Shown: piece by piece, positions 1 to 64,000 of the stretch
Position numbering within the stretch: position 1 is the first letter of the stretch
How the letters are laid out: every line of letters begins with the position of its first letter
NCBI RefSeq assembly: GCF_003334815.1
Contig: NZ_QOWO01000005.1
Reading direction: 5' to 3' (one strand)
Origin: Escherichia coli
GTDB lineage: Bacteria > Pseudomonadota > Gammaproteobacteria > Enterobacterales > Enterobacteriaceae
Length of the DNA stretch: 64,000 nt
Program-made: the position numbers and the translations under genes
The notes under the pieces: generated by a model
Seen by the model: the letters and a program-made list of their open reading frames with translations, nothing else
Told to the model about the DNA's origin: nothing
Databases searched by the model: none

Positions 1-28804: not shown

Positions 28805-30256
28805 TTAAATGACGTACAGGTCGAGATACTCATTGACCGGCATCTGTTCCAGGCGAGCTCTGTCGAGAGAAACCTCCAGAATGCGCTGCTGTTGGCGAGT
28901 CGGGAACTGGCGCGCGAGATTGATTTTGAATTTATCGACCAGTTTCGGAATACCATCCTGACGGCGGCGAGCATGACCAATGGGGTACTCCACCACCACT
29001 TCTTCAAATCGTGTGCCGTCGGTGAACTCAAGGGTAATGGCATTGGCGATGGCGCGTTTTTCCGGGTCGTGGTAGTCAGCGGTAAATGCCGGATCTTCAA
29101 AGCAATTGATCTTCTCGCGCAGGGCGTCAATGCGTTTATCTTGCGCAACGTTGTCCTCGTAATCTGCCGCCGTTAAGCGCCCGAATAGCAGCGGGATCGC
29201 CACCATGTACTGAATGCAGTGATCGCGGTCTGCCGGGTTATTGAGCGGCCCTTTTTTGTCGATGATGCGAATACAGGCTTCGTGGGTGCGAATGGTCACT
29301 TTTTCGATATCCGCCGCCGTTTTGCCTGCTGCCTGCATCTGTTCATAGAGCGTCATCGCTGCTTCAACTGCCGTCTGGGAGTGGAACTCCGCCGGGAAGG
29401 AGATTTTGAACAGCACATTTTCCATAACGTAGGAACCGTACGGGCGCTGGAAGCGGAACGATTCACCTTTAAAGGAGACGTCGTAGAAGCCCCACACCGG
29501 CGCAGTCAGGGCTGACGGGTAACCCATTTCGCCCGTTTTCGCCATCAGTGCCAGACGTACCGCGCGGGAAGTGGCATCGCCCGCCGCCCAGGATTTACGC
29601 GTGCCGGTGTTCGGCGCATGGCGATAGGTGCGCAGCGACTGACCGTCCACCCACGCCAGCGAAACGGCGTTGAGAATTTCCTCGCGGGTCAGGCCGAGCA
29701 TTTCGGCGACCACGGCGGTGGAAGCCACTTTCACTAACAGAACGTGGTCGAGGCCGACGCGGTTAAAGGAGTTTTCCAGCGCGATGCAGCCCTGAATTTC
29801 ATGGGCTTTGATCATTGCGGTCAGCACCTGTTTCATGGTCAACGGCGCTTTGCCGCTGGCGACCGCGTTGCGCGAAAGCCAGTCCGCCGTTGCCAGAATG
29901 CCGCCGAGGTTGTCGGAAGGATGGCCCCACTCCGCCGCCAGCCAGGTATCGTTGAAATCGAGCCAGCGGATCATCGCGCCGATGTTAAATGCCGCCTGGA
30001 CGGGGTCGAGCTGGAACTGAGTTCCGGGGACGCGCACGCCGTTGGGTACGACGGTGCCGGGAACAATTGGCCCCAGCAGTTTTTTACAGGCCGGGTATTC
30101 GAGAGCTTCCAGACCGCAGCCGAGCGTGTCGAGCAGGCAGTAATGTGCGGTGTCGTAGGCCACTTTAGAGCTGATTTCGTAGTTCATGACGTAATCGACG
30201 ATATCAACGATTTCACGATCAAATTCCGGGCGGATGTTGTTGATTTGAGCTGACAT
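28805..30256 (-). CDS. prpD: 2-methylcitrate dehydratase
   Basis: 483-aa [51 protein letters not shown]... (MmgE/PrpD family). Confidence 0.95.
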
Positions 30257-30289
30257 TGGGTACGTTTCCTTATTGTTATTCGTAGAGGT

Positions 30290-31459
30290 TTACTGGCGCT
30301 TATCCAGCGCGACAAACGGGCGGTCTTCCGGTCCAACATAATTGGCGGAAGGACGGATAATTTTGTTGTCCTGACGTTGTTCGATAATGTGCGCCGCCCA
30401 GCCGGTGACGCGGGCGATAACAAACAGTGGTGTGAACATCTCGGTGGGAACGCCCATCATGTTGTAGGAAACAGCAGAGAACCAGTCGAGATTGGGGAAC
30501 ATCTTTTTGCTCTCCCACATCACCGTTTCCAGGCGATCGGCGATGTTGTACATCTTCAGCGAGCCGCCTTCCTGCGAGAGCTGCTTCGCCACACGTTTAA
30601 TCACCTGGTGGCGCGGGTCAGCGATGGTGTAAACCGGATGACCAAAACCAATGACCACTTCTTTGTTTTCCACGCGCTTGCGGATATCTGCTTCGGCTTC
30701 GTCCGGCGTTTCGTAGCGTTGCTGGATCTCCAGCGACACTTCATTCGCCCCGCCGTGTTTTGGCCCGCGCAGTGCGCCAATCGCGCCAATAATCGCGGAA
30801 TACATATCAGAGCCGGTGCCCGCAATCACCCGACTGGTAAAGGTGGAGGCGTTAAACTCGTGTTCGGCGTACAGCACCAGCGAGATATGCATCGCCTTTT
30901 CCCAGCTTTGCGATGGCTTTTCGCCGTGCATCAGATGCAGGAAGTGACCGCCGATGGAGTCGTCATCGGTTTCCGGTTGGATGCGTTCGCCGTTGTGGCT
31001 GTAGTGATACCAATAAAGGAGAATCGAGCTAAGCGACGCCAGCAGTTTGTCGGCAATATCCCGCGCGCCAGAGACGGTATGCCCCTCTTTTTCTGGCAGC
31101 GTGCAGCCGAGCGCGGAAACACCGGTGCGCATAACATCCATCGGGTGCGACGCCGCCGGTAAGGCTTCCAGCACGGTACGCACGTTAGCCGGTAAACCGC
31201 GCAGGGCTTTCAGTTTCGTTTTGTAAGCGGCGAGTTCGTCACGGGTCGGCAGTTTGCCGTGGATCAGCAGATGCGCCACTTCTTCAAATTCGCAATGTTT
31301 CGCCAGATCAAGAATATCGTAGCCGCGGTAATGCAGGTCATTGCCACTTTTACCCACGGTGCAGAGCGCCGTATTGCCCGCCGGAACGCCAGAAAGTGCC
31401 ACAGATTTTTTCGGTTTAATGACATGGGTACTGTTTTGCAGGATCGTTGTGTCGCTCAT
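30290..31459 (-). CDS. prpC: 2-methylcitrate synthase
   Basis: 389-aa ORF, citrate-synthase family (..GFGHPVYT.. motif region). Confidence 0.95.
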
Positions 31460-31491
31460 GTTGTCCTCGTCATTGTTATCATTTGTAGGGT

Positions 31492-31790
31492 CGAGATTGT
31501 TGTCGGATGCGACGCTATGCGTCTTATCCGACCTACAGTTCAGTTCACCCCGTAGGCCTGATAAGTCGCGTCAGCGGCGCATCAGGCATCGGTTGTCGGA
31601 TGCGACGCTATGCGTCTTATCCGACCTACAGTTCAGTGCACCCCGTAGGCCTGATAAGTCACGTCAGCGGCGCATCAGGCATCGGTTGTCGGATGCGACG
31701 CCATCCGTCTTATCCGACCTACAGTTCAGTGCACCTCGTAGGCCTGATAAGTCGCGTCAGCGACGCATCAGGCATCGGCTGTCGAATACA
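31492..31790. repeat. Tandem BIME array: three ~93-bp units each carrying two REPs, filling the prpB-prpC intergenic region
   Basis: Unit tgtcggatgcgacgctatgcgtcttatccgacctacagttcagtgcaccccgtaggcctgataagtcgcgtcagcggcgcatcaggcatcggt repeated at about 31501, 31594 and 31687 with a few substitutions. Confidence 0.85.
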
Positions 31791-31805
31791 ATCAACGGGC
31801 GTTTT

Positions 31806-32696
31806 TTATTTCACCTGGCTACGGGCAAACAGGTTGTCGAGCTTCTCTTCGTACTGGTAGTAGTTGATGCTTTCGTACAGCTCGTTGCGGGTCTGCATGG
31901 TGTCGATGACGCTTTTCTGCGTGCCTTCCTGGCGCAGGACGTTGTAGACATGTTCAGCGGCGCGGTTCATGGCGCGGAACGCTGAAAGTGGGTACAGCGC
32001 CATTGCGACATGGGCGCTGCGTAATTCGTCGGTGGTAAACAGCGGCGTGGCACCAAATTCGGTGATGTTGGCGAGGATCGGCACCTGCACCGCATCGGCA
32101 AACTGGCGGTACATGGCGAGTTCGGTAATCGCCTCCGGGAACAACATCTCGGCACCCGCTTCAACATAGGCCTGCGCACGCTCGATCGCCGCATCCAGCC
32201 CCTCTACCGCCAGAGCATCGGTGCGCGCCATGATCACAAAATCAGGATCGGTTTTCGCATCCACCGCCGCGCGGATCCGATCCACCATCTCTTCTTTCGA
32301 GACGATCGCTTTATTCGGACGATGACCGCAGCGTTTCGCACCAACCTGATCTTCAATATGCAATCCTGCCGCACCGGCTTTAATCATCGATTTCACGGTG
32401 CGCGCCACGTTAAAGGCCGAAGAACCAAAACCGATATCCGCATCCACCAGCAGCGGCAGCGAACAAACGTCGGTGATACGGCGAATGTCGGTCAGCACAT
32501 CATCAAGGGTAGAAATACCGAGATCGGGCAGCCCCAGCGAACCTGCCGCCACGCCACCGCCAGAAAGATAAATTGCCTGATATCCGGCACGCTGCGCCAA
32601 CAGCGCATGATTAGCGTTGATGGTGCCAACAATCTGCAATGGATTTTCTTTAGTCAGTGCAGCGCGAAACGCTTTACCTGGAGAGTGTAGAGACAT
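31806..32696 (-). CDS. prpB: 2-methylisocitrate lyase
   Basis: 296-aa [54 protein letters not shown]... (PEP-mutase/ICL family). Confidence 0.95.
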
Positions 32697-32743
32697 AGCC
32701 CATCCTTTGTTATCAACTTGTTATTTGCGTTGATAAAGACAAA

Positions 32744-32759
32744 GCAAGGGGTGTGCCAC
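32744..32759 (-). promoter_or_regulatory. Sigma-54 (-24/-12) promoter of prpBCDE
   Basis: Minus strand reads TGGCACaccccTTGC (GG-N10-GC spacing) 48-63 bp upstream of the prpB ATG; prpBCDE is known to be sigma-54/PrpR dependent. Confidence 0.7.
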
Positions 32760-32831
32760 AATTGCCTTAATAAAATTAAATGTTTAATTTCAATTTGTTA
32801 GAGATAAAGTCATGAACTAATCCGCAAATAT

Positions 32832-32891
32832 GCGTTTCAGTTAACGTTTCAGGCAATGTTTCACCGCGTTTCATTGCAACAATTATGAAAC
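32832..32891. promoter_or_regulatory. Candidate PrpR enhancer (UAS): four direct GTTTCA repeats plus an inverted copy
   Basis: gcGTTTCAgttaacGTTTCAggcaatGTTTCAccgcGTTTCAttgcaacaattaTGAAACa between prpR and the sigma-54 promoter. Confidence 0.45.
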
Positions 32892-32934
32892 AAGACTAAA
32901 CCCAATATTCGGTTTCTTAACTTTGCGGTGCGCT

Positions 32935-34521
32935 ATGGCACATCCACCACGGCTTAATGACGACAAACCGGTTATCTGGACGGTATCTGTAACGCGCCTG
33001 TTCGAGCTGTTTCGCGATATCAGCCTCGAGTTTGATCACCTGGCGAACATTACCCCTATTCAGCTTGGCTTTGAAAAAGCAGTGACCTACATCCGCAAGA
33101 AACTGGCAAACGAACGCTGTGACGCCATCATCGCGGCTGGCTCTAACGGCGCGTACCTGAAAAGCCGCCTGTCAGTGCCAGTTATTTTGATTAAACCGAG
33201 CGGCTACGATGTGTTACAGGCACTGGCAAAAGCCGGAAAACTCACCTCTTCTATCGGCGTTGTCACCTATCAGGAAACCATTCCAGCGCTGGTGGCGTTT
33301 CAAAAAACCTTTAATTTGCGCCTCGACCAACGTAGCTACATTACCGAGGAAGACGCACGCGGGCAGATTAACGAGCTAAAAGCTAACGGCACCGAAGCGG
33401 TGGTCGGCGCAGGGCTGATTACCGATTTGGCAGAAGAAGCCGGAATGACCGGAATTTTTATCTATTCCGCCGCCACCGTGCGCCAGGCGTTCAGCGATGC
33501 GCTGGATATGACGCGCATGTCGTTACGCCATAACACTCACGATGCCACCCGCAACGCCCTGCGTACTCGTTACGTGCTGGGCGATATGCTCGGTCAATCA
33601 CCACAGATGGAACAAGTACGGCAGACTATTTTGCTGTATGCCCGCTCCAGTGCGGCGGTGTTGATTGAGGGGGAAACGGGGACGGGCAAAGAGCTGGCGG
33701 CCCAGGCGATTCATCGGGAATATTTTGCCCGCCACGATGCGCGACAGGGCAAAAAGTCGCATCCGTTTGTTGCCGTCAACTGCGGGGCGATTGCCGAATC
33801 GCTGCTGGAAGCAGAACTGTTTGGCTATGAGGAAGGGGCGTTTACCGGCTCGCGACGCGGAGGTCGCGCCGGGCTGTTCGAAATTGCCCACGGCGGTACG
33901 CTGTTTCTGGATGAGATTGGCGAAATGCCGCTACCTTTGCAGACCCGGCTGCTGCGGGTGCTGGAAGAAAAAGAGGTCACCCGCGTCGGCGGGCATCAGC
34001 CTGTTCCGGTAGATGTACGGGTCATTAGCGCCACTCACTGCAATCTGGAAGAAGATATGCAGCAAGGACGTTTTCGCCGTGATCTGTTTTATCGGCTGAG
34101 TATTTTGCGTCTGCAATTGCCACCACTGCGCGAGCGGGTGGCGGATATTCTTCCGCTGGCGGAAAGCTTTTTGAAAGTGTCTCTGGCGGCGCTCTCCGCC
34201 CCATTTTCTGCTGCATTACGCCAGGGGTTACAGGCAAGTGAAACTGTGCTGCTGCACTACGACTGGCCAGGCAATATTCGTGAACTGCGCAATATGATGG
34301 AACGACTGGCGCTGTTTTTAAGTGTGGAACCGACGCCGGATTTAACGCCGCAGTTTATGCAACTGCTACTGCCGGAACTGGCGCGCGAGTCGGCGAAAAC
34401 TCCCGCTCCACGCTTACTGACACCACAACAGGCACTGGAGAAATTTAATGGCGATAAAACAGCAGCGGCGAATTATTTAGGCATCAGCCGGACGACGTTC
34501 TGGCGGCGGCTGAAAAGCTGA
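32935..34521 (+). CDS. prpR: Sigma-54-dependent activator of propionate catabolism
   Basis: 528-aa product [15 protein letters not shown]... with AAA+ sigma-54 interaction domain ([14 protein letters not shown]) and C-terminal HTH; start trimmed from 32923. Confidence 0.93.
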
Positions 34522-34618
34522 ACTGCCGAATGCAGCGCGAACGCTTTATCCGGCATAAATTTCAATAGATGATCACCGATAAACTTACGCATCGGAGATG
34601 TTTACATAGGATTCAGAA

Positions 34619-34894
34619 TTACTTCTTCTTATAAATATTTGCCGTGCCGTGGATCTTATTGTCAGTTTGACCGGAGGTCAGTACCAACACATCAGCCCCT
34701 TTTTCATCCGCTTTTTTGATCAAATCTTCTTTTGCATCTGCAGTCGACATTTCATTGCTGGTTGAAATATCACCTATTTTTTCATACTGCGATTCAACTT
34801 TTTCAAATTCCGCTTTGGTCATCAATTCAGCGGCATAGACATTGGTAACGGCTAACGCTAACGCACCGACTAACATTTTAGAGATTATTTTCAT
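34619..34894 (-). CDS. yahO: Small periplasmic DUF1471 (YdgH/BhsA/McbA family) protein YahO
   Basis: 91-aa ORF with signal peptide [21 protein letters not shown]. Confidence 0.85.
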
Positions 34895-35040
34895 ATTACG
34901 GCTCCAGAGTTGTTATCACACTATCACCCACCCACATTATTGGGTTGATTAATAATTAGTTCAGTCAGGGCATAAACGCCAGTAACCGGAAATAAGACAC
35001 TTTGTGATCTCTCTCGCACCCGATTATTTTTGGTAGAAAT

Positions 35041-35712
35041 ATGATGCAGTTAGTTCACTTATTTATGGATGAAATCACTATGGATCCTTTGCATGCCGTT
35101 TACCTGACCGTAGGACTGTTCGTGATTACTTTTTTTAATCCGGGAGCCAATCTCTTTGTGGTAGTACAAACCAGCCTGGCTTCCGGTCGACGCGCAGGGG
35201 TGCTGACCGGGCTGGGCGTGGCGCTGGGCGATGCATTTTATTCCGGGTTGGGTTTGTTTGGTCTTGCAACGCTAATTACGCAGTGTGAGGAGATTTTTTC
35301 GCTTATCAGAATCGTCGGCGGCGCTTATCTCTTATGGTTTGCGTGGTGCAGCATGCGCCGCCAGTCAACACCGCAAATGAGCACACTACAACAACCGATT
35401 AGCGCCCCCTGGTATGTCTTTTTTCGCCGCGGATTAATTACCGATCTCTCTAACCCGCAAACCGTTTTATTTTTTATCAGTATTTTCTCAGTAACATTAA
35501 ATGCCGAAACACCAACATGGGCACGTTTAATGGCCTGGGCGGGGATTGTGCTCGCATCAATTATCTGGCGAGTTTTTCTTAGTCAGGCGTTTTCTTTGCC
35601 CGCTGTGCGTCGTGCTTATGGGCGTATGCAACGCGTTGCCAGTCGGGTTATTGGTGCAATTATTGGTGTATTCGCGCTACGCCTGATTTACGAAGGGGTG
35701 ACGCAGCGGTGA
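35041..35712 (+). CDS. yahN: LysE/RhtB-family amino-acid exporter YahN
   Basis: 223-aa hydrophobic ORF; length and synteny match yahN. Confidence 0.85.
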   Translation: MMQLVHLFMDEITMDPLHAVYLTVGLFVITFFNPGANLFVVVQTSLASGRRAGVLTGLGVALGDAFYSGLGLFGLATLITQCEEIFSLIRIVGGAYLLWFAWCSMRRQSTPQMSTLQQPISAPWYVFFRRGLITDLSNPQTVLFFISIFSVTLNAETPTWARLMAWAGIVLASIIWRVFLSQAFSLPAVRRAYGRMQRVASRVIGAIIGVFALRLIYEGVTQR

Positions 35713-35728
35713 GCAGATAATTTACTCT

Positions 35729-35974
35729 CTACGTAATCAACCTGATTTGCCGAATCACGGCCATCGGCGATGATAGCCCCCGTAATGCGTGGTCCTTATT
35801 TCCGATAAGTTTACTTGAGTCTTTAGCTTCCCATTTCAGCCCACTCTCCCCTGTGTGGGCTTTTTTCATTGGTCTGCCCCATCCTGAATAGCCAAACAAT
35901 GGCAATGTTCCACTTTGCAGGGATGATAATAAGGGGATCTGATTCAGAAGAGTTTTGAAAAGTTGGACCGCCAT
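35729..35974 (-). CDS. yahM: Small hypothetical protein YahM (coding status doubtful)
   Basis: 81-aa ORF MAVQLFKTLLNQIPLL...; its ATG lies inside the 3' acceptor strand of a tRNA-like sequence, so it may be a spurious ORF. Confidence 0.45.
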   Translation of the reverse strand: MAVQLFKTLLNQIPLLSSLQSGTLPLFGYSGWGRPMKKAHTGESGLKWEAKDSSKLIGNKDHALRGLSSPMAVIRQIRLIT

Positions 35975-36044
35975 CGAGGCCTCGAACCCCGTACCATACA
36001 ACAATCCTGGTTGTCGTCTGCTCTTCCTGATGAGCTAATGGCGG
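35964..36044 (-). other. tRNA-like element (probable pseudo-tRNA / tRNA relic) with encoded CCA
   Basis: Minus strand: ccgccat|ta|gctc|atcaggaa|gagc|agacg|acaac|caggatt|gttgt|atggta|cgggg|ttcgagg|cctcg|atggcgg|t|cca. Perfect 7-bp acceptor stem, D-arm with GG, T-arm with TTCGAGG loop, discriminator and CCA; the anticodon region is non-canonical (28 nt between arms, loop lacks U33). Confidence 0.5.
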
Positions 36045-36386
36045 TTTTTGATATGAGCCTTACAGCATATTTTCTGTCAGGCTTGAGTGCGATGCGTAAG
36101 ATACAGAAAAGACCCCACGCAAACATGATGGAATTATGATTTTTTTCATATGAATGTCAACCAACACATTCACAAAACATCTGCATGAGATCATTTTTTA
36201 TACACCGCATGGCTGCGAAACCACTACTGGTGCTTTTTTAAGCGAAGTGTCGCCGATCACAACAAAATATCGGCGAAAAAAGAGATGGAATGCCAGTTGG
36301 CATACAGATATACAGATGAAATGATTACCTGCATTGCGATTCACTCTCAGGTGGAATAACAACTTGCAGGTGGAACCCTTTCTGAA

Positions 36387-37202
36387 CTAAAGAGTGTAGC
36401 GGATTTTAACGTGCTTATTTACAGGATAATATCTGTCACCTAATTCCTGCACTCTATTAGATATCCATTCATTTAATCGCGCATCATCTCTGTATGTTTT
36501 TACGTCCAGAACAGAGAGCAATAACATCACCAGTGATTCAGGAAAAACAGGGTAGATATTTTTTAAGTGTAATAATAATCCATGCGCAAGCGCCTGCTTA
36601 ATGGGCGCGTCTGTCTCCGGAATAGACGACATTTCGCGAAGCCATTTTTCCACATGCATACACTCTTTCCCTTTAGGGAAAATTCTCAGCAAAGGCATAT
36701 GGTATTCAAGAAGAATACATTTGCAATCTGTTCGCACTGAATCGATAAACTGCACTAATTTCTTAAGCCCGGTAAAGCGTCCAGCCTGCACGTTTGCTTT
36801 AATATCAAGAAACGCATCATCCTGGTCATATACCCAAACTGTCCCTTTTTGATTTTCAAGTATGTGAAAAACAAACTTAACCGGGTGATCAGGGTAATCC
36901 ATCCAGTCATAAAATCCAGGGAAATCATTAAACTGCACATTTATGGTGAGTGCGTTATCGTCTGACCACTCACAGTCTCGTACGGCAGCCATGAGATGAA
37001 TGAGTTTGTCGTCATCGACTAAATCATCACGACAATCATAAGGATAATCATAATATTGTTTAATCAAAACCTTGAATATATCGACACAGGAAACCAGGGA
37101 GCTTTTGATATCCTCTGGTAACTGATTGTTTTTAACCGTATTAAGTATGCTTTGTTGCGTATATGGCATCAAATTATTGTGCGGAGCTTTTAATGATATC
37201 AT
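36387..37202 (-). CDS. yahL: Uncharacterised protein YahL
   Basis: 271-aa ORF MISLKAPHNNLMPYTQQSILNTVKNNQLPEDIK...; AT-rich gene; synteny between yahK and yahM. Confidence 0.8.
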   Translation of the reverse strand: MISLKAPHNNLMPYTQQSILNTVKNNQLPEDIKSSLVSCVDIFKVLIKQYYDYPYDCRDDLVDDDKLIHLMAAVRDCEWSDDNALTINVQFNDFPGFYDWMDYPDHPVKFVFHILENQKGTVWVYDQDDAFLDIKANVQAGRFTGLKKLVQFIDSVRTDCKCILLEYHMPLLRIFPKGKECMHVEKWLREMSSIPETDAPIKQALAHGLLLHLKNIYPVFPESLVMLLLSVLDVKTYRDDARLNEWISNRVQELGDRYYPVNKHVKIRYTL

Positions 37203-37369
37203 CGCGATCTCTCTTAAATAAAAATAAACGTCGCAGATAATAAAGCTCTGATTAAACCAGGCACTATCAGAAATCGCTCATAACTAACGTGTGAAGTATT
37301 GTGTACTGGAGGGCGTTAATTTAACAATTTAAATTTACGTTATAGGTTTTACTGCTACTTTGATATTAT

Positions 37370-37407
37370 TTCGCTCTCCTTAACTAAAAAGTTAAGTGGA
37401 GAGCGAA
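37370..37407 (-). terminator. Bulged stem-loop between yahK and yahL (possible yahK terminator or yahL regulatory hairpin)
   Basis: ttcgctctccttaact-aaaa-agttaagTGgagagcgaa: 10-bp and 6-bp perfect stems with a 2-nt bulge. Confidence 0.3.
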
Positions 37408-37444
37408 GTTAATATGTTAAACCACAAGGTATTTATTAATTTTT

Positions 37445-38494
37445 TCAGTCTGTTAGTGTGCGATTATCGATAACAAAACGATATTTCACATCACCGCGCA
37501 GCATTCGCTCATAGGCTTCATTAATTTGATCGGCCCGAATCATCTCTATATCAGCCACGATGCCATGTTCGGCGCAAAAATCGAGCATCTCCTGAGTTTC
37601 TGGAATGCCGCCAATCATAGAACCGGCTATCGCACGGCGTTTCATGATCAGGTTGAAAACTTCCGGCGATTTATGCGGTGTCGCAGGCGCACCAACCAGC
37701 GTCATGGTGCCATCACGCTTCAGCAAGGTGGTAAAATCGTCGAGATTATGTGGCGCAGCTACTGTATTCAAAATGAAATCGAAACTCTTCAGATGAGCCG
37801 CCATCTCATCGGCATTGCGTGAGTTAACAACTTCATCGGCCCCCAGGGCTTTTGCCGCTTCGCGTTTTGCCTCAGAAGTGGTAAATGCCACCACATGTGC
37901 CCCCATCGCGTGGGCCAGCTTAATCCCCATATGTCCCAGACCGCCGATGCCGACCACGCCCACTTTTTTACCCGGCCCGGCCTGCCAGTGACGTAGCGGC
38001 GAATACGTGGTGATCCCTGCACACAACAAAGGAGCCACCGCCGCCAGCTGCTCTTGCGGGTGACGAATACGCAGAACATATCGCTCATGAACGACGATCT
38101 GTTGTGAGTAGCCGCCCAGAGTATGGCCCGGTTCGTCCGGCGTCGGCGAGTTATAGGTGCCGGTCATGTGATCACAGTAGTTTTCCAACCCGTCTTCACA
38201 CTCTTCGCAATGTTTACAACTGTCGACAATGCAGCCGACACCGACCAGATCGCCCGGCGCATATTTTTCTACCTGATCACCAACGGCTACCACACGCCCC
38301 ACAATTTCATGACCCGGCACGCAGGGGTAAACCGTCCCCGCCCACTCGGAACGGACCTGGTGGAGAGCGGAATGGCAAACGCCACAGTAAGCGATTTCGA
38401 TTTTGACATCATTCGGTCCCGGTTCACGCCGGGTGATATCCATCGGTTCAAGTGGTTGTTTAGCGGAATATGCACCAACAGCTTTGATCTTCAT
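37445..38494 (-). CDS. yahK: NADPH-dependent aldehyde reductase (Zn-dependent ADH family)
   Basis: 349-aa ORF with Zn-ADH motifs (CGVCHSALH, GHEIVG, GIGGLGHMG). Confidence 0.93.
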   Translation of the reverse strand: MKIKAVGAYSAKQPLEPMDITRREPGPNDVKIEIAYCGVCHSALHQVRSEWAGTVYPCVPGHEIVGRVVAVGDQVEKYAPGDLVGVGCIVDSCKHCEECEDGLENYCDHMTGTYNSPTPDEPGHTLGGYSQQIVVHERYVLRIRHPQEQLAAVAPLLCAGITTYSPLRHWQAGPGKKVGVVGIGGLGHMGIKLAHAMGAHVVAFTTSEAKREAAKALGADEVVNSRNADEMAAHLKSFDFILNTVAAPHNLDDFTTLLKRDGTMTLVGAPATPHKSPEVFNLIMKRRAIAGSMIGGIPETQEMLDFCAEHGIVADIEMIRADQINEAYERMLRGDVKYRFVIDNRTLTD

Positions 38495-38870
38495 TGTGTT
38501 TACTCCTGATTAGCTATGTGTATTTGGCAACGCCTGATATGTCATCGCGGCAAAACGCGTCCATTGAATATAGCCAATATTTAAACCACCCGATCCAGCC
38601 CCAACATGCCGCGAGCCTGAATGAAACAGAGCAGCAACGTTCCCCATAAGGCGAGCGCCTGTAAGTGTGATATTTGCTATCTGTAAAAGACTAAAATCGG
38701 CAAAACTGATGATCTTTTCACGTAGACAAATAGTTATCTACACAACGTCAATAAGGGCATATTCCTCAAAGATAATGTCCATTTCTGCCGACACACTCAT
38801 ATTCAGATTGCCCCACTCCCTGGGGCTTAAATCTCTTACTATTCACCGTTGCAGGCGTTTCAAATGCGCA

Positions 38871-48730: not shown

Positions 48731-49604
48731 GAACACACCTTTATCTTTTATCGCTGTTCAGTATGAGTGATTACCTGTCGATTCCTGAGCACACATAAGG
48801 GGTAACCATAAACATCAGCGATGCCATACGTATAACATCCCACATCACTATCAAGAAGATTATCTTTACCTCTGATGCTCGCTCAAAAACAGTTACGCTA
48901 AATACCTTAAAAAGGTAATCACAAGTCAAACTCAGGAGATAATCACGCAAGAATGCAATATTAAAATTCAGATACTCATTTTTGGTAATAAAGAAGTAGT
49001 TGGACTATTTCAATATTTATAATTTCCCACTACATACTGGCATCCATTCATGAGCAAAGGCGCATTATATGAATTTAACAATCCAGATCAACTGAAAATA
49101 CCTCTCCCTCATAAACACATAGCGTCAACATTCAATGACATAATGAGTAAAGATGTTGGTTATGCATACGTATCATTACTCTATGCCTGTCCCTTAAAAA
49201 CCCACTCATTAAGACTGAATCCATTCAGCAAATGATAACCAATATTATAGCAATGCCAATAAAAACAATATTTAAAACATTCAATAAAATATCACACACA
49301 GATAATTAAACCTTAAATAACAAATGGTTGCGTTAATTTCAGTTGATTTACGATACACATTTCTCATGAATAATGCGTCATTTCAAATGATCAGCAATAT
49401 TTACATTAAATAAGACTAAACTTATTGAACATTCGCAACAGCCCAAATGTAGGTTTTGGGCTGCAATAGTTCTTTTCTTTTTTATTATCTGTTGTCTGGT
49501 AATCATCAATAGATACTAAGGGCTTAACCGTATAGATATAACGTATCAAGAGGTAGGAGAAACAGCGCCATATGCAGACATGGCGCGGTTTTATGCAATA
49601 ACAA

Positions 49605-51638
49605 TCACGCGTCCGGGAACATCACGCTATGGCCCGGCGCTTCACGATGGAGATGAATAAAGTTAAGGTGCCGCTCGTACTGGTCAAGAATATCGGTGAT
49701 CACCTGCTCTTTGCTGTAGTCCATCAGGTCGTTGCCCTGGCTGCCTTCTAACAGGAAGGTTTCCAGCCGGTAGTAGGTCGATTTACCGCTGCGTGCGCGG
49801 TAGGTAAAGCCCGGCACCGAATATTGCTGCGGCCAAATCTGATAGACAAAGTTTTGCTCTTCGCCCATATGCACCAACAAATCCAGATGACCCAACTGCT
49901 GTCCCTCTTCCGGTGGCAGGCTTTTTAGCTCCACGTACGCGCCGCGCAACCGCAACTCCTGCGCCACTTCTTCCATTGCCGGGTAACAGACCGTCTCCAT
50001 CATCTGTTTAGTGTAACGCGTGCCCGGATAATTCATCAGGCGCGAGAGACGTTTTTTCCAGCTCAGGCGATCCTGAAGCCCCAGCGGTCGCGGTGCGGTA
50101 TCGCGGTTGGCACTTTCACGGCGGTAATCTTCTACCTTCAGAGATTTATACAACCCCGCCATCACGAAGAAGATCACAAAGCTGAACGGCAGCCCCATAA
50201 TCACCGTGGTGTTTTGCAGCGCGGATATCCCGTTAGTCATCAGCATGCCGAGCGTCAGCAGGCCAATCGCCACCGACCAGAAGACGCGCAGCCAGCCGGG
50301 GGCGTCGCTGTTGATATCTTTAAGCTGCGAGGTGAAATTCCCCAGCACCAGCGCCCCGGAGTCCGCCGAGGTCACATAAAACAGCAGGCCAGTAATGGTG
50401 GCGACGGAGGCGCTAAAGGTAAACGCCGGATACTGCGCCAGCAGGCTGTAGAAGCCGCGCTCCGGATGGACCATCGCTTCCTCGGCAAATGCCGCGCCGC
50501 CGTGGATGATTTCATACAGCGCGCTATTGCCGAACACCGAGAGCCATAACAGCGTGAAGGTAAACGGAATAATCAACGTGCCCAGCACGAACTGGCGAAT
50601 GGTACGCCCACGCGAGATACGCGCCAGGAACAAGCCGACAAACGGCGACCATGCCACCCACCATGCCCAGAAGAAGAGCGTCCAGTTATTCATCCACTCA
50701 ACCGGACGGTCGAAGGCAAAACTGTTGAGCGTCATGCCCATAAAGCGATTCACATAGTCGCCAACATTCAGCACCAGTGCATTAAGCAGGAACGAAGTGT
50801 CGCCCATAAACAATACGAACAGGATCAATCCCAGCGCCAGCGCGACATTAAGCTCCGATAACACGCGAATGCCCTTATCGACACCGGAGGTGACAGAGAT
50901 CGTGGCGATTATCACCGACAAGGCGATCAGTGCCGCTTTCGCCGCCATCGAATCGGGAATATCAAACAGTACGCTCAAGCCATAGTTAAGCTGCACCACA
51001 CCGATACCGAGCGTAGTGGCAATACCGAAGATAGTGCCGATCACCGCTGCAATATCCACTGAGTGACCTATCGGCCCGTTAATCCGTTTACCGAAGATCG
51101 GGTACAGCGCCGAGCGGATGGTGAGCGGCAAATTATAACGATAGCTAAAGTATCCGAGCGCCATGCCCATCAGCGCATACATCGACCAGCCGGTTAAGCC
51201 GTAGTGAAACAGCGTCCAGACCATCGCCTGACGCGCGGCCTCAATCGTCTGTCCCGCGCCTTCCGGCGGCTGCATATACTGCGTTACCGGTTCGGCTACG
51301 GAGAAGAACATCAGGTCGATACCGATCCCGGCAGCAAACAGCATCGCCGCCCAACTCAGCAGGCTGAATTCCGGTTTGGATTGTTCTGGCCCGAGCTTCA
51401 CCGAACCAAAACGCGAACAAGCGATACAGACCACAAAGACAATATAGAGCGTTGCCGCCAGCAGATAGTACCAACCGAAGGTTTTAGAAACCCAGTCCAG
51501 CGTGCGGCCAATCCACAGGGCCGAGAAGTCGCGAAACAGGATCGTTGTCAGGGAAAACAACAAAATCAGTCCGGCGGAGGTGTAAAACACCACCGGATTG
51601 ATTTTGTCCTTTTCCCTGCTGTGTGAAAGGTCTGTCAT
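49605..51638 (-). CDS. betT: High-affinity choline transporter (BCCT family)
   Basis: 677-aa polytopic membrane ORF MTDLSHSREKDKINPVVFYTSAGLILLFSLTTILF... Confidence 0.95.
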   Translation of the reverse strand: MTDLSHSREKDKINPVVFYTSAGLILLFSLTTILFRDFSALWIGRTLDWVSKTFGWYYLLAATLYIVFVVCIACSRFGSVKLGPEQSKPEFSLLSWAAMLFAAGIGIDLMFFSVAEPVTQYMQPPEGAGQTIEAARQAMVWTLFHYGLTGWSMYALMGMALGYFSYRYNLPLTIRSALYPIFGKRINGPIGHSVDIAAVIGTIFGIATTLGIGVVQLNYGLSVLFDIPDSMAAKAALIALSVIIATISVTSGVDKGIRVLSELNVALALGLILFVLFMGDTSFLLNALVLNVGDYVNRFMGMTLNSFAFDRPVEWMNNWTLFFWAWWVAWSPFVGLFLARISRGRTIRQFVLGTLIIPFTFTLLWLSVFGNSALYEIIHGGAAFAEEAMVHPERGFYSLLAQYPAFTFSASVATITGLLFYVTSADSGALVLGNFTSQLKDINSDAPGWLRVFWSVAIGLLTLGMLMTNGISALQNTTVIMGLPFSFVIFFVMAGLYKSLKVEDYRRESANRDTAPRPLGLQDRLSWKKRLSRLMNYPGTRYTKQMMETVCYPAMEEVAQELRLRGAYVELKSLPPEEGQQLGHLDLLVHMGEEQNFVYQIWPQQYSVPGFTYRARSGKSTYYRLETFLLEGSQGNDLMDYSKEQVITDILDQYERHLNFIHLHREAPGHSVMFPDA

Positions 51639-51766
51639 CCAGTATCCCCACTGTTATTGTTACTATTTAAAATCAAATTCGTAACAATTAAGACACATTT
51701 TATATTGAACGTCCAATCAATAACCGCTTTAATAGATAAACACCGCTGATGAATGGAGTGGCGAAA
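51639..51766. promoter_or_regulatory. Divergent betT / betIBA control region (promoters and presumed BetI operator)
   Basis: 128-bp AT-rich spacer between divergent betT and betI; contains ATTGAacgtccaaTCAAT (51704..51721). Operator assignment is from literature recall, not proven here. Confidence 0.55.
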
Positions 51767-52354
51767 ATGCCCAAATTGGGGATGCAGTCGATCCGGCGCA
51801 GACAACTGATCGACGCCACACTGGAAGCAATAAATGAAGTGGGCATGCACGATGCAACGATCGCGCAGATCGCCCGCCGTGCAGGCGTTTCTACGGGGAT
51901 CATCAGCCACTATTTCAGGGACAAAAATGGTCTGCTGGAAGCAACCATGCGCGATATCACCAGTCAGCTGCGTGACGCGGTTTTGAATCGATTACATGCA
52001 CTTCCGCAGGGCAGTGCAGAGCAGCGATTACAGGCGATTGTTGGCGGAAACTTCGATGAAACGCAGGTGAGCAGTGCGGCGATGAAAGCCTGGCTGGCGT
52101 TCTGGGCCAGCAGTATGCATCAGCCGATGCTCTATCGTTTACAGCAGGTCAGCAGCCGCCGCTTGCTGTCGAATCTGGTGAGCGAGTTTCGTCGCGAATT
52201 GCCGCGCGAACAGGCACAGGAAGCGGGCTACGGCCTGGCCGCGCTGATTGATGGATTATGGCTGCGCGCGGCTCTGAGCGGCAAACCGCTGGATAAAACC
52301 CGCGCTAATTCCCTGACCCGCCACTTTATCACTCAGCATCTACCCACCGATTAA
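51767..52354 (+). CDS. betI: TetR-family repressor of the bet regulon
   Basis: 195-aa product [50 protein letters not shown]...; start trimmed from 51749. Confidence 0.93.
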
Positions 52355-52367
52355 CCGAGGAGACGTG

Positions 52368-53840
52368 ATGTCCCGAATGGCAGAACAGCAGCTTTATATA
52401 CATGGTGGTTATACCTCCGCCACCAGCGGTCGCACCTTCGAGACCATTAACCCGGCCAACGGTAACGTGCTGGCGACCGTGCAGGCCGCCGGGCGCGAGG
52501 ATGTCGATCGCGCCGTGAAAAGCGCCCAGCAGGGGCAAAAAATCTGGGCGTCGATGACCGCCATGGAGCGCTCGCGTATTCTGCGTCGGGCCGTTGATAT
52601 TCTGCGTGAACGCAATGACGAACTCGCAAAACTGGAAACCCTCGACACCGGAAAAGCATATTCGGAAACCTCAACCGTCGATATCGTTACCGGTGCGGAC
52701 GTGCTGGAGTACTACGCCGGGCTGATCCCGGCGCTGGAAGGCAGCCAGATCCCGTTGCGTGAAACGTCCTTTGTGTATACCCGCCGCGAACCGCTGGGCG
52801 TAGTGGCAGGGATTGGCGCATGGAACTACCCGATCCAGATTGCCCTGTGGAAATCCGCCCCGGCGCTGGCGGCAGGCAACGCAATGATTTTCAAACCGAG
52901 CGAAGTTACCCCGCTTACCGCGTTAAAGCTGGCTGAAATTTACAGCGAAGCGGGCCTGCCGGACGGCGTATTTAACGTGTTGCCGGGCGTGGGCGCGGAG
53001 ACCGGGCAATATCTGACCGAGCATCCGGGCATTGCCAAAGTGTCATTTACCGGCGGTGTCGCCAGCGGCAAAAAAGTGATGGCTAACTCGGCGGCCTCTT
53101 CCCTGAAAGAAGTGACCATGGAACTGGGCGGTAAATCACCGCTGATCGTTTTCGATGATGCGGATCTCGATCTCGCCGCCGATATCGCCATGATGGCAAA
53201 CTTCTTCAGCTCCGGTCAGGTGTGTACCAATGGCACCCGCGTCTTCGTTCCGGCGAAATGCAAAGCCGCATTTGAGCAGAAAATTCTGGCGCGCGTTGAG
53301 CGCATTCGCGCGGGCGACGTTTTCGATCCGCAAACTAACTTCGGCCCGCTGGTCAGCTTCCCGCATCGCGATAACGTGCTGCGCTATATCGCCAAAGGCA
53401 AAGAGGAAGGCGCGCGCGTACTGTGCGGCGGCGATGTACTGAAAGGCGATGGCTTCGATAACGGCGCATGGGTTGCACCGACAGTGTTCACCGATTGCAG
53501 CGACGATATGACCATCGTGCGTGAAGAGATCTTCGGGCCAGTGATGTCCATTCTGACCTACGAGTCGGAAGACGAAGTCATTCGCCGCGCTAACGATACC
53601 GACTACGGCCTGGCGGCGGGCATCGTGACAGCGGACCTGAACCGCGCGCATCGCGTCATTCATCAGCTGGAAGCGGGTATTTGCTGGATCAACACCTGGG
53701 GCGAATCCCCGGCAGAGATGCCCGTTGGCGGCTACAAACACTCCGGCATTGGTCGCGAGAACGGCGTGATGACGCTCCAGAGTTACACCCAGGTGAAGTC
53801 CATCCAGGTTGAGATGGCTAAATTCCAGTCCATATTCTAA
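52368..53840 (+). CDS. betB: Betaine aldehyde dehydrogenase
   Basis: 490-aa ALDH-family ORF (catalytic Cys motif GQVCTNG, ELGGKSP). Confidence 0.95.
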
Positions 53841-53853
53841 CCAGGAGGTTTAT

Positions 53854-55524
53854 TTGCAATTTGACTACATCATTATTGGTGCCGGCTCAGCCGGCAACGT
53901 TCTCGCTACCCGTCTGACTGAAGATCCGAATACCTCCGTGCTGCTGCTTGAAGCGGGCGGCCCGGACTATCGCTTTGACTTCCGCACCCAGATGCCCGCT
54001 GCCCTGGCATTCCCGCTACAGGGTAAACGCTACAACTGGGCCTATGAAACGGAACCTGAACCGTTTATGAATAACCGCCGCATGGAGTGCGGACGCGGTA
54101 AAGGTCTGGGTGGATCGTCGCTGATCAACGGCATGTGCTACATCCGTGGCAATGCGCTGGATCTCGATAACTGGGCGCAAGAACCCGGTCTGGAGAACTG
54201 GAGCTACCTCGACTGCCTGCCCTACTACCGCAAGGCCGAGACTCGCGATATGGGTGAAAACGACTATCACGGCGGTGATGGCCCGGTGAGCGTCACTACC
54301 TCCAAACCCGGCGTCAATCCGCTGTTTGAAGCGATGATTGAAGCGGGCGTGCAGGCGGGCTACCCGCGCACGGACGATCTCAACGGTTATCAGCAGGAAG
54401 GTTTTGGTCCGATGGATCGCACCGTCACGCCGCAGGGCCGTCGCGCCAGCACCGCGCGTGGCTATCTCGATCAGGCCAAATCGCGTCCTAACCTGACCAT
54501 TCGTACTCACGCTATGACCGATCACATCATTTTTGACGGCAAACGCGCGGTGGGCGTCGAATGGCTGGAAGGCGACAGCACCATCCCAACCCGCGCAACG
54601 GCCAACAAAGAAGTGCTGTTATGTGCAGGCGCGATTGCCTCACCGCAGATCCTGCAACGCTCCGGCGTCGGCAACGCTGAACTGCTGGCGGAGTTTGATA
54701 TTCCGCTGGTGCATGAATTACCCGGCGTCGGCGAAAATCTTCAGGATCATCTGGAGATGTATCTGCAATATGAGTGCAAAGAACCGGTTTCCCTCTACCC
54801 TGCCCTGCAGTGGTGGAACCAGCCGAAAATCGGTGCGGAGTGGCTGTTTGGCGGCACTGGCGTTGGTGCCAGCAACCACTTTGAAGCAGGTGGATTTATT
54901 CGCAGCCGTGAGGAATTTGCGTGGCCGAATATTCAGTACCATTTCCTGCCAGTAGCGATTAACTATAACGGCTCGAATGCAGTGAAAGAGCACGGTTTCC
55001 AGTGCCACGTCGGCTCAATGCGCTCGCCAAGCCGTGGGCATGTGCGGATTAAATCCCGCGACCCGCACCAGCATCCGGCGATTCTGTTTAACTACATGTC
55101 GCACGAGCAGGACTGGCAGGAGTTCCGCGACGCAATTCGCATCACCCGCGAGATCATGCATCAACCCGCGCTGGATCAGTATCGTGGCCGCGAAATCAGC
55201 CCCGGTGTCGAATGCCAGACGGATGAACAGCTCGATGAGTTCGTGCGTAACCACGCCGAAACCGCCTTCCATCCGTGCGGTACCTGCAAAATGGGTTACG
55301 ACGAGATGTCCGTGGTTGACGGCGAAGGCCGCGTACACGGGTTAGAAGGCCTGCGTGTGGTGGATGCGTCGATTATGCCGCAGATTATCACCGGGAATTT
55401 GAACGCCACGACAATTATGATTGGCGAGAAAATAGCGGATATGATTCGTGGACAGGAAGCGCTGCCGAGGAGCACGGCGGGATATTTTGTGGCAAATGGG
55501 ATGCCGGTGAGAGCGAAAAAATGA
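53854..55524 (+). CDS. betA: Choline dehydrogenase (GMC oxidoreductase)
   Basis: TTG-initiated 556-aa product (M)[24 protein letters not shown]..., with AGGAGG Shine-Dalgarno at 53843..53848; ORF-track start 53809 overlaps the betB 3' end. Confidence 0.93.
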
Positions 55525-55559
55525 GTCGTGATGTGAACTAACGCAGGAACCGATCAGAT

Positions 55560-55620
55560 TGAGAGTTACCGTTCCAGAGAGGGGGACCGAATCCTTATAT
55601 AAACACTGAGGTAACTCTCA
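55560..55620 (+). terminator. 11-bp perfect inverted repeat (tgagagttacc / ggtaactctca) with 39-nt loop downstream of betA
   Basis: Could form a long-loop hairpin 36 bp after the betA stop; followed by gctttttgctg. Terminator role is inferred. Confidence 0.3.
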
Positions 55621-55736
55621 TGCTTCATATCCAGTATTCATGATGCGGGCTTTTTGCTGATATTTAACCCGAACATTCCTGATACAGACTATTAATACAA
55701 CCTTATCTGCGACAGATTTTATTCTCTGGATATATT

Positions 55737-56405
55737 ATGCGTGAACAAATCAAACAGGATATCGATCTGATTGAGATTTTATTTTATCTGAAGAAAAAGA
55801 TTCGTGTTATCCTTTTTATTATGGCTATATGTATGGCTATGGTGCTGTTGTTTCTGTATATCAATAAAGACAATATAAAAGTGATTTACAGCCTAAAAAT
55901 AAACCAGACAACGCCAGGTATACTTGTTAGCTGTGATAGCAATAATAATTTTGCCTGTCAGACTACAATGACTGAAGATGTTATTCAGCGAATTACTACA
56001 TTTTTTCACACCAGCCCAGATGTCAAGAACAGAGAAATAAGGCTGGAATGGTCAGGAGATAAGAGAGCTTTACCAACTGCTGAAGAGGAAATATCTCGCG
56101 TGCAGGCCTCTATTATCAAATGGTATGCGTCAGAATATCATAATGGCAGGCAAGTTCTCGATGAGATACAAACGCCTTCAGCAATTAACAGTGAGCTTTA
56201 TACAAAAATGATATACCTGACCAGGAACTGGTCATTGTATCCGAACGGTGATGGCTGTGTAACTATAAGCTCACCAGAAATAAAAAATAAATACCCTGCT
56301 GCCATTTGCCTGGCTCTGGGATTTTTTCTAAGCATTGTAATTTCTGTAATGTTTTGCCTTGTCAAAAAAATGGTAGATGAATACCAACAAAACTCTGGGC
56401 AGTAA
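55737..56405 (+). CDS. ykgH: Predicted inner-membrane protein YkgH
   Basis: 222-aa AT-rich ORF with N- and C-terminal TM segments. Confidence 0.8.
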   Translation: MREQIKQDIDLIEILFYLKKKIRVILFIMAICMAMVLLFLYINKDNIKVIYSLKINQTTPGILVSCDSNNNFACQTTMTEDVIQRITTFFHTSPDVKNREIRLEWSGDKRALPTAEEEISRVQASIIKWYASEYHNGRQVLDEIQTPSAINSELYTKMIYLTRNWSLYPNGDGCVTISSPEIKNKYPAAICLALGFFLSIVISVMFCLVKKMVDEYQQNSGQ

Positions 56406-56647
56406 TAAACAACATTCTGATAGAGAGTGCCTGTATAAAGCTGAAGTGACAATGACCGGGAAGGGAACCCGTTTTCAGGAATGGATGCCTGTCTTTTTCA
56501 CTGTAAATATCCTGGCATTGGTAATACCAGGATATTTACAGAAGAGCAGCATAACCATGACGGAACGGGGTTAAGTCAGGTTGTCCTAAACGCTATTTTC
56601 AACCTCGTATGCCTTCTTCAGGTTTATGTCCAGACTTCATATCTCTC

Positions 56648-57343
56648 TCAACAATCCTCAATAATCAGATACACCGCTTTCACCGGGCCATGAACTCCGA
56701 CGACTTTGATAAGCTCAATATCCGCCGTTGAACTGGGGCCGCTAATGATGTTAATGCAGGAAGGCATTCGTTCACCGGCCTGCGCTTTCTGATGCAATTT
56801 TTCTGCGAGTTGCGCTACACGCGGCAGGATAGTGCTTTTACGCAGGATAAAAAGAGAATATTCCGGGAGCAGGCTCAATGAACGCCCGCGCTCGGCGGCG
56901 GAAAAAAGAACCACGCCTCCCGATTCGGTTAAACCATATTCAGCATACACAACACCCACTTTAGCCTGCTCTGCCTGCGAGATATTCTCGGCACCTTTCG
57001 CCGGATCCCAAACAACGGCATTGCATTCCTGCTGCAAACGTTCGCTAATCCCCAATTCCTCCAGCCTCGTGTCACCGCTAATCACGACCGACTGATCTCC
57101 CAGCTCTTTACACAGACGTATTGCAGCTTCTGCCGCCTTCGCCTCGCTGGTCAGCTCACAGCGCGTCAACATAACATCGCTGGCAAACTGAATAAACGCG
57201 TCACAGCGCTGCTGTTGGTTAAGTTGGGTAAGCCGCTCGTTAGCATAGTTGTTAAGCGGCGCATCTTCTGCTTGCGGTTCAAGTCGCAGCGGGCGACCCA
57301 GTGCCTGAGCAACGTTATTCAAAAATTCGCCTCGATTATCCAT
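56648..57343 (-). CDS. ykgG: LutC-like protein YkgG (lactate utilisation family)
   Basis: 231-aa product MDNRGEFLNNVAQALGRPLRL...; start trimmed from 57496; 8-bp overlap with ykgF. Confidence 0.88.
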   Translation of the reverse strand: MDNRGEFLNNVAQALGRPLRLEPQAEDAPLNNYANERLTQLNQQQRCDAFIQFASDVMLTRCELTSEAKAAEAAIRLCKELGDQSVVISGDTRLEELGISERLQQECNAVVWDPAKGAENISQAEQAKVGVVYAEYGLTESGGVVLFSAAERGRSLSLLPEYSLFILRKSTILPRVAQLAEKLHQKAQAGERMPSCINIISGPSSTADIELIKVVGVHGPVKAVYLIIEDC

Positions 57344-58763
57344 TCTTTTTCTCCTGCGCCTGATGTTTCTTAAACCAACTACGGAAACTCTCTCCGTCAG
57401 CTTCAGGAAGATCGCGTGCTTCCATCCAGTCGCTAATCGCGCCAAATTTGAGTGGTGTTTTGCCGCCATTGATAAACCAGCTTGCCGCATGAGCACCGGC
57501 CATCATCCCGACTTTCCACAATCCTGGATGACTATTGGCATAAGCGAACATTTTTATCGCCCGTTGCTCTGCTTTTGCGGTGATCCCTTTTTCAGCCATC
57601 ACCCGACGATGACGCAAAATCAGTTTTGACAGCGGAATACGCACCGGACACACGTTGTCACAAGCTGTGCATAAAGAGCAGGCGTAGGGTAAATCTTTAA
57701 AATCTTTATAGCCGCCAAGTAGCGGAGAAATCACCGCACCAATTGGCCCTGGATAAATAGAGCCATATCCATGACCGCCAATATGGCGATATGCCGGACA
57801 AGTATTCATACAAGCCCCGCAGCGAATACAGCGCAGCACATCCCGAAATTCAGAGGCCAGCACCTCAGAACGCCCGTTATCGACAATAACCAGATGAAAC
57901 TCTTCAGGACCATCAACGTGCCCAGCTTCGCGCGGTCCTGTCAGCCAGGTGTTGTATCCCGTCAAACGTGCACCAACGGCACTGCGCGCCAGCATGGTGA
58001 TCAATACATCTACCTCGGCAAACGTGGGGGCAATACGCTCCATTCCCATCACTGCAATATGCGTTTTAGGCAGCGTGGTACACATTCGCGCATTACCTTC
58101 ATTGGTCACCAGGCATACCGAACCGGTCTCTGCCACCGCGAAATTACAGCCGGTAATACCTATTTCAGCACTGAGGAAATCTTCGCGGATTTTTTGCCGG
58201 ATGAATAAGGTCATCGCTTCAGGCGTTTCCGGCCCCTCATAGCCCAGACGTTCGTGTAGCACTCGACGGATCTGATGGCGATCTTTATGAATTGCCGGGA
58301 CCACAACATGAGATGGCGGATCTTGATCCAGCTGGAGAATATATTCACCCAGATCGGTTTCAATCACCTGAATGCCAGCATCCTGCAACACATGATTGAC
58401 ACCAATCTCTTCGGTCACCATCGATTTAGATTTCACCACCTTCCGGGCATTTTTGCGTTGGGCAACCTGTAAAATGTAGCGGGTAGCGTCTTCTTTGGTT
58501 CTTGCAAAATAGACGTGACCGCCGTTTTGCGTCACTTTTTCTGAGAGCTGGTACAGATAAGCGTCGAGATTACTCAGAACATGATCACGTATCTGGGCGG
58601 CCCGATCGCGCCACTCCTCCCAGTGCCCCAATTCATCGACCATTTTTTGCCGATTTGCCCCAATACGCTGCTGCGCGTTTGCCACCGCTTTGCGCATGAT
58701 CGGATCTTCAATTTGCTGACGGATGCGTGTCTTAAAATCTGTATTACTGGTTTTGATCGACAT
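57336..58763 (-). CDS. ykgF: LutB-like iron-sulfur protein YkgF
   Basis: 475-aa ORF with two 4Fe-4S ferredoxin Cys clusters (CIRCGACMNTCP, CSLCTACDNVCP). Confidence 0.92.
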   Translation of the reverse strand: MSIKTSNTDFKTRIRQQIEDPIMRKAVANAQQRIGANRQKMVDELGHWEEWRDRAAQIRDHVLSNLDAYLYQLSEKVTQNGGHVYFARTKEDATRYILQVAQRKNARKVVKSKSMVTEEIGVNHVLQDAGIQVIETDLGEYILQLDQDPPSHVVVPAIHKDRHQIRRVLHERLGYEGPETPEAMTLFIRQKIREDFLSAEIGITGCNFAVAETGSVCLVTNEGNARMCTTLPKTHIAVMGMERIAPTFAEVDVLITMLARSAVGARLTGYNTWLTGPREAGHVDGPEEFHLVIVDNGRSEVLASEFRDVLRCIRCGACMNTCPAYRHIGGHGYGSIYPGPIGAVISPLLGGYKDFKDLPYACSLCTACDNVCPVRIPLSKLILRHRRVMAEKGITAKAEQRAIKMFAYANSHPGLWKVGMMAGAHAASWFINGGKTPLKFGAISDWMEARDLPEADGESFRSWFKKHQAQEKKNG

Positions 58764-58773
58764 CTTTATATCC

Positions 58774-59493
58774 TCAGCGGCTCATCAACACTTCAGCAAT
58801 ATGCATCACTTTGACTTTCTGCCCTTCCCGTTGTAATCGCCCACTGATGTTTAGCAGGCAACTCACGTCAGCACCAATTAAATACTCAGGGCGGACTTCC
58901 ATCAGGTGCGCAACCTTTTCTTTCACCATCTCGCCGGATATTTCGGCCATTTTGACCGAGAACGTGCCGCCAAATCCGCAGCAGGTATCCTGTTCAGCAA
59001 AGGTCAACAGCTCCAGTCCACGCACATTTTTCAGCAGCGTAAGTGGCTCGTCCTTCACTCCCAGCTTACGGGCCAGGCTACAAGATGGGTGATACACCGC
59101 TCTCCCTTGCAAACTGGCACCTACATCGACTACCCCTAATTTATTAACAATAAAAGAGGTGAGATCCTGCATACGCGCGGCAACCTTTGCGGCACGTGAT
59201 GCCCATTCAGGTTCATCCGCCAGATACGTCGGGTAACTTTTTACGGCATAGGTGCAAGAGCCAGCCGGTGAAATAATGGGATCGTCGTTATCCTCCAGTG
59301 CGGCGATCAGATTTTTCATCCCTGGAATCGCTTCTTTGATATAACCGCTATTGATCGCAGGCTGACCGCAGCATCCCTGTTTCTCCGGGAAATTTACGCG
59401 ACAGCCGAGTTTTTCCAGTAGCAGCACGGAGTCTCGTGCCATTCTTGATTTCAGGGCGTCACCAATACAGGTGACAAAGAAATTGACATTCAC
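58774..59493 (-). CDS. ykgE: LutA-like (CCG-domain) Fe-S oxidoreductase YkgE
   Basis: 239-aa ORF with cysteine-rich CCG motifs (..GCCGQP.., ..DTCCGFGG..). Confidence 0.9.
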   Translation of the reverse strand: MNVNFFVTCIGDALKSRMARDSVLLLEKLGCRVNFPEKQGCCGQPAINSGYIKEAIPGMKNLIAALEDNDDPIISPAGSCTYAVKSYPTYLADEPEWASRAAKVAARMQDLTSFIVNKLGVVDVGASLQGRAVYHPSCSLARKLGVKDEPLTLLKNVRGLELLTFAEQDTCCGFGGTFSVKMAEISGEMVKEKVAHLMEVRPEYLIGADVSCLLNISGRLQREGQKVKVMHIAEVLMSR

Positions 59494-60019
59494 AACTAAT
59501 ACTCCATTACTTCATGCCCATTTATGCCCGATGTTTCCCCCCCACCGGGGGATCAATCATCAATAAATATGACGTTCTTTTTTAATTGGCTAGCAACATA
59601 CCACCCCTCATTTGTATGACAAATGATAATCTTTCATCCAAACGTCAAATGCAATAACTAATTTTATTTCTTTCGGCATCGCTCACATTTTATGGGGAAA
59701 TCGACGATCATTTTTGGCATAAGAAATCCATTTAAAAATGGCTACATCCCTTATACCTATTCAGAGCTACTTATTCAGGGGTTATTGAGATATACACTGA
59801 TGGTGTACAAAAAAATCACCGACAATAATCACGTATCAAGTAATAGTCGGGATTTTATTTAATTGAAGCAATTTAGTTTGCATTTTTATTTAAAAACTGA
59901 GCTAGAGCCCATCAGAAAAAATATATAAAGCCCAAACCACCGTTGGAAATAGAAATAGTTGAAAGGCTCACAACTCCCGGAATGCGGATTATCTTTGCCC
60001 TGATTTCTGGCGGTTTTAT

Positions 60020-64000: not shown

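Follow-up and report, generated by a model that had tools for sequence, protein, structure and literature searches.

A three-unit tandem BIME-2 array between prpB and prpC of Escherichia coli: anatomy, copy number among strains and possible bearing on operon expression

The gap between prpB and prpC in the analyzed window (the whole stretch of 64,000 nucleotides from Escherichia coli contig NZ_QOWO01000005.1, assembly GCF_003334815.1) contains a typical BIME-2 array, comprising three tandem units of one y-type and one z2-type REP each, and every feature examined fits this class. Descriptions of BIME-2 arrays go back to the early 1990s. A difference in repeat number between prpB and prpC, for MG1655 and the Crohn's disease isolate ZvL2, was published in 2020 (PMC7360682), and PMC3045373 names a 'prpB // prpC repeat' as a reason why a 454 contig of strain NCM3722 broke; the array and its variation were therefore already known. 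The practical value of the locus lies in annotation (the array yields false open reading frames, e.g. a 179-aa 'hypothetical protein' called by PGAP at five units) and in assembly (the array breaks or collapses short-read assemblies). Furthermore, the locus represents a natural allelic series of 0, 1, 3, 4 and 5 units within one inducible operon, which is usable for following how attenuation and message stabilization scale with the number of REP units.

Genomic setting

According to the list of open reading frames, the operon gene upstream of the array is prpB (2-methylisocitrate lyase; 31806-32696, minus strand) and the operon gene downstream is prpC (2-methylcitrate synthase; 30290-31459, minus strand), with a gap of 346 bp between them (31460-31805); prpD is located at 28805-30256 (minus strand) and prpR at 32923-34521 (plus strand). 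The Shine-Dalgarno sequence of prpC (GAGGA) is found at 31464-31468. In transcript order, the first REP starts 32 nt past the prpB stop codon, and 42 nt separate the end of the last REP from the prpC ATG.

Upstream of prpB, an exact sigma-54 consensus (TGGCAC-N5-TTGC) is present at 32743-32758 on the minus strand; it would be the promoter that transcribes through the array. No sigma-70-like promoter, including an internal one for prpC, and no intrinsic terminator after prpB were found when positions 31300-33000 were scanned. With an exact sigma-54 consensus before prpB and neither of these other signals, the prpBCDE message is therefore expected to contain the gap as an internal segment.

Upstream of the prpC start, the motif ACCCTACA (mRNA strand; window 31485-31492) is followed by an A/T-rich stretch and GACGAGG. 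Conservation of the motif extends from Escherichia as far as Shimwellia and Pseudocitrobacter, REP-free species included; the motif may derive from a former REP tail or belong to the prpC translation initiation region.

Over 49 kb, the window and K-12 GM4792 share about 99.9% identity. Two stretches (1-612 and 15228-15428) are without counterpart in GM4792, which has an IS2 adjoining the stretch 1-612 and a lacI-lacZ fusion at 15228-15428; these unmatched stretches, together with about 0.1% SNP divergence, therefore identify the window as a close relative of K-12, and not as K-12.

Anatomy of the array

Tandem Repeats Finder placed the array at 31499-31784, with a period of 93 bp, 3.1 copies, 95% matches and no indels (score 523); the extra 0.1 copy is due to the degenerate start of a further unit at 31774-31789 (ATCGGCTGTCGAATAC compared with ATCGGTTGTCGGATGC), as read from the sequence. 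A repeat search gave three copies spaced 93 bp apart, with an identity of 93-100%. Each 93-bp unit consists of two REP hairpins in inverse orientation, one of the y type and one of the z2 type, and the REP tail motifs alternate between the strands: GTAGGTCGGATAAG on the minus strand at 31523-36, 31616-29 and 31709-22, and GTAGGCCTGATAAG on the plus strand at 31552-65, 31645-58 and 31738-51. Within the whole window, the REP tail motif GTAGGYCKGATAAG was matched 23 times, compared to 0.03 matches expected from shuffles, an excess well outside chance; six of the 23 are located within the array, on alternating strands.

An earlier note on this DNA had described three near-identical units of about 93 bp with opposed REP pairs, and Tandem Repeats Finder, the repeat search and the alternating tail motifs all bear out this description. 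The span given there, 31492-31790, is essentially right and a few bases wider than the array, and its statement that almost the whole 346-bp gap is occupied can be put at 286 bp, or 83%.

The three y-type REPs are located on the minus strand at 31502-31536 (nearest to prpC; GTAG on the minus strand, RNA hairpin of -17.8 kcal/mol), 31595-31629 and 31688-31722, and the three z2-type REPs on the plus strand at 31552-31587 (GTAG on the plus strand, mRNA-strand hairpin of -16.3 kcal/mol), 31645-31680 and 31738-31773, the last of which is the first REP reached by the prpBCDE transcript; tail motif and folding were used to place the second and third y-type REPs and the second z2-type REP. The six REPs, of 35-36 nt and each with an internal mismatch, have mRNA-strand folding energies of -14 to -21 kcal/mol, and the prpB-prpC gap as a whole folds as RNA at -149.7 kcal/mol (z = -7.2 relative to shuffles). 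Tail-to-tail linkers measure 15 nt and head-to-head linkers 7 nt, and both are near-identical across the units.

Assignment to REP and BIME-2

REPs are imperfect palindromes of 30-40 nt with GTAG 5' of the stem foot, and all six elements conform to this with their 35-36 nt and GTAG(G); they are also extragenic, with the array wholly inside the gap, and highly repeated, as reflected by the 23 tail-motif matches in the window. In BIME-2 elements, z2 and y REPs face in opposite directions and are joined by short linkers; the units are in tandem, well conserved within a locus and of strain-variable copy number (PMC3333891). In the prp array, CGGAT-type (y) REPs on the minus strand alternate with CTGAT-type long-stem (z2) REPs on the plus strand, a typing that is based on the consensus of the Rfam RF02564 model and on the REP consensus sequences, and that is also backed by a full-length match to this Y-linker-Z2 model. 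The linkers are short (15 and 7 nt), the units are in tandem (3.1 copies), and the copy number is strain-variable (0, 1, 3, 4 and 5 units among E. coli genomes).

RF02564 (naRNA4), a model of two hairpins (y and z2), matches every unit on both strands. The best match is located at 31555-31626 on the minus strand (63.1 bits; gathering score, 59.5 bits) and is the one match in the array to exceed the gathering score, the other units reaching 57.7 and 35.1 bits. Over the 64-kb window, five matches at four loci were above threshold, including two other tandem BIME-2 arrays; the model therefore acts as a general detector of BIME-2 (y plus z2) elements.

The IHF site of such elements lies in the long L linker of BIME-1, and the linkers of BIME-2 are short and variable (PMC3333891). 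With linkers of 7 and 15 nt, tandem units and no IHF consensus, the array does not conform to BIME-1 or RIP. No match to the IHF consensus WATCAANNNNTTR was found in 31460-31805. The binding of IHF, which the earlier note had put forward for these elements, was thus rejected for the prp array on the grounds of the missing consensus site and of the BIME-2 architecture, the IHF site being a trait of the BIME-1 L linker. In the window, matches to the IHF consensus occur at chance frequency (4 found, 2.7 expected). The one nearest to the operon, and the sole one nearby, is TATCAACTTGTTA at 32711-32723, between the sigma-54 promoter and the prpB start; it is located downstream of this promoter, and is probably not the activating IHF site.

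A CRISPR array was rejected as well: successive REPs are inverted and not direct, and the units differ by no more than one or two substitutions in the sequences between the REPs. The linkers being alike in all units, unique spacers are therefore absent; spacer-like unique sequences between the repeats were looked for and none were found, and the earlier statement that the array is not a CRISPR holds.

Copy number among E. coli genomes

The number of 93-bp units was compared among strains, a check that the earlier note had named, in 60 evenly spaced records (BL21(DE3) among them) of the 5,222 that matched a flank-only query; alleles with 0, 1, 3, 4 and 5 units were found. In representative loci, gaps of 44 bp contain no unit (ST95-32 and others), gaps of 155 or 159 bp one unit (O157:H7, EC2641), gaps of 345 or 346 bp three units (the window, K-12 GM4792, GF3-3), gaps of 439 bp four units (MG1655, strain C, Y5, and also BL21(DE3)), and gaps of 532 bp five units (DETEC-S586, FDAARGOS_1289). 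Among the 60 sampled genomes, no unit was present in 24, one unit in 15, three in 3, four in 15 and five in 2, and a prpB-prpC fusion deletion was found in 1; a two-unit allele was not seen among these 60. Hence about 40% of the sampled E. coli genomes have no unit, and the operon is intact there. The counts of a separate sample of 40 records agree with those of the 60.

The window corresponds to MG1655 minus exactly one 93-bp unit, with the remaining positions of the array identical; as judged from the alignment, either unit 2 of MG1655 would be missing or an equivalent crossover would have occurred.

The 44-bp REP-free allele lacks the 9 bp GTTATCATT (plus strand; window 31475-31483) between the prpC Shine-Dalgarno sequence and the ACCCTACA motif; these 9 bp are retained in Kluyvera and Citrobacter. 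The sequence of the 44-bp allele just past the prpB stop also differs from that of the filled allele. Given this 9-bp loss and the altered post-stop sequence, the 44-bp allele therefore represents neither a clean excision nor a clean pre-insertion site. In E. coli ST131 strain 2017_APHA, a deletion (locus 1541-2949) takes the whole intergenic region and joins a prpB without its 3' part to a prpC without its 5' part; both genes are annotated as pseudogenes, and this strain probably lacks an active methylcitrate cycle.

Other repeat loci in the window

Two further tandem BIME-2 arrays, both with RF02564 matches above threshold, are present in the window, and were placed by alignment to K-12 GM4792: one in the yaiL-fghA gap (4343-4551; period 100 bp, 2.1 copies) and one in the mhpE-mhpT gap (6508-6749; period 101 bp, 2.4 copies). 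The mhpE-mhpT array seems longer in GM4792 (repeat matches over about 444 bp, versus 242 bp in the window) and may be another copy-number difference. A REP pair at 41279-41323 (window 41261-41344) is located in the yahG-yahI gap, where GM4792 is about 100 bp longer and carries a 67-aa 'hypothetical protein' called by PGAP (WP_077746356.1), probably another REP-derived spurious open reading frame.

The prpB-prpC gap in other species

The 93-bp unit of the prp array is also present in E. albertii (405-bp gap, seven REPs), and one unit is found in the prpB-prpC gap of a cryptic-clade Escherichia. Citrobacter, Salmonella arizonae/diarizonae and Kluyvera sichuanensis have one or two REPs of their own in the gap; REPs just past prpB were present in every fetched genome of Citrobacter and Salmonella and in one of the two of Kluyvera, and the 3' end of prpB is therefore a recurrent REP site across these genera. 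No recognizable REP was found in the gap of Kluyvera ascorbata, and the gap of Pseudocitrobacter and Shimwellia is short and REP-free.

In 10 loci (several Citrobacter species, Salmonella enterica arizonae and diarizonae, and Kluyvera sichuanensis), GTAG overlaps the prpB stop codon (g-TAG-GCCKGATAAG; locus positions about 2379-2400), and in the remaining REP-bearing loci (other Citrobacter species) GTAG is located 4-6 nt past the prpB stop. A REP close to a stop codon is reported to stall terminating ribosomes, the limit reportedly being roughly 15 nt (Liang, Rudd and Deutscher in 2015). Such stalling could apply in Citrobacter and Salmonella, and prpB may be regulated differently in the genera with a stop-adjacent REP. 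It is unlikely at the prp array of E. coli, where the first REP starts 32 nt past the prpB stop.

Proposed role in the expression of prpB and prpCDE

The reading that we favor, with some reserve, is that the array raises prpB relative to prpCDE through REP-capped transcripts that contain prpB only, with a strength set by the number of units. Once transcribed, the six stable hairpins would form serial roadblocks to 3'-to-5' exonucleases and would also act as leaky, partly Rho-dependent termination points; transcripts that end in the array would keep prpB and be without prpCDE, so that prpB would be expressed above the downstream genes, with less read-through into prpCDE. A nuclease that tolerates structure, e.g. 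RNase R, would be required to clear the hairpin-capped fragments. How strong the effect is would depend on the number of units, 0 to 5 among strains, and expansion or contraction in whole 93-bp steps could proceed by slippage, unequal recombination or a REP-associated transposase.

The role is proposed by analogy, the best-characterized case being REP325, a Y-Z2 array of six units within yjdMN, for which Harris et al. (2026 preprint; bioRxiv 10.64898/2026.03.23.713779) reported an attenuation of the downstream gene of about 8-10 fold, stabilization of the upstream message, a ladder of truncated transcripts, a partial dependence on Rho, and no measurable compaction of the nucleoid. Genome-wide, the ratio of upstream to downstream expression is raised in tandem gene pairs that contain REPs; the same authors describe REP effects as context-dependent, and mRNA half-lives are not uniformly lengthened (bioRxiv 10.64898/2026.03.23.713779). 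For the operon itself, prpB is induced more strongly than the downstream genes (PMC7360682). A proposal of Simonte et al. 2017 that RNase R may target the prpB-prpC repeats is cited in PMC7360682, and an action of RNase R on prpBCDE is likewise cited in PMC5371410, both as second-hand accounts. Term-seq data favor the view that exonuclease trimming leaves stable 3' ends set by stem-loops, REPs among them, and Dar and Sorek attribute the trimming downstream of stem-loops mainly to PNPase and RNase II, and not to RNase R (PMC6061677). A setting of prpB versus prpCDE expression by the array, as the earlier note had suggested, would agree with both PMC7360682 and bioRxiv 10.64898/2026.03.23.713779. 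About 40% of the sampled E. coli genomes are REP-free with an intact operon, and any function of the array is therefore dispensable.

A less probable but still tenable explanation is a neutral or selfish repeat, i.e. REP proliferation by a REP-associated tyrosine transposase and replication slippage at a tolerant site, with no selected effect on prp. The presence and the unit number of the array vary freely, from no unit in 24 of the 60 sampled genomes up to five units in 2, and the other BIME-2 arrays of the window also differ in length from K-12, both of which speak for this explanation. However, REPs of different types are found at the prpB 3' end in the fetched genomes of Escherichia, Citrobacter and Salmonella and in Kluyvera sichuanensis, which suggests a hot spot or selection, and REP325 has clear expression effects in a like context. 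Moreover, a neutral origin is compatible with a regulatory consequence.

Rather unlikely as the main role is one at the DNA level, in which the array would be a strong site of DNA gyrase binding and cleavage, possibly with cruciforms, that manages supercoiling in the surroundings of the prp operon. An excess of gyrase cleavage sites in BIME-2, greater for y than for z2 REPs and independent of transcription, has been reported (PMC6379681), and the prp array has three y REPs; however, in vivo cleavage sites are found in only a subset of BIME-2 elements, and prpB/prpC were not found in the supplements searched of PMC6379681. Gyrase binding, which the earlier note had named along with IHF, is thus a general property of BIME-2 (PMC6379681), and for the prp array it is putative. 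A role at the DNA level would be compatible with the favored role at the RNA level, which in turn is compatible with a gyrase site as well as with a selfish or neutral origin.

Very improbable is a release of the units as naRNA-type non-coding RNAs of roughly 77 nt, which would bind to HU and compact the nucleoid, in the manner proposed for naRNA4. RF02564 matches the units on both strands, once above the gathering score, and naRNA4 was described as a Y-linker-Z2 RNA from REP325, on which unit the model is built (PMC4550694); however, the model picks up y plus z2 pairs in general, and the head-to-head linker is 7 nt in the prp array versus 13 nt in the model. Deletion or overexpression of REP325 leaves the nucleoid volume unchanged, and HU, naRNA4 and DNA form no stable ternary complex (bioRxiv 10.64898/2026.03.23.713779), in a study that has an author (Adhya) in common with the original study on naRNA4.

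An extension of the favored RNA-level role, which we regard as doubtful, is that the unit number (0 to 5) adjusts the PrpB : PrpCDE ratio in heritable steps, like a dial, and that the polymorphism is selected in different gut niches; if so, the flux through the 2-methylcitrate cycle and its toxicity would be affected. The recurrent REPs after prpB in Citrobacter, Salmonella and Kluyvera are consistent with selection for such a dial.

Antisense open reading frames across the array

Two long plus-strand open reading frames, both with a 31-residue repeated peptide, read through the array: one of 214 aa (31341-31985), antisense to prpC and prpB and spanning the whole array, and one of 117 aa in a second frame (31507-31860; list of open reading frames). 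Each unit adds 31 codons, because 93 = 31 x 3 and two plus-strand frames of the unit are free of stops. Accordingly, the stop-to-stop length is 217, 248 and 279 codons in one frame and 123, 154 and 185 codons in the other at 3, 4 and 5 units, respectively. The frames are altered or broken in the 345-bp and 155-bp alleles, in which the gap length is shifted by a non-multiple of three, and are gone in the 44-bp (0-unit) allele.

No Pfam or NCBIfam family was found for the two open reading frames, and the lone family match of the repeat frames is a meaningless SepSecS fragment (NCBIfam, E = 0.0015, 17 bits versus a cut-off of 225; Pfam, E = 2.7). An exact look-up of four translations of the repeat frames, including WP_001526095.1, in a collection of 15 billion proteins gave none.

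That these frames encode real repeat proteins can be dismissed with near certainty: their length (214 and 117 aa) and the call of the five-unit version of the second frame by PGAP as a 'hypothetical protein' in two genomes (179 aa, WP_001526095.1, in strain FDAARGOS_1289) would speak for it, but the length of the frames tracks the unit number, the frames are broken in the 345- and 155-bp alleles and missing at 0 units, they are antisense to prpC and prpB with no sigma-70-like promoter nearby, and they have neither a family match nor an exact counterpart among the 15 billion proteins. The earlier note had called both frames artifacts of the repeats; they exist as listed there, and, as judged from the sequence comparison, 'spurious' is the right reading of both.

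Comparison with known systems

The closest class is BIME-2 as defined by Gilson, Bachellier and Hofnung, with which the prp array shares alternating y and z2 REPs, short linkers, tandem head-to-tail units, a highly conserved sequence within the locus and a strain-variable copy number. Nothing essential differs; the y REPs of the prp array have a compensated stem variant (GGTCGG...CCGACC, not GGCCGG...CCGGCC), and the head-to-head linker is just 7 nt. BIME-1, RIP and RIB elements, which bind IHF, are also built of inverse REPs, but are present as a single copy of z1 and y with a long conserved L linker that contains the IHF site, none of which is found in the prp array.

The intercistronic REPs of malE-malF and hisJ-hisQ, which Newbury, Higgins and co-workers reportedly found in 1987 to protect the upstream message from 3'-to-5' decay (cited in PMC6061677), are likewise hairpins that skew expression within an operon; these comprise one or two REPs, whereas the prp array is a three-unit tandem BIME-2. 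The nearest relative in architecture is REP325 (naRNA1-6; yjdM-yjdN), also a multi-unit Y-Z2 array between co-transcribed genes that is matched by the same Rfam model; REP325 comprises six units with an 'l' linker of 13 nt, and its effects on expression were measured, whereas those of the prp array are inferred only.

Follow-up and report, generated by a model that had tools for sequence, protein, structure and literature searches.

A candidate PrpR enhancer, an IHF-like site and a sigma-54 promoter in the divergent prpR-prpBCDE control region of Escherichia coli

Between the divergently transcribed genes prpR and prpB of Escherichia coli lie a cluster of GTTTCA hexamers and, nearer to prpB, a sequence resembling a sigma-54 promoter. 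The question raised by this locus is whether the two belong to one enhancer-dependent control region in which PrpR acts on prpB from a distance, or whether the hexamers serve some other regulator, or none at all. We examined it in a 64,000-nucleotide stretch of E. coli DNA, referred to below as the window. A 401-bp query across the region matched 5220 of 5426 complete E. coli genomes, and a 161-bp query over the promoter and the array was 100% identical to a derivative of MG1655. RefSeq annotation of an identical locus places prpE-prpD-prpC-prpB on one strand and prpR on the other, and thus bears out the gene assignment made in a preliminary description of this DNA. The spacer between prpB and prpR (positions 32697-32934, 238 bp) has a G+C content of 36% as against 52% for the whole window, and an Rfam search of this spacer returned no RNA family. 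The features discussed below are collected in Table 1. Taken together, they make it very probable that this is the divergent prpR-prpBCDE control region, operating through the PrpR, IHF and sigma-54 mechanism that we propose.

Table 1. Features of the prpB-prpR region in window coordinates; positions relative to the transcription start refer to the predicted start of prpB
Feature	Position	Strand	Basis or remark
prpB CDS (methylisocitrate lyase; first gene of prpBCDE)	31806..32696	-	ORF list; RefSeq annotation of identical locus
Predicted prpB transcription start	~32732	-	Inferred from promoter geometry
Sigma-54 promoter core TGGCAC-N5-TTGC, TGGCACACCCCTTGC	32758->32744	- (prpB strand)	Exact consensus match
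-24 element	32758-32753	-	Part of promoter core
-12 element	32747-32744	-	Part of promoter core
IHF-like site TTTCAATTTGTTA	32788..32800	+	Consensus scan, one mismatch to WATCAANNNNTTR; centre ~-62
Candidate PrpR half-site H1, cGTTTCA	32834..32839	+	Centre ~-104
Candidate PrpR half-site H2, cGTTTCA	32846..32851	+	Centre ~-116; invariant in 13 enterics (columns C149-A155)
Candidate PrpR half-site H3, tGTTTCA	32858..32863	+	Centre ~-128
Candidate PrpR half-site H4, cGTTTCA	32868..32873	+	Centre ~-138
Candidate degenerate PrpR half-site H5, TGCAAC on plus strand	32875..32880	-	Centre ~-145; alignment
Candidate PrpR half-site H6, TGAAAC on plus strand	32886..32891	-	Centre ~-156; invariant in 13 enterics (columns T190-A196)
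prpR (sigma-54 enhancer-binding protein)	32935..34521	+	Annotation; Pfam domains of near-identical proteins; motifs

Several observations concern the wider locus. With positions 32600-33000 as the query, the region was absent from 206 of the 5426 complete genomes; at least one such genome, RM8082, retained the prpB side alone, and nine copies of the region were found on records labelled as plasmids. In E. coli W224N the annotation marks prpR as a pseudogene interrupted by an internal stop, and the promoter and half-site array are intact. The prpB-prpC spacer is filled by three tandem copies of a 93-bp unit (31499-31787) which match the Rfam family naRNA4 (RF02564), the best copy, at 31555-31626, scoring 63.1 bits relative to a gathering score of 59.5; the copy number of these repeats varies among E. 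coli strains (PMC7360682).

The promoter core presents GG and GC doublets ten bases apart on the prpB strand upstream of prpB, its -12 C being 48 bp upstream of the ATG at 32696, a spacing called appropriate in the preliminary description; the motif named there is the right one, with coordinates (32759 to 32745) that were off by one base. TGGCAC-N5-TTGC has a single exact match within the window, which by itself is not significant, as 0.25 matches were expected and 22 of 100 shuffles contained at least one; with one mismatch allowed there were 8 matches relative to 7.3 expected. It is thus location, conservation and published data that argue for a promoter. An alignment of 13 enteric species showed no variation in the -24/-12 element. 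In sigma-54 ChIP-seq of E. coli MG1655, the first intergenic peak listed (OS01; Bonocora 2015, Table 1) lies upstream of prpB with the motif GTGGCACACCCCTTGCT (PMC4591121), a 17-mer identical to window positions 32759->32743, and genomic SELEX with RpoN holoenzyme gave a peak in the prpB-prpR spacer, at 347864 (PMC8743547). The homologous Salmonella site, TGGCATAGCCTTTGCTTT, binds sigma-54, and Salmonella prpBCDE expression is 45-fold sigma-54-dependent (PMC3844500); dependence of prpBCDE on rpoN (ntrA) was demonstrated genetically in Salmonella, according to the work cited in PMC4987338, PMC5566544 and PMC3844500. From the promoter geometry we infer a transcription start at about 32732, which would put the GC doublet at -13/-12 and the GG doublet at -25/-24; this position agrees with the distance of 36 to prpB listed in Table 1 of PMC4591121. 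These data support the reading of 32758->32744 as the prpB sigma-54 promoter.

Upstream of this promoter, four direct GTTTCA copies, with spacings of 12, 12 and 10 bp, and one inverted copy (TGAAAC) lie within 58 bp, the number and orientations given in the preliminary description, and the imperfect palindrome noted there can be written as GTTTCAT-N10-ATGAAAC, with 7-nt arms that are 100% complementary. The whole window contains 39 copies of the hexamer on both strands, and five copies in 58 bp correspond to a Poisson probability of about 3e-10 per position; among 200 first-order Markov simulations of 64 kb the largest 60-bp cluster held three copies, and this occurred once. Alignment added a sixth element. 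The E. coli TGCAAC aligned with TGAAAC in Entomohabitans, Pseudocitrobacter and Shimwellia, and because the three most distant genera read TTGAAACA-N4-TGAAACA, it is best described as a degenerate sixth half-site, H5, 11 bp from H6. H1 to H4 point toward prpR and H5 and H6 point the opposite way, the spacing from H4 to H5 being 7 bp. A pyrimidine precedes the hexamer in each of the six E. coli copies and in more than 90% of copies across loci. With centres from -104 to -156 the six lie at least 70 bp upstream of the promoter, as enhancer sites do.

The hexamer was also looked for beside prpR outside E. coli. An initial search with the PrpR protein returned almost solely E. coli sequences, whereas a search of a representative library reached distant relatives. 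We aligned the PrpR_N N-terminal domains of diverse relatives and then scanned one genome per species, which gave 80 loci spanning Escherichia, Citrobacter, Salmonella, Pluralibacter, Pseudocitrobacter, Entomohabitans, Shimwellia, many Oxalobacteraceae, and Gallionella; prpB was divergent from prpR in 60 of 81 loci. In an unbiased count of all hexamers, comparing the spacers of 48 non-redundant loci with the rest of each locus, GTTTCA/TGAAAC was the most enriched, with 206 copies observed and 6.8 expected (30-fold), and every one of the 48 loci had at least two copies. The layout was kept as well, with GTTTCA nearer to prpB and TGAAAC nearer to prpR; spacings between copies of one orientation peaked at 11-13 bp (41 of 67, counting those up to 40 bp), and a central convergent pair lay 6-9 bp apart, start to start, in 13 cases. 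Counts of exact half-sites ranged from about 2 to 7 among taxa. Among the loci scanned, GTTTCA-N6-GTTTCA was restricted to the spacer just upstream of prpR. The motif adjoined prpR genes whose products were just 42-52% identical, including a long form containing a PAS domain, and also adjoined prpR where the divergent gene was a distant prpB paralogue. Janthinobacterium prpR genes (13 loci) had no divergent prpB within 3 kb; the upstream regions of three of them had at most two exact TGAAAC copies, one of the three having none, and the other two had TGCAAC variants at a spacing of about 11-12 bp.

Within the enteric bacteria the alignment of 13 species contained four invariant blocks: the -12/-24 core; the C, A and T positions of the IHF-like site; CGTTTCA at E. 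coli 32845-32851, containing H2; and TTG-AACA-N4-TGAAACA at 32874-32892. Among Escherichia sequences, substitutions were concentrated in the AT-rich tract and in a GGCAAT sequence and avoided the IHF-like block and the half-sites, except for H3 in E. albertii, which reads ATTTCA. Most Escherichia otherwise have H3, as do the more distant enterics, and in Citrobacter and Salmonella it is degenerate. H1 aligned with GTGTCA or GCTTCA in most other enteric genera, the outlying genera being more degenerate.

Comparison with the Salmonella prp enhancer gave the hexamer an identity. The Salmonella PrpR enhancer consensus, as given in Table 1 of PMC4987338, which cites Palacios and Escalante-Semerena (2004), is CGTTTCATGAAACG, and (C)GTTTCA is its half-site. 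A consensus scan of the E. coli spacer for the full 14-bp palindrome found no complete copy; the best matches, CGTTTCAGTTAACG and CGTTTCAGGCAATG, had 3 of 14 positions mismatched, with the left half intact and the right half degenerate. A perfect palindrome, aaCGTTTCATGAAACg, was present in most Citrobacter and in one of the two Salmonella subspecies sampled (arizonae), and S. diarizonae and C. amalonaticus had one mismatch in its right half. H2 corresponds to the left half of this Salmonella/Citrobacter palindrome, and in Escherichia GGCAAT replaces the right half. Escherichia has exact GTTTCA copies 12 bp to either side of H2 (H1 and H3), where Citrobacter and Salmonella have GTGTCA and GTTCCT-like sequences. 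An alternative description of the E. coli array, as a series of 18-bp palindromic dimer sites that overlap one another (AACGTTTCA/TGAAACGTT), was also considered. With centres 12 bp apart, neighbouring sites would share 6 bp, and no palindromic partner exists for the third copy (1 of 9 positions); half-sites therefore describe the array better. Elsewhere in the window, CGTTGCGTGAAACG at 52753-52766 differs from the Salmonella PrpR palindrome at two positions; nothing else in the window, the prp spacer included, comes as close.

That the hexamer equals the half-site of the Salmonella consensus and ranks first among hexamers in 48 loci supports the array as the PrpR enhancer, for which it had been put forward as a candidate; the individual E. 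coli half-sites are putative PrpR contacts.

The AT-rich stretch that had been described between the repeats and the promoter is present, and consensus scanning located two plus-strand IHF matches of one mismatch within it, at 32774-32786 and 32788-32800. The latter aligned with IHF-like sites of other enterics. It was kept in eight Escherichia sequences in which the flanks varied, and persisted in E. whittamii despite different flanking sequence. Across genera, an IHF match of at most one mismatch on this same strand lay between promoter and array in 41 of the 48 loci, 17 of them perfect, where about 1.5 were expected; most of these matches, and all 17 perfect ones, were 29-64 bp from the -24 element, and only six of the 48 loci had a match on the other strand. 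The spacer thus offers both a consensus match and an AT-rich flank between enhancer and promoter, as looping by IHF would require. [quoted passage not shown]

The prpB leader, on the 3' side of the -12 element, has features of its own (32706-32741). It contains a perfect IHF consensus, TATCAACTTGTTA, at 32711-32723 and an 8-bp inverted repeat, TTATCAAC/GTTGATAA, at 32710-32717 and 32729-32736. A leader RNA hairpin formed by this repeat was rejected because the predicted start, at about 32732, falls inside the arm nearer to the promoter. The leader block TTGTTATCAACTTGTTA is nearly unchanged in Escherichia and Citrobacter and progressively degenerate in more distant enteric genera; it recurs 77 bp upstream, as a 78% direct repeat, in the IHF-like block at 32783-32800.

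The product of the adjoining prpR has the properties expected of the cognate activator. Near-identical PrpR proteins contain PF06506, PF00158, PF25601 and PF02954, an architecture of a PrpR_N sensor domain, an AAA+ sigma-54-interaction domain and a C-terminal Fis-type helix-turn-helix; the Walker A motif is GETGTGKE, and a GAFTGA-type loop is present. The loop that contacts sigma-54 reads GAFTGS, relative to the canonical GAFTGA (window 33859-33876, residues 309-314). The recognition helix, LGISRTT(F/L)WR(R/K)L, is nearly invariant across PrpR orthologues, which fits an unchanged DNA target.

Earlier summaries describe prp as needing PrpR, sigma-54 and IHF, as being activated by 2-methylcitrate and as depending on CRP (PMC5566544, PMC10101121). 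We propose that sigma-54 RNA polymerase would be held in a closed complex on TGGCAC-N5-TTGC, and that the Fis-type helix-turn-helix at the C-terminus of PrpR would engage the YGTTTCA half-sites, which lie 104-156 bp upstream of the start. Upon activation by 2-methylcitrate, PrpR would assemble into an ATPase oligomer, and IHF bound at about -62 would bend the DNA so that the oligomer could touch sigma-54 and open the promoter. This arrangement is the standard enhancer-IHF-promoter geometry.

Other explanations of the array must be weighed against the PrpR enhancer. Short repeats are common in AT-rich DNA, and the cluster might be a functionless low-complexity product of chance or slippage in such a spacer; we regard this as scarcely conceivable, since none of the 200 simulations reached five copies, and the 30-fold enrichment over 48 independent loci, the columns invariant in 13 enterics and the conserved orientation pattern effectively refute a chance origin. 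A more serious proposal is that part of the array is a cAMP-CRP site activating both divergent promoters, with the repeats serving mainly catabolite control and not PrpR binding. Lists derived from RegulonDB give one CRP site for prpR-prpBCDE, and a CRP site is described, in the account of Lee et al. (2005) given by PMC9452892, as overlapping the PrpR operator, its mutation having abolished PrpR regulation. However, loss of PrpR control upon mutation would be expected equally well of a PrpR site, and the best spacer matches to the CRP consensus TGTGA-N6-TCACA had just 6 of 10 positions; our scan did not locate the reported CRP site. The hexamer, moreover, equals the PrpR enhancer half-site and tracks prpR into the Oxalobacteraceae and Gallionella. 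CRP control as the main purpose of the repeats is therefore doubtful, if still a possibility to be taken seriously; an overlapping CRP site as an extra layer, compatible with the PrpR enhancer and not replacing it, is plausible.

The prpR-side end of the array has also been assigned to PhoB. In that interpretation PhoB would repress prpR during phosphate starvation by binding a Pho box, TTGCAACAATTATGAAAC, at 32874-32891. Yang et al. (2012) reported a PhoB ChIP-chip peak and the exact TTGCAACAATTATGAAAC motif, along with a gel shift and, for prpR, a log2 change of -1.9 (PMC3465305). This reported Pho box is exactly H5 plus H6, two direct repeats at 11 bp that resemble Pho-box geometry. Both repeats, however, are accounted for as PrpR half-sites that are kept in genera distant from E. 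coli, and by our own count they agree only weakly with the Pho-box consensus (3 of 7 and 4 of 7 positions). The gel shifts used 5-35 uM PhoB (PMC3465305), and a later PhoB ChIP-seq paper makes no mention of prpR in its main text and regards the peaks found in the ChIP-chip study alone as for the most part not genuine (PMC10294691). Control of prpR by PhoB thus appears unlikely. A different possibility is that the array is mainly an operator through which PrpR regulates its own divergent promoter. Other enhancer-binding proteins have sites that overlap their own promoters and provide a precedent for autoregulation; here H6 is just 43 bp from the prpR ATG, so that the prpR promoter must overlap or abut the array, and Escherichia sequences hardly vary from 32823 as far as the prpR ATG. 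Against this, a consensus scan of 32600-33050 for sigma-70 promoters and terminators detected none, and thus no prpR promoter of this type, and reviews describe the prpR promoter as unresponsive to propionate and controlled by CRP (PMC5566544). Moreover, autoregulation would come on top of enhancer function and would not replace it. As the principal function of the array it seems a somewhat improbable choice; as a second role, exerted on prpR's own promoter, it is possible.

Returning to the PrpR enhancer, we considered how the protein might read it. One model is that PrpR reads single YGTTTCA half-sites, and not palindromic dimer sites of rigid geometry, and that the convergent, phased array serves as a template for the six helix-turn-helix domains of one hexamer. 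We offer this model tentatively and think it more likely wrong than right; the half-site number of about 2 to 7 among taxa does not support a strict rule of six sites per hexamer. If the half-site reading were true, Escherichia would represent a lineage-specific rebuild in which direct repeats replaced the Salmonella-type palindrome; this could contribute to the reported threefold weaker output in E. coli, and CRP or PhoB could compete for individual half-sites.

The element itself is ordinary, conserved and already known from Salmonella genetics and biochemistry and from sigma-54 mapping in E. coli. The present analysis maps the E. coli region base by base, adds a sixth half-site, identifies the loss of the palindrome as specific to Escherichia and shows how broadly the elements are conserved. 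These findings leave current understanding of prp unchallenged, and their practical value is modest: prpR-PprpB is a widely used propionate-inducible expression system and biosensor, and a base-level map should aid its trimming and re-engineering and explains why changes made to a "CRP site" or a "Pho box" are likely to hit PrpR binding. The PrpR recognition element appears stable from enterics to Oxalobacteraceae, and YGTTTCA arrays beside a PrpR_N-type activator provide a simple signature for annotating such regulons.

The closest known system is the Salmonella prpR-prpBCDE control region, reportedly the subject of studies by Horswill and Escalante-Semerena in 1997 and by Palacios and Escalante-Semerena in 2000 and 2004. 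It shares with E. coli the divergent gene order, the sigma-54 -24/-12 element, an IHF-like site between promoter and enhancer, half-sites H2, H4, H5 and H6, and the block GTTTCA-TTGCAACA-N4-TGAAAC, and the PrpR proteins are about 80% identical; the distance from promoter to array in E. coli is shorter, by 37 bp relative to Salmonella and by about 24 bp relative to Citrobacter. The Oxalobacteraceae and Gallionella (Collimonas, Herbaspirillum, Undibacterium and others) have in common with E. coli the YGTTTCA half-site, the convergent array beside prpR and the sigma-54 core, and their spacers carry a perfect IHF consensus on the same strand as the E. coli site. They differ in having more TGAAAC copies on the prpR side and, in many cases, a single additional GTTTCA (often GTTTCATG) situated between the -12 element and the divergent gene (eight loci), where E. 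coli has none. More broadly, the region resembles promoters controlled by NtrC, NorR and XylR, in which a closed complex sits on GG-N10-GC, activator sites lie more than 70 bp upstream with IHF between, and the activator combines an AAA+ domain and a GAFTGA-type loop with a Fis-type helix-turn-helix. It departs from them in two respects: the PrpR sensor is a PrpR_N domain responding to 2-methylcitrate and not a receiver domain, and whereas the textbook cases have two or three inverted-repeat dimer sites, in prp the conserved units are half-sites of 6-7 bp, arranged as direct repeats phased at 11-13 bp, which converge on a centre of variable spacing (6-9 bp).

What the first reader, a model, noticed from the sequence alone, without database searches (positions are those of the whole stretch)
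35964..36044. Full-length tRNA-like relic with encoded CCA overlapping the start of yahM
Read 5'->3' on the minus strand (36044->35964), the sequence folds as a tRNA: ccgccat (acceptor 5') / ta / gctc-atcaggaa-gagc (D-arm with G18G19) / ... / cgggg-ttcgagg-cctcg (T-arm with TTCGAGG loop and one G-U pair) / atggcgg (perfectly complementary acceptor 3') / t / cca. The region between the D- and T-arms is 28 nt rather than about 23, and its only hairpin (acaac-CAGGATT-gttgt) lacks U33, so it is probably a decayed tRNA rather than a working one. The yahM ATG (35974..35972) sits inside the 3' acceptor strand, which questions whether yahM is a real gene. tRNA relics often mark old integration sites, and the AT-rich yahL next to it would fit a horizontally acquired patch. 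I do not recall any RNA feature annotated here.
Basis: seen in the sequence. Interest (0 to 1): 0.6.

Follow-up and report, generated by a model that had tools for sequence, protein, structure and literature searches.

The report
Conserved phage-derived tRNA-shaped RNA gene
What looked like a rotting tRNA fossil at the start of E. coli yahM is an intact, strongly conserved, anticodon-less tRNA-shaped RNA gene inherited from lambdoid phages, while the annotated yahM protein gene that overlaps it is probably not real.

Summary
ARAGORN calls a tRNA at exactly 35964..36044 (-) and the minimum-energy fold is a cloverleaf. It cannot decode: the region between the D- and T-arms is 28 nt, and Rfam's tRNA model finds nothing.

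It is not a decayed host tRNA or an integration scar. It belongs to a family of non-canonical tRNA-like genes in the middle ("argN") slot of the lambdoid-phage ileZ-argN-argO tRNA cluster. A covariance model built only from non-Escherichia members hits it at 76 bits, E=8e-18.

All 81 nt are identical in E. coli, E. albertii, Escherichia sp. E1V33 and a divergent Escherichia lineage. The leader is 82-89% identical, and the sequence after the CCA is unalignable in two of them. A conserved sigma-70 promoter lies about 88 nt upstream.

The same layout (promoter, decayed ileZ slot, intact tRNA-like gene) is fixed at other chromosomal sites in Enterobacter/Lelliottia and in eight Buttiauxella species. 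There, neighbouring true tRNA genes decay while this element does not.

The yahM ORF is broken in O157:H7, E. albertii and others.

Best reading: a selected, non-decoding tRNA-mimic RNA gene. Its function is unknown; a decoy for tRNA-binding proteins is my guess. I found no literature describing it.

The parts
35964..36044 (-). 81-nt tRNA-shaped RNA gene with encoded CCA. Acceptor 5' strand 36044-36038; D arm 36035-36020; central hairpin 36017-35998 (7 bp, loop CCAGGA); T arm 35991-35975 (loop TTCGAGG); acceptor 3' strand 35974-35968; discriminator T 35967; CCA 35966-35964.
   Evidence: Sequence; ARAGORN; cloverleaf minimum-energy fold; family covariance model 76 bits, E=7.7e-18; 81/81 identical in E. 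albertii, E1V33 and a divergent Escherichia lineage; 4822 of 5171 E. coli records 100% identical.
36133..36160 (-). Sigma-70 promoter-like site, TTGACA-16 nt-CATAAT (11 of 12 consensus matches). The transcription start is inferred near 36126.
   Evidence: Promoter scan. The -35 hexamer is invariant and the -10 is retained in E. albertii, E1V33 and the divergent lineage. A yahM promoter and TSS with IHF repression were shown experimentally in the Reg-Seq preprint 10.1101/2025.05.13.653802, without coordinates in the text. Promoters at the same distance occur in Enterobacter (TTGCAT-17-TATCAT) and Buttiauxella (TTGCAT-17-TATTAT).
36045..36126 (-). About 82-nt 5' leader occupying the position of the phage ileZ gene. 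Only the last ~11 nt (spacer CATATCAAAAA) are still recognisably phage-like. Folds into two hairpins.
   Evidence: Phage homology reaches 36055-36068 only as an extension of the tRNA-like match. Similarity to ileZ is not significant on its own. Fold -25 kcal/mol, z=-4.0. 82-89% identical among Escherichia lineages.
35729..35974 (-). Annotated yahM ORF (81 aa). Most likely the 3' trailer of the RNA gene rather than a conserved protein gene.
   Evidence: ORF list. Homologs only in Escherichia/Shigella, many truncated. The 'divergent' homologs are frameshift products of DNA 94-98.6% identical to the window. RefSeq marks it 'frameshifted' in L249 and L250. The ORF is 11-49 aa in other lineages. 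No NCBIfam or PHROG family.
35838..35866 (+). Rho-independent terminator-like hairpin of the convergent yahN gene (AGCCCAC...GTGGGCT + TTTTTT), lying inside the yahM ORF. It accounts for the conserved patch within yahM.
   Evidence: Fold -13.3 kcal/mol, z=-3.6. Conserved between E. coli and E. albertii while the surrounding yahM sequence is not. The pattern scan missed it, I think because its loop is 10 nt.

Best explanation
35964..36044 (-) is a functional, non-decoding tRNA-shaped RNA gene of lambdoid-phage origin.

Origin. It descends from the middle ('argN') slot of the phage late-region tRNA cluster ileZ-argN-argO. It was fixed in the Escherichia chromosome, probably together with that cluster's own promoter. 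The upstream ileZ slot has decayed into an ~82-nt leader, and the downstream tRNA has been lost.

Proposed mechanism. Transcription starts from the sigma-70 promoter at 36160-36133 (promoter activity and IHF repression are shown in the literature; the coordinates are inferred). The precursor is cut by RNase P at 36044 and trimmed to the encoded CCA (inferred from the intact 12-bp acceptor/T-stem stack, the T-loop UUCGA, D-loop G18G19, U8, A14 and A21). The 81-nt L-shaped product has a 7-bp hairpin with a 6-nt loop where an anticodon arm should be, so it cannot read codons. It must therefore act through its tRNA body. My guess is that it occupies tRNA-binding proteins, as a decoy or competitor for tRNA-directed nucleases or toxins or for tRNA-processing enzymes. 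That last step is the least supported (my estimate is about 0.25).

yahM. The annotated ORF merely starts at the ATG that every family member with a T7-A66 acceptor pair carries in its 3' acceptor strand. It is the trailer of this RNA, not a conserved protein.
For: (1) Family membership. Homologs sit between ileZ-type and Arg/Thr tRNA genes in 933W, phiP27, mEp460, plasmid pHX138 (annotated 'tRNA-OTHER') and a Salmonella plasmid. More than 120 viral contigs carry the non-canonical form. The covariance model built without Escherichia sequences gives 76 bits.

(2) Structure is selected. Across 47 distinct sequences, 93.7% of cells are paired, against 52% or less when the partners are slid. Acceptor pair 7:66 is C-G (32 sequences) or U-A (15), with no exceptions. 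T-stem pair 52:62 occurs as G-C, G-U and A-U.

(3) Purifying selection in Escherichia. The element is 81/81 identical in three divergent lineages. The leader is 0.82-0.89 identical, the promoter region 0.80-0.95, the 78 nt further upstream 0.36-0.66, and the 84 nt after the CCA 0.34-0.82. At about 15% neutral divergence, 0.85^81 is roughly 2e-6 (my arithmetic).

(4) Variants within E. coli preserve the structure. The O157 change U->C turns a T-stem G-U pair into G-C, and another strain changes only the hairpin loop.

(5) Natural controls. In Enterobacter mori, Lelliottia and Enterobacter genomosp. O, invariant columns are 77/77 for tRNA-Arg, 58/81 for the decayed ileZ (with a 13-nt deletion), 74/74 for the tRNA-like gene and 76/76 for tRNA-Thr. 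In eight syntenic Buttiauxella species the arms are invariant and the loop is species-specific. The adjacent tRNA-Gly is lost in two of those species, yet the element stays intact.

(6) Promoter. It is conserved and shown to be active. yahM reads appear in a small-RNA-enriched pool.

(7) Strand. The G-U pairs and the promoter fit only the minus strand.

(8) yahM is not conserved.
Against: There is no direct evidence here for a stable ~81-nt RNA, for RNase P processing, or for any phenotype. Rfam's tRNA model does not score the element. The thermodynamic z-score is modest (-1.9), though a canonical phage tRNA scores -1.1. About 5% of complete E. coli genomes lack the locus, and E. coli HS is reported to lack yahM (PMC7649339), so it is dispensable. 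No intrinsic terminator follows the CCA. The family was collected with a pattern that fixes the 5' 25 nt, so invariance of the 5' half is partly ascertainment, and the covariation rests on few independent events. Many phage copies, such as the mEp460 type with a destroyed T-loop, are clearly decaying, so not every family member is functional. The decoy mechanism is untested.
Confidence: 0.7

Rival explanations
1. Neutral relic. A dead pseudo-tRNA left by a long-gone lambdoid prophage or integration event, with no present function.
For: Phage origin is clear. The anticodon arm is non-canonical and Rfam does not score the element. Its neighbours in the phage cluster are gone or decayed. Many phage copies of the same slot are visibly degenerate. 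yahL next door is AT-rich and variably present.
Against: 81/81 identity across Escherichia lineages whose flanks are 34-89% identical. In two other genera the same element stays invariant while adjacent true tRNA genes and spacers decay. The acceptor 7:66 pair covaries without exception. A conserved, active promoter lies upstream. The homology is a full-length gene ending exactly at CCA, not a 3' tRNA fragment duplicated at an att site.
Confidence: 0.1
2. Cis-regulatory leader of yahM. The tRNA-like fold sequesters the Shine-Dalgarno-like GAGG (T-loop) and the ATG (acceptor 3' strand), or directs RNase P cleavage, to control YahM synthesis.
For: GAGG lies 5 nt upstream of the ATG, inside the T arm/acceptor stem. 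The element is in the yahM 5' leader, downstream of a real promoter. yahM transcript levels respond to conditions.
Against: The supposedly regulated ORF is not conserved. It is 11-31 aa in O157:H7, E. albertii, E1V33 and the divergent lineage, and most of it is deleted in E1V33, while the element is identical in all of them. Family members elsewhere are followed by tRNA genes or by unrelated sequence.
Confidence: 0.07
3. A genuine decoding tRNA: tRNA-Ser(GGA) as ARAGORN labels it, or an unusual doublet/frameshift decoder with a short anticodon loop.
For: ARAGORN call. The tRNA body and CCA are intact. ARAGORN gives family members assorted 2- or 3-base 'anticodons'.
Against: The minimum-energy hairpin is 7 bp with a 6-nt loop. 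From my own knowledge, SerRS needs a long variable arm, and there is none here. Loop length (3-7 nt), loop sequence and the discriminator base (A/U/C) all vary freely within the family, which is incompatible with a fixed decoding identity. Rfam tRNA gives no hit, whereas canonical 933W argN scores 54.8 bits.
Confidence: 0.03
4. A DNA-level element, for example an attB target for integrases, kept uniform by repeated replacement from mobile-element copies.
For: tRNA-like sequences are common integration targets (general knowledge). Prophage copies that share the arms exist in many E. coli genomes (up to 3 places per genome).
Against: The Escherichia-specific central 28 nt was not seen in any of the ~240 viral contigs retrieved. 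Conversion from phage copies therefore cannot easily explain the identity of that segment. Phage copies sit in the late-operon cargo cluster, not next to integrases. Only about 10 of 5175 records hold only a partial match to the 601-bp region.
Confidence: 0.03

Closest known systems
argN, tRNA-Arg(UCG) of Stx phage 933W, in the ileZ-argN-argO cluster between Q/pR' and stx
   Same: Same acceptor stem (CCGCCAT/ATGGCGG), D stem, T arm, discriminator U and CCA. Same slot after ileZ, with the spacer CATATCA. About 75% identity over 88-92 nt.
   Different: argN has a canonical 5-bp anticodon stem, the loop CUUCGAA and a 9-nt D loop, and scores 54.8 bits on Rfam tRNA. The window element has an 8-nt D loop and a non-anticodon hairpin, gets no Rfam score, and stands alone in the chromosome.
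Unannotated or 'tRNA-OTHER' middle elements of phiP27, mEp460, plasmid pHX138.261ft_1 and Yersinia phages YeP1-3 (class A), and the 73-78-nt class B elements of enterobacterial prophages and plasmids
   Same: 8-nt D loop. The central region begins GAGC-AGACGACA (shared with class A). The hairpin is built on CAAC/GTTG. The T-loop is TTCGAGG (shared with class B). The loop allele CAGGAT is shared with L166, Cedecea, Lelliottia and Enterobacter. Identity is 81-86%.
   Different: The window's central 28 nt is an Escherichia-specific arrangement (7-bp stem, loop CCAGGA, 6-nt variable region) not seen in the viral contigs sampled. It has no flanking tRNA genes.
att-site pseudo-tRNAs of E. coli K-12 (ptwF at CP4-6, pawZ at CPS-53). 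Named from my own knowledge, not tested here.
   Same: tRNA-derived sequences associated with horizontally acquired DNA.
   Different: Those are partial duplicates of a host tRNA's 3' part, created by integration. This is a full-length cargo gene of phage type with its own promoter and no host parent.
Phage tRNAs that evade or replace tRNAs cleaved by defence nucleases (PMC10264068; retron evasion PMC11555353; P2 OLD anticodon-arm amputation PMC12445682; PARIS AriB PMC12409363)
   Same: Phage tRNA clusters, including tRNA-Thr(UGU), which sits right next to class B elements. In those systems resistance comes from altered or shortened anticodon arms.
   Different: Those are decoding tRNAs that restore translation. 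This element cannot decode, and any link to defence is a hypothesis.
Other tRNA-like non-coding RNAs (tmRNA tRNA-like domain; YrlA; phage T4 stable RNAs C/D). Named from my own knowledge.
   Same: A tRNA-shaped body used for something other than ordinary decoding.
   Different: No sequence or Rfam relationship. This one is a complete cloverleaf lacking only a proper anticodon loop.

Membership tests
Canonical tRNA (Rfam RF00005) | Cloverleaf with 7-bp acceptor stem, D arm with G18G19, T arm with T54-Psi55-C56-R57-A58, and 3' CCA | tested here: met
   Sequence; minimum-energy fold; family pair counts, 93.7% paired.
Canonical tRNA (Rfam RF00005) | 5-bp anticodon stem one nt after the D stem, 7-nt loop with U33 and a purine at 37 | tested here: not met
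   The D-to-T interval is 28 nt. The hairpin is either 7 bp with a 6-nt loop or 5 bp with loop CAGGAUU (A33, U37).
Canonical tRNA (Rfam RF00005) | Score at or above the Rfam gathering threshold (29 bits) | tested here: not met
   No tRNA hit at gathering, nor at E<=10 on 211 nt. Control: 933W argN scores 54.8 bits, while class A and class B relatives also give no hit.
Canonical tRNA (Rfam RF00005) | Aminoacylation and decoding | not testable with these tools
   Needs acid-gel or periodate assays and suppression tests.
Non-canonical 'argN-slot' tRNA-like family of lambdoid phages (defined here) | Conserved arms: 5' CCGCCAYTAGCTYATCRGGAAGAGC and 3' T arm/acceptor/CCA | tested here: met
   Covariance model from 29 non-Escherichia members: 76 bits, E=7.7e-18, full length, single hit in the window.
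Non-canonical 'argN-slot' tRNA-like family of lambdoid phages (defined here) | Anticodon arm replaced by a CAAC/GTTG-based hairpin with a short variable loop | tested here: met
   Window: ACGACAA-CCAGGA-UUGUUGU. Family table. The register differs from class B, so the model's central pairs do not align.
Non-canonical 'argN-slot' tRNA-like family of lambdoid phages (defined here) | Position between an ileZ-type tRNA(CAU) and a Thr/Arg/Gly tRNA, downstream of a tRNA promoter in the phage late region | tested here: inconclusive
   Promoter at the equivalent distance (88 nt, against 87 nt in Enterobacter) and the spacer remnant are present. No flanking tRNA is recognisable, and leader-ileZ similarity is not significant.
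att-site tRNA fragment (attL/attR pseudo-tRNA) | Partial (3') copy of a host tRNA gene bounding an integrated element | tested here: not met
   The homology unit is the full-length gene plus upstream spacer and ends at CCA. Relatives are phage cargo genes. The neighbours that ORF listing and RefSeq annotation show are yahO, yahN, yahM, yahL and yahK, with no integrase among them.
Protein-coding gene yahM | ORF maintained in orthologous loci; homologs beyond close relatives; a family model | tested here: not met
   ORF is 11-49 aa in O157:H7, E. albertii, E1V33, the divergent lineage and frameshifted strains. Homologs only in Escherichia/Shigella. No NCBIfam or PHROG match.
Known tRNA-like RNA families in Rfam (tmRNA and others) | Match to a curated covariance model | tested here: not met
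   No relevant hit. ARAGORN finds no tmRNA.

The most novel reading that the evidence does not exclude
Lambdoid prophages and several enterobacterial chromosomes (Escherichia, Enterobacter/Lelliottia, Buttiauxella) carry a previously unrecognised class of anticodon-less tRNA mimics. These are processed like tRNAs but act as decoy or immunity RNAs against tRNA-directed nucleases (defence systems, colicins, CDI toxins). The fast-evolving hairpin that replaces the anticodon arm is the specificity determinant. E. coli K-12 has carried one, unannotated, under the name yahM.
Probability: 0.2. Interest if true: 0.85.

Novelty: new variant of a known kind. Interest (0 to 1): 0.66.

Why it matters
E. 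coli K-12 is the best-annotated genome there is. Even so, this locus appears to hold an unannotated RNA gene that, in the comparisons made here, was as invariant as the true tRNA genes next to its relatives. It is hidden under a y-gene ORF that is probably spurious.

The comparative pattern is the main point. Three genera independently keep the promoter and the intact tRNA-like gene while neighbouring real tRNA genes decay. That argues that a tRNA body without an anticodon has a selectable function of its own.

This connects to a current question: why phages carry tRNA clusters, and how tRNA-targeting immunity and toxins are countered. It also gives a directly testable object in a tractable host.

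There are practical consequences too. yahM should be re-evaluated. ARAGORN calls this locus 'tRNA-Ser(gga)', so annotation that relies on it may add a spurious tRNA-Ser, and tRNAscan/PGAP leaves the locus without any RNA annotation.

Tried and rejected
(1) Rfam at gathering and at E<=10 gave no tRNA or other relevant family for the element. A control showed that only canonical argN scores.

(2) I considered the leader (36126-36045) to be a recognisable decayed ileZ. MAFFT alignments looked suggestive but were unstable. Local alignment against shuffles was not significant (p~0.77-1.0). Only the ~11-nt spacer and the positional correspondence remain.

(3) 'Divergent YahM homologs' at 59-65% identity looked like evidence of a conserved protein. 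They turned out to be frameshifted translations of DNA 94-98.6% identical to the window.

(4) NCBIfam and PHROGs gave nothing for YahM or YahL.

(5) A 2.4-kb blastn of the locus against phages found only the 81-nt element to be phage-like. One further hit over yahN, to a 1.6-kb 'Salmonella phage' fragment, I took to be host DNA.

(6) The population comparison of the leader against the element is confounded, because the window carries alleles that none of the ten other E. coli sequences compared share.

(7) All ten permitted literature searches (yahM, yahL, b0327, argN/ileZ/argO, tRNA-like plus lambdoid, phage tRNA terms) found no paper describing this element or the non-canonical phage family.

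(8) A class-B query against isolated phage genomes found only canonical relatives. Class B is mainly a prophage and plasmid form.

(9) I looked for the P2-OLD CNG motif in the hairpin stem by eye and did not find it.
Full report
**1. The observation**

Read on the minus strand, 36044->35964 is CCGCCAT-TA-GCTC-ATCAGGAA-GAGC-[28 nt]-CGGGG-TTCGAGG-CCTCG-ATGGCGG-T-CCA.

- ARAGORN makes one tRNA call in the whole 64-kb window, at exactly these coordinates. It labels it tRNA-Ser(gga).
- The RNA minimum-energy fold is a cloverleaf with a 7-bp acceptor stem, a 4-bp D stem and a T arm. In place of an anticodon arm there is a 7-bp hairpin with a 6-nt loop (ACGACAA-CCAGGA-UUGUUGU). Energy is -29 kcal/mol, z=-1.9.
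- The nucleotides that build the tRNA elbow are all present: U8, A14, G18G19, A21 and T-loop UUCGA.
- Rfam finds no tRNA, either at gathering score or at E<=10 on a 211-nt slice.
- The yahM ATG (35974-35972) is the first triplet of the 3' acceptor strand.

**2. Where it comes from**

A megablast of the locus against complete E. coli genomes turned up one plasmid copy, 85% identical. It is annotated 'tRNA-OTHER' and sits between tRNA-Ile and tRNA-Arg. Sensitive blastn against phage genomes found 247 records, mostly Stx2 phages.

- In 933W the match is argN. This is the middle gene of the ileZ-argN-argO cluster, which has its own putative promoter pT, between Q/pR' and stx.
- 933W argN is a canonical tRNA-Arg(UCG) of 77 nt. 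It scores 54.8 bits on Rfam's tRNA model.
- In phiP27, mEp460 and the plasmid, the same slot holds an 80-81-nt element with the window's 8-nt D loop and the same 'GAGCAGACGACA...TTGTTG' centre. It is unannotated or 'tRNA-OTHER', and Rfam does not score it.

I scanned IMG/VR for the pattern CCGCCAYTAGCTYATCRGGAAGAGC.

- Class A is the phiP27/mEp460 type.
- Class B is 73-78 nt: GAGC-G-[G/A]CAAC-(4-6 variable nt)-GTTGT-AGTA-T arm.
- The element is usually wedged 2 nt after a tRNA(CAU) and 2 nt before tRNA-Thr(UGU), tRNA-Arg(UCU) or tRNA-Gly(UCC).
- The window's element shares 'AGACGACA' with class A. It shares the T-loop TTCGAGG and the loop allele CAGGAT with class B.

With sensitive settings, phage homology runs from 36068 at most to 35964. 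It ends exactly at the CCA in 139 or more alignments. A covariance model built from 29 non-Escherichia members hits the window once, at 35964..36044 (-), with 76 bits and E=7.7e-18.

So the parent is a phage cargo gene. It is not a host isoacceptor, and it is not an att-site duplicate.

**3. It is not decaying**

The one genome-collection scan found 31 species, all Enterobacteriaceae apart from two oddly labelled records. E. albertii, Escherichia sp. E1V33 and a divergent 'E. coli' species representative (88% identical to the window over kilobases) carry the 81 nt without a single change.

Identity to the window in those three lineages, in that order:

| Segment | E. albertii | E1V33 | Divergent lineage |
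|---|---|---|---|
| 36260-36183 (upstream) | 0.36 | 0.38 | 0.66 |
| 36182-36127 (promoter region) | 0.80 | 0.91 | 0.95 |
| 36126-36045 (leader) | 0.87 | 0.82 | 0.89 |
| 36044-35964 (element) | 1.00 | 1.00 | 1.00 |
| 35963-35880 (after the CCA) | 0.35 | 0.34 | 0.82 |

With about 15% divergence in the adjacent, probably itself constrained, promoter and leader, the chance of 81 unchanged sites in one lineage is about 0.85^81, roughly 2e-6. That figure is my arithmetic, not a tool result.

- The Escherichia-specific central 28 nt was not seen in any viral contig retrieved.
- Among 5,426 complete E. coli genomes, the element is present in 5,169. It is 100% identical in 4,822 of 5,171 records. The next 81 nt are identical in 3,592 of 5,109.
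- The two E. coli variants I saw preserve the structure. O157:H7 changes a T-stem G-U pair to G-C. Another strain changes two loop bases.

**4. Family-level structure**

On 47 distinct sequences, the acceptor, D, T and (for class B) central stems are 93.7% paired. With slid partners the figure is 34-52%.

- Acceptor pair 7:66 is C-G in 32 sequences and U-A in 15, with no exceptions, although the search pattern allowed all four combinations.
- T-stem pair 52:62 occurs as G-C, G-U and A-U.
- Caveats: the 5' 25 nt were fixed by the search pattern, and the covariation reflects few independent events.

**5. Two natural controls**

*(a) Enterobacter mori, Lelliottia nimipressuralis and Enterobacter genomosp. 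O.* All three share a chromosomal, non-phage context: fimY-like gene, argU/fimU-type tRNA-Arg(UCU), spacer, promoter-like TTGCAT-17-TATCAT, a clearly decayed ileZ, the tRNA-like gene, tRNA-Thr(UGU), then a CPBP protease, a UilS-type lactonase, an ABC transporter and yahO.

| Segment | Invariant columns |
|---|---|
| tRNA-Arg | 77/77 |
| Spacer | 53/90 |
| Decayed ileZ (13-nt deletion in one species) | 58/81 |
| tRNA-like gene | 74/74 |
| tRNA-Thr | 76/76 |

*(b) Eight Buttiauxella species.* They share a syntenic locus with flanks 77-88% identical. The layout is a conserved TTGCAT-17-TATTAT promoter, then an ~80-nt leader scrambled beyond alignment (35-nt deletion in B. brennerae), then the tRNA-like gene, then tRNA-Gly(UCC).

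- The arms of the tRNA-like gene are invariant. Its loop is species-specific: CTCAGT, CACAGT, CATAG, AGCAGT or CGCAGT.
- The tRNA-Gly has been lost in B. agrestis and B. warmboldiae, while the tRNA-like gene remains intact.

Three lineages thus keep the same architecture, and in each the tRNA-like gene behaves like a selected gene. The distance from the -10 hexamer to the element is 88 nt in E. coli and 87 nt in Enterobacter.

**6. Expression**

A near-consensus sigma-70 promoter, TTGACA-16-CATAAT, lies at 36160-36133 (-). It is retained across Escherichia.

- The Reg-Seq preprint 10.1101/2025.05.13.653802 reports an active yahM promoter/TSS repressed by IHF. It gives no coordinates in the text.
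- A small-RNA-enriched library from a clinical E. coli lists yahM among its differentially expressed small transcripts (10.1101/2019.12.16.878389).
- These are consistent with a small stable RNA from this locus, but they do not prove one.
- No intrinsic terminator follows the CCA.

**7. yahM**

YahM has homologs only in Escherichia/Shigella, and many are truncated. The 59-65%-identical 'homologs' are frameshift products of DNA 94-98.6% identical to the window. RefSeq flags yahM as frameshifted in some complete genomes.

Length of the ORF starting at the acceptor ATG:

| Lineage | ORF length |
|---|---|
| Some E. coli | 81 aa |
| O157:H7 | 11 aa |
| Divergent Escherichia lineage | 11 aa |
| E1V33 | 17 aa |
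| E. albertii | 31 aa |
| Two frameshifted E. coli strains | 45 and 49 aa |

The only well-conserved patch inside yahM (about 35866-35800) contains the rho-independent terminator of the convergent yahN, read backwards. The ATG and the GAGG 'Shine-Dalgarno' are simply tRNA acceptor and T-loop sequence. yahM is best regarded as the trailer of the RNA gene.

**8. Mechanism**

*Shown.* Phage ancestry, the cloverleaf with an intact elbow, the impossibility of canonical decoding, strong purifying selection on the minus-strand RNA structure, a conserved promoter, and non-conservation of yahM.

*Inferred.* Transcription from about 36126, RNase P cleavage at 36044, and maturation to the encoded CCA.

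*Guessed (about 0.25).* The product acts as a decoy or competitor for tRNA-binding proteins. The guess rests on three points:

- the element cannot decode;
- the discriminator base varies within the family (A/U/C), which argues against a conserved aminoacylation identity;
- its phage neighbours, notably tRNA-Thr(UGU), are the kind of tRNAs now known to counter tRNA-cleaving defences (PMC12445682, PMC10264068, PMC11555353, PMC12409363).

**9. Novelty and limits**

RefSeq leaves the E. coli locus without an RNA feature in the hits listed.

It is a new variant of known kinds: phage tRNA genes and tRNA-like non-coding RNAs. It is non-essential, being absent from about 5% of E. coli genomes and reportedly from strain HS (PMC7649339). 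There is no direct RNA-level or phenotypic evidence here.

Noticed in passing
window 4404-4481 (-), 6511-6586 (+), 6610-6687 (+), 26705-26781 (-), 31555-31626 (-): Five matches above the gathering score to Rfam naRNA4 (RF02564). I believe these are REP-derived nucleoid-associated RNA repeats.
   Followed up: no
window 35838-35866 (+): A strong terminator-like hairpin plus T6 for yahN lies inside the annotated yahM ORF (z=-3.6). It is the only part of yahM well conserved in E. albertii. The pattern scan missed it, I think because its loop is 10 nt.
   Followed up: partly
window ~36373-37440 (yahL): yahL is AT-rich (GC 0.33-0.42). It is absent from some E. coli, where yahM lies next to yahK (L249-L251), and from E. 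albertii and E1V33. The indel boundary lies about 330 bp upstream of the tRNA-like gene, not at it.
   Followed up: partly
window 36116 and 36159: The window has C at 36116 and T at 36159. All ten other E. coli sequences compared have T and G. Only 1 of 5,169 E. coli records is >=99% identical to the window over the leader, and no record matched the 601-bp query at 100%. The window is therefore not identical to the common K-12 sequence here.
   Followed up: partly
window 36086-36102 (-): A 17-nt block of the leader (TATCTTACGCATCGCAC) is almost invariant across four Escherichia lineages, while the rest of the leader varies. The leader as a whole folds unusually well (z=-4.0). Unexplained. It could be a protein site or a pairing seed.
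   Followed up: partly
window 35944-36126 (-): A 60-aa ORF starts at the ATG at the inferred transcription start and runs through the tRNA-like gene in another frame. In E. albertii it has a stop at codon 4 (sequence), so it is not conserved.
   Followed up: partly
L002 4084-4289 (+) and L005 3483-3680 (+): Rfam STnc100 sRNA matches (208 and 89 bits) lie downstream of the phage tRNA clusters in 933W and in a Salmonella plasmid-borne prophage.
   Followed up: no
viral contigs (e.g. the 17+13+8 copies listed): Many canonical-type argN copies (anticodon loop CTTCGAA) carry an A6-A67 acceptor mismatch and a T-stem mismatch. Canonical argN is therefore often decaying in prophages.
   Followed up: no
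L004 2508-2588 and about 60 similar viral contigs: The commonest class A variant (mEp460 type) has lost the T-loop (GGGGGCGGGTCCCC instead of GGGGTTCGAGTCCTC). This sub-lineage looks like a true pseudogene, unlike class B and the Escherichia element.
   Followed up: partly
Salmonella phage L late operon (PMC8022706): The paper reports a 'tRNA-Leu (UAA)' at the start of the late operon. ARAGORN gives the same label to 73-nt class B elements, so this annotated tRNA may be a member of the non-decoding family. Not checked against the sequence.
   Followed up: no
L257 (Citrobacter youngae), L267 (Klebsiella oxytoca), L261/L262 (Cedecea), L256 (Pluralibacter), L282 (Salmonella diarizonae): Further solo chromosomal copies with different central regions: 65 nt with almost no hairpin, 75 nt with a GTAC tetraloop, and 80 nt with a long AT-rich hairpin. 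Their contexts were not examined.
   Followed up: no

Follow-up and report, generated by a model that had tools for sequence, protein, structure and literature searches.

A candidate non-decoding tRNA-shaped RNA gene of phage tRNA-Arg ancestry under the yahM annotation of Escherichia coli

Several RNAs put a tRNA body to non-decoding uses, among them the tRNA-like domains of tmRNA and YrlA and, in eukaryotes, mascRNA; all three are processed or recognised by tRNA enzymes. A different kind of tRNA-derived sequence occurs at prophage ends in E. coli K-12: ptwF, pauD and pawZ are incomplete tRNAs, 3' pieces that integration has duplicated next to an intact one. Here we analyse a tRNA-shaped element, which we call X, in a 64,000-nucleotide stretch of E. 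coli DNA (the window). The genes around it are prpR, yahO, yahN, yahM, yahL and yahK. Like ptwF, pauD and pawZ, X is a tRNA-derived sequence tied to phage DNA; unlike them, it spans a whole tRNA, lacks a partner copy, possesses a promoter of its own and is under selection. It also differs from the tRNA-like non-coding RNAs, in that it retains all four tRNA arms. The G3-U70 pair of tmRNA is missing from X, and the YrlA model scored only 19.9 bits, on a phage locus, against a threshold of 69.

We found no X entry in Rfam and none in the RefSeq annotation at its locus, and the literature on yahM, yahL, b0327, ileZ/argN/argO and tRNA-like prophage elements yielded no description of it. In its mode of working, X appears to belong with the tRNA-like non-coding RNAs and not among the decoding tRNAs, because its anticodon loop breaks the decoding rule and it stays below the Rfam gathering threshold for tRNA (29 bits). 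Our main reading, to which we assign a probability of about 0.5, is that selection maintains X as a tRNA-shaped RNA gene that does not decode, descends from a lambdoid-phage tRNA-Arg(UCU)/argN and has a strong promoter of its own. The less specific proposal, that X is a selected, expressed, non-decoding RNA gene, we hold with considerably more confidence.

Read on the minus strand from 36044 to 35964, X is an 81-nt tRNA-like sequence whose 7-bp acceptor stem pairs perfectly (Table 1). U8 and A9 follow the acceptor 5' strand, the D arm (GCTC/ATCAGGAA/GAGC) carries G18 and G19, the T arm (CGGGG/TTCGAGG/CCTCG) contains one G-U pair, and the 3' end consists of a discriminator T followed by an encoded CCA. 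Acceptor, D, anticodon and T arms can all be drawn, and the elbow nucleotides U8, A14, G18 G19, U54 U55 C56 and A58 are all in place. The D and T arms lie 28 nt apart. Folding by minimum free energy yields a cloverleaf, with a z-score of only -1.9, in which the anticodon arm has a 7-bp stem and a 6-nt loop. An alternative arm has a 5-bp stem and the 7-nt loop CAGGAUU, with A33 and U37, and is preceded by four extra nucleotides. In neither form does X show a 5-bp anticodon stem with a 7-nt loop that carries U33 and a purine at position 37.

Table 1. Features of element X and its surroundings, in coordinates of the window
Feature	Position	Strand	Basis or remark
yahM ORF, 81 aa, annotated	35729..35974	-	probably not a real protein gene
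G+C-rich hairpin with T-tract, looks like the yahN terminator	35835..35868	+	inside the yahM frame; sequence
A/U-rich 3' trailer ACTTTTCA	35956..35963	-	directly after CCA; nearly conserved, one variable base
X, tRNA-shaped element	35964..36044	-	ARAGORN, fold, family model, phage tRNA gene homology
X CCA	35966-35964	-	
X discriminator	35967	-	
X acceptor 3' strand	35974-35968	-	
X T arm	35991-35975	-	
X variable region	35997-35992	-	
X anticodon stem	36017-36011 / 36004-35998	-	6-nt loop 36010-36005
X D arm	36035-36020	-	
X acceptor 5' strand	36044-36038	-	
Leader, ~82 nt	36045..36126	-	two predicted hairpins, about 36125-36088 and 36083-36056
Promoter P_X, TTGACA + 16-nt spacer + CATAAT	36133..36160	-	promoter scan, 11/12 consensus positions

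An earlier note on this DNA, made from the letters alone, had described the tRNA-like fold with its arms, the encoded CCA and the 28-nt middle. Our reading of the sequence agrees, and ARAGORN, run on the 64-kb window, made a single tRNA call at exactly the coordinates of X, labelled tRNA-Ser(gga). Covariance models gave a divided answer. The Rfam tRNA model (RF00005) left X unmatched even at E <= 10, on 4 kb as on 151 nt, and neither ARAGORN nor Rfam reported a tmRNA, which led us to reject that identity. The covariance model of the family described below, by contrast, recovered X at 90.6 bits (E 7e-22), as its sole match within the window. The conclusion that X is not derived from a tRNA, which might be drawn from the missing Rfam tRNA and tmRNA matches, is overturned by this family model and by blastn, which matched X to phage and plasmid tRNA genes with E values down to 3e-20. 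The note's suspicion that X is no working decoder holds up, given the non-canonical anticodon loop without U33 and the failure of the Rfam tRNA model to find it.

Megablast of the region against complete E. coli genomes detected the locus in 5173 of 5426. A blastn search of phage records matched 247 genomes, which with few exceptions belong to lambdoid phages, Stx-converting ones among them. The phage-like plasmid NZ_CP091840 carries an 85-86% match (E 3e-20), annotated as tRNA-OTHER, between tRNA-Ile and tRNA-Arg; phiP27 carries one of 85% identity (E 4e-18) in an unannotated stretch between ileZ and argO; and mEp460-type phages match at 81%. In phage 933W, argN, a tRNA-Arg(UCG) gene 75% identical to X, lies mid-cluster in ileZ-argN-argO upstream of stx2, and this slot between ileZ and argO is the one filled by an X-type element in phiP27, mEp460 and NZ_CP091840. 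X and argN share the acceptor stem CCGCCAT/ATGGCGG (C1-G72), the D-stem, the discriminator T and the encoded CCA, and their T arms differ at one loop base. The D loop has 8 nt in X and 9 nt in argN, whereas the anticodon arms are unrelated: that of argN is canonical, with the loop CUUCGAA, and the Rfam tRNA model, which does not match X, gives argN 54.8 bits. Unlike argN in its cluster, the K-12 copy of X is solitary, with no other tRNA in the window, and has its own promoter; nor does it carry an arginine anticodon (UCG or UCU).

Among host tRNA genes, where the earlier note had proposed to look for the parent isoacceptor, the best match of the family model besides X in a K-12-like genome was argU, tRNA-Arg(UCU), at 58.2 bits. 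X and argU agree in the 5' strand of their anticodon stem (ACGAC) and in having A20; argU differs in its acceptor stem, T stem and T loop and is a normal decoder. Because of the identity to argN and the phage copies (75-85% over the tRNA body) and the match to argU, we take the parent of X to be an arginine tRNA of the UCU/argN type from lambdoid phages; X is a diverged member of the phage argN/argO tRNA gene lineage. With this ancestry, and with the AT-rich yahL beside it (GC 33-42%), the suggestion of a horizontally acquired patch gains support.

An extension of the blast matches by 8-24 nt and an internally deleted ileZ suggested by MAFFT upstream of X were both set aside as unproven, given that the leader and promoter (36045-36165) align locally with phage pT-ileZ no better than shuffles do (p ~0.9). 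For YahL, considered as phage cargo, tblastn against 50,697 phage records found nothing, and no Pfam family matched it above threshold.

Relatives of X are widespread in the Enterobacteriaceae. Blastn against one genome per species found them in 53 of 401 genomes, from 31 genera, and an exact-pattern scan of named genomes found X-type elements in 73 stretches. The genera include Escherichia, Shigella, Citrobacter, Klebsiella, Enterobacter, Salmonella, Buttiauxella, Scandinavium, Dryocola, Pseudocitrobacter, Pseudescherichia, Pluralibacter, Cedecea, Phytobacter, Yokenella, Kluyvera, Serratia and Rosenbergiella. Across 151 genomes of the order, the family model gave scores of at least 90 bits only in Enterobacteriaceae, and its weaker matches were ordinary 77-nt tRNAs. 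The 27 aligned matches score 69-93 bits, a range that takes in the canonical argN and MRE600 tRNA-Arg, and ordinary tRNAs reach at most 68; two members other than X score 38-42 bits with the Rfam tRNA model. We defined the family (model R1) by the acceptor CCGCCAY, the D arm GCTC-N8-GAGC, an anticodon stem of ACGAC, ACAAC or GCAAC with GTTGT, the T arm CGRGG-TTCGAGG-CYYCG, an encoded CCA and a non-canonical loop, all of which X has.

Members of this family barely differ in their acceptor, D and T arms or in the CCA, and they keep the anticodon stem, whereas the anticodon loop varies in both sequence and length, from 4 to 13 nt with 6 the commonest. ARAGORN accordingly gives nearly every member a different 'anticodon', or one of two bases only. 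In the 74-nt class, 17 unique sequences display 14 different 6-nt loops, and pairwise comparison gives 0.50 differences per loop site and 0.077 per body site, although the family was collected by similarity to X, so body conservation between lineages is inflated (the within-lineage test below is free of this bias). Only 4 of 53 unique family sequences have a 5-bp stem and a 7-nt loop with U33 and R37, two of which are canonical tRNA-Arg genes; because the canonical 7-nt loop is this rare, normal decoding is unlikely. In an alignment that was itself fitted to the family model, 94.7% of pair cells are paired, five pairs have changed on both sides (U7:A66 has become C7:G66 in 10 sequences) and covariation exceeds that of 500/500 shuffles. 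The discriminator base differs among subfamilies (T, A or C), which argues against one shared aminoacylation identity. Two motifs, a CsrA-type GGA in the loop and a proline identity built from C1-G72 and NGG loops, occur in a subset of members only and were dropped. If our main reading is correct, X defines a family that spans Enterobacteriaceae chromosomes and lambdoid prophages and has kept the tRNA body while discarding the decoding loop, a pattern that calls for a function of the tRNA shape outside translation.

In Escherichia, X is preceded by the near-consensus promoter P_X and a leader. Five of the six Escherichia lineages (E. coli, E. whittamii, E. ruysiae, Escherichia sp. E1V33 and the SCPM lineage) share an identical 28-nt promoter block, and in the sixth, E. 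albertii, the -35 element and a -10-like hexamer remain. A Reg-Seq preprint reports an active yahM promoter that is repressed by IHF. From the position of the -10 element, transcription is predicted to start near 36126. The segment 35955-36127(-) folds with -55.8 kcal/mol (z -2.9). Unlike X, the 82-nt leader has many substitutions and an indel between species; in its second hairpin, one G-C pair is A-U in E. albertii. The trailer reads ATTTCTCA in E. albertii and Escherichia sp. E1V33 and is AAUUU-like in other lineages; it resembles the trailers of E. coli tRNA precursors and may be an RNase E-type processing site. The conserved unit at this locus is promoter, leader and X, not yahM. As a side observation that we do not count as evidence, an assembled RNA contig from one run of a single study (depth 419) begins exactly at 36126 and spans at least 1 kb, through X and then antisense into yahN, and the contig upstream of it has a depth of 34.5; assembled contigs cannot show ends, strand or level.

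A second arrangement was found in a Citrobacter-like lineage, where the X-type element adjoins a chromosomal class A beta-lactamase gene and one copy, together with blaSED, has been transferred to an IncC plasmid. A conserved block upstream resembles the putative pT promoter annotated in 933W, the closing stem of the leader co-varies between species, and a rho-independent terminator with compensatory changes comes right after the element. This looks like the layout of an independent small RNA gene. In two further chromosomal lineages, genera g10 and g46, a simple scan gave no clear promoter or terminator.

These features suggest how X might work. Transcription would begin at P_X, near 36126, and the RNA would fold into the L-shape of a tRNA and be excised by tRNA maturation enzymes, with RNase P cutting at 36044 and an endonuclease and exonucleases trimming the 3' side until the encoded CCA is reached. 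The result would be a stable RNA the size of a tRNA, whose tRNA body does the work without any codon being read. It could act in trans, as a mimic or decoy aimed at a factor that recognises the acceptor, T arm, elbow or CCA, or else in cis, where it would serve as a processing signal. The yahM start codon would be lost on excision, so that in this model yahM would not be a real gene. If this is true, the best-studied bacterial genome holds an unannotated conserved RNA gene under the doubtful yahM annotation.

Of the alternatives to our main reading, the one that survives best holds that X is a cis-acting processing module and nothing else, a good RNase P substrate that gives neighbouring RNAs their correct ends. 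In operons of E. coli, RNase P is known to cut tightly packed tRNAs apart, and among the named family members about one in two belongs to a cluster, [Met/Ile(CAT)]-X-Thr(TGT)/Gly(TCC), whose genes are only 1-2 nt apart, so that cleavage at X and at the next tRNA would free the neighbours; in Escherichia, the module would give both the leader and the downstream RNA antisense into yahN their ends. The listing of yahM-yahN as a convergent excludon suits this proposal, as does a conserved body and CCA with a free loop, which is what a substrate of RNase P and 3' processing needs. However, the remaining members are solitary, and copies without a neighbouring tRNA are as strongly conserved as the others. 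The Citrobacter-like element runs directly into its terminator with nothing downstream to process, and the leader is far less conserved than X. We therefore regard a pure cis module as possible but doubtful, because solitary copies with their own terminator leave it nothing to process, and within the reading of X as a selected RNA gene we favour a trans-acting mimic or decoy. The clusters have the layout typical of lambdoid late regions, with STnc100, Q or antiterminator genes and holin genes nearby; no shared neighbouring genes were found for the solitary copies.

A tentative extension of the trans-acting option is that X and its relatives form an unrecognised class of domesticated, phage-derived tRNA mimics that act in trans through the tRNA body. 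They might, for example, be uncleavable decoys or inhibitors of tRNA-targeting nucleases or of other tRNA-binding factors. The setting would be phage-host or inter-bacterial conflict, and the anticodon loop would then be changing fast under selection, not through mere neglect.

The earlier note took X for a decayed relic, and a neutral, slowly decaying tRNA gene left dead by a lost prophage would indeed account for the aberrant anticodon arm and the missing Rfam tRNA match. It would also fit the damaged T arms of some relatives: the T loop of the mEp460 copy is destroyed, as is that of its chromosomal twin, and the phiP27 copy has a mismatch in the T stem. Because of this damage, at least some members of the family are decaying, and selection is not universal across it. 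X itself is dispensable, since the locus is absent from ~5% of E. coli genomes, carries IS1 insertions in it or beside it in some strains and has a T-stem mismatch in Shigella flexneri. Against decay of X, however, all 81 of its nucleotides are identical in E. coli, E. albertii, E. whittamii, E. ruysiae, Escherichia sp. E1V33 and SCPM-O-B-8794 (a divergent lineage labelled E. coli), whereas the flanks have diverged.

We compared the element with its own immediate flanks within each of four independent chromosomal lineages that share synteny. Variable columns number 0/81 in the element and 24/134 (18%) in the flanks in Escherichia, and the same contrast recurs in the three further lineages: 1/76 and 39/176 in g10, 2/78 and 34/300 in g46, and 1/75 and 51/128 in the Citrobacter-like group. 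Pooled, this gives 4/310 in the element against 148/738 in the flanks (one-sided Fisher test, p = 6.5e-20, a value that overstates independence because the compared genomes are mutually related). The four variable element positions fall only at D-loop position 17 and anticodon-loop positions 34 and 36, the last in two lineages. Divergence starts at the very borders of X, which argues against recent transfer or gene conversion. Among E. coli records, 4822 of 5171 carry the X allele studied here, and the only common polymorphism, a single T-stem change from G-U to G-C in 301 records of O157:H7 type, keeps the pairing. The near-consensus promoter is conserved alongside. The tRNA body is thus under purifying selection in four chromosomal lineages, X is not decaying, and we disfavour the neutral relic as improbable.

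The doubt that the earlier note cast on yahM, whose ATG (35974..35972) lies inside the 3' acceptor strand of X, is borne out. The frame is open over 81 aa only in E. coli, where many amino acids are replaced between strains and where the B2-type strain NCTC9022 has yahM frameshifted and lacks yahL. From the same ATG, the frame extends for just 11, 14, 17, 22 or 31 aa in five other Escherichia lineages (11-31 aa across E. albertii, E. whittamii, E. ruysiae, Escherichia sp. E1V33 and the SCPM lineage), and in E. whittamii and E. ruysiae ~215 nt of the yahM body are missing, so that X abuts the end of yahN. We found neither an open yahM frame under purifying selection in related species nor a match to a Pfam family. 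On these grounds yahM is probably spurious. The ORF also crosses the terminator-like hairpin of the convergent yahN; a weak Rfam match at this hairpin (35835-35868) is driven by the hairpin and its U-tract.

If yahM were nonetheless real, X could be an element of its 5' UTR whose fold controls translation by masking a T-loop GAGG and the AUG, which lies in the acceptor stem. A Shine-Dalgarno-like GAGG does stand 6 nt before the ATG, both within helices or loops of the fold, and transcriptome studies report yahM as differentially expressed. But X is invariant where the frame has 11-31 aa or its body is deleted, and the frameshift in B2-type E. coli and the frequent amino-acid changes within the species also count against this role. 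The 'yahM' reads may themselves derive from the X transcript. This makes a 5' UTR role quite improbable; if our main reading is true, the reported changes in 'yahM' expression may be a readout of X RNA.

It is very unlikely that X is instead an unconventional working tRNA, aminoacylated and either active on the ribosome (promoting frameshifts or reading doublets) or donating its amino acid outside translation. The full tRNA body and the encoded CCA would allow it, X retains A20, which is an arginine identity element, and C1-G72 with the NGG-containing loops of some members may recall proline identity. Yet the loop ranges from 4 to 13 nt with a nearly random sequence between close relatives, the discriminator is not conserved, and there is no consistent anticodon, with U33 and R37 usually absent.

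Equally unlikely is an action of X as DNA, either as a protein-binding site or as the attachment site of an integrative element: tRNA genes are common integration targets, but there is no integrase nearby, no second half-copy of X was found in the 64-kb window with up to 3 mismatches, an interrupted copy examined in detail carries IS1 and not an island (another strain also has IS1 at the locus), and the variation preserves RNA pairing (U7:A66 to C7:G66, G-U to G-C). The old integration site proposed in the earlier note finds no support here either, as X is full length, the window holds no integrase and no duplicated half-copy, and homology to the relatives stops at X's own borders on both sides. 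A truncated match in DETEC-S792, considered as an integration trace, proved to be an IS1 insertion.

The leader of the tRNA-shaped element that overlaps the start of yahM (X) carries a base in the window that is rare within the species. At this position the window has G on the plus strand (C on the minus strand), as do other Escherichia species, whereas E. coli genomes almost all carry A. A was likewise found in all four RNA-run contig sets that cover the X region, and the 81-nt leader was matched at 99% identity or better by only one of 5,169 E. coli records.

One of the RNA runs yielded one contig of about 1 kb that starts at 36126, spans X and yahM and continues antisense to yahN, although a contig is no proof of a transcript. 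Its extent fits the published listing of yahM and yahN as a convergent excludon. yahL is absent from NCTC9022 (L040) and, at the X locus, from DETEC-S792 (L043), which leaves yahK about 600 bp away from the promoter of X in both strains. In DETEC-S792, IS1 interrupts the T loop of X; strain 720632 also has IS1 at the X locus.

Coordinates of the features and loci discussed
Feature	Locus	Coordinates	Strand
Variant leader base	Window	36119	
RNA-run contig	Window	35107-36126	-
REP-like element, between prpR and yahO	Window	34482-34555	-
STnc100, AsxR and AgvB, downstream of stx2	933W (L002)	4584-4843	
X beside beta-lactamase gene	L005 (NZ_CP030077)	2502-2576	
X beside beta-lactamase gene	L015-L017, L022		
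Loop-length variation	L015	1510-1592	
Loop-length variation	L030	1504-1587	
Loop-length variation	L141		

Relatives of X differ in loop length. In some members the segment on the 3' side of the anticodon stem is present twice as a short internal duplication (GTTGTAG...GTTGTAG), and within the 78-nt class the loop's T run varies in length. These sequence patterns suggest that slippage is one source of the length changes.

In Citrobacter species, X adjoins the class A beta-lactamase gene of the chromosome. A C. sedlakii-like segment that includes X (uspF, LysR, blaSED, X and an HTH regulator) has moved onto an Enterobacter hormaechei plasmid of the IncC type. Two copies occur in an assembly labelled Chryseobacterium sp. 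18061 (L085, L130), of which one belongs to a typical Met-X-Thr-Gly cluster and the other is solitary; the contigs that carry them are probably enterobacterial, either contaminating or mislabelled.

The Rfam families STnc100, AsxR and AgvB are already known from lambdoid late regions. In three loci other than the Stx phage 933W, STnc100 lies downstream of tRNA clusters that contain X. The REP-like element in the window scored 28.6 bits against the Rfam naRNA4 model, below the threshold of 59.5.

What the first reader, a model, noticed from the sequence alone, without database searches (positions are those of the whole stretch)
35964..36044. Full-length tRNA-like relic with encoded CCA overlapping the start of yahM
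Read 5'->3' on the minus strand (36044->35964), the sequence folds as a tRNA: ccgccat (acceptor 5') / ta / gctc-atcaggaa-gagc (D-arm with G18G19) / ... / cgggg-ttcgagg-cctcg (T-arm with TTCGAGG loop and one G-U pair) / atggcgg (perfectly complementary acceptor 3') / t / cca. The region between the D- and T-arms is 28 nt rather than about 23, and its only hairpin (acaac-CAGGATT-gttgt) lacks U33, so it is probably a decayed tRNA rather than a working one. The yahM ATG (35974..35972) sits inside the 3' acceptor strand, which questions whether yahM is a real gene. tRNA relics often mark old integration sites, and the AT-rich yahL next to it would fit a horizontally acquired patch. I do not recall any RNA feature annotated here.
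Basis: seen in the sequence. Interest (0 to 1): 0.6.

Follow-up and report, generated by a model that had tools for sequence, protein, structure and literature searches.

The report
Conserved phage-derived tRNA-like gene at yahM
The 81-base tRNA-shaped sequence at the start of E. coli "yahM" is not a decaying relic but a strongly conserved, promoter-driven, non-decoding tRNA-like gene descended from a phage arginine tRNA, while yahM itself does not behave like a protein gene.

Summary
ARAGORN calls a tRNA at exactly 35964-36044 (minus), with a perfect 7-bp acceptor stem, D arm, T arm and encoded CCA. The anticodon arm is abnormal, and Rfam's tRNA model does not report the sequence.

It is not a random relic. 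Its acceptor, D and T arms match the middle tRNA (argN, tRNA-Arg UCG) of the ileZ-argN-argO cluster of lambdoid/Stx phages. It belongs to a variant family that PGAP labels "tRNA-OTHER": 97 unique sequences from 73 Enterobacterales species genomes and more than 120 viral contigs. The scaffold is almost invariant. The central hairpin is hypervariable and encloses 4-6 nt in 64 of 92 members.

In Escherichia the element shows 0/81 substitutions across E. coli, E. albertii, E. whittamii, E. ruysiae and sp. E1V33, while its leader shows 9-15/82. It is a perfect match in 93% of E. coli records that have it. An 11/12 sigma-70 promoter sits about 82 nt upstream, and a published reporter study confirms a yahM promoter.

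The yahM ORF is frameshifted, stopped, diverged or absent in relatives and shows no codon periodicity.

Most likely this is a tRNA-processed, non-decoding tRNA-like RNA of unknown cellular role. No transcript was measured here.

The parts
36151..36172 (-). Palindrome TGAATGT-N8-ACATTCA overlapping the -35 box; looks like an operator
   Evidence: Read. Conserved in all Escherichia species aligned. Its function is inferred. A preprint reports IHF repression at the yahM promoter but gives no coordinates in its text.
36133..36160 (-). Sigma-70 promoter: TTGACA (36160-36155), 16-nt spacer, CATAAT (36138-36133)
   Evidence: 11 of 12 consensus matches. 3-9 substitutions in 51-52 nt in the lineages outside typical E. 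coli. A yahM promoter and TSS were confirmed by a massively parallel reporter assay. That the published TSS is this promoter is my inference.
36045..36126 (-). Predicted 5' leader of about 82 nt with two hairpins (about 36125-36088 and 36083-36056); the TSS near 36126 is inferred
   Evidence: Fold of the predicted primary transcript. The leader diverges by 9-15/82 between species, with a 1-nt indel in E. whittamii and E. ruysiae.
35964..36044 (-). tRNA-like element, 81 nt: acceptor 36044-36038 / 35974-35968, D arm 36035-36020, central 7-bp/6-nt-loop hairpin 36017-35998, T arm 35991-35975, N73 = U at 35967, CCA 35966-35964
   Evidence: ARAGORN; fold; family model R1 87.2 bits; 0/81 substitutions in five Escherichia species; perfect match in 4822 of 5171 E. 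coli records.
35955..35963 (-). U-rich 3' trailer ACTTTTCAA; candidate endonuclease entry site for 3' maturation (inferred)
   Evidence: Identical in E. coli, E. whittamii and E. ruysiae; 1-3 changes in E. albertii, E1V33 and the SCPM lineage.
35729..35974 (-). Annotated yahM ORF (81 aa); judged not to be a conserved protein-coding gene, and most likely the 3' trailing transcript of the element
   Evidence: No Pfam, NCBIfam or PHROG match. Frameshift in ST131, stop at codon 12 in O157:H7, indels or absence in other species, and substitutions by codon position of 7/9/5 and 18/19/19.
35839..35866 (+). Intrinsic-terminator shape on the opposite strand (GCCCAC, 10-nt loop, GTGGGC, TTTTTT), probably the yahN terminator, lying inside 'yahM'
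   Evidence: Read. Conserved in E. coli and E. albertii. Missed by the scan because its loop exceeds 8 nt.

Best explanation
This is a stand-alone gene for a non-decoding, tRNA-shaped small RNA.

Origin: it descends from the argN tRNA-Arg(UCG) gene of lambdoid/Stx phage tRNA arrays. It belongs to a variant lineage (PGAP's 'tRNA-OTHER') in which the tRNA body is held almost constant: 7-bp acceptor stem, U8, A14, G18G19, A20-A21, T arm with TTCGAGG, and encoded CCA. The anticodon arm in this lineage has become a free-varying hairpin that cannot read codons. One copy was fixed in the Escherichia ancestor next to yahN.

How it most likely works, with all of the following steps inferred:
1. A near-consensus sigma-70 promoter about 82 nt upstream makes a precursor.
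2. RNase P cuts at C1.
3. An endonuclease cut in the U-rich trailer, followed by 3' exonucleases, trims to the encoded CCA. This releases a stable RNA of about 81 nt.
4. The rest of the transcript, the 'yahM' region, runs on without a terminator into the convergent yahN.

The RNA acts through its tRNA body rather than through an anticodon. My best guess is that it is a competitor or decoy for a tRNA-binding factor. The partner and the cellular role are not known. yahM is not a real protein gene.

Shown here: homology, family membership, structure conservation, purifying selection, promoter sequence, and decay of the yahM ORF.
For: Parentage:
- The acceptor stem, D stem, T arm, N73 and CCA are the same as phage argN, with 1-2 changes per half.
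- No K-12-type host tRNA is close; the best is argU, with 55 of 85 aligned positions.

Family:
- 220 copies give 97 unique sequences, from 73 Enterobacterales species genomes and more than 120 viral contigs.
- 97.4% of cells pair in the cloverleaf. Pair 7-66 is compensated: C-G 54, U-A 37, one break.
- The loop enclosed by the conserved central stem is 4-6 nt in 64 of 92 members and 7 nt in 17. The 'anticodon' differs among close relatives.
- Family model R1 scores the K-12 copy 87.2 bits. In the nearest whole genome it is a single copy, and real tRNAs score at most 58.7 bits.

Selection in Escherichia:
- 0/81 substitutions in E. coli, E. albertii, E. whittamii, E. ruysiae and sp. E1V33.
- For comparison: leader 9-15/82, and the coding 3' end of yahN 5-11 in 62-73 nt.
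- Perfect match in 93% of E. coli records, against 30% and 43% for equal-length neighbouring pieces.
- The one common variant (O157:H7, U68C) turns a G.U pair into G-C.
- The same pattern appears at four other independent solo loci: element 98-100% identical, flanks 38-82%.

Transcription:
- 11/12 promoter, conserved across species.
- Published reporter and TSS evidence for a yahM promoter.
- yahM-yahN form a convergent overlapping transcript pair in RNA-seq.
- 'yahM' is listed among small transcripts in a small-RNA-enriched library.
- Solo relatives carry tRNA-type promoters and textbook terminators.
- The precursor fold keeps the cloverleaf.
Against: - No direct evidence that a mature RNA of about 81 nt accumulates. 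Processing by RNase P and the 3' enzymes is inferred from shape only.
- RF00005 does not recognise it, so tRNA enzymes might not either.
- There is no terminator after the element in E. coli.
- The locus is missing from about 250 of 5426 complete E. coli genomes, so it is dispensable.
- No conserved protein partner or neighbouring gene points to a function. The decoy idea is a guess.
- Most scaffold pairs never vary, so covariation support rests mainly on one pair.
- Loci were found with an exact 25-nt pattern, which inflates identity in the 5' third of the element.
Confidence: 0.68

Rival explanations
1. Neutral relic: a dead phage tRNA pseudogene left by a decayed prophage or an old integration event, with no present function.
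For: The anticodon arm is abnormal and there is no RF00005 hit. The origin is phage. The neighbouring yahL is an AT-rich accessory gene. The locus is absent from some E. coli genomes.
Against: There are zero substitutions in 81 nt across five species whose leader, promoter and neighbouring coding sequence all diverge. The only frequent SNP preserves pairing. The promoter is conserved. Four other solo loci show the same pattern. There is no att repeat and no integrase. The copy is full length rather than a 3' fragment.
Confidence: 0.06
2. Processing scaffold only. The tRNA shape is kept because it guides RNase P and 3' maturation, setting the ends of neighbouring RNAs. In phage arrays those are the tRNAs 1-3 nt away; in E. 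coli it is the downstream transcript. The excised RNA itself does nothing.
For: 149 of 220 copies sit in tightly packed tRNA operons with 1-3 nt spacers, where misfolding of one member could harm its neighbours. The hairpin loop is unconstrained across the family.
Against: Solo copies with their own promoter and terminator have no neighbour to process, yet they are 98-100% conserved. In Escherichia the downstream 'yahM' sequence is not conserved or is absent. Acceptor stem pairs 1-6 are invariant at the sequence level, not merely paired. In Escherichia the hairpin loop is also invariant.
Confidence: 0.14
3. The conservation acts on DNA rather than RNA. The 81 bp could be a protein-binding or recombination site (for example an attB for some integrative element), or part of the control region of yahM or yahN.
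For: Positions 1-6 of the acceptor stem never vary in 92 unique sequences, which could reflect sequence-specific recognition. tRNA genes are common integrase targets (established knowledge). One strain has an IS1 inserted in the T loop.
Against: The compensated pair 7-66 (54 C-G, 37 U-A, 1 break) and the G.U-to-G-C change in O157:H7 are RNA-level signatures. No island, integrase or att repeat is seen next to the element in the Escherichia loci examined. Members lie in operons of real tRNAs and end in CCA.
Confidence: 0.05
4. It is a working decoding or aminoacylated tRNA of unusual shape. Examples would be the 'tRNA-Ser(GGA)' that ARAGORN names, or a frameshift or doublet decoder with a 6-nt loop.
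For: ARAGORN call. The acceptor, D and T arms and CCA are perfect. A20, an arginine identity element by established knowledge, is kept.
Against: There is no long variable arm for Ser identity. There is no U33, and the central stem is 7 bp. Loop length and sequence differ freely among relatives: 65 distinct loop sequences, and 'anticodons' of every kind including 2-nt ones. The discriminator varies: A 52, U 34, C 9, G 2.
Confidence: 0.04

Closest known systems
argN, tRNA-Arg(UCG), of the ileZ-argN-argO cluster of Stx/lambdoid phages (for example Stx2a_WGPS8; 933W-type)
   Same: Identical acceptor stem on both strands, D stem, T stem, discriminator U and CCA. One change in the T loop, and one substitution plus one indel in the D loop. 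Some relatives occupy the same slot between ileZ and argO.
   Different: argN has a normal 5-bp stem and a 7-nt loop with anticodon UCG, and scores 53.6 bits on RF00005. The window element has a 2-nt junction, a 7-bp stem and a 6-nt loop, gets no RF00005 hit, and sits alone in the chromosome with its own promoter.
'tRNA-OTHER' / 'tRNA-Pseudo' features in automated annotations of prophages and plasmids (pHX138.261ft_1, phiP27 middle position, Yersinia phage YeP1)
   Same: Same family by sequence (75-86% identity) and by family model R1. Same 8-nt D loop ending GGAA. Non-canonical central hairpin.
   Different: Those copies are embedded in phage late-region tRNA arrays. The exact K-12-type sequence (one further copy differs by C49A) was found only in chromosomal Escherichia/Shigella loci in my sample. 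I found no study of these features in the searchable literature.
tRNA pseudogenes of E. coli K-12 that mark prophage attachment sites (ptwF, pauD, pawZ; recalled from memory, not from a tool)
   Same: tRNA-derived sequences tied to phage history. Two low-scoring RF00005 hits in the nearest genome (positions 296571 and 585353) may be such sites (the identification is mine).
   Different: Those are att-site duplicates at prophage ends. This element is full length, has no repeat partner, no prophage and no integrase, and is under strong purifying selection.
Pseudo-tRNA 'tRNA-Other' of Bacillus cereus (a non-decoding tRNA with a regulatory role; recalled from memory)
   Same: The concept is the same: a chromosomal tRNA-shaped RNA that is not used for decoding but is kept by selection.
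   Different: No sequence relationship was tested or is expected. The organism and the presumed mechanism are different, and enterobacteria lack T-box control.

Membership tests
Canonical decoding tRNA (Rfam RF00005) | Score at or above the family gathering threshold (29 bits) | tested here: not met
   No hit at gathering score, none at E <= 10 on 211 bases, and none at E <= 10 per genome in the nearest genome, where 81 other hits are listed.
Canonical decoding tRNA (Rfam RF00005) | 7-bp acceptor stem, D arm with G18G19, T arm with the T-Psi-C loop and G53-C61, 3' CCA | tested here: met
   Sequence and fold; ARAGORN call.
Canonical decoding tRNA (Rfam RF00005) | 5-bp anticodon stem with a 7-nt loop carrying U33 and a purine at 37 | tested here: not met
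   The fold gives a 7-bp stem with loop CCAGGA. The alternative 5-bp stem has loop CAGGATT, with A at position 33 and T at position 37.
Phage argN tRNA-Arg(UCG) | Shared acceptor, D and T sequence with argN | tested here: met
   64 identities in the global alignment. The 5' 25 nt and the 3' 28 nt differ by 1-2 positions each.
Phage argN tRNA-Arg(UCG) | Anticodon UCG in a normal loop; position between ileZ and argO downstream of Q | tested here: not met
   No such loop. No neighbouring tRNA, since ARAGORN finds only this one in the window. The neighbours are yahL and yahN.
Variant 'tRNA-OTHER' family (model R1, defined here) | Invariant scaffold (C1-A6 acceptor, U8 A9, GCUC/GAGC, D loop AnCnGGAA, T loop UUCGAGN, CCA) with a non-canonical central hairpin | tested here: met
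   R1 87.2 bits, E about 1e-20. All invariant columns of alignment A2 are present. Note that the element was itself one of the 92 training sequences.
tRNA-gene attachment-site relic of an integrated element | Partial 3' tRNA copy forming a direct repeat across an island that carries an integrase | tested here: not met
   The copy is full length. Neither the 25-nt nor the 16-nt 3' end has a second match in the 64 kb, allowing 3 and 2 mismatches. No integrase lies next to the element.
Protein-coding gene yahM | Intact ORF in relatives and codon-periodic divergence | tested here: not met
   Frameshift, nonsense codon, indels or absence. Substitutions by codon position are 7/9/5 and 18/19/19. No protein family match.
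Mature, processed stable RNA (RNase P substrate) | A discrete RNA of about 81 nt with a 5' end at C1 and a 3' CCA in vivo | not testable with these tools
   Only indirect support: an active promoter and 'yahM' listed in a small-RNA library.

The most novel reading that the evidence does not exclude
E. coli K-12 and the whole genus Escherichia carry an unannotated, functional, non-decoding tRNA-shaped RNA gene. It belongs to a class of phage-born tRNA bodies that were retained from prophage tRNA arrays at five or more separate chromosomal loci across Enterobacteriaceae. Their constant acceptor/elbow scaffold engages a tRNA-binding factor, for example as a decoy for a tRNA-targeting toxin, a defence nuclease or a modification enzyme. 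The former anticodon hairpin is a free or specificity-giving module.
Probability: 0.3. Interest if true: 0.85.

Novelty: new variant of a known kind. Interest (0 to 1): 0.66.

Why it matters
If the RNA accumulates, the best-studied bacterial genome holds an unannotated RNA gene hidden under a 'y-gene' ORF. The promoter, expression changes and stress responses published for 'yahM' would then really describe a tRNA-like RNA.

The wider family shows that phage tRNA arrays carry a conserved member that cannot decode, and that hosts have kept it on its own several times. It occurs in Stx-phage late regions, on the Salmonella Infantis megaplasmid, and at solo loci in Citrobacter, Enterobacter, Klebsiella and others. 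This offers a concrete, testable entry point to the question of what non-decoding tRNA bodies do in bacteria and phages.

It is also a practical annotation point. ARAGORN labels these elements with arbitrary amino acids, tRNAscan/PGAP labels them 'tRNA-OTHER' or misses them, and ORF callers place hypothetical proteins on top of them.

Tried and rejected
- **Rfam scans.** Run at gathering and permissive thresholds over the window, the 211-nt region and 24 related loci. There is no known family for the element; only real tRNAs, STnc100, isrC and naRNA4 appear nearby.
- **Host-tRNA parent.** Rejected. The best K-12-type tRNA (argU) shares neither the acceptor stem nor the T stem.
- **Relic of ileZ or argO beside the element.** Homology to phage DNA stops 8 nt upstream and at the CCA. 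No second tRNA-like hit is found.
- **Integration scar.** No att repeat. YahL and YahM match no phage family.
- **Conserved protein partner.** The solo copies lie in unrelated neighbourhoods: bla/ydgH-like, rcnR/cytochrome bd, GNAT/MBL, DUF481/glycosyltransferase, peptidase C69.
- **The 60-aa ORF through the element (35944-36126).** Rejected. A 1-nt indel in the leader of E. whittamii and E. ruysiae breaks the frame.
- **Leader covariation.** I used wrongly guessed coordinates, so it is discarded.
- **Promoter regex.** It was too strict and found almost nothing. The promoter motif statement rests on reading.
- **Hairpin loop sizes from the minimum-free-energy fold.** They over-extend stems, so the alignment-based count is used instead.
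- **Literature.** Eight searches found no description of the element or family. Subscription-journal papers, including the original phage genome papers, are not searchable here.
- **Large protein-homology searches for YahM.** Not run, because the DNA comparison already answered the question.

Full report
**1. What is there**

The window is the E. coli prpR-yahO-yahN-yahM-yahL-yahK region.
- a perfect 7-bp acceptor stem;
- U8-A9;
- a 4-bp D stem with an 8-nt loop holding G18G19 and A20-A21;
- a T arm with loop TTCGAGG and a G53-C61 pair;
- discriminator U and an encoded CCA.

Between the D and T arms lie 28 nt instead of about 23. ViennaRNA folds them as a 7-bp stem with a 6-nt loop, CCAGGA.

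ARAGORN calls a tRNA at exactly these coordinates, naming it tRNA-Ser(gga), and finds no other in the window. Rfam's tRNA model does not report it at any threshold tried. RefSeq genomes annotate only the yahM CDS here, sometimes with a 'hypothetical protein'. The fold energy alone is unremarkable (z = -1.88), so the case rests on homology and conservation.

**2. Where it comes from**

blastn of the region against plasmids and phages matches only the tRNA-sized piece, window 35964-36052. The match is the middle gene of the three-tRNA cluster that lies between Q or a methylase and the stx or lysis genes of lambdoid phages.

In Stx2a phages that gene is argN, a normal tRNA-Arg(UCG) scoring 53.6 bits on RF00005. 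The window element has the same acceptor stem, D stem, T stem, discriminator and CCA as argN, with one or two changes in each half. No tRNA of the nearest K-12-type genome is comparable.

In phiP27 and on plasmid pHX138.261ft_1 the same slot holds an 81-nt version with an aberrant central arm. PGAP calls the plasmid copy 'tRNA-OTHER'. The phiP27 copy is not annotated at all.

**3. It is a family**

- A BLAST search of 401 Enterobacteriaceae genomes hit the tRNA-sized piece alone in dozens of them.
- A 25-nt pattern specific to the variant D arm found 73 species-representative genomes, essentially all Enterobacterales, and more than 120 viral contigs.
- The 220 copies reduce to 97 unique sequences of mostly 73-84 nt (three truncated copies of 65-69 nt).
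- In an alignment of 92 of them, the cloverleaf pairs in 97.4% of cells.
- Acceptor pairs 1-6 and most D-stem pairs never vary.
- Pair 7-66 switches between C-G (54) and U-A (37), with one break.
- The central stem (about ACGAC/GUUGU) is kept through A-U/G-U changes.
- The central stem encloses 4-6 nt in 64 of 92 members, 7 nt in 17, and 8-13 nt in the rest.
- There are 65 distinct loop sequences, and the discriminator base varies.
- ARAGORN gives members arbitrary identities, including 2-nt 'anticodons'.
- Some members pass RF00005 at 33-41 bits; many do not.

This is a lineage of tRNA bodies that no longer decode.

**4. Two kinds of context**

About two thirds of the copies (149 of 220) sit in tight prophage tRNA operons such as Met-X-Thr-Gly, X-Gly or Ile-X-Arg, with spacers of 1-3 nt. 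The other 71 are solo, between ordinary chromosomal genes that differ from genus group to genus group. Many solo copies have a tRNA-type promoter and, in several groups, a textbook intrinsic terminator about 29 nt downstream.

Copies also occur on the Salmonella Infantis megaplasmid and on an IncC plasmid next to blaSED.

At four solo locus groups the element is 98-100% identical between species while the flanking 100 nt are 38-82% identical. One caveat applies: these loci were found with an exact 25-nt pattern, which forces identity in the 5' third.

**5. The Escherichia copy is under strong purifying selection**

Alignment of the locus covered these lineages:
- E. coli: this window, ST131 and a divergent lineage (strain SCPM-O-B-8794);
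- Shigella flexneri;
- E. albertii;
- E. whittamii;
- E. ruysiae;
- Escherichia sp. E1V33.

It shows one conserved block, about 36178-35955, made of promoter, leader, element and a 9-nt trailer. Both flanks are replaced. Upstream lies yahL, the end of an SNF2-helicase gene, or the yahK end directly.

Substitutions against the window:

| Segment | Result |
|---|---|
| Element | 0/81 in every lineage except S. flexneri, which has one change (C49A) that breaks a T-stem pair |
| Leader | 9-15/82 in the non-E. coli lineages |
| Promoter | 3-9 in 51-52 nt |
| Coding 3' end of yahN | 5-11 in 62-73 nt |

The first three non-K-12 loci in this comparison came from a whole-region BLAST, not from the pattern search.

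Across the complete E. coli genomes searched, the 81 nt are a perfect match in 4822 of 5171 records. An equal-length yahM piece is perfect in 1525 of 5114 records, and an equal-length piece upstream of the promoter in 1758 of 4081. The imperfect copies sampled are all O157:H7, with one change: U68C, which converts the G51.U63 wobble into a G-C pair.

The exact K-12-type sequence, plus one copy with the C49A change, was found only at this chromosomal locus, not in phage contigs. Gene conversion from prophages therefore does not explain the identity. The nearest whole genome has a single copy.

**6. Transcription**

On the minus strand there is a TTGACA (36160-36155), a 16-nt spacer and CATAAT (36138-36133), matching 11 of 12 consensus positions. 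It is conserved in all the species and overlapped by a 7-nt palindrome.

A massively parallel reporter study confirms a yahM promoter and TSS and reports IHF repression. That their promoter is this one is my inference.

No terminator follows the element. RNA-seq work lists yahM-yahN as a convergent overlapping pair. A small-RNA-enriched library lists 'yahM' among its differentially expressed small transcripts.

The predicted primary transcript folds into two leader hairpins plus the intact cloverleaf (z = -2.83).

**7. yahM**

The annotated ATG lies in the 3' acceptor strand. The state of the ORF in each lineage is:
- ST131: frameshifted;
- O157:H7: stopped at codon 12;
- S. flexneri and the divergent E. 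coli lineage: broken by 2-bp and by 4-bp/1-bp indels;
- E. albertii: heavily diverged;
- E. whittamii and E. ruysiae: absent, with about 207 bp missing.

Substitutions show no third-position excess: 7/9/5 and 18/19/19. No Pfam, NCBIfam or PHROG family matches.

Part of the 'ORF' is a terminator-shaped hairpin on the opposite strand, probably belonging to yahN.

**8. Interpretation**

The data exclude a neutral relic and an att-site scar. They fit a domesticated, phage-derived gene for a non-decoding tRNA-shaped RNA.

Maturation by the tRNA-processing enzymes and action through the tRNA body are inferences. The cellular role is unknown. I rank a decoy or competitor role first and a pure processing-scaffold role second.

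I found no description of the element or the family in the searchable literature. The family is visible only as automated 'tRNA-OTHER' or ARAGORN calls. I therefore rate it a new variant of a known kind, of above-average interest, pending a simple Northern blot or tRNA-seq test.

Noticed in passing
window 35839-35866 (+): Terminator-shaped hairpin (GCCCAC, 10-nt loop, GTGGGC, T6) about 127 nt after the yahN stop, lying inside the annotated yahM ORF. The frameshifting indels of ST131 and Shigella fall in its T/A run.
   Followed up: partly
window 36151-36172 (-): Palindrome TGAATGT-N8-ACATTCA overlapping the -35 box of the element's promoter. It is conserved in all Escherichia species aligned and looks like an operator. 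A preprint reports IHF repression of the yahM promoter.
   Followed up: partly
window 35944-36126 (-): A 60-aa ORF that starts at the predicted TSS and runs through the whole tRNA-like element. PGAP annotates a 'hypothetical protein' over the element in some genomes, possibly this ORF. A 1-nt leader indel in E. whittamii and E. ruysiae breaks it.
   Followed up: yes
window 36387-37202 (-), yahL: yahL (GC about 0.37-0.42) is accessory. It is absent in ST131, E. albertii and sp. E1V33, and an SNF2-helicase gene end replaces it in E. ruysiae and E. whittamii. It has no significant Pfam, NCBIfam or PHROG family match (two weak Pfam hits below cutoff).
   Followed up: partly
window 4404-4481, 6511-6586, 6610-6687, 26705-26781, 31555-31626: Five Rfam naRNA4 (REP325-type repeat) matches above the gathering score.
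   Followed up: no
L238 2501-2577; L239 2502-2576: Family copies on a Salmonella Infantis IncFIB megaplasmid near adiA (one of the 145 Salmonella plasmid records hit) and on an IncC plasmid beside a mobilised blaSED segment.
   Followed up: partly
L241 about 1501-2350 (E. coli DETEC-S792): An IS1 is inserted in the T loop of the element, with the duplicated target visible. This is a natural knock-out strain.
   Followed up: partly
L001 3571-3777, L002 4582-4793, and L012, L021, L024: The prophage sRNA STnc100 lies a few hundred bases downstream of the tRNA arrays that carry the element, and isrC lies nearby on the plasmid.
   Followed up: no
window 36045-36125: This window carries a private SNP in the leader (C where almost all E. 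coli have T, in the GTTTG[C/T]GTGGGG run). Only 1 of 5169 records matches the 81-nt leader piece perfectly.
   Followed up: partly

Follow-up and report, generated by a model that had tools for sequence, protein, structure and literature searches.

Long, AT-rich control regions that are silenced by H-NS, addressed by many regulators and activated by insertion sequences (IS) are found upstream of flhDC, bgl and csgD. The promoter region of pdeL (yahA) has reportedly been described as well, by Reinders et al. (J Bacteriol 2015/16) and by Rangarajan & Schnetz (2018). The spacer between pdeL and betT considered here lies in a window of 64,000 nucleotides, i.e. the whole stretch of Escherichia coli DNA that was analysed, and it is the same DNA as the pdeL promoter region of Reinders et al., with no sequence difference. 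It is like the flhDC, bgl and csgD regions in the length and AT-richness of the DNA, in H-NS silencing that is relieved by a specific activator and in recurrent IS insertions; it differs from them in that silencing is countered by PdeL, which the regulated gene itself encodes and which is responsive to c-di-GMP. We conclude that the spacer is very probably the transcriptional control region of pdeL, silenced by H-NS, activated by Cra and PdeL, provided with a long leader and holding the small gene yahV. As a feature it is real, ordinary and already known, a textbook case of a silenced promoter region with many inputs, and its elements are published and annotated. What is added here are the coordinates in the window, the pattern of conservation of each element and the position of yahV relative to the boxes.

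A query of 1.1 kb around the spacer was 100% identical to many genomes of the K-12 lineage, and the window is thus E. coli K-12-like. The gene limits and the coordinates of the coding sequences (CDS) in the window were taken from the RefSeq annotation of a K-12 derivative that is 99.97% identical; for pdeL and betT they are also given by the list of open reading frames (ORFs). The genes concerned are as follows.

47642..48730, minus strand: pdeL CDS, LuxR-type helix-turn-helix domain and EAL c-di-GMP phosphodiesterase domain
49225..49299, minus strand: yahV (b4730), 24 codons with a GTG start, VCDILLNVLNIVFIGIAIILVIIC, RefSeq CDS WP_120795374.1
49605..51638, minus strand: betT CDS

An earlier note, made from the sequence alone, had described an unusually long, AT-rich and ORF-poor gap upstream of a pdeL ATG at 48730 on the minus strand. 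The ATG is confirmed by both the ORF list and RefSeq, and the length is indeed exceptional: with 874 bp (48731..49604) the spacer ranks first in length among the 53 positive inter-CDS gaps of the window. The median gap measures 101 bp, the two that follow the spacer in length measure 577 and 526 bp, and only 8 of the 53 exceed 250 bp, in line with the remark of the note that most gaps are shorter than that. The AT-richness is equally clear, with a GC content of 0.339 (33.9%) against 0.520 (52.0%) for the whole window. Just 0.15% of the 874-bp stretches that the window contains reach this AT-richness, and the lowest GC value among them (0.332, at 48668) belongs in effect to the spacer itself, which over several hundred bp has the AT content of H-NS-silenced regulatory DNA. 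The description as ORF-poor holds only loosely: we counted 11 ORFs with 24 codons or more, the annotated yahV included, against 7.9 +/- 2.2 in shuffled sequences, so that ORFs of the length of yahV are common in the spacer. Since yahV is annotated, the gap is moreover split into pieces of 494 bp and 305 bp. Converted to MG1655 (U00096.3) numbering by way of the yahV position in PMC6001520, the spacer corresponds to about 331,497-332,370.

The regulatory elements were placed by mapping the oligonucleotides of Reinders et al. (bioRxiv 10.1101/2021.10.01.462762, supplement) on the window. The oligonucleotides for CIB (the PdeL box that is independent of Cra), the Cra box, CDB (the PdeL box that depends on Cra) and the promoter P1 agree with the window base for base, save for copying errors in the text of the oligonucleotide list. 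The lacZ fusion of the same authors (oligos 4398 and 4399) begins right behind the betT stop, at 49604, and ends within the first codons of pdeL, at 48703. The boxes are found at the following positions.

About 49406..49429, minus strand: CIB, overlapping an H-NS site, placed by the gel-shift oligos 4991 and 4997
49409..49426, minus strand: CIB palindrome AATAAG-N6-CTTATT, unique in the window
49439..49373, minus strand: CIB gel-shift fragment (oligos 4991 and 4997), described as reaching 10 bp up and 33 bp down of CIB
49215..49229, minus strand: Cra (FruR) box GCTGAATGGATTCAG, scrambled by oligo 5030 (CB- mutant)
49201..49213, minus strand: CDB CTTAATGAGTGGG, placed by oligos 4695 and 5028

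The best match to the Cra palindrome CTGAAWCGWTTCAG in the 64-kb window is CTGAATCCATTCAG at 49215..49228, with one mismatch, and the box is thus a palindrome of the kind that marks the Cra regulon. In gel shifts, H-NS is in competition with PdeL at the CIB site, and pdeL is derepressed in an hns mutant; Cra binds with a Kd of 49 nM, PdeL with a Kd of 76 nM at CDB and 573 nM at CIB, and scrambling of the boxes abolishes activity (bioRxiv 10.1101/2021.10.01.462762). Sites for Fis and IHF between the two PdeL boxes are cited in the same work. In vivo occupancy is documented by ChIP-seq, in which PdeL gives a peak at the promoter of its own gene (PMC8669472), and the spacer between betT and yahA is marked 'HNS' in a genomic SELEX table (PMC3946193). 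The suggestion that the spacer is an H-NS target therefore finds support in the literature, both in the derepression and competition data and in the SELEX mark.

The conservation of these elements was followed in three E. coli alleles, namely K-12, G3X16-2 and CFT073, of which the latter two are 96.7% and 94.4% identical to K-12 in the 1.1-kb query that takes in the spacer, and in Escherichia sp. E1V33, a member of a cryptic clade that was found by scanning one genome per species for the Cra-box and promoter pattern. E1V33 carries the K-12-type spacer, in which the DNA around the Cra box, the promoter and CIB is only 52-68% identical to K-12. The Cra box is kept at 15 of 15 positions in all alleles compared, CIB at 23 of 25 positions in E1V33, and the promoter at 39 of 41. 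Cra box, promoter and CIB are thus kept in E1V33, and CDB and yahV are not. The comparison with E1V33 gives independent support to the reading of the three former as elements that are probably under constraint. CDB, which adjoins the invariant Cra box, is weakly kept, with 9 of 13 positions in the B2 strain CFT073 and 6 of 13 in E1V33; this suggests that it may be specific to one allele, and since its conservation beyond the K-12-like allele is poor, the published switch may not hold in all strains. PdeL autoregulation may, by the same observation, vary between phylogroups.

A weak direct similarity was also observed within the spacer, between the CDB/Cra segment (49204..49246, CTCATTAAG...CAAATGATAACCAATATT) and a stretch just downstream of CIB (49362..49401, CTCATGAAT...CAAATGATCAGCAATATT). 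The likeness may be due to chance, or the latter stretch may be one more PdeL/Cra-like site in degenerate form. The local score of 17 is marginal (shuffles 11.0 +/- 1.7, maximum 19.5), and it is not claimed that the CDB/Cra segment was duplicated internally, near CIB.

Downstream of the boxes lie the promoter and the leader of pdeL, with the following parts.

49064..49091, minus strand: sigma-70 promoter TTGATC-16-TATAAT (pdeL 'P1' region), 10 of 12 consensus positions in a consensus scan
49101..49092 and 49079..49071, minus strand: blocks changed in the 'P1' promoter mutant of Reinders et al., from the mutant oligo
49230..49052, minus strand: fragment used for RNA polymerase recruitment and gel shifts by Reinders et al., from oligo mapping
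48731..49057, minus strand: putative pdeL 5' leader of about 325-335 nt, from the promoter position and the RNA polymerase fragment
48738..48741, minus strand: Shine-Dalgarno sequence AAGG, 7 nt before the pdeL ATG, by sequence inspection

The scan found 5 promoter-like sites where 4.3 were expected, and is therefore by itself no evidence for a promoter. The same hexamers and spacing, TTGATC-16-TATAAT, are listed for the yahA promoter in the RpoD genomic SELEX table (Shimada et al. 2014, PMC3946193), and it is this sigma-70 arrangement that is kept in E1V33. The changes in the 'P1' mutant oligo flank TTGATC and TATAAT and leave the hexamers themselves untouched, so that transcription of pdeL could start ~8 nt further upstream. 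Judged from the position of the promoter, the pdeL leader would be ~325-335 nt long, and the centre of the Cra box would lie ~165 bp upstream of the start so placed, which seems far for direct activation. The leader is 97% identical to K-12 in CFT073 and 79% in E1V33; conservation in E1V33 is good over roughly the final 100 nt of it, and 14 of 15 positions of the ribosome-binding site region are kept there.

Two hairpins lie at the betT end of the spacer.

49565..49586, minus strand: terminator-like hairpin, GCGCCATGTCTGCATATGGCGC then TGTTTCTCCT, 18 nt after the betT stop, from a terminator scan
49439..49463, no strand assigned: second hairpin with a 9-bp stem, CAGCCCAAA/TTTGGGCTG, by sequence inspection

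The first combines a GC-rich hairpin with a T-rich tail and is kept in every haplotype. In E1V33 (locus L008, 5359..8400), the K-12-type spacer, including the homologue of this 'betT' hairpin, abuts lutB/ykgF-like genes, and the bet operon is absent; the hairpin at 49565..49586 is thus tied to the spacer and not to betT. The second hairpin is perfect in the K-12 allele only, with stem mismatches in G3X16, CFT073 and E1V33. It was kept as the betT end in the deletion oligo 16112. The T-rich tail that belongs to it is found on the plus strand, which is antisense to betT and pdeL, so that it may or may not act as a terminator.

Read from betT to pdeL on the minus strand, the control region thus consists of the betT hairpin, CIB with the H-NS site, yahV, the Cra box with CDB, ~110 bp of further DNA, the promoter, the putative leader and AAGG. 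In the published mechanism, H-NS coats the AT-rich DNA and silences pdeL; Cra on its box allows PdeL to bind CDB; and at low c-di-GMP, PdeL tetramers engage both CDB and CIB, displace H-NS and help to recruit RNA polymerase. The outcome of this displacement and recruitment is bistable autoregulation. A silenced promoter region with many factors and a long leader would explain why the spacer is long and AT-rich, with no missing gene. The negative outcome is useful in its own right, in the sense that neither a hidden gene nor a hidden RNA nor a mobile element is needed to explain the gap.

Among the other explanations, the one that survives best, unlikely as it is, takes yahV as the functional core of the spacer, that is, as a membrane peptide that is conserved and shares its regulation with pdeL or betT. 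The gene is not the unannotated small protein that the earlier note had envisaged, since it is already in RefSeq and its product was detected by immunoblot after SPA-tagging of the chromosomal ORF (VanOrsdel et al. 2018, PMC6001520); the 24-residue sequence and the order betT, yahV, pdeL are the same in that work and here. An open frame and this evidence of translation are what one would expect of a small membrane protein gene. The detectable tagged protein speaks for a functional core, as do a frame open at the same length in the three diverged E. coli alleles and a hydrophobic sequence that could form a transmembrane helix; a role in, for example, osmotic stress or motility has been proposed (PMC9976479). 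Against it, the K-12 and CFT073 sequences differ by eight nonsynonymous and no synonymous changes, and for all eight to be nonsynonymous the probability is 0.13 under neutrality (omega = 1), 0.005 with omega = 0.3 and 2e-5 with omega = 0.1. The E1V33 copy has lost its start (GTG to GTA) and contains in-frame stops. Purifying selection on yahV or conservation beyond the species was thus not found in these comparisons. The same reading is weakened by the lack of a counterpart in the quarter of E. coli that carries the ehaA-type locus described below, by the abundance of ORFs of this length in the spacer and by the fact that hydrophobic codons arise by default from T-rich DNA. As all K-12/CFT073 differences are nonsynonymous and the frame is broken in E1V33, yahV looks like an ORF within regulatory DNA that is translated, yet of recent origin and under weak constraint.

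The position of yahV is of practical importance. It has its place between CIB and CDB, on the upstream side of the pdeL promoter and outside the leader, and its TGA stop is inside the Cra box; because of this overlap, knock-outs of yahV also disturb the regulation of pdeL unless they are carefully designed. The gene family of yahV (b4730) was reported to be specific to phylogroups A, B1 and C (PMC9976479). CFT073, a B2 strain, has an intact 24-codon yahV-like ORF without annotation (VSDILLIVLNIVFIVIVIMLAIYC), aligned to 49225..49299 with 7 of 24 residues changed, and thus differs from the range stated in that work.

Three further frames were considered. The 61-aa ORF on the plus strand (49050..49235) that the earlier note had singled out exists, and lies antisense to the promoter and the Cra region; it is not a gene, as its stop is lost in CFT073 and several in-frame stops interrupt it in E1V33. 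A 59-aa ORF in the leader was rejected as coding since its frame is broken in E1V33, and a 31-aa leader ORF was likewise rejected, being open in E1V33 merely because the stretch is near-invariant, with its GTG start lost.

The site between betT and pdeL is occupied in two ways among complete E. coli genomes. The K-12-type spacer is present in about 3650-3664 of 5426 (~68%), and in 1399-1403 of them (~26%) the gene ehaA (3984 bp) lies between betT and pdeL. In the ehaA type, a segment of 4.6 kb (locus L004, 1358..6000) replaces positions 48745..49564 of the window (0.82 kb); homology between the haplotypes stops at 48744/48745, 14 bp upstream of the pdeL ATG, and resumes at the betT hairpin, at 49565. 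The locus of O157:H7-like strains, which encodes the EHEC autotransporter adhesin EhaA, sits at the same chromosomal site, from the betT hairpin to the pdeL ribosome-binding site. The haplotypes were compared by blastn and by scored pairwise alignment with shuffles, as a global MAFFT alignment misplaced the Cra box. A collinear module is common to both: they agree in 17 nt at the Cra box, and ~107-110 bp downstream follows the promoter, which reads TTGATT-16-TATAAT in the ehaA type and TTGATC-16-TATAAT in K-12. The shared module has an alignment score of 20.5, where shuffles give 4.7 +/- 2.2. A sensitive blastn search of the leader and upstream part of K-12 against the 4.6-kb ehaA segment revealed no similarity beyond the Cra box and the promoter. 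The O157:H7-like locus thus shares with the K-12 spacer a homologous Cra box and promoter at the same spacing, and differs from it in size (4.6 against 0.82 kb), in the absence of the CIB palindrome from ehaA-type loci and in having no counterpart of the yahV stretch. A hairpin with a 12-bp stem stands between ehaA and pdeL in this type, and pdeL has only 141 bp of upstream DNA of its own. Both haplotypes also occur in cryptic Escherichia clades, E. whittamii being of the ehaA type and E1V33 of the K-12 type, and the split is therefore old, with no recent deletion. No description of this dimorphism was found in the literature searched, a search that was itself incomplete.

The two haplotypes with their shared module are a matter of observation; what they mean for regulation is put forward more tentatively. 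The wider reading, to which we give slightly less than even confidence, is that the K-12-type spacer and the ehaA cassette are old alternative alleles at one site, built on one shared promoter module, with consequences for the control of pdeL and ehaA and with yahV as a proto-gene. The regulatory layout behind the bistable PdeL switch is, in any case, found in only the ~68% of complete E. coli genomes that have the K-12-type spacer. If the reading is true, the promoter, CIB and long leader would drive that switch in about two-thirds of E. coli, and the 'digital' c-di-GMP switch of K-12 would be limited to one haplotype. In the other, ehaA would be a Cra-controlled gene, with the homologous promoter in front of ehaA and pdeL placed behind ehaA and a strong hairpin. 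As a separate point, the small gene yahV would be a proto-gene that arose de novo within regulatory DNA. Apart from these genomes, a 5.1-kb contig assigned to a Collinsella sp. metagenome-assembled genome (JAIJJM010000200.1) matches the O157-type ehaA locus of E. coli at 97.7% identity, and very likely represents E. coli DNA that contaminates an actinobacterial metagenome bin.

The presence of ehaA at this site in ~26% of complete genomes, together with the collinear Cra-box and promoter module at equal spacing in both haplotypes, could also be read as the trace of gene loss, the spacer then being the remnant of a decayed or deleted ancestral gene, ehaA or another. This is highly improbable. 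A tblastn search with EhaA found no match in the K-12 spacer, even at E <= 10 and with the low-complexity filter off, and therefore the spacer is no ehaA remnant; the blastn similarity to the ehaA segment is limited to the Cra box and the promoter, so that the idea is largely refuted for ehaA. The occurrence of both haplotypes in cryptic clades, which makes the split an old one, and the lack of conservation of the 59-aa and 61-aa ORFs also speak against this reading.

The interpretation as a control region of pdeL includes a long leader, and the folding of that leader was considered as well. As a single sequence it folds with z = -1.03, and 12 of 100 shuffles fold at least equally well. In a consensus fold of four sequences, an upstream CCCCUU stretch can pair with the ribosome-binding site and the AUG; none of the 37 predicted pairs of that fold shows compensatory changes. 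By partition function, the probability of being unpaired from the Shine-Dalgarno sequence to the AUG is 0.43 in the native leader and 0.345 +/- 0.105 with shuffled upstream sequence, so the ribosome-binding site is not occluded to excess. Of the long regulated leader proposed in the earlier note, the length is thus retained, on the strength of the promoter position, and regulation by the leader itself is not evidenced by fold or occlusion. The small RNA proposed alongside it was not borne out, as an Rfam scan of 48300..50000 at a permissive E-value returned only a miRNA hit of 17.5 bits against a threshold of 60 bits. The least probable of the explanations is that of an unrecognised small RNA or a structured cis-acting leader (riboswitch, thermosensor) controlling pdeL after initiation, for which the length of the putative leader, its well-conserved end and the CCCCUU pairing can be cited, and against which stand the absence of an Rfam family, the ordinary fold energy, the lack of compensatory pairs and of excess occlusion, the absence of a promoter-plus-terminator pair bounding a small transcript and the poor conservation of the second hairpin.

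A mobile or phage origin of the spacer was rejected, given that no phage matched it and that no second copy of the leader was found elsewhere in E. coli genomes. The only plasmid matches are plasmids of 213-242 kb from K-12 laboratory strains, which are probably F-primes carrying this chromosomal region, and chromosome-sized records filed as plasmids. Mobile elements do enter the spacer. Strain C1 has two IS1 copies in it, strain 58-3 has an IS3-family element in the leader, and AR_451 carries IS1 at about 49173, adjoining a deletion that extends to lacY. The spacer is split or truncated in very roughly 100-150 genomes, as estimated from 147 more matched places than records. These insertions fit an AT-rich, silenced target. 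A further IS position in natural isolates corresponds to about 48817 of the window.
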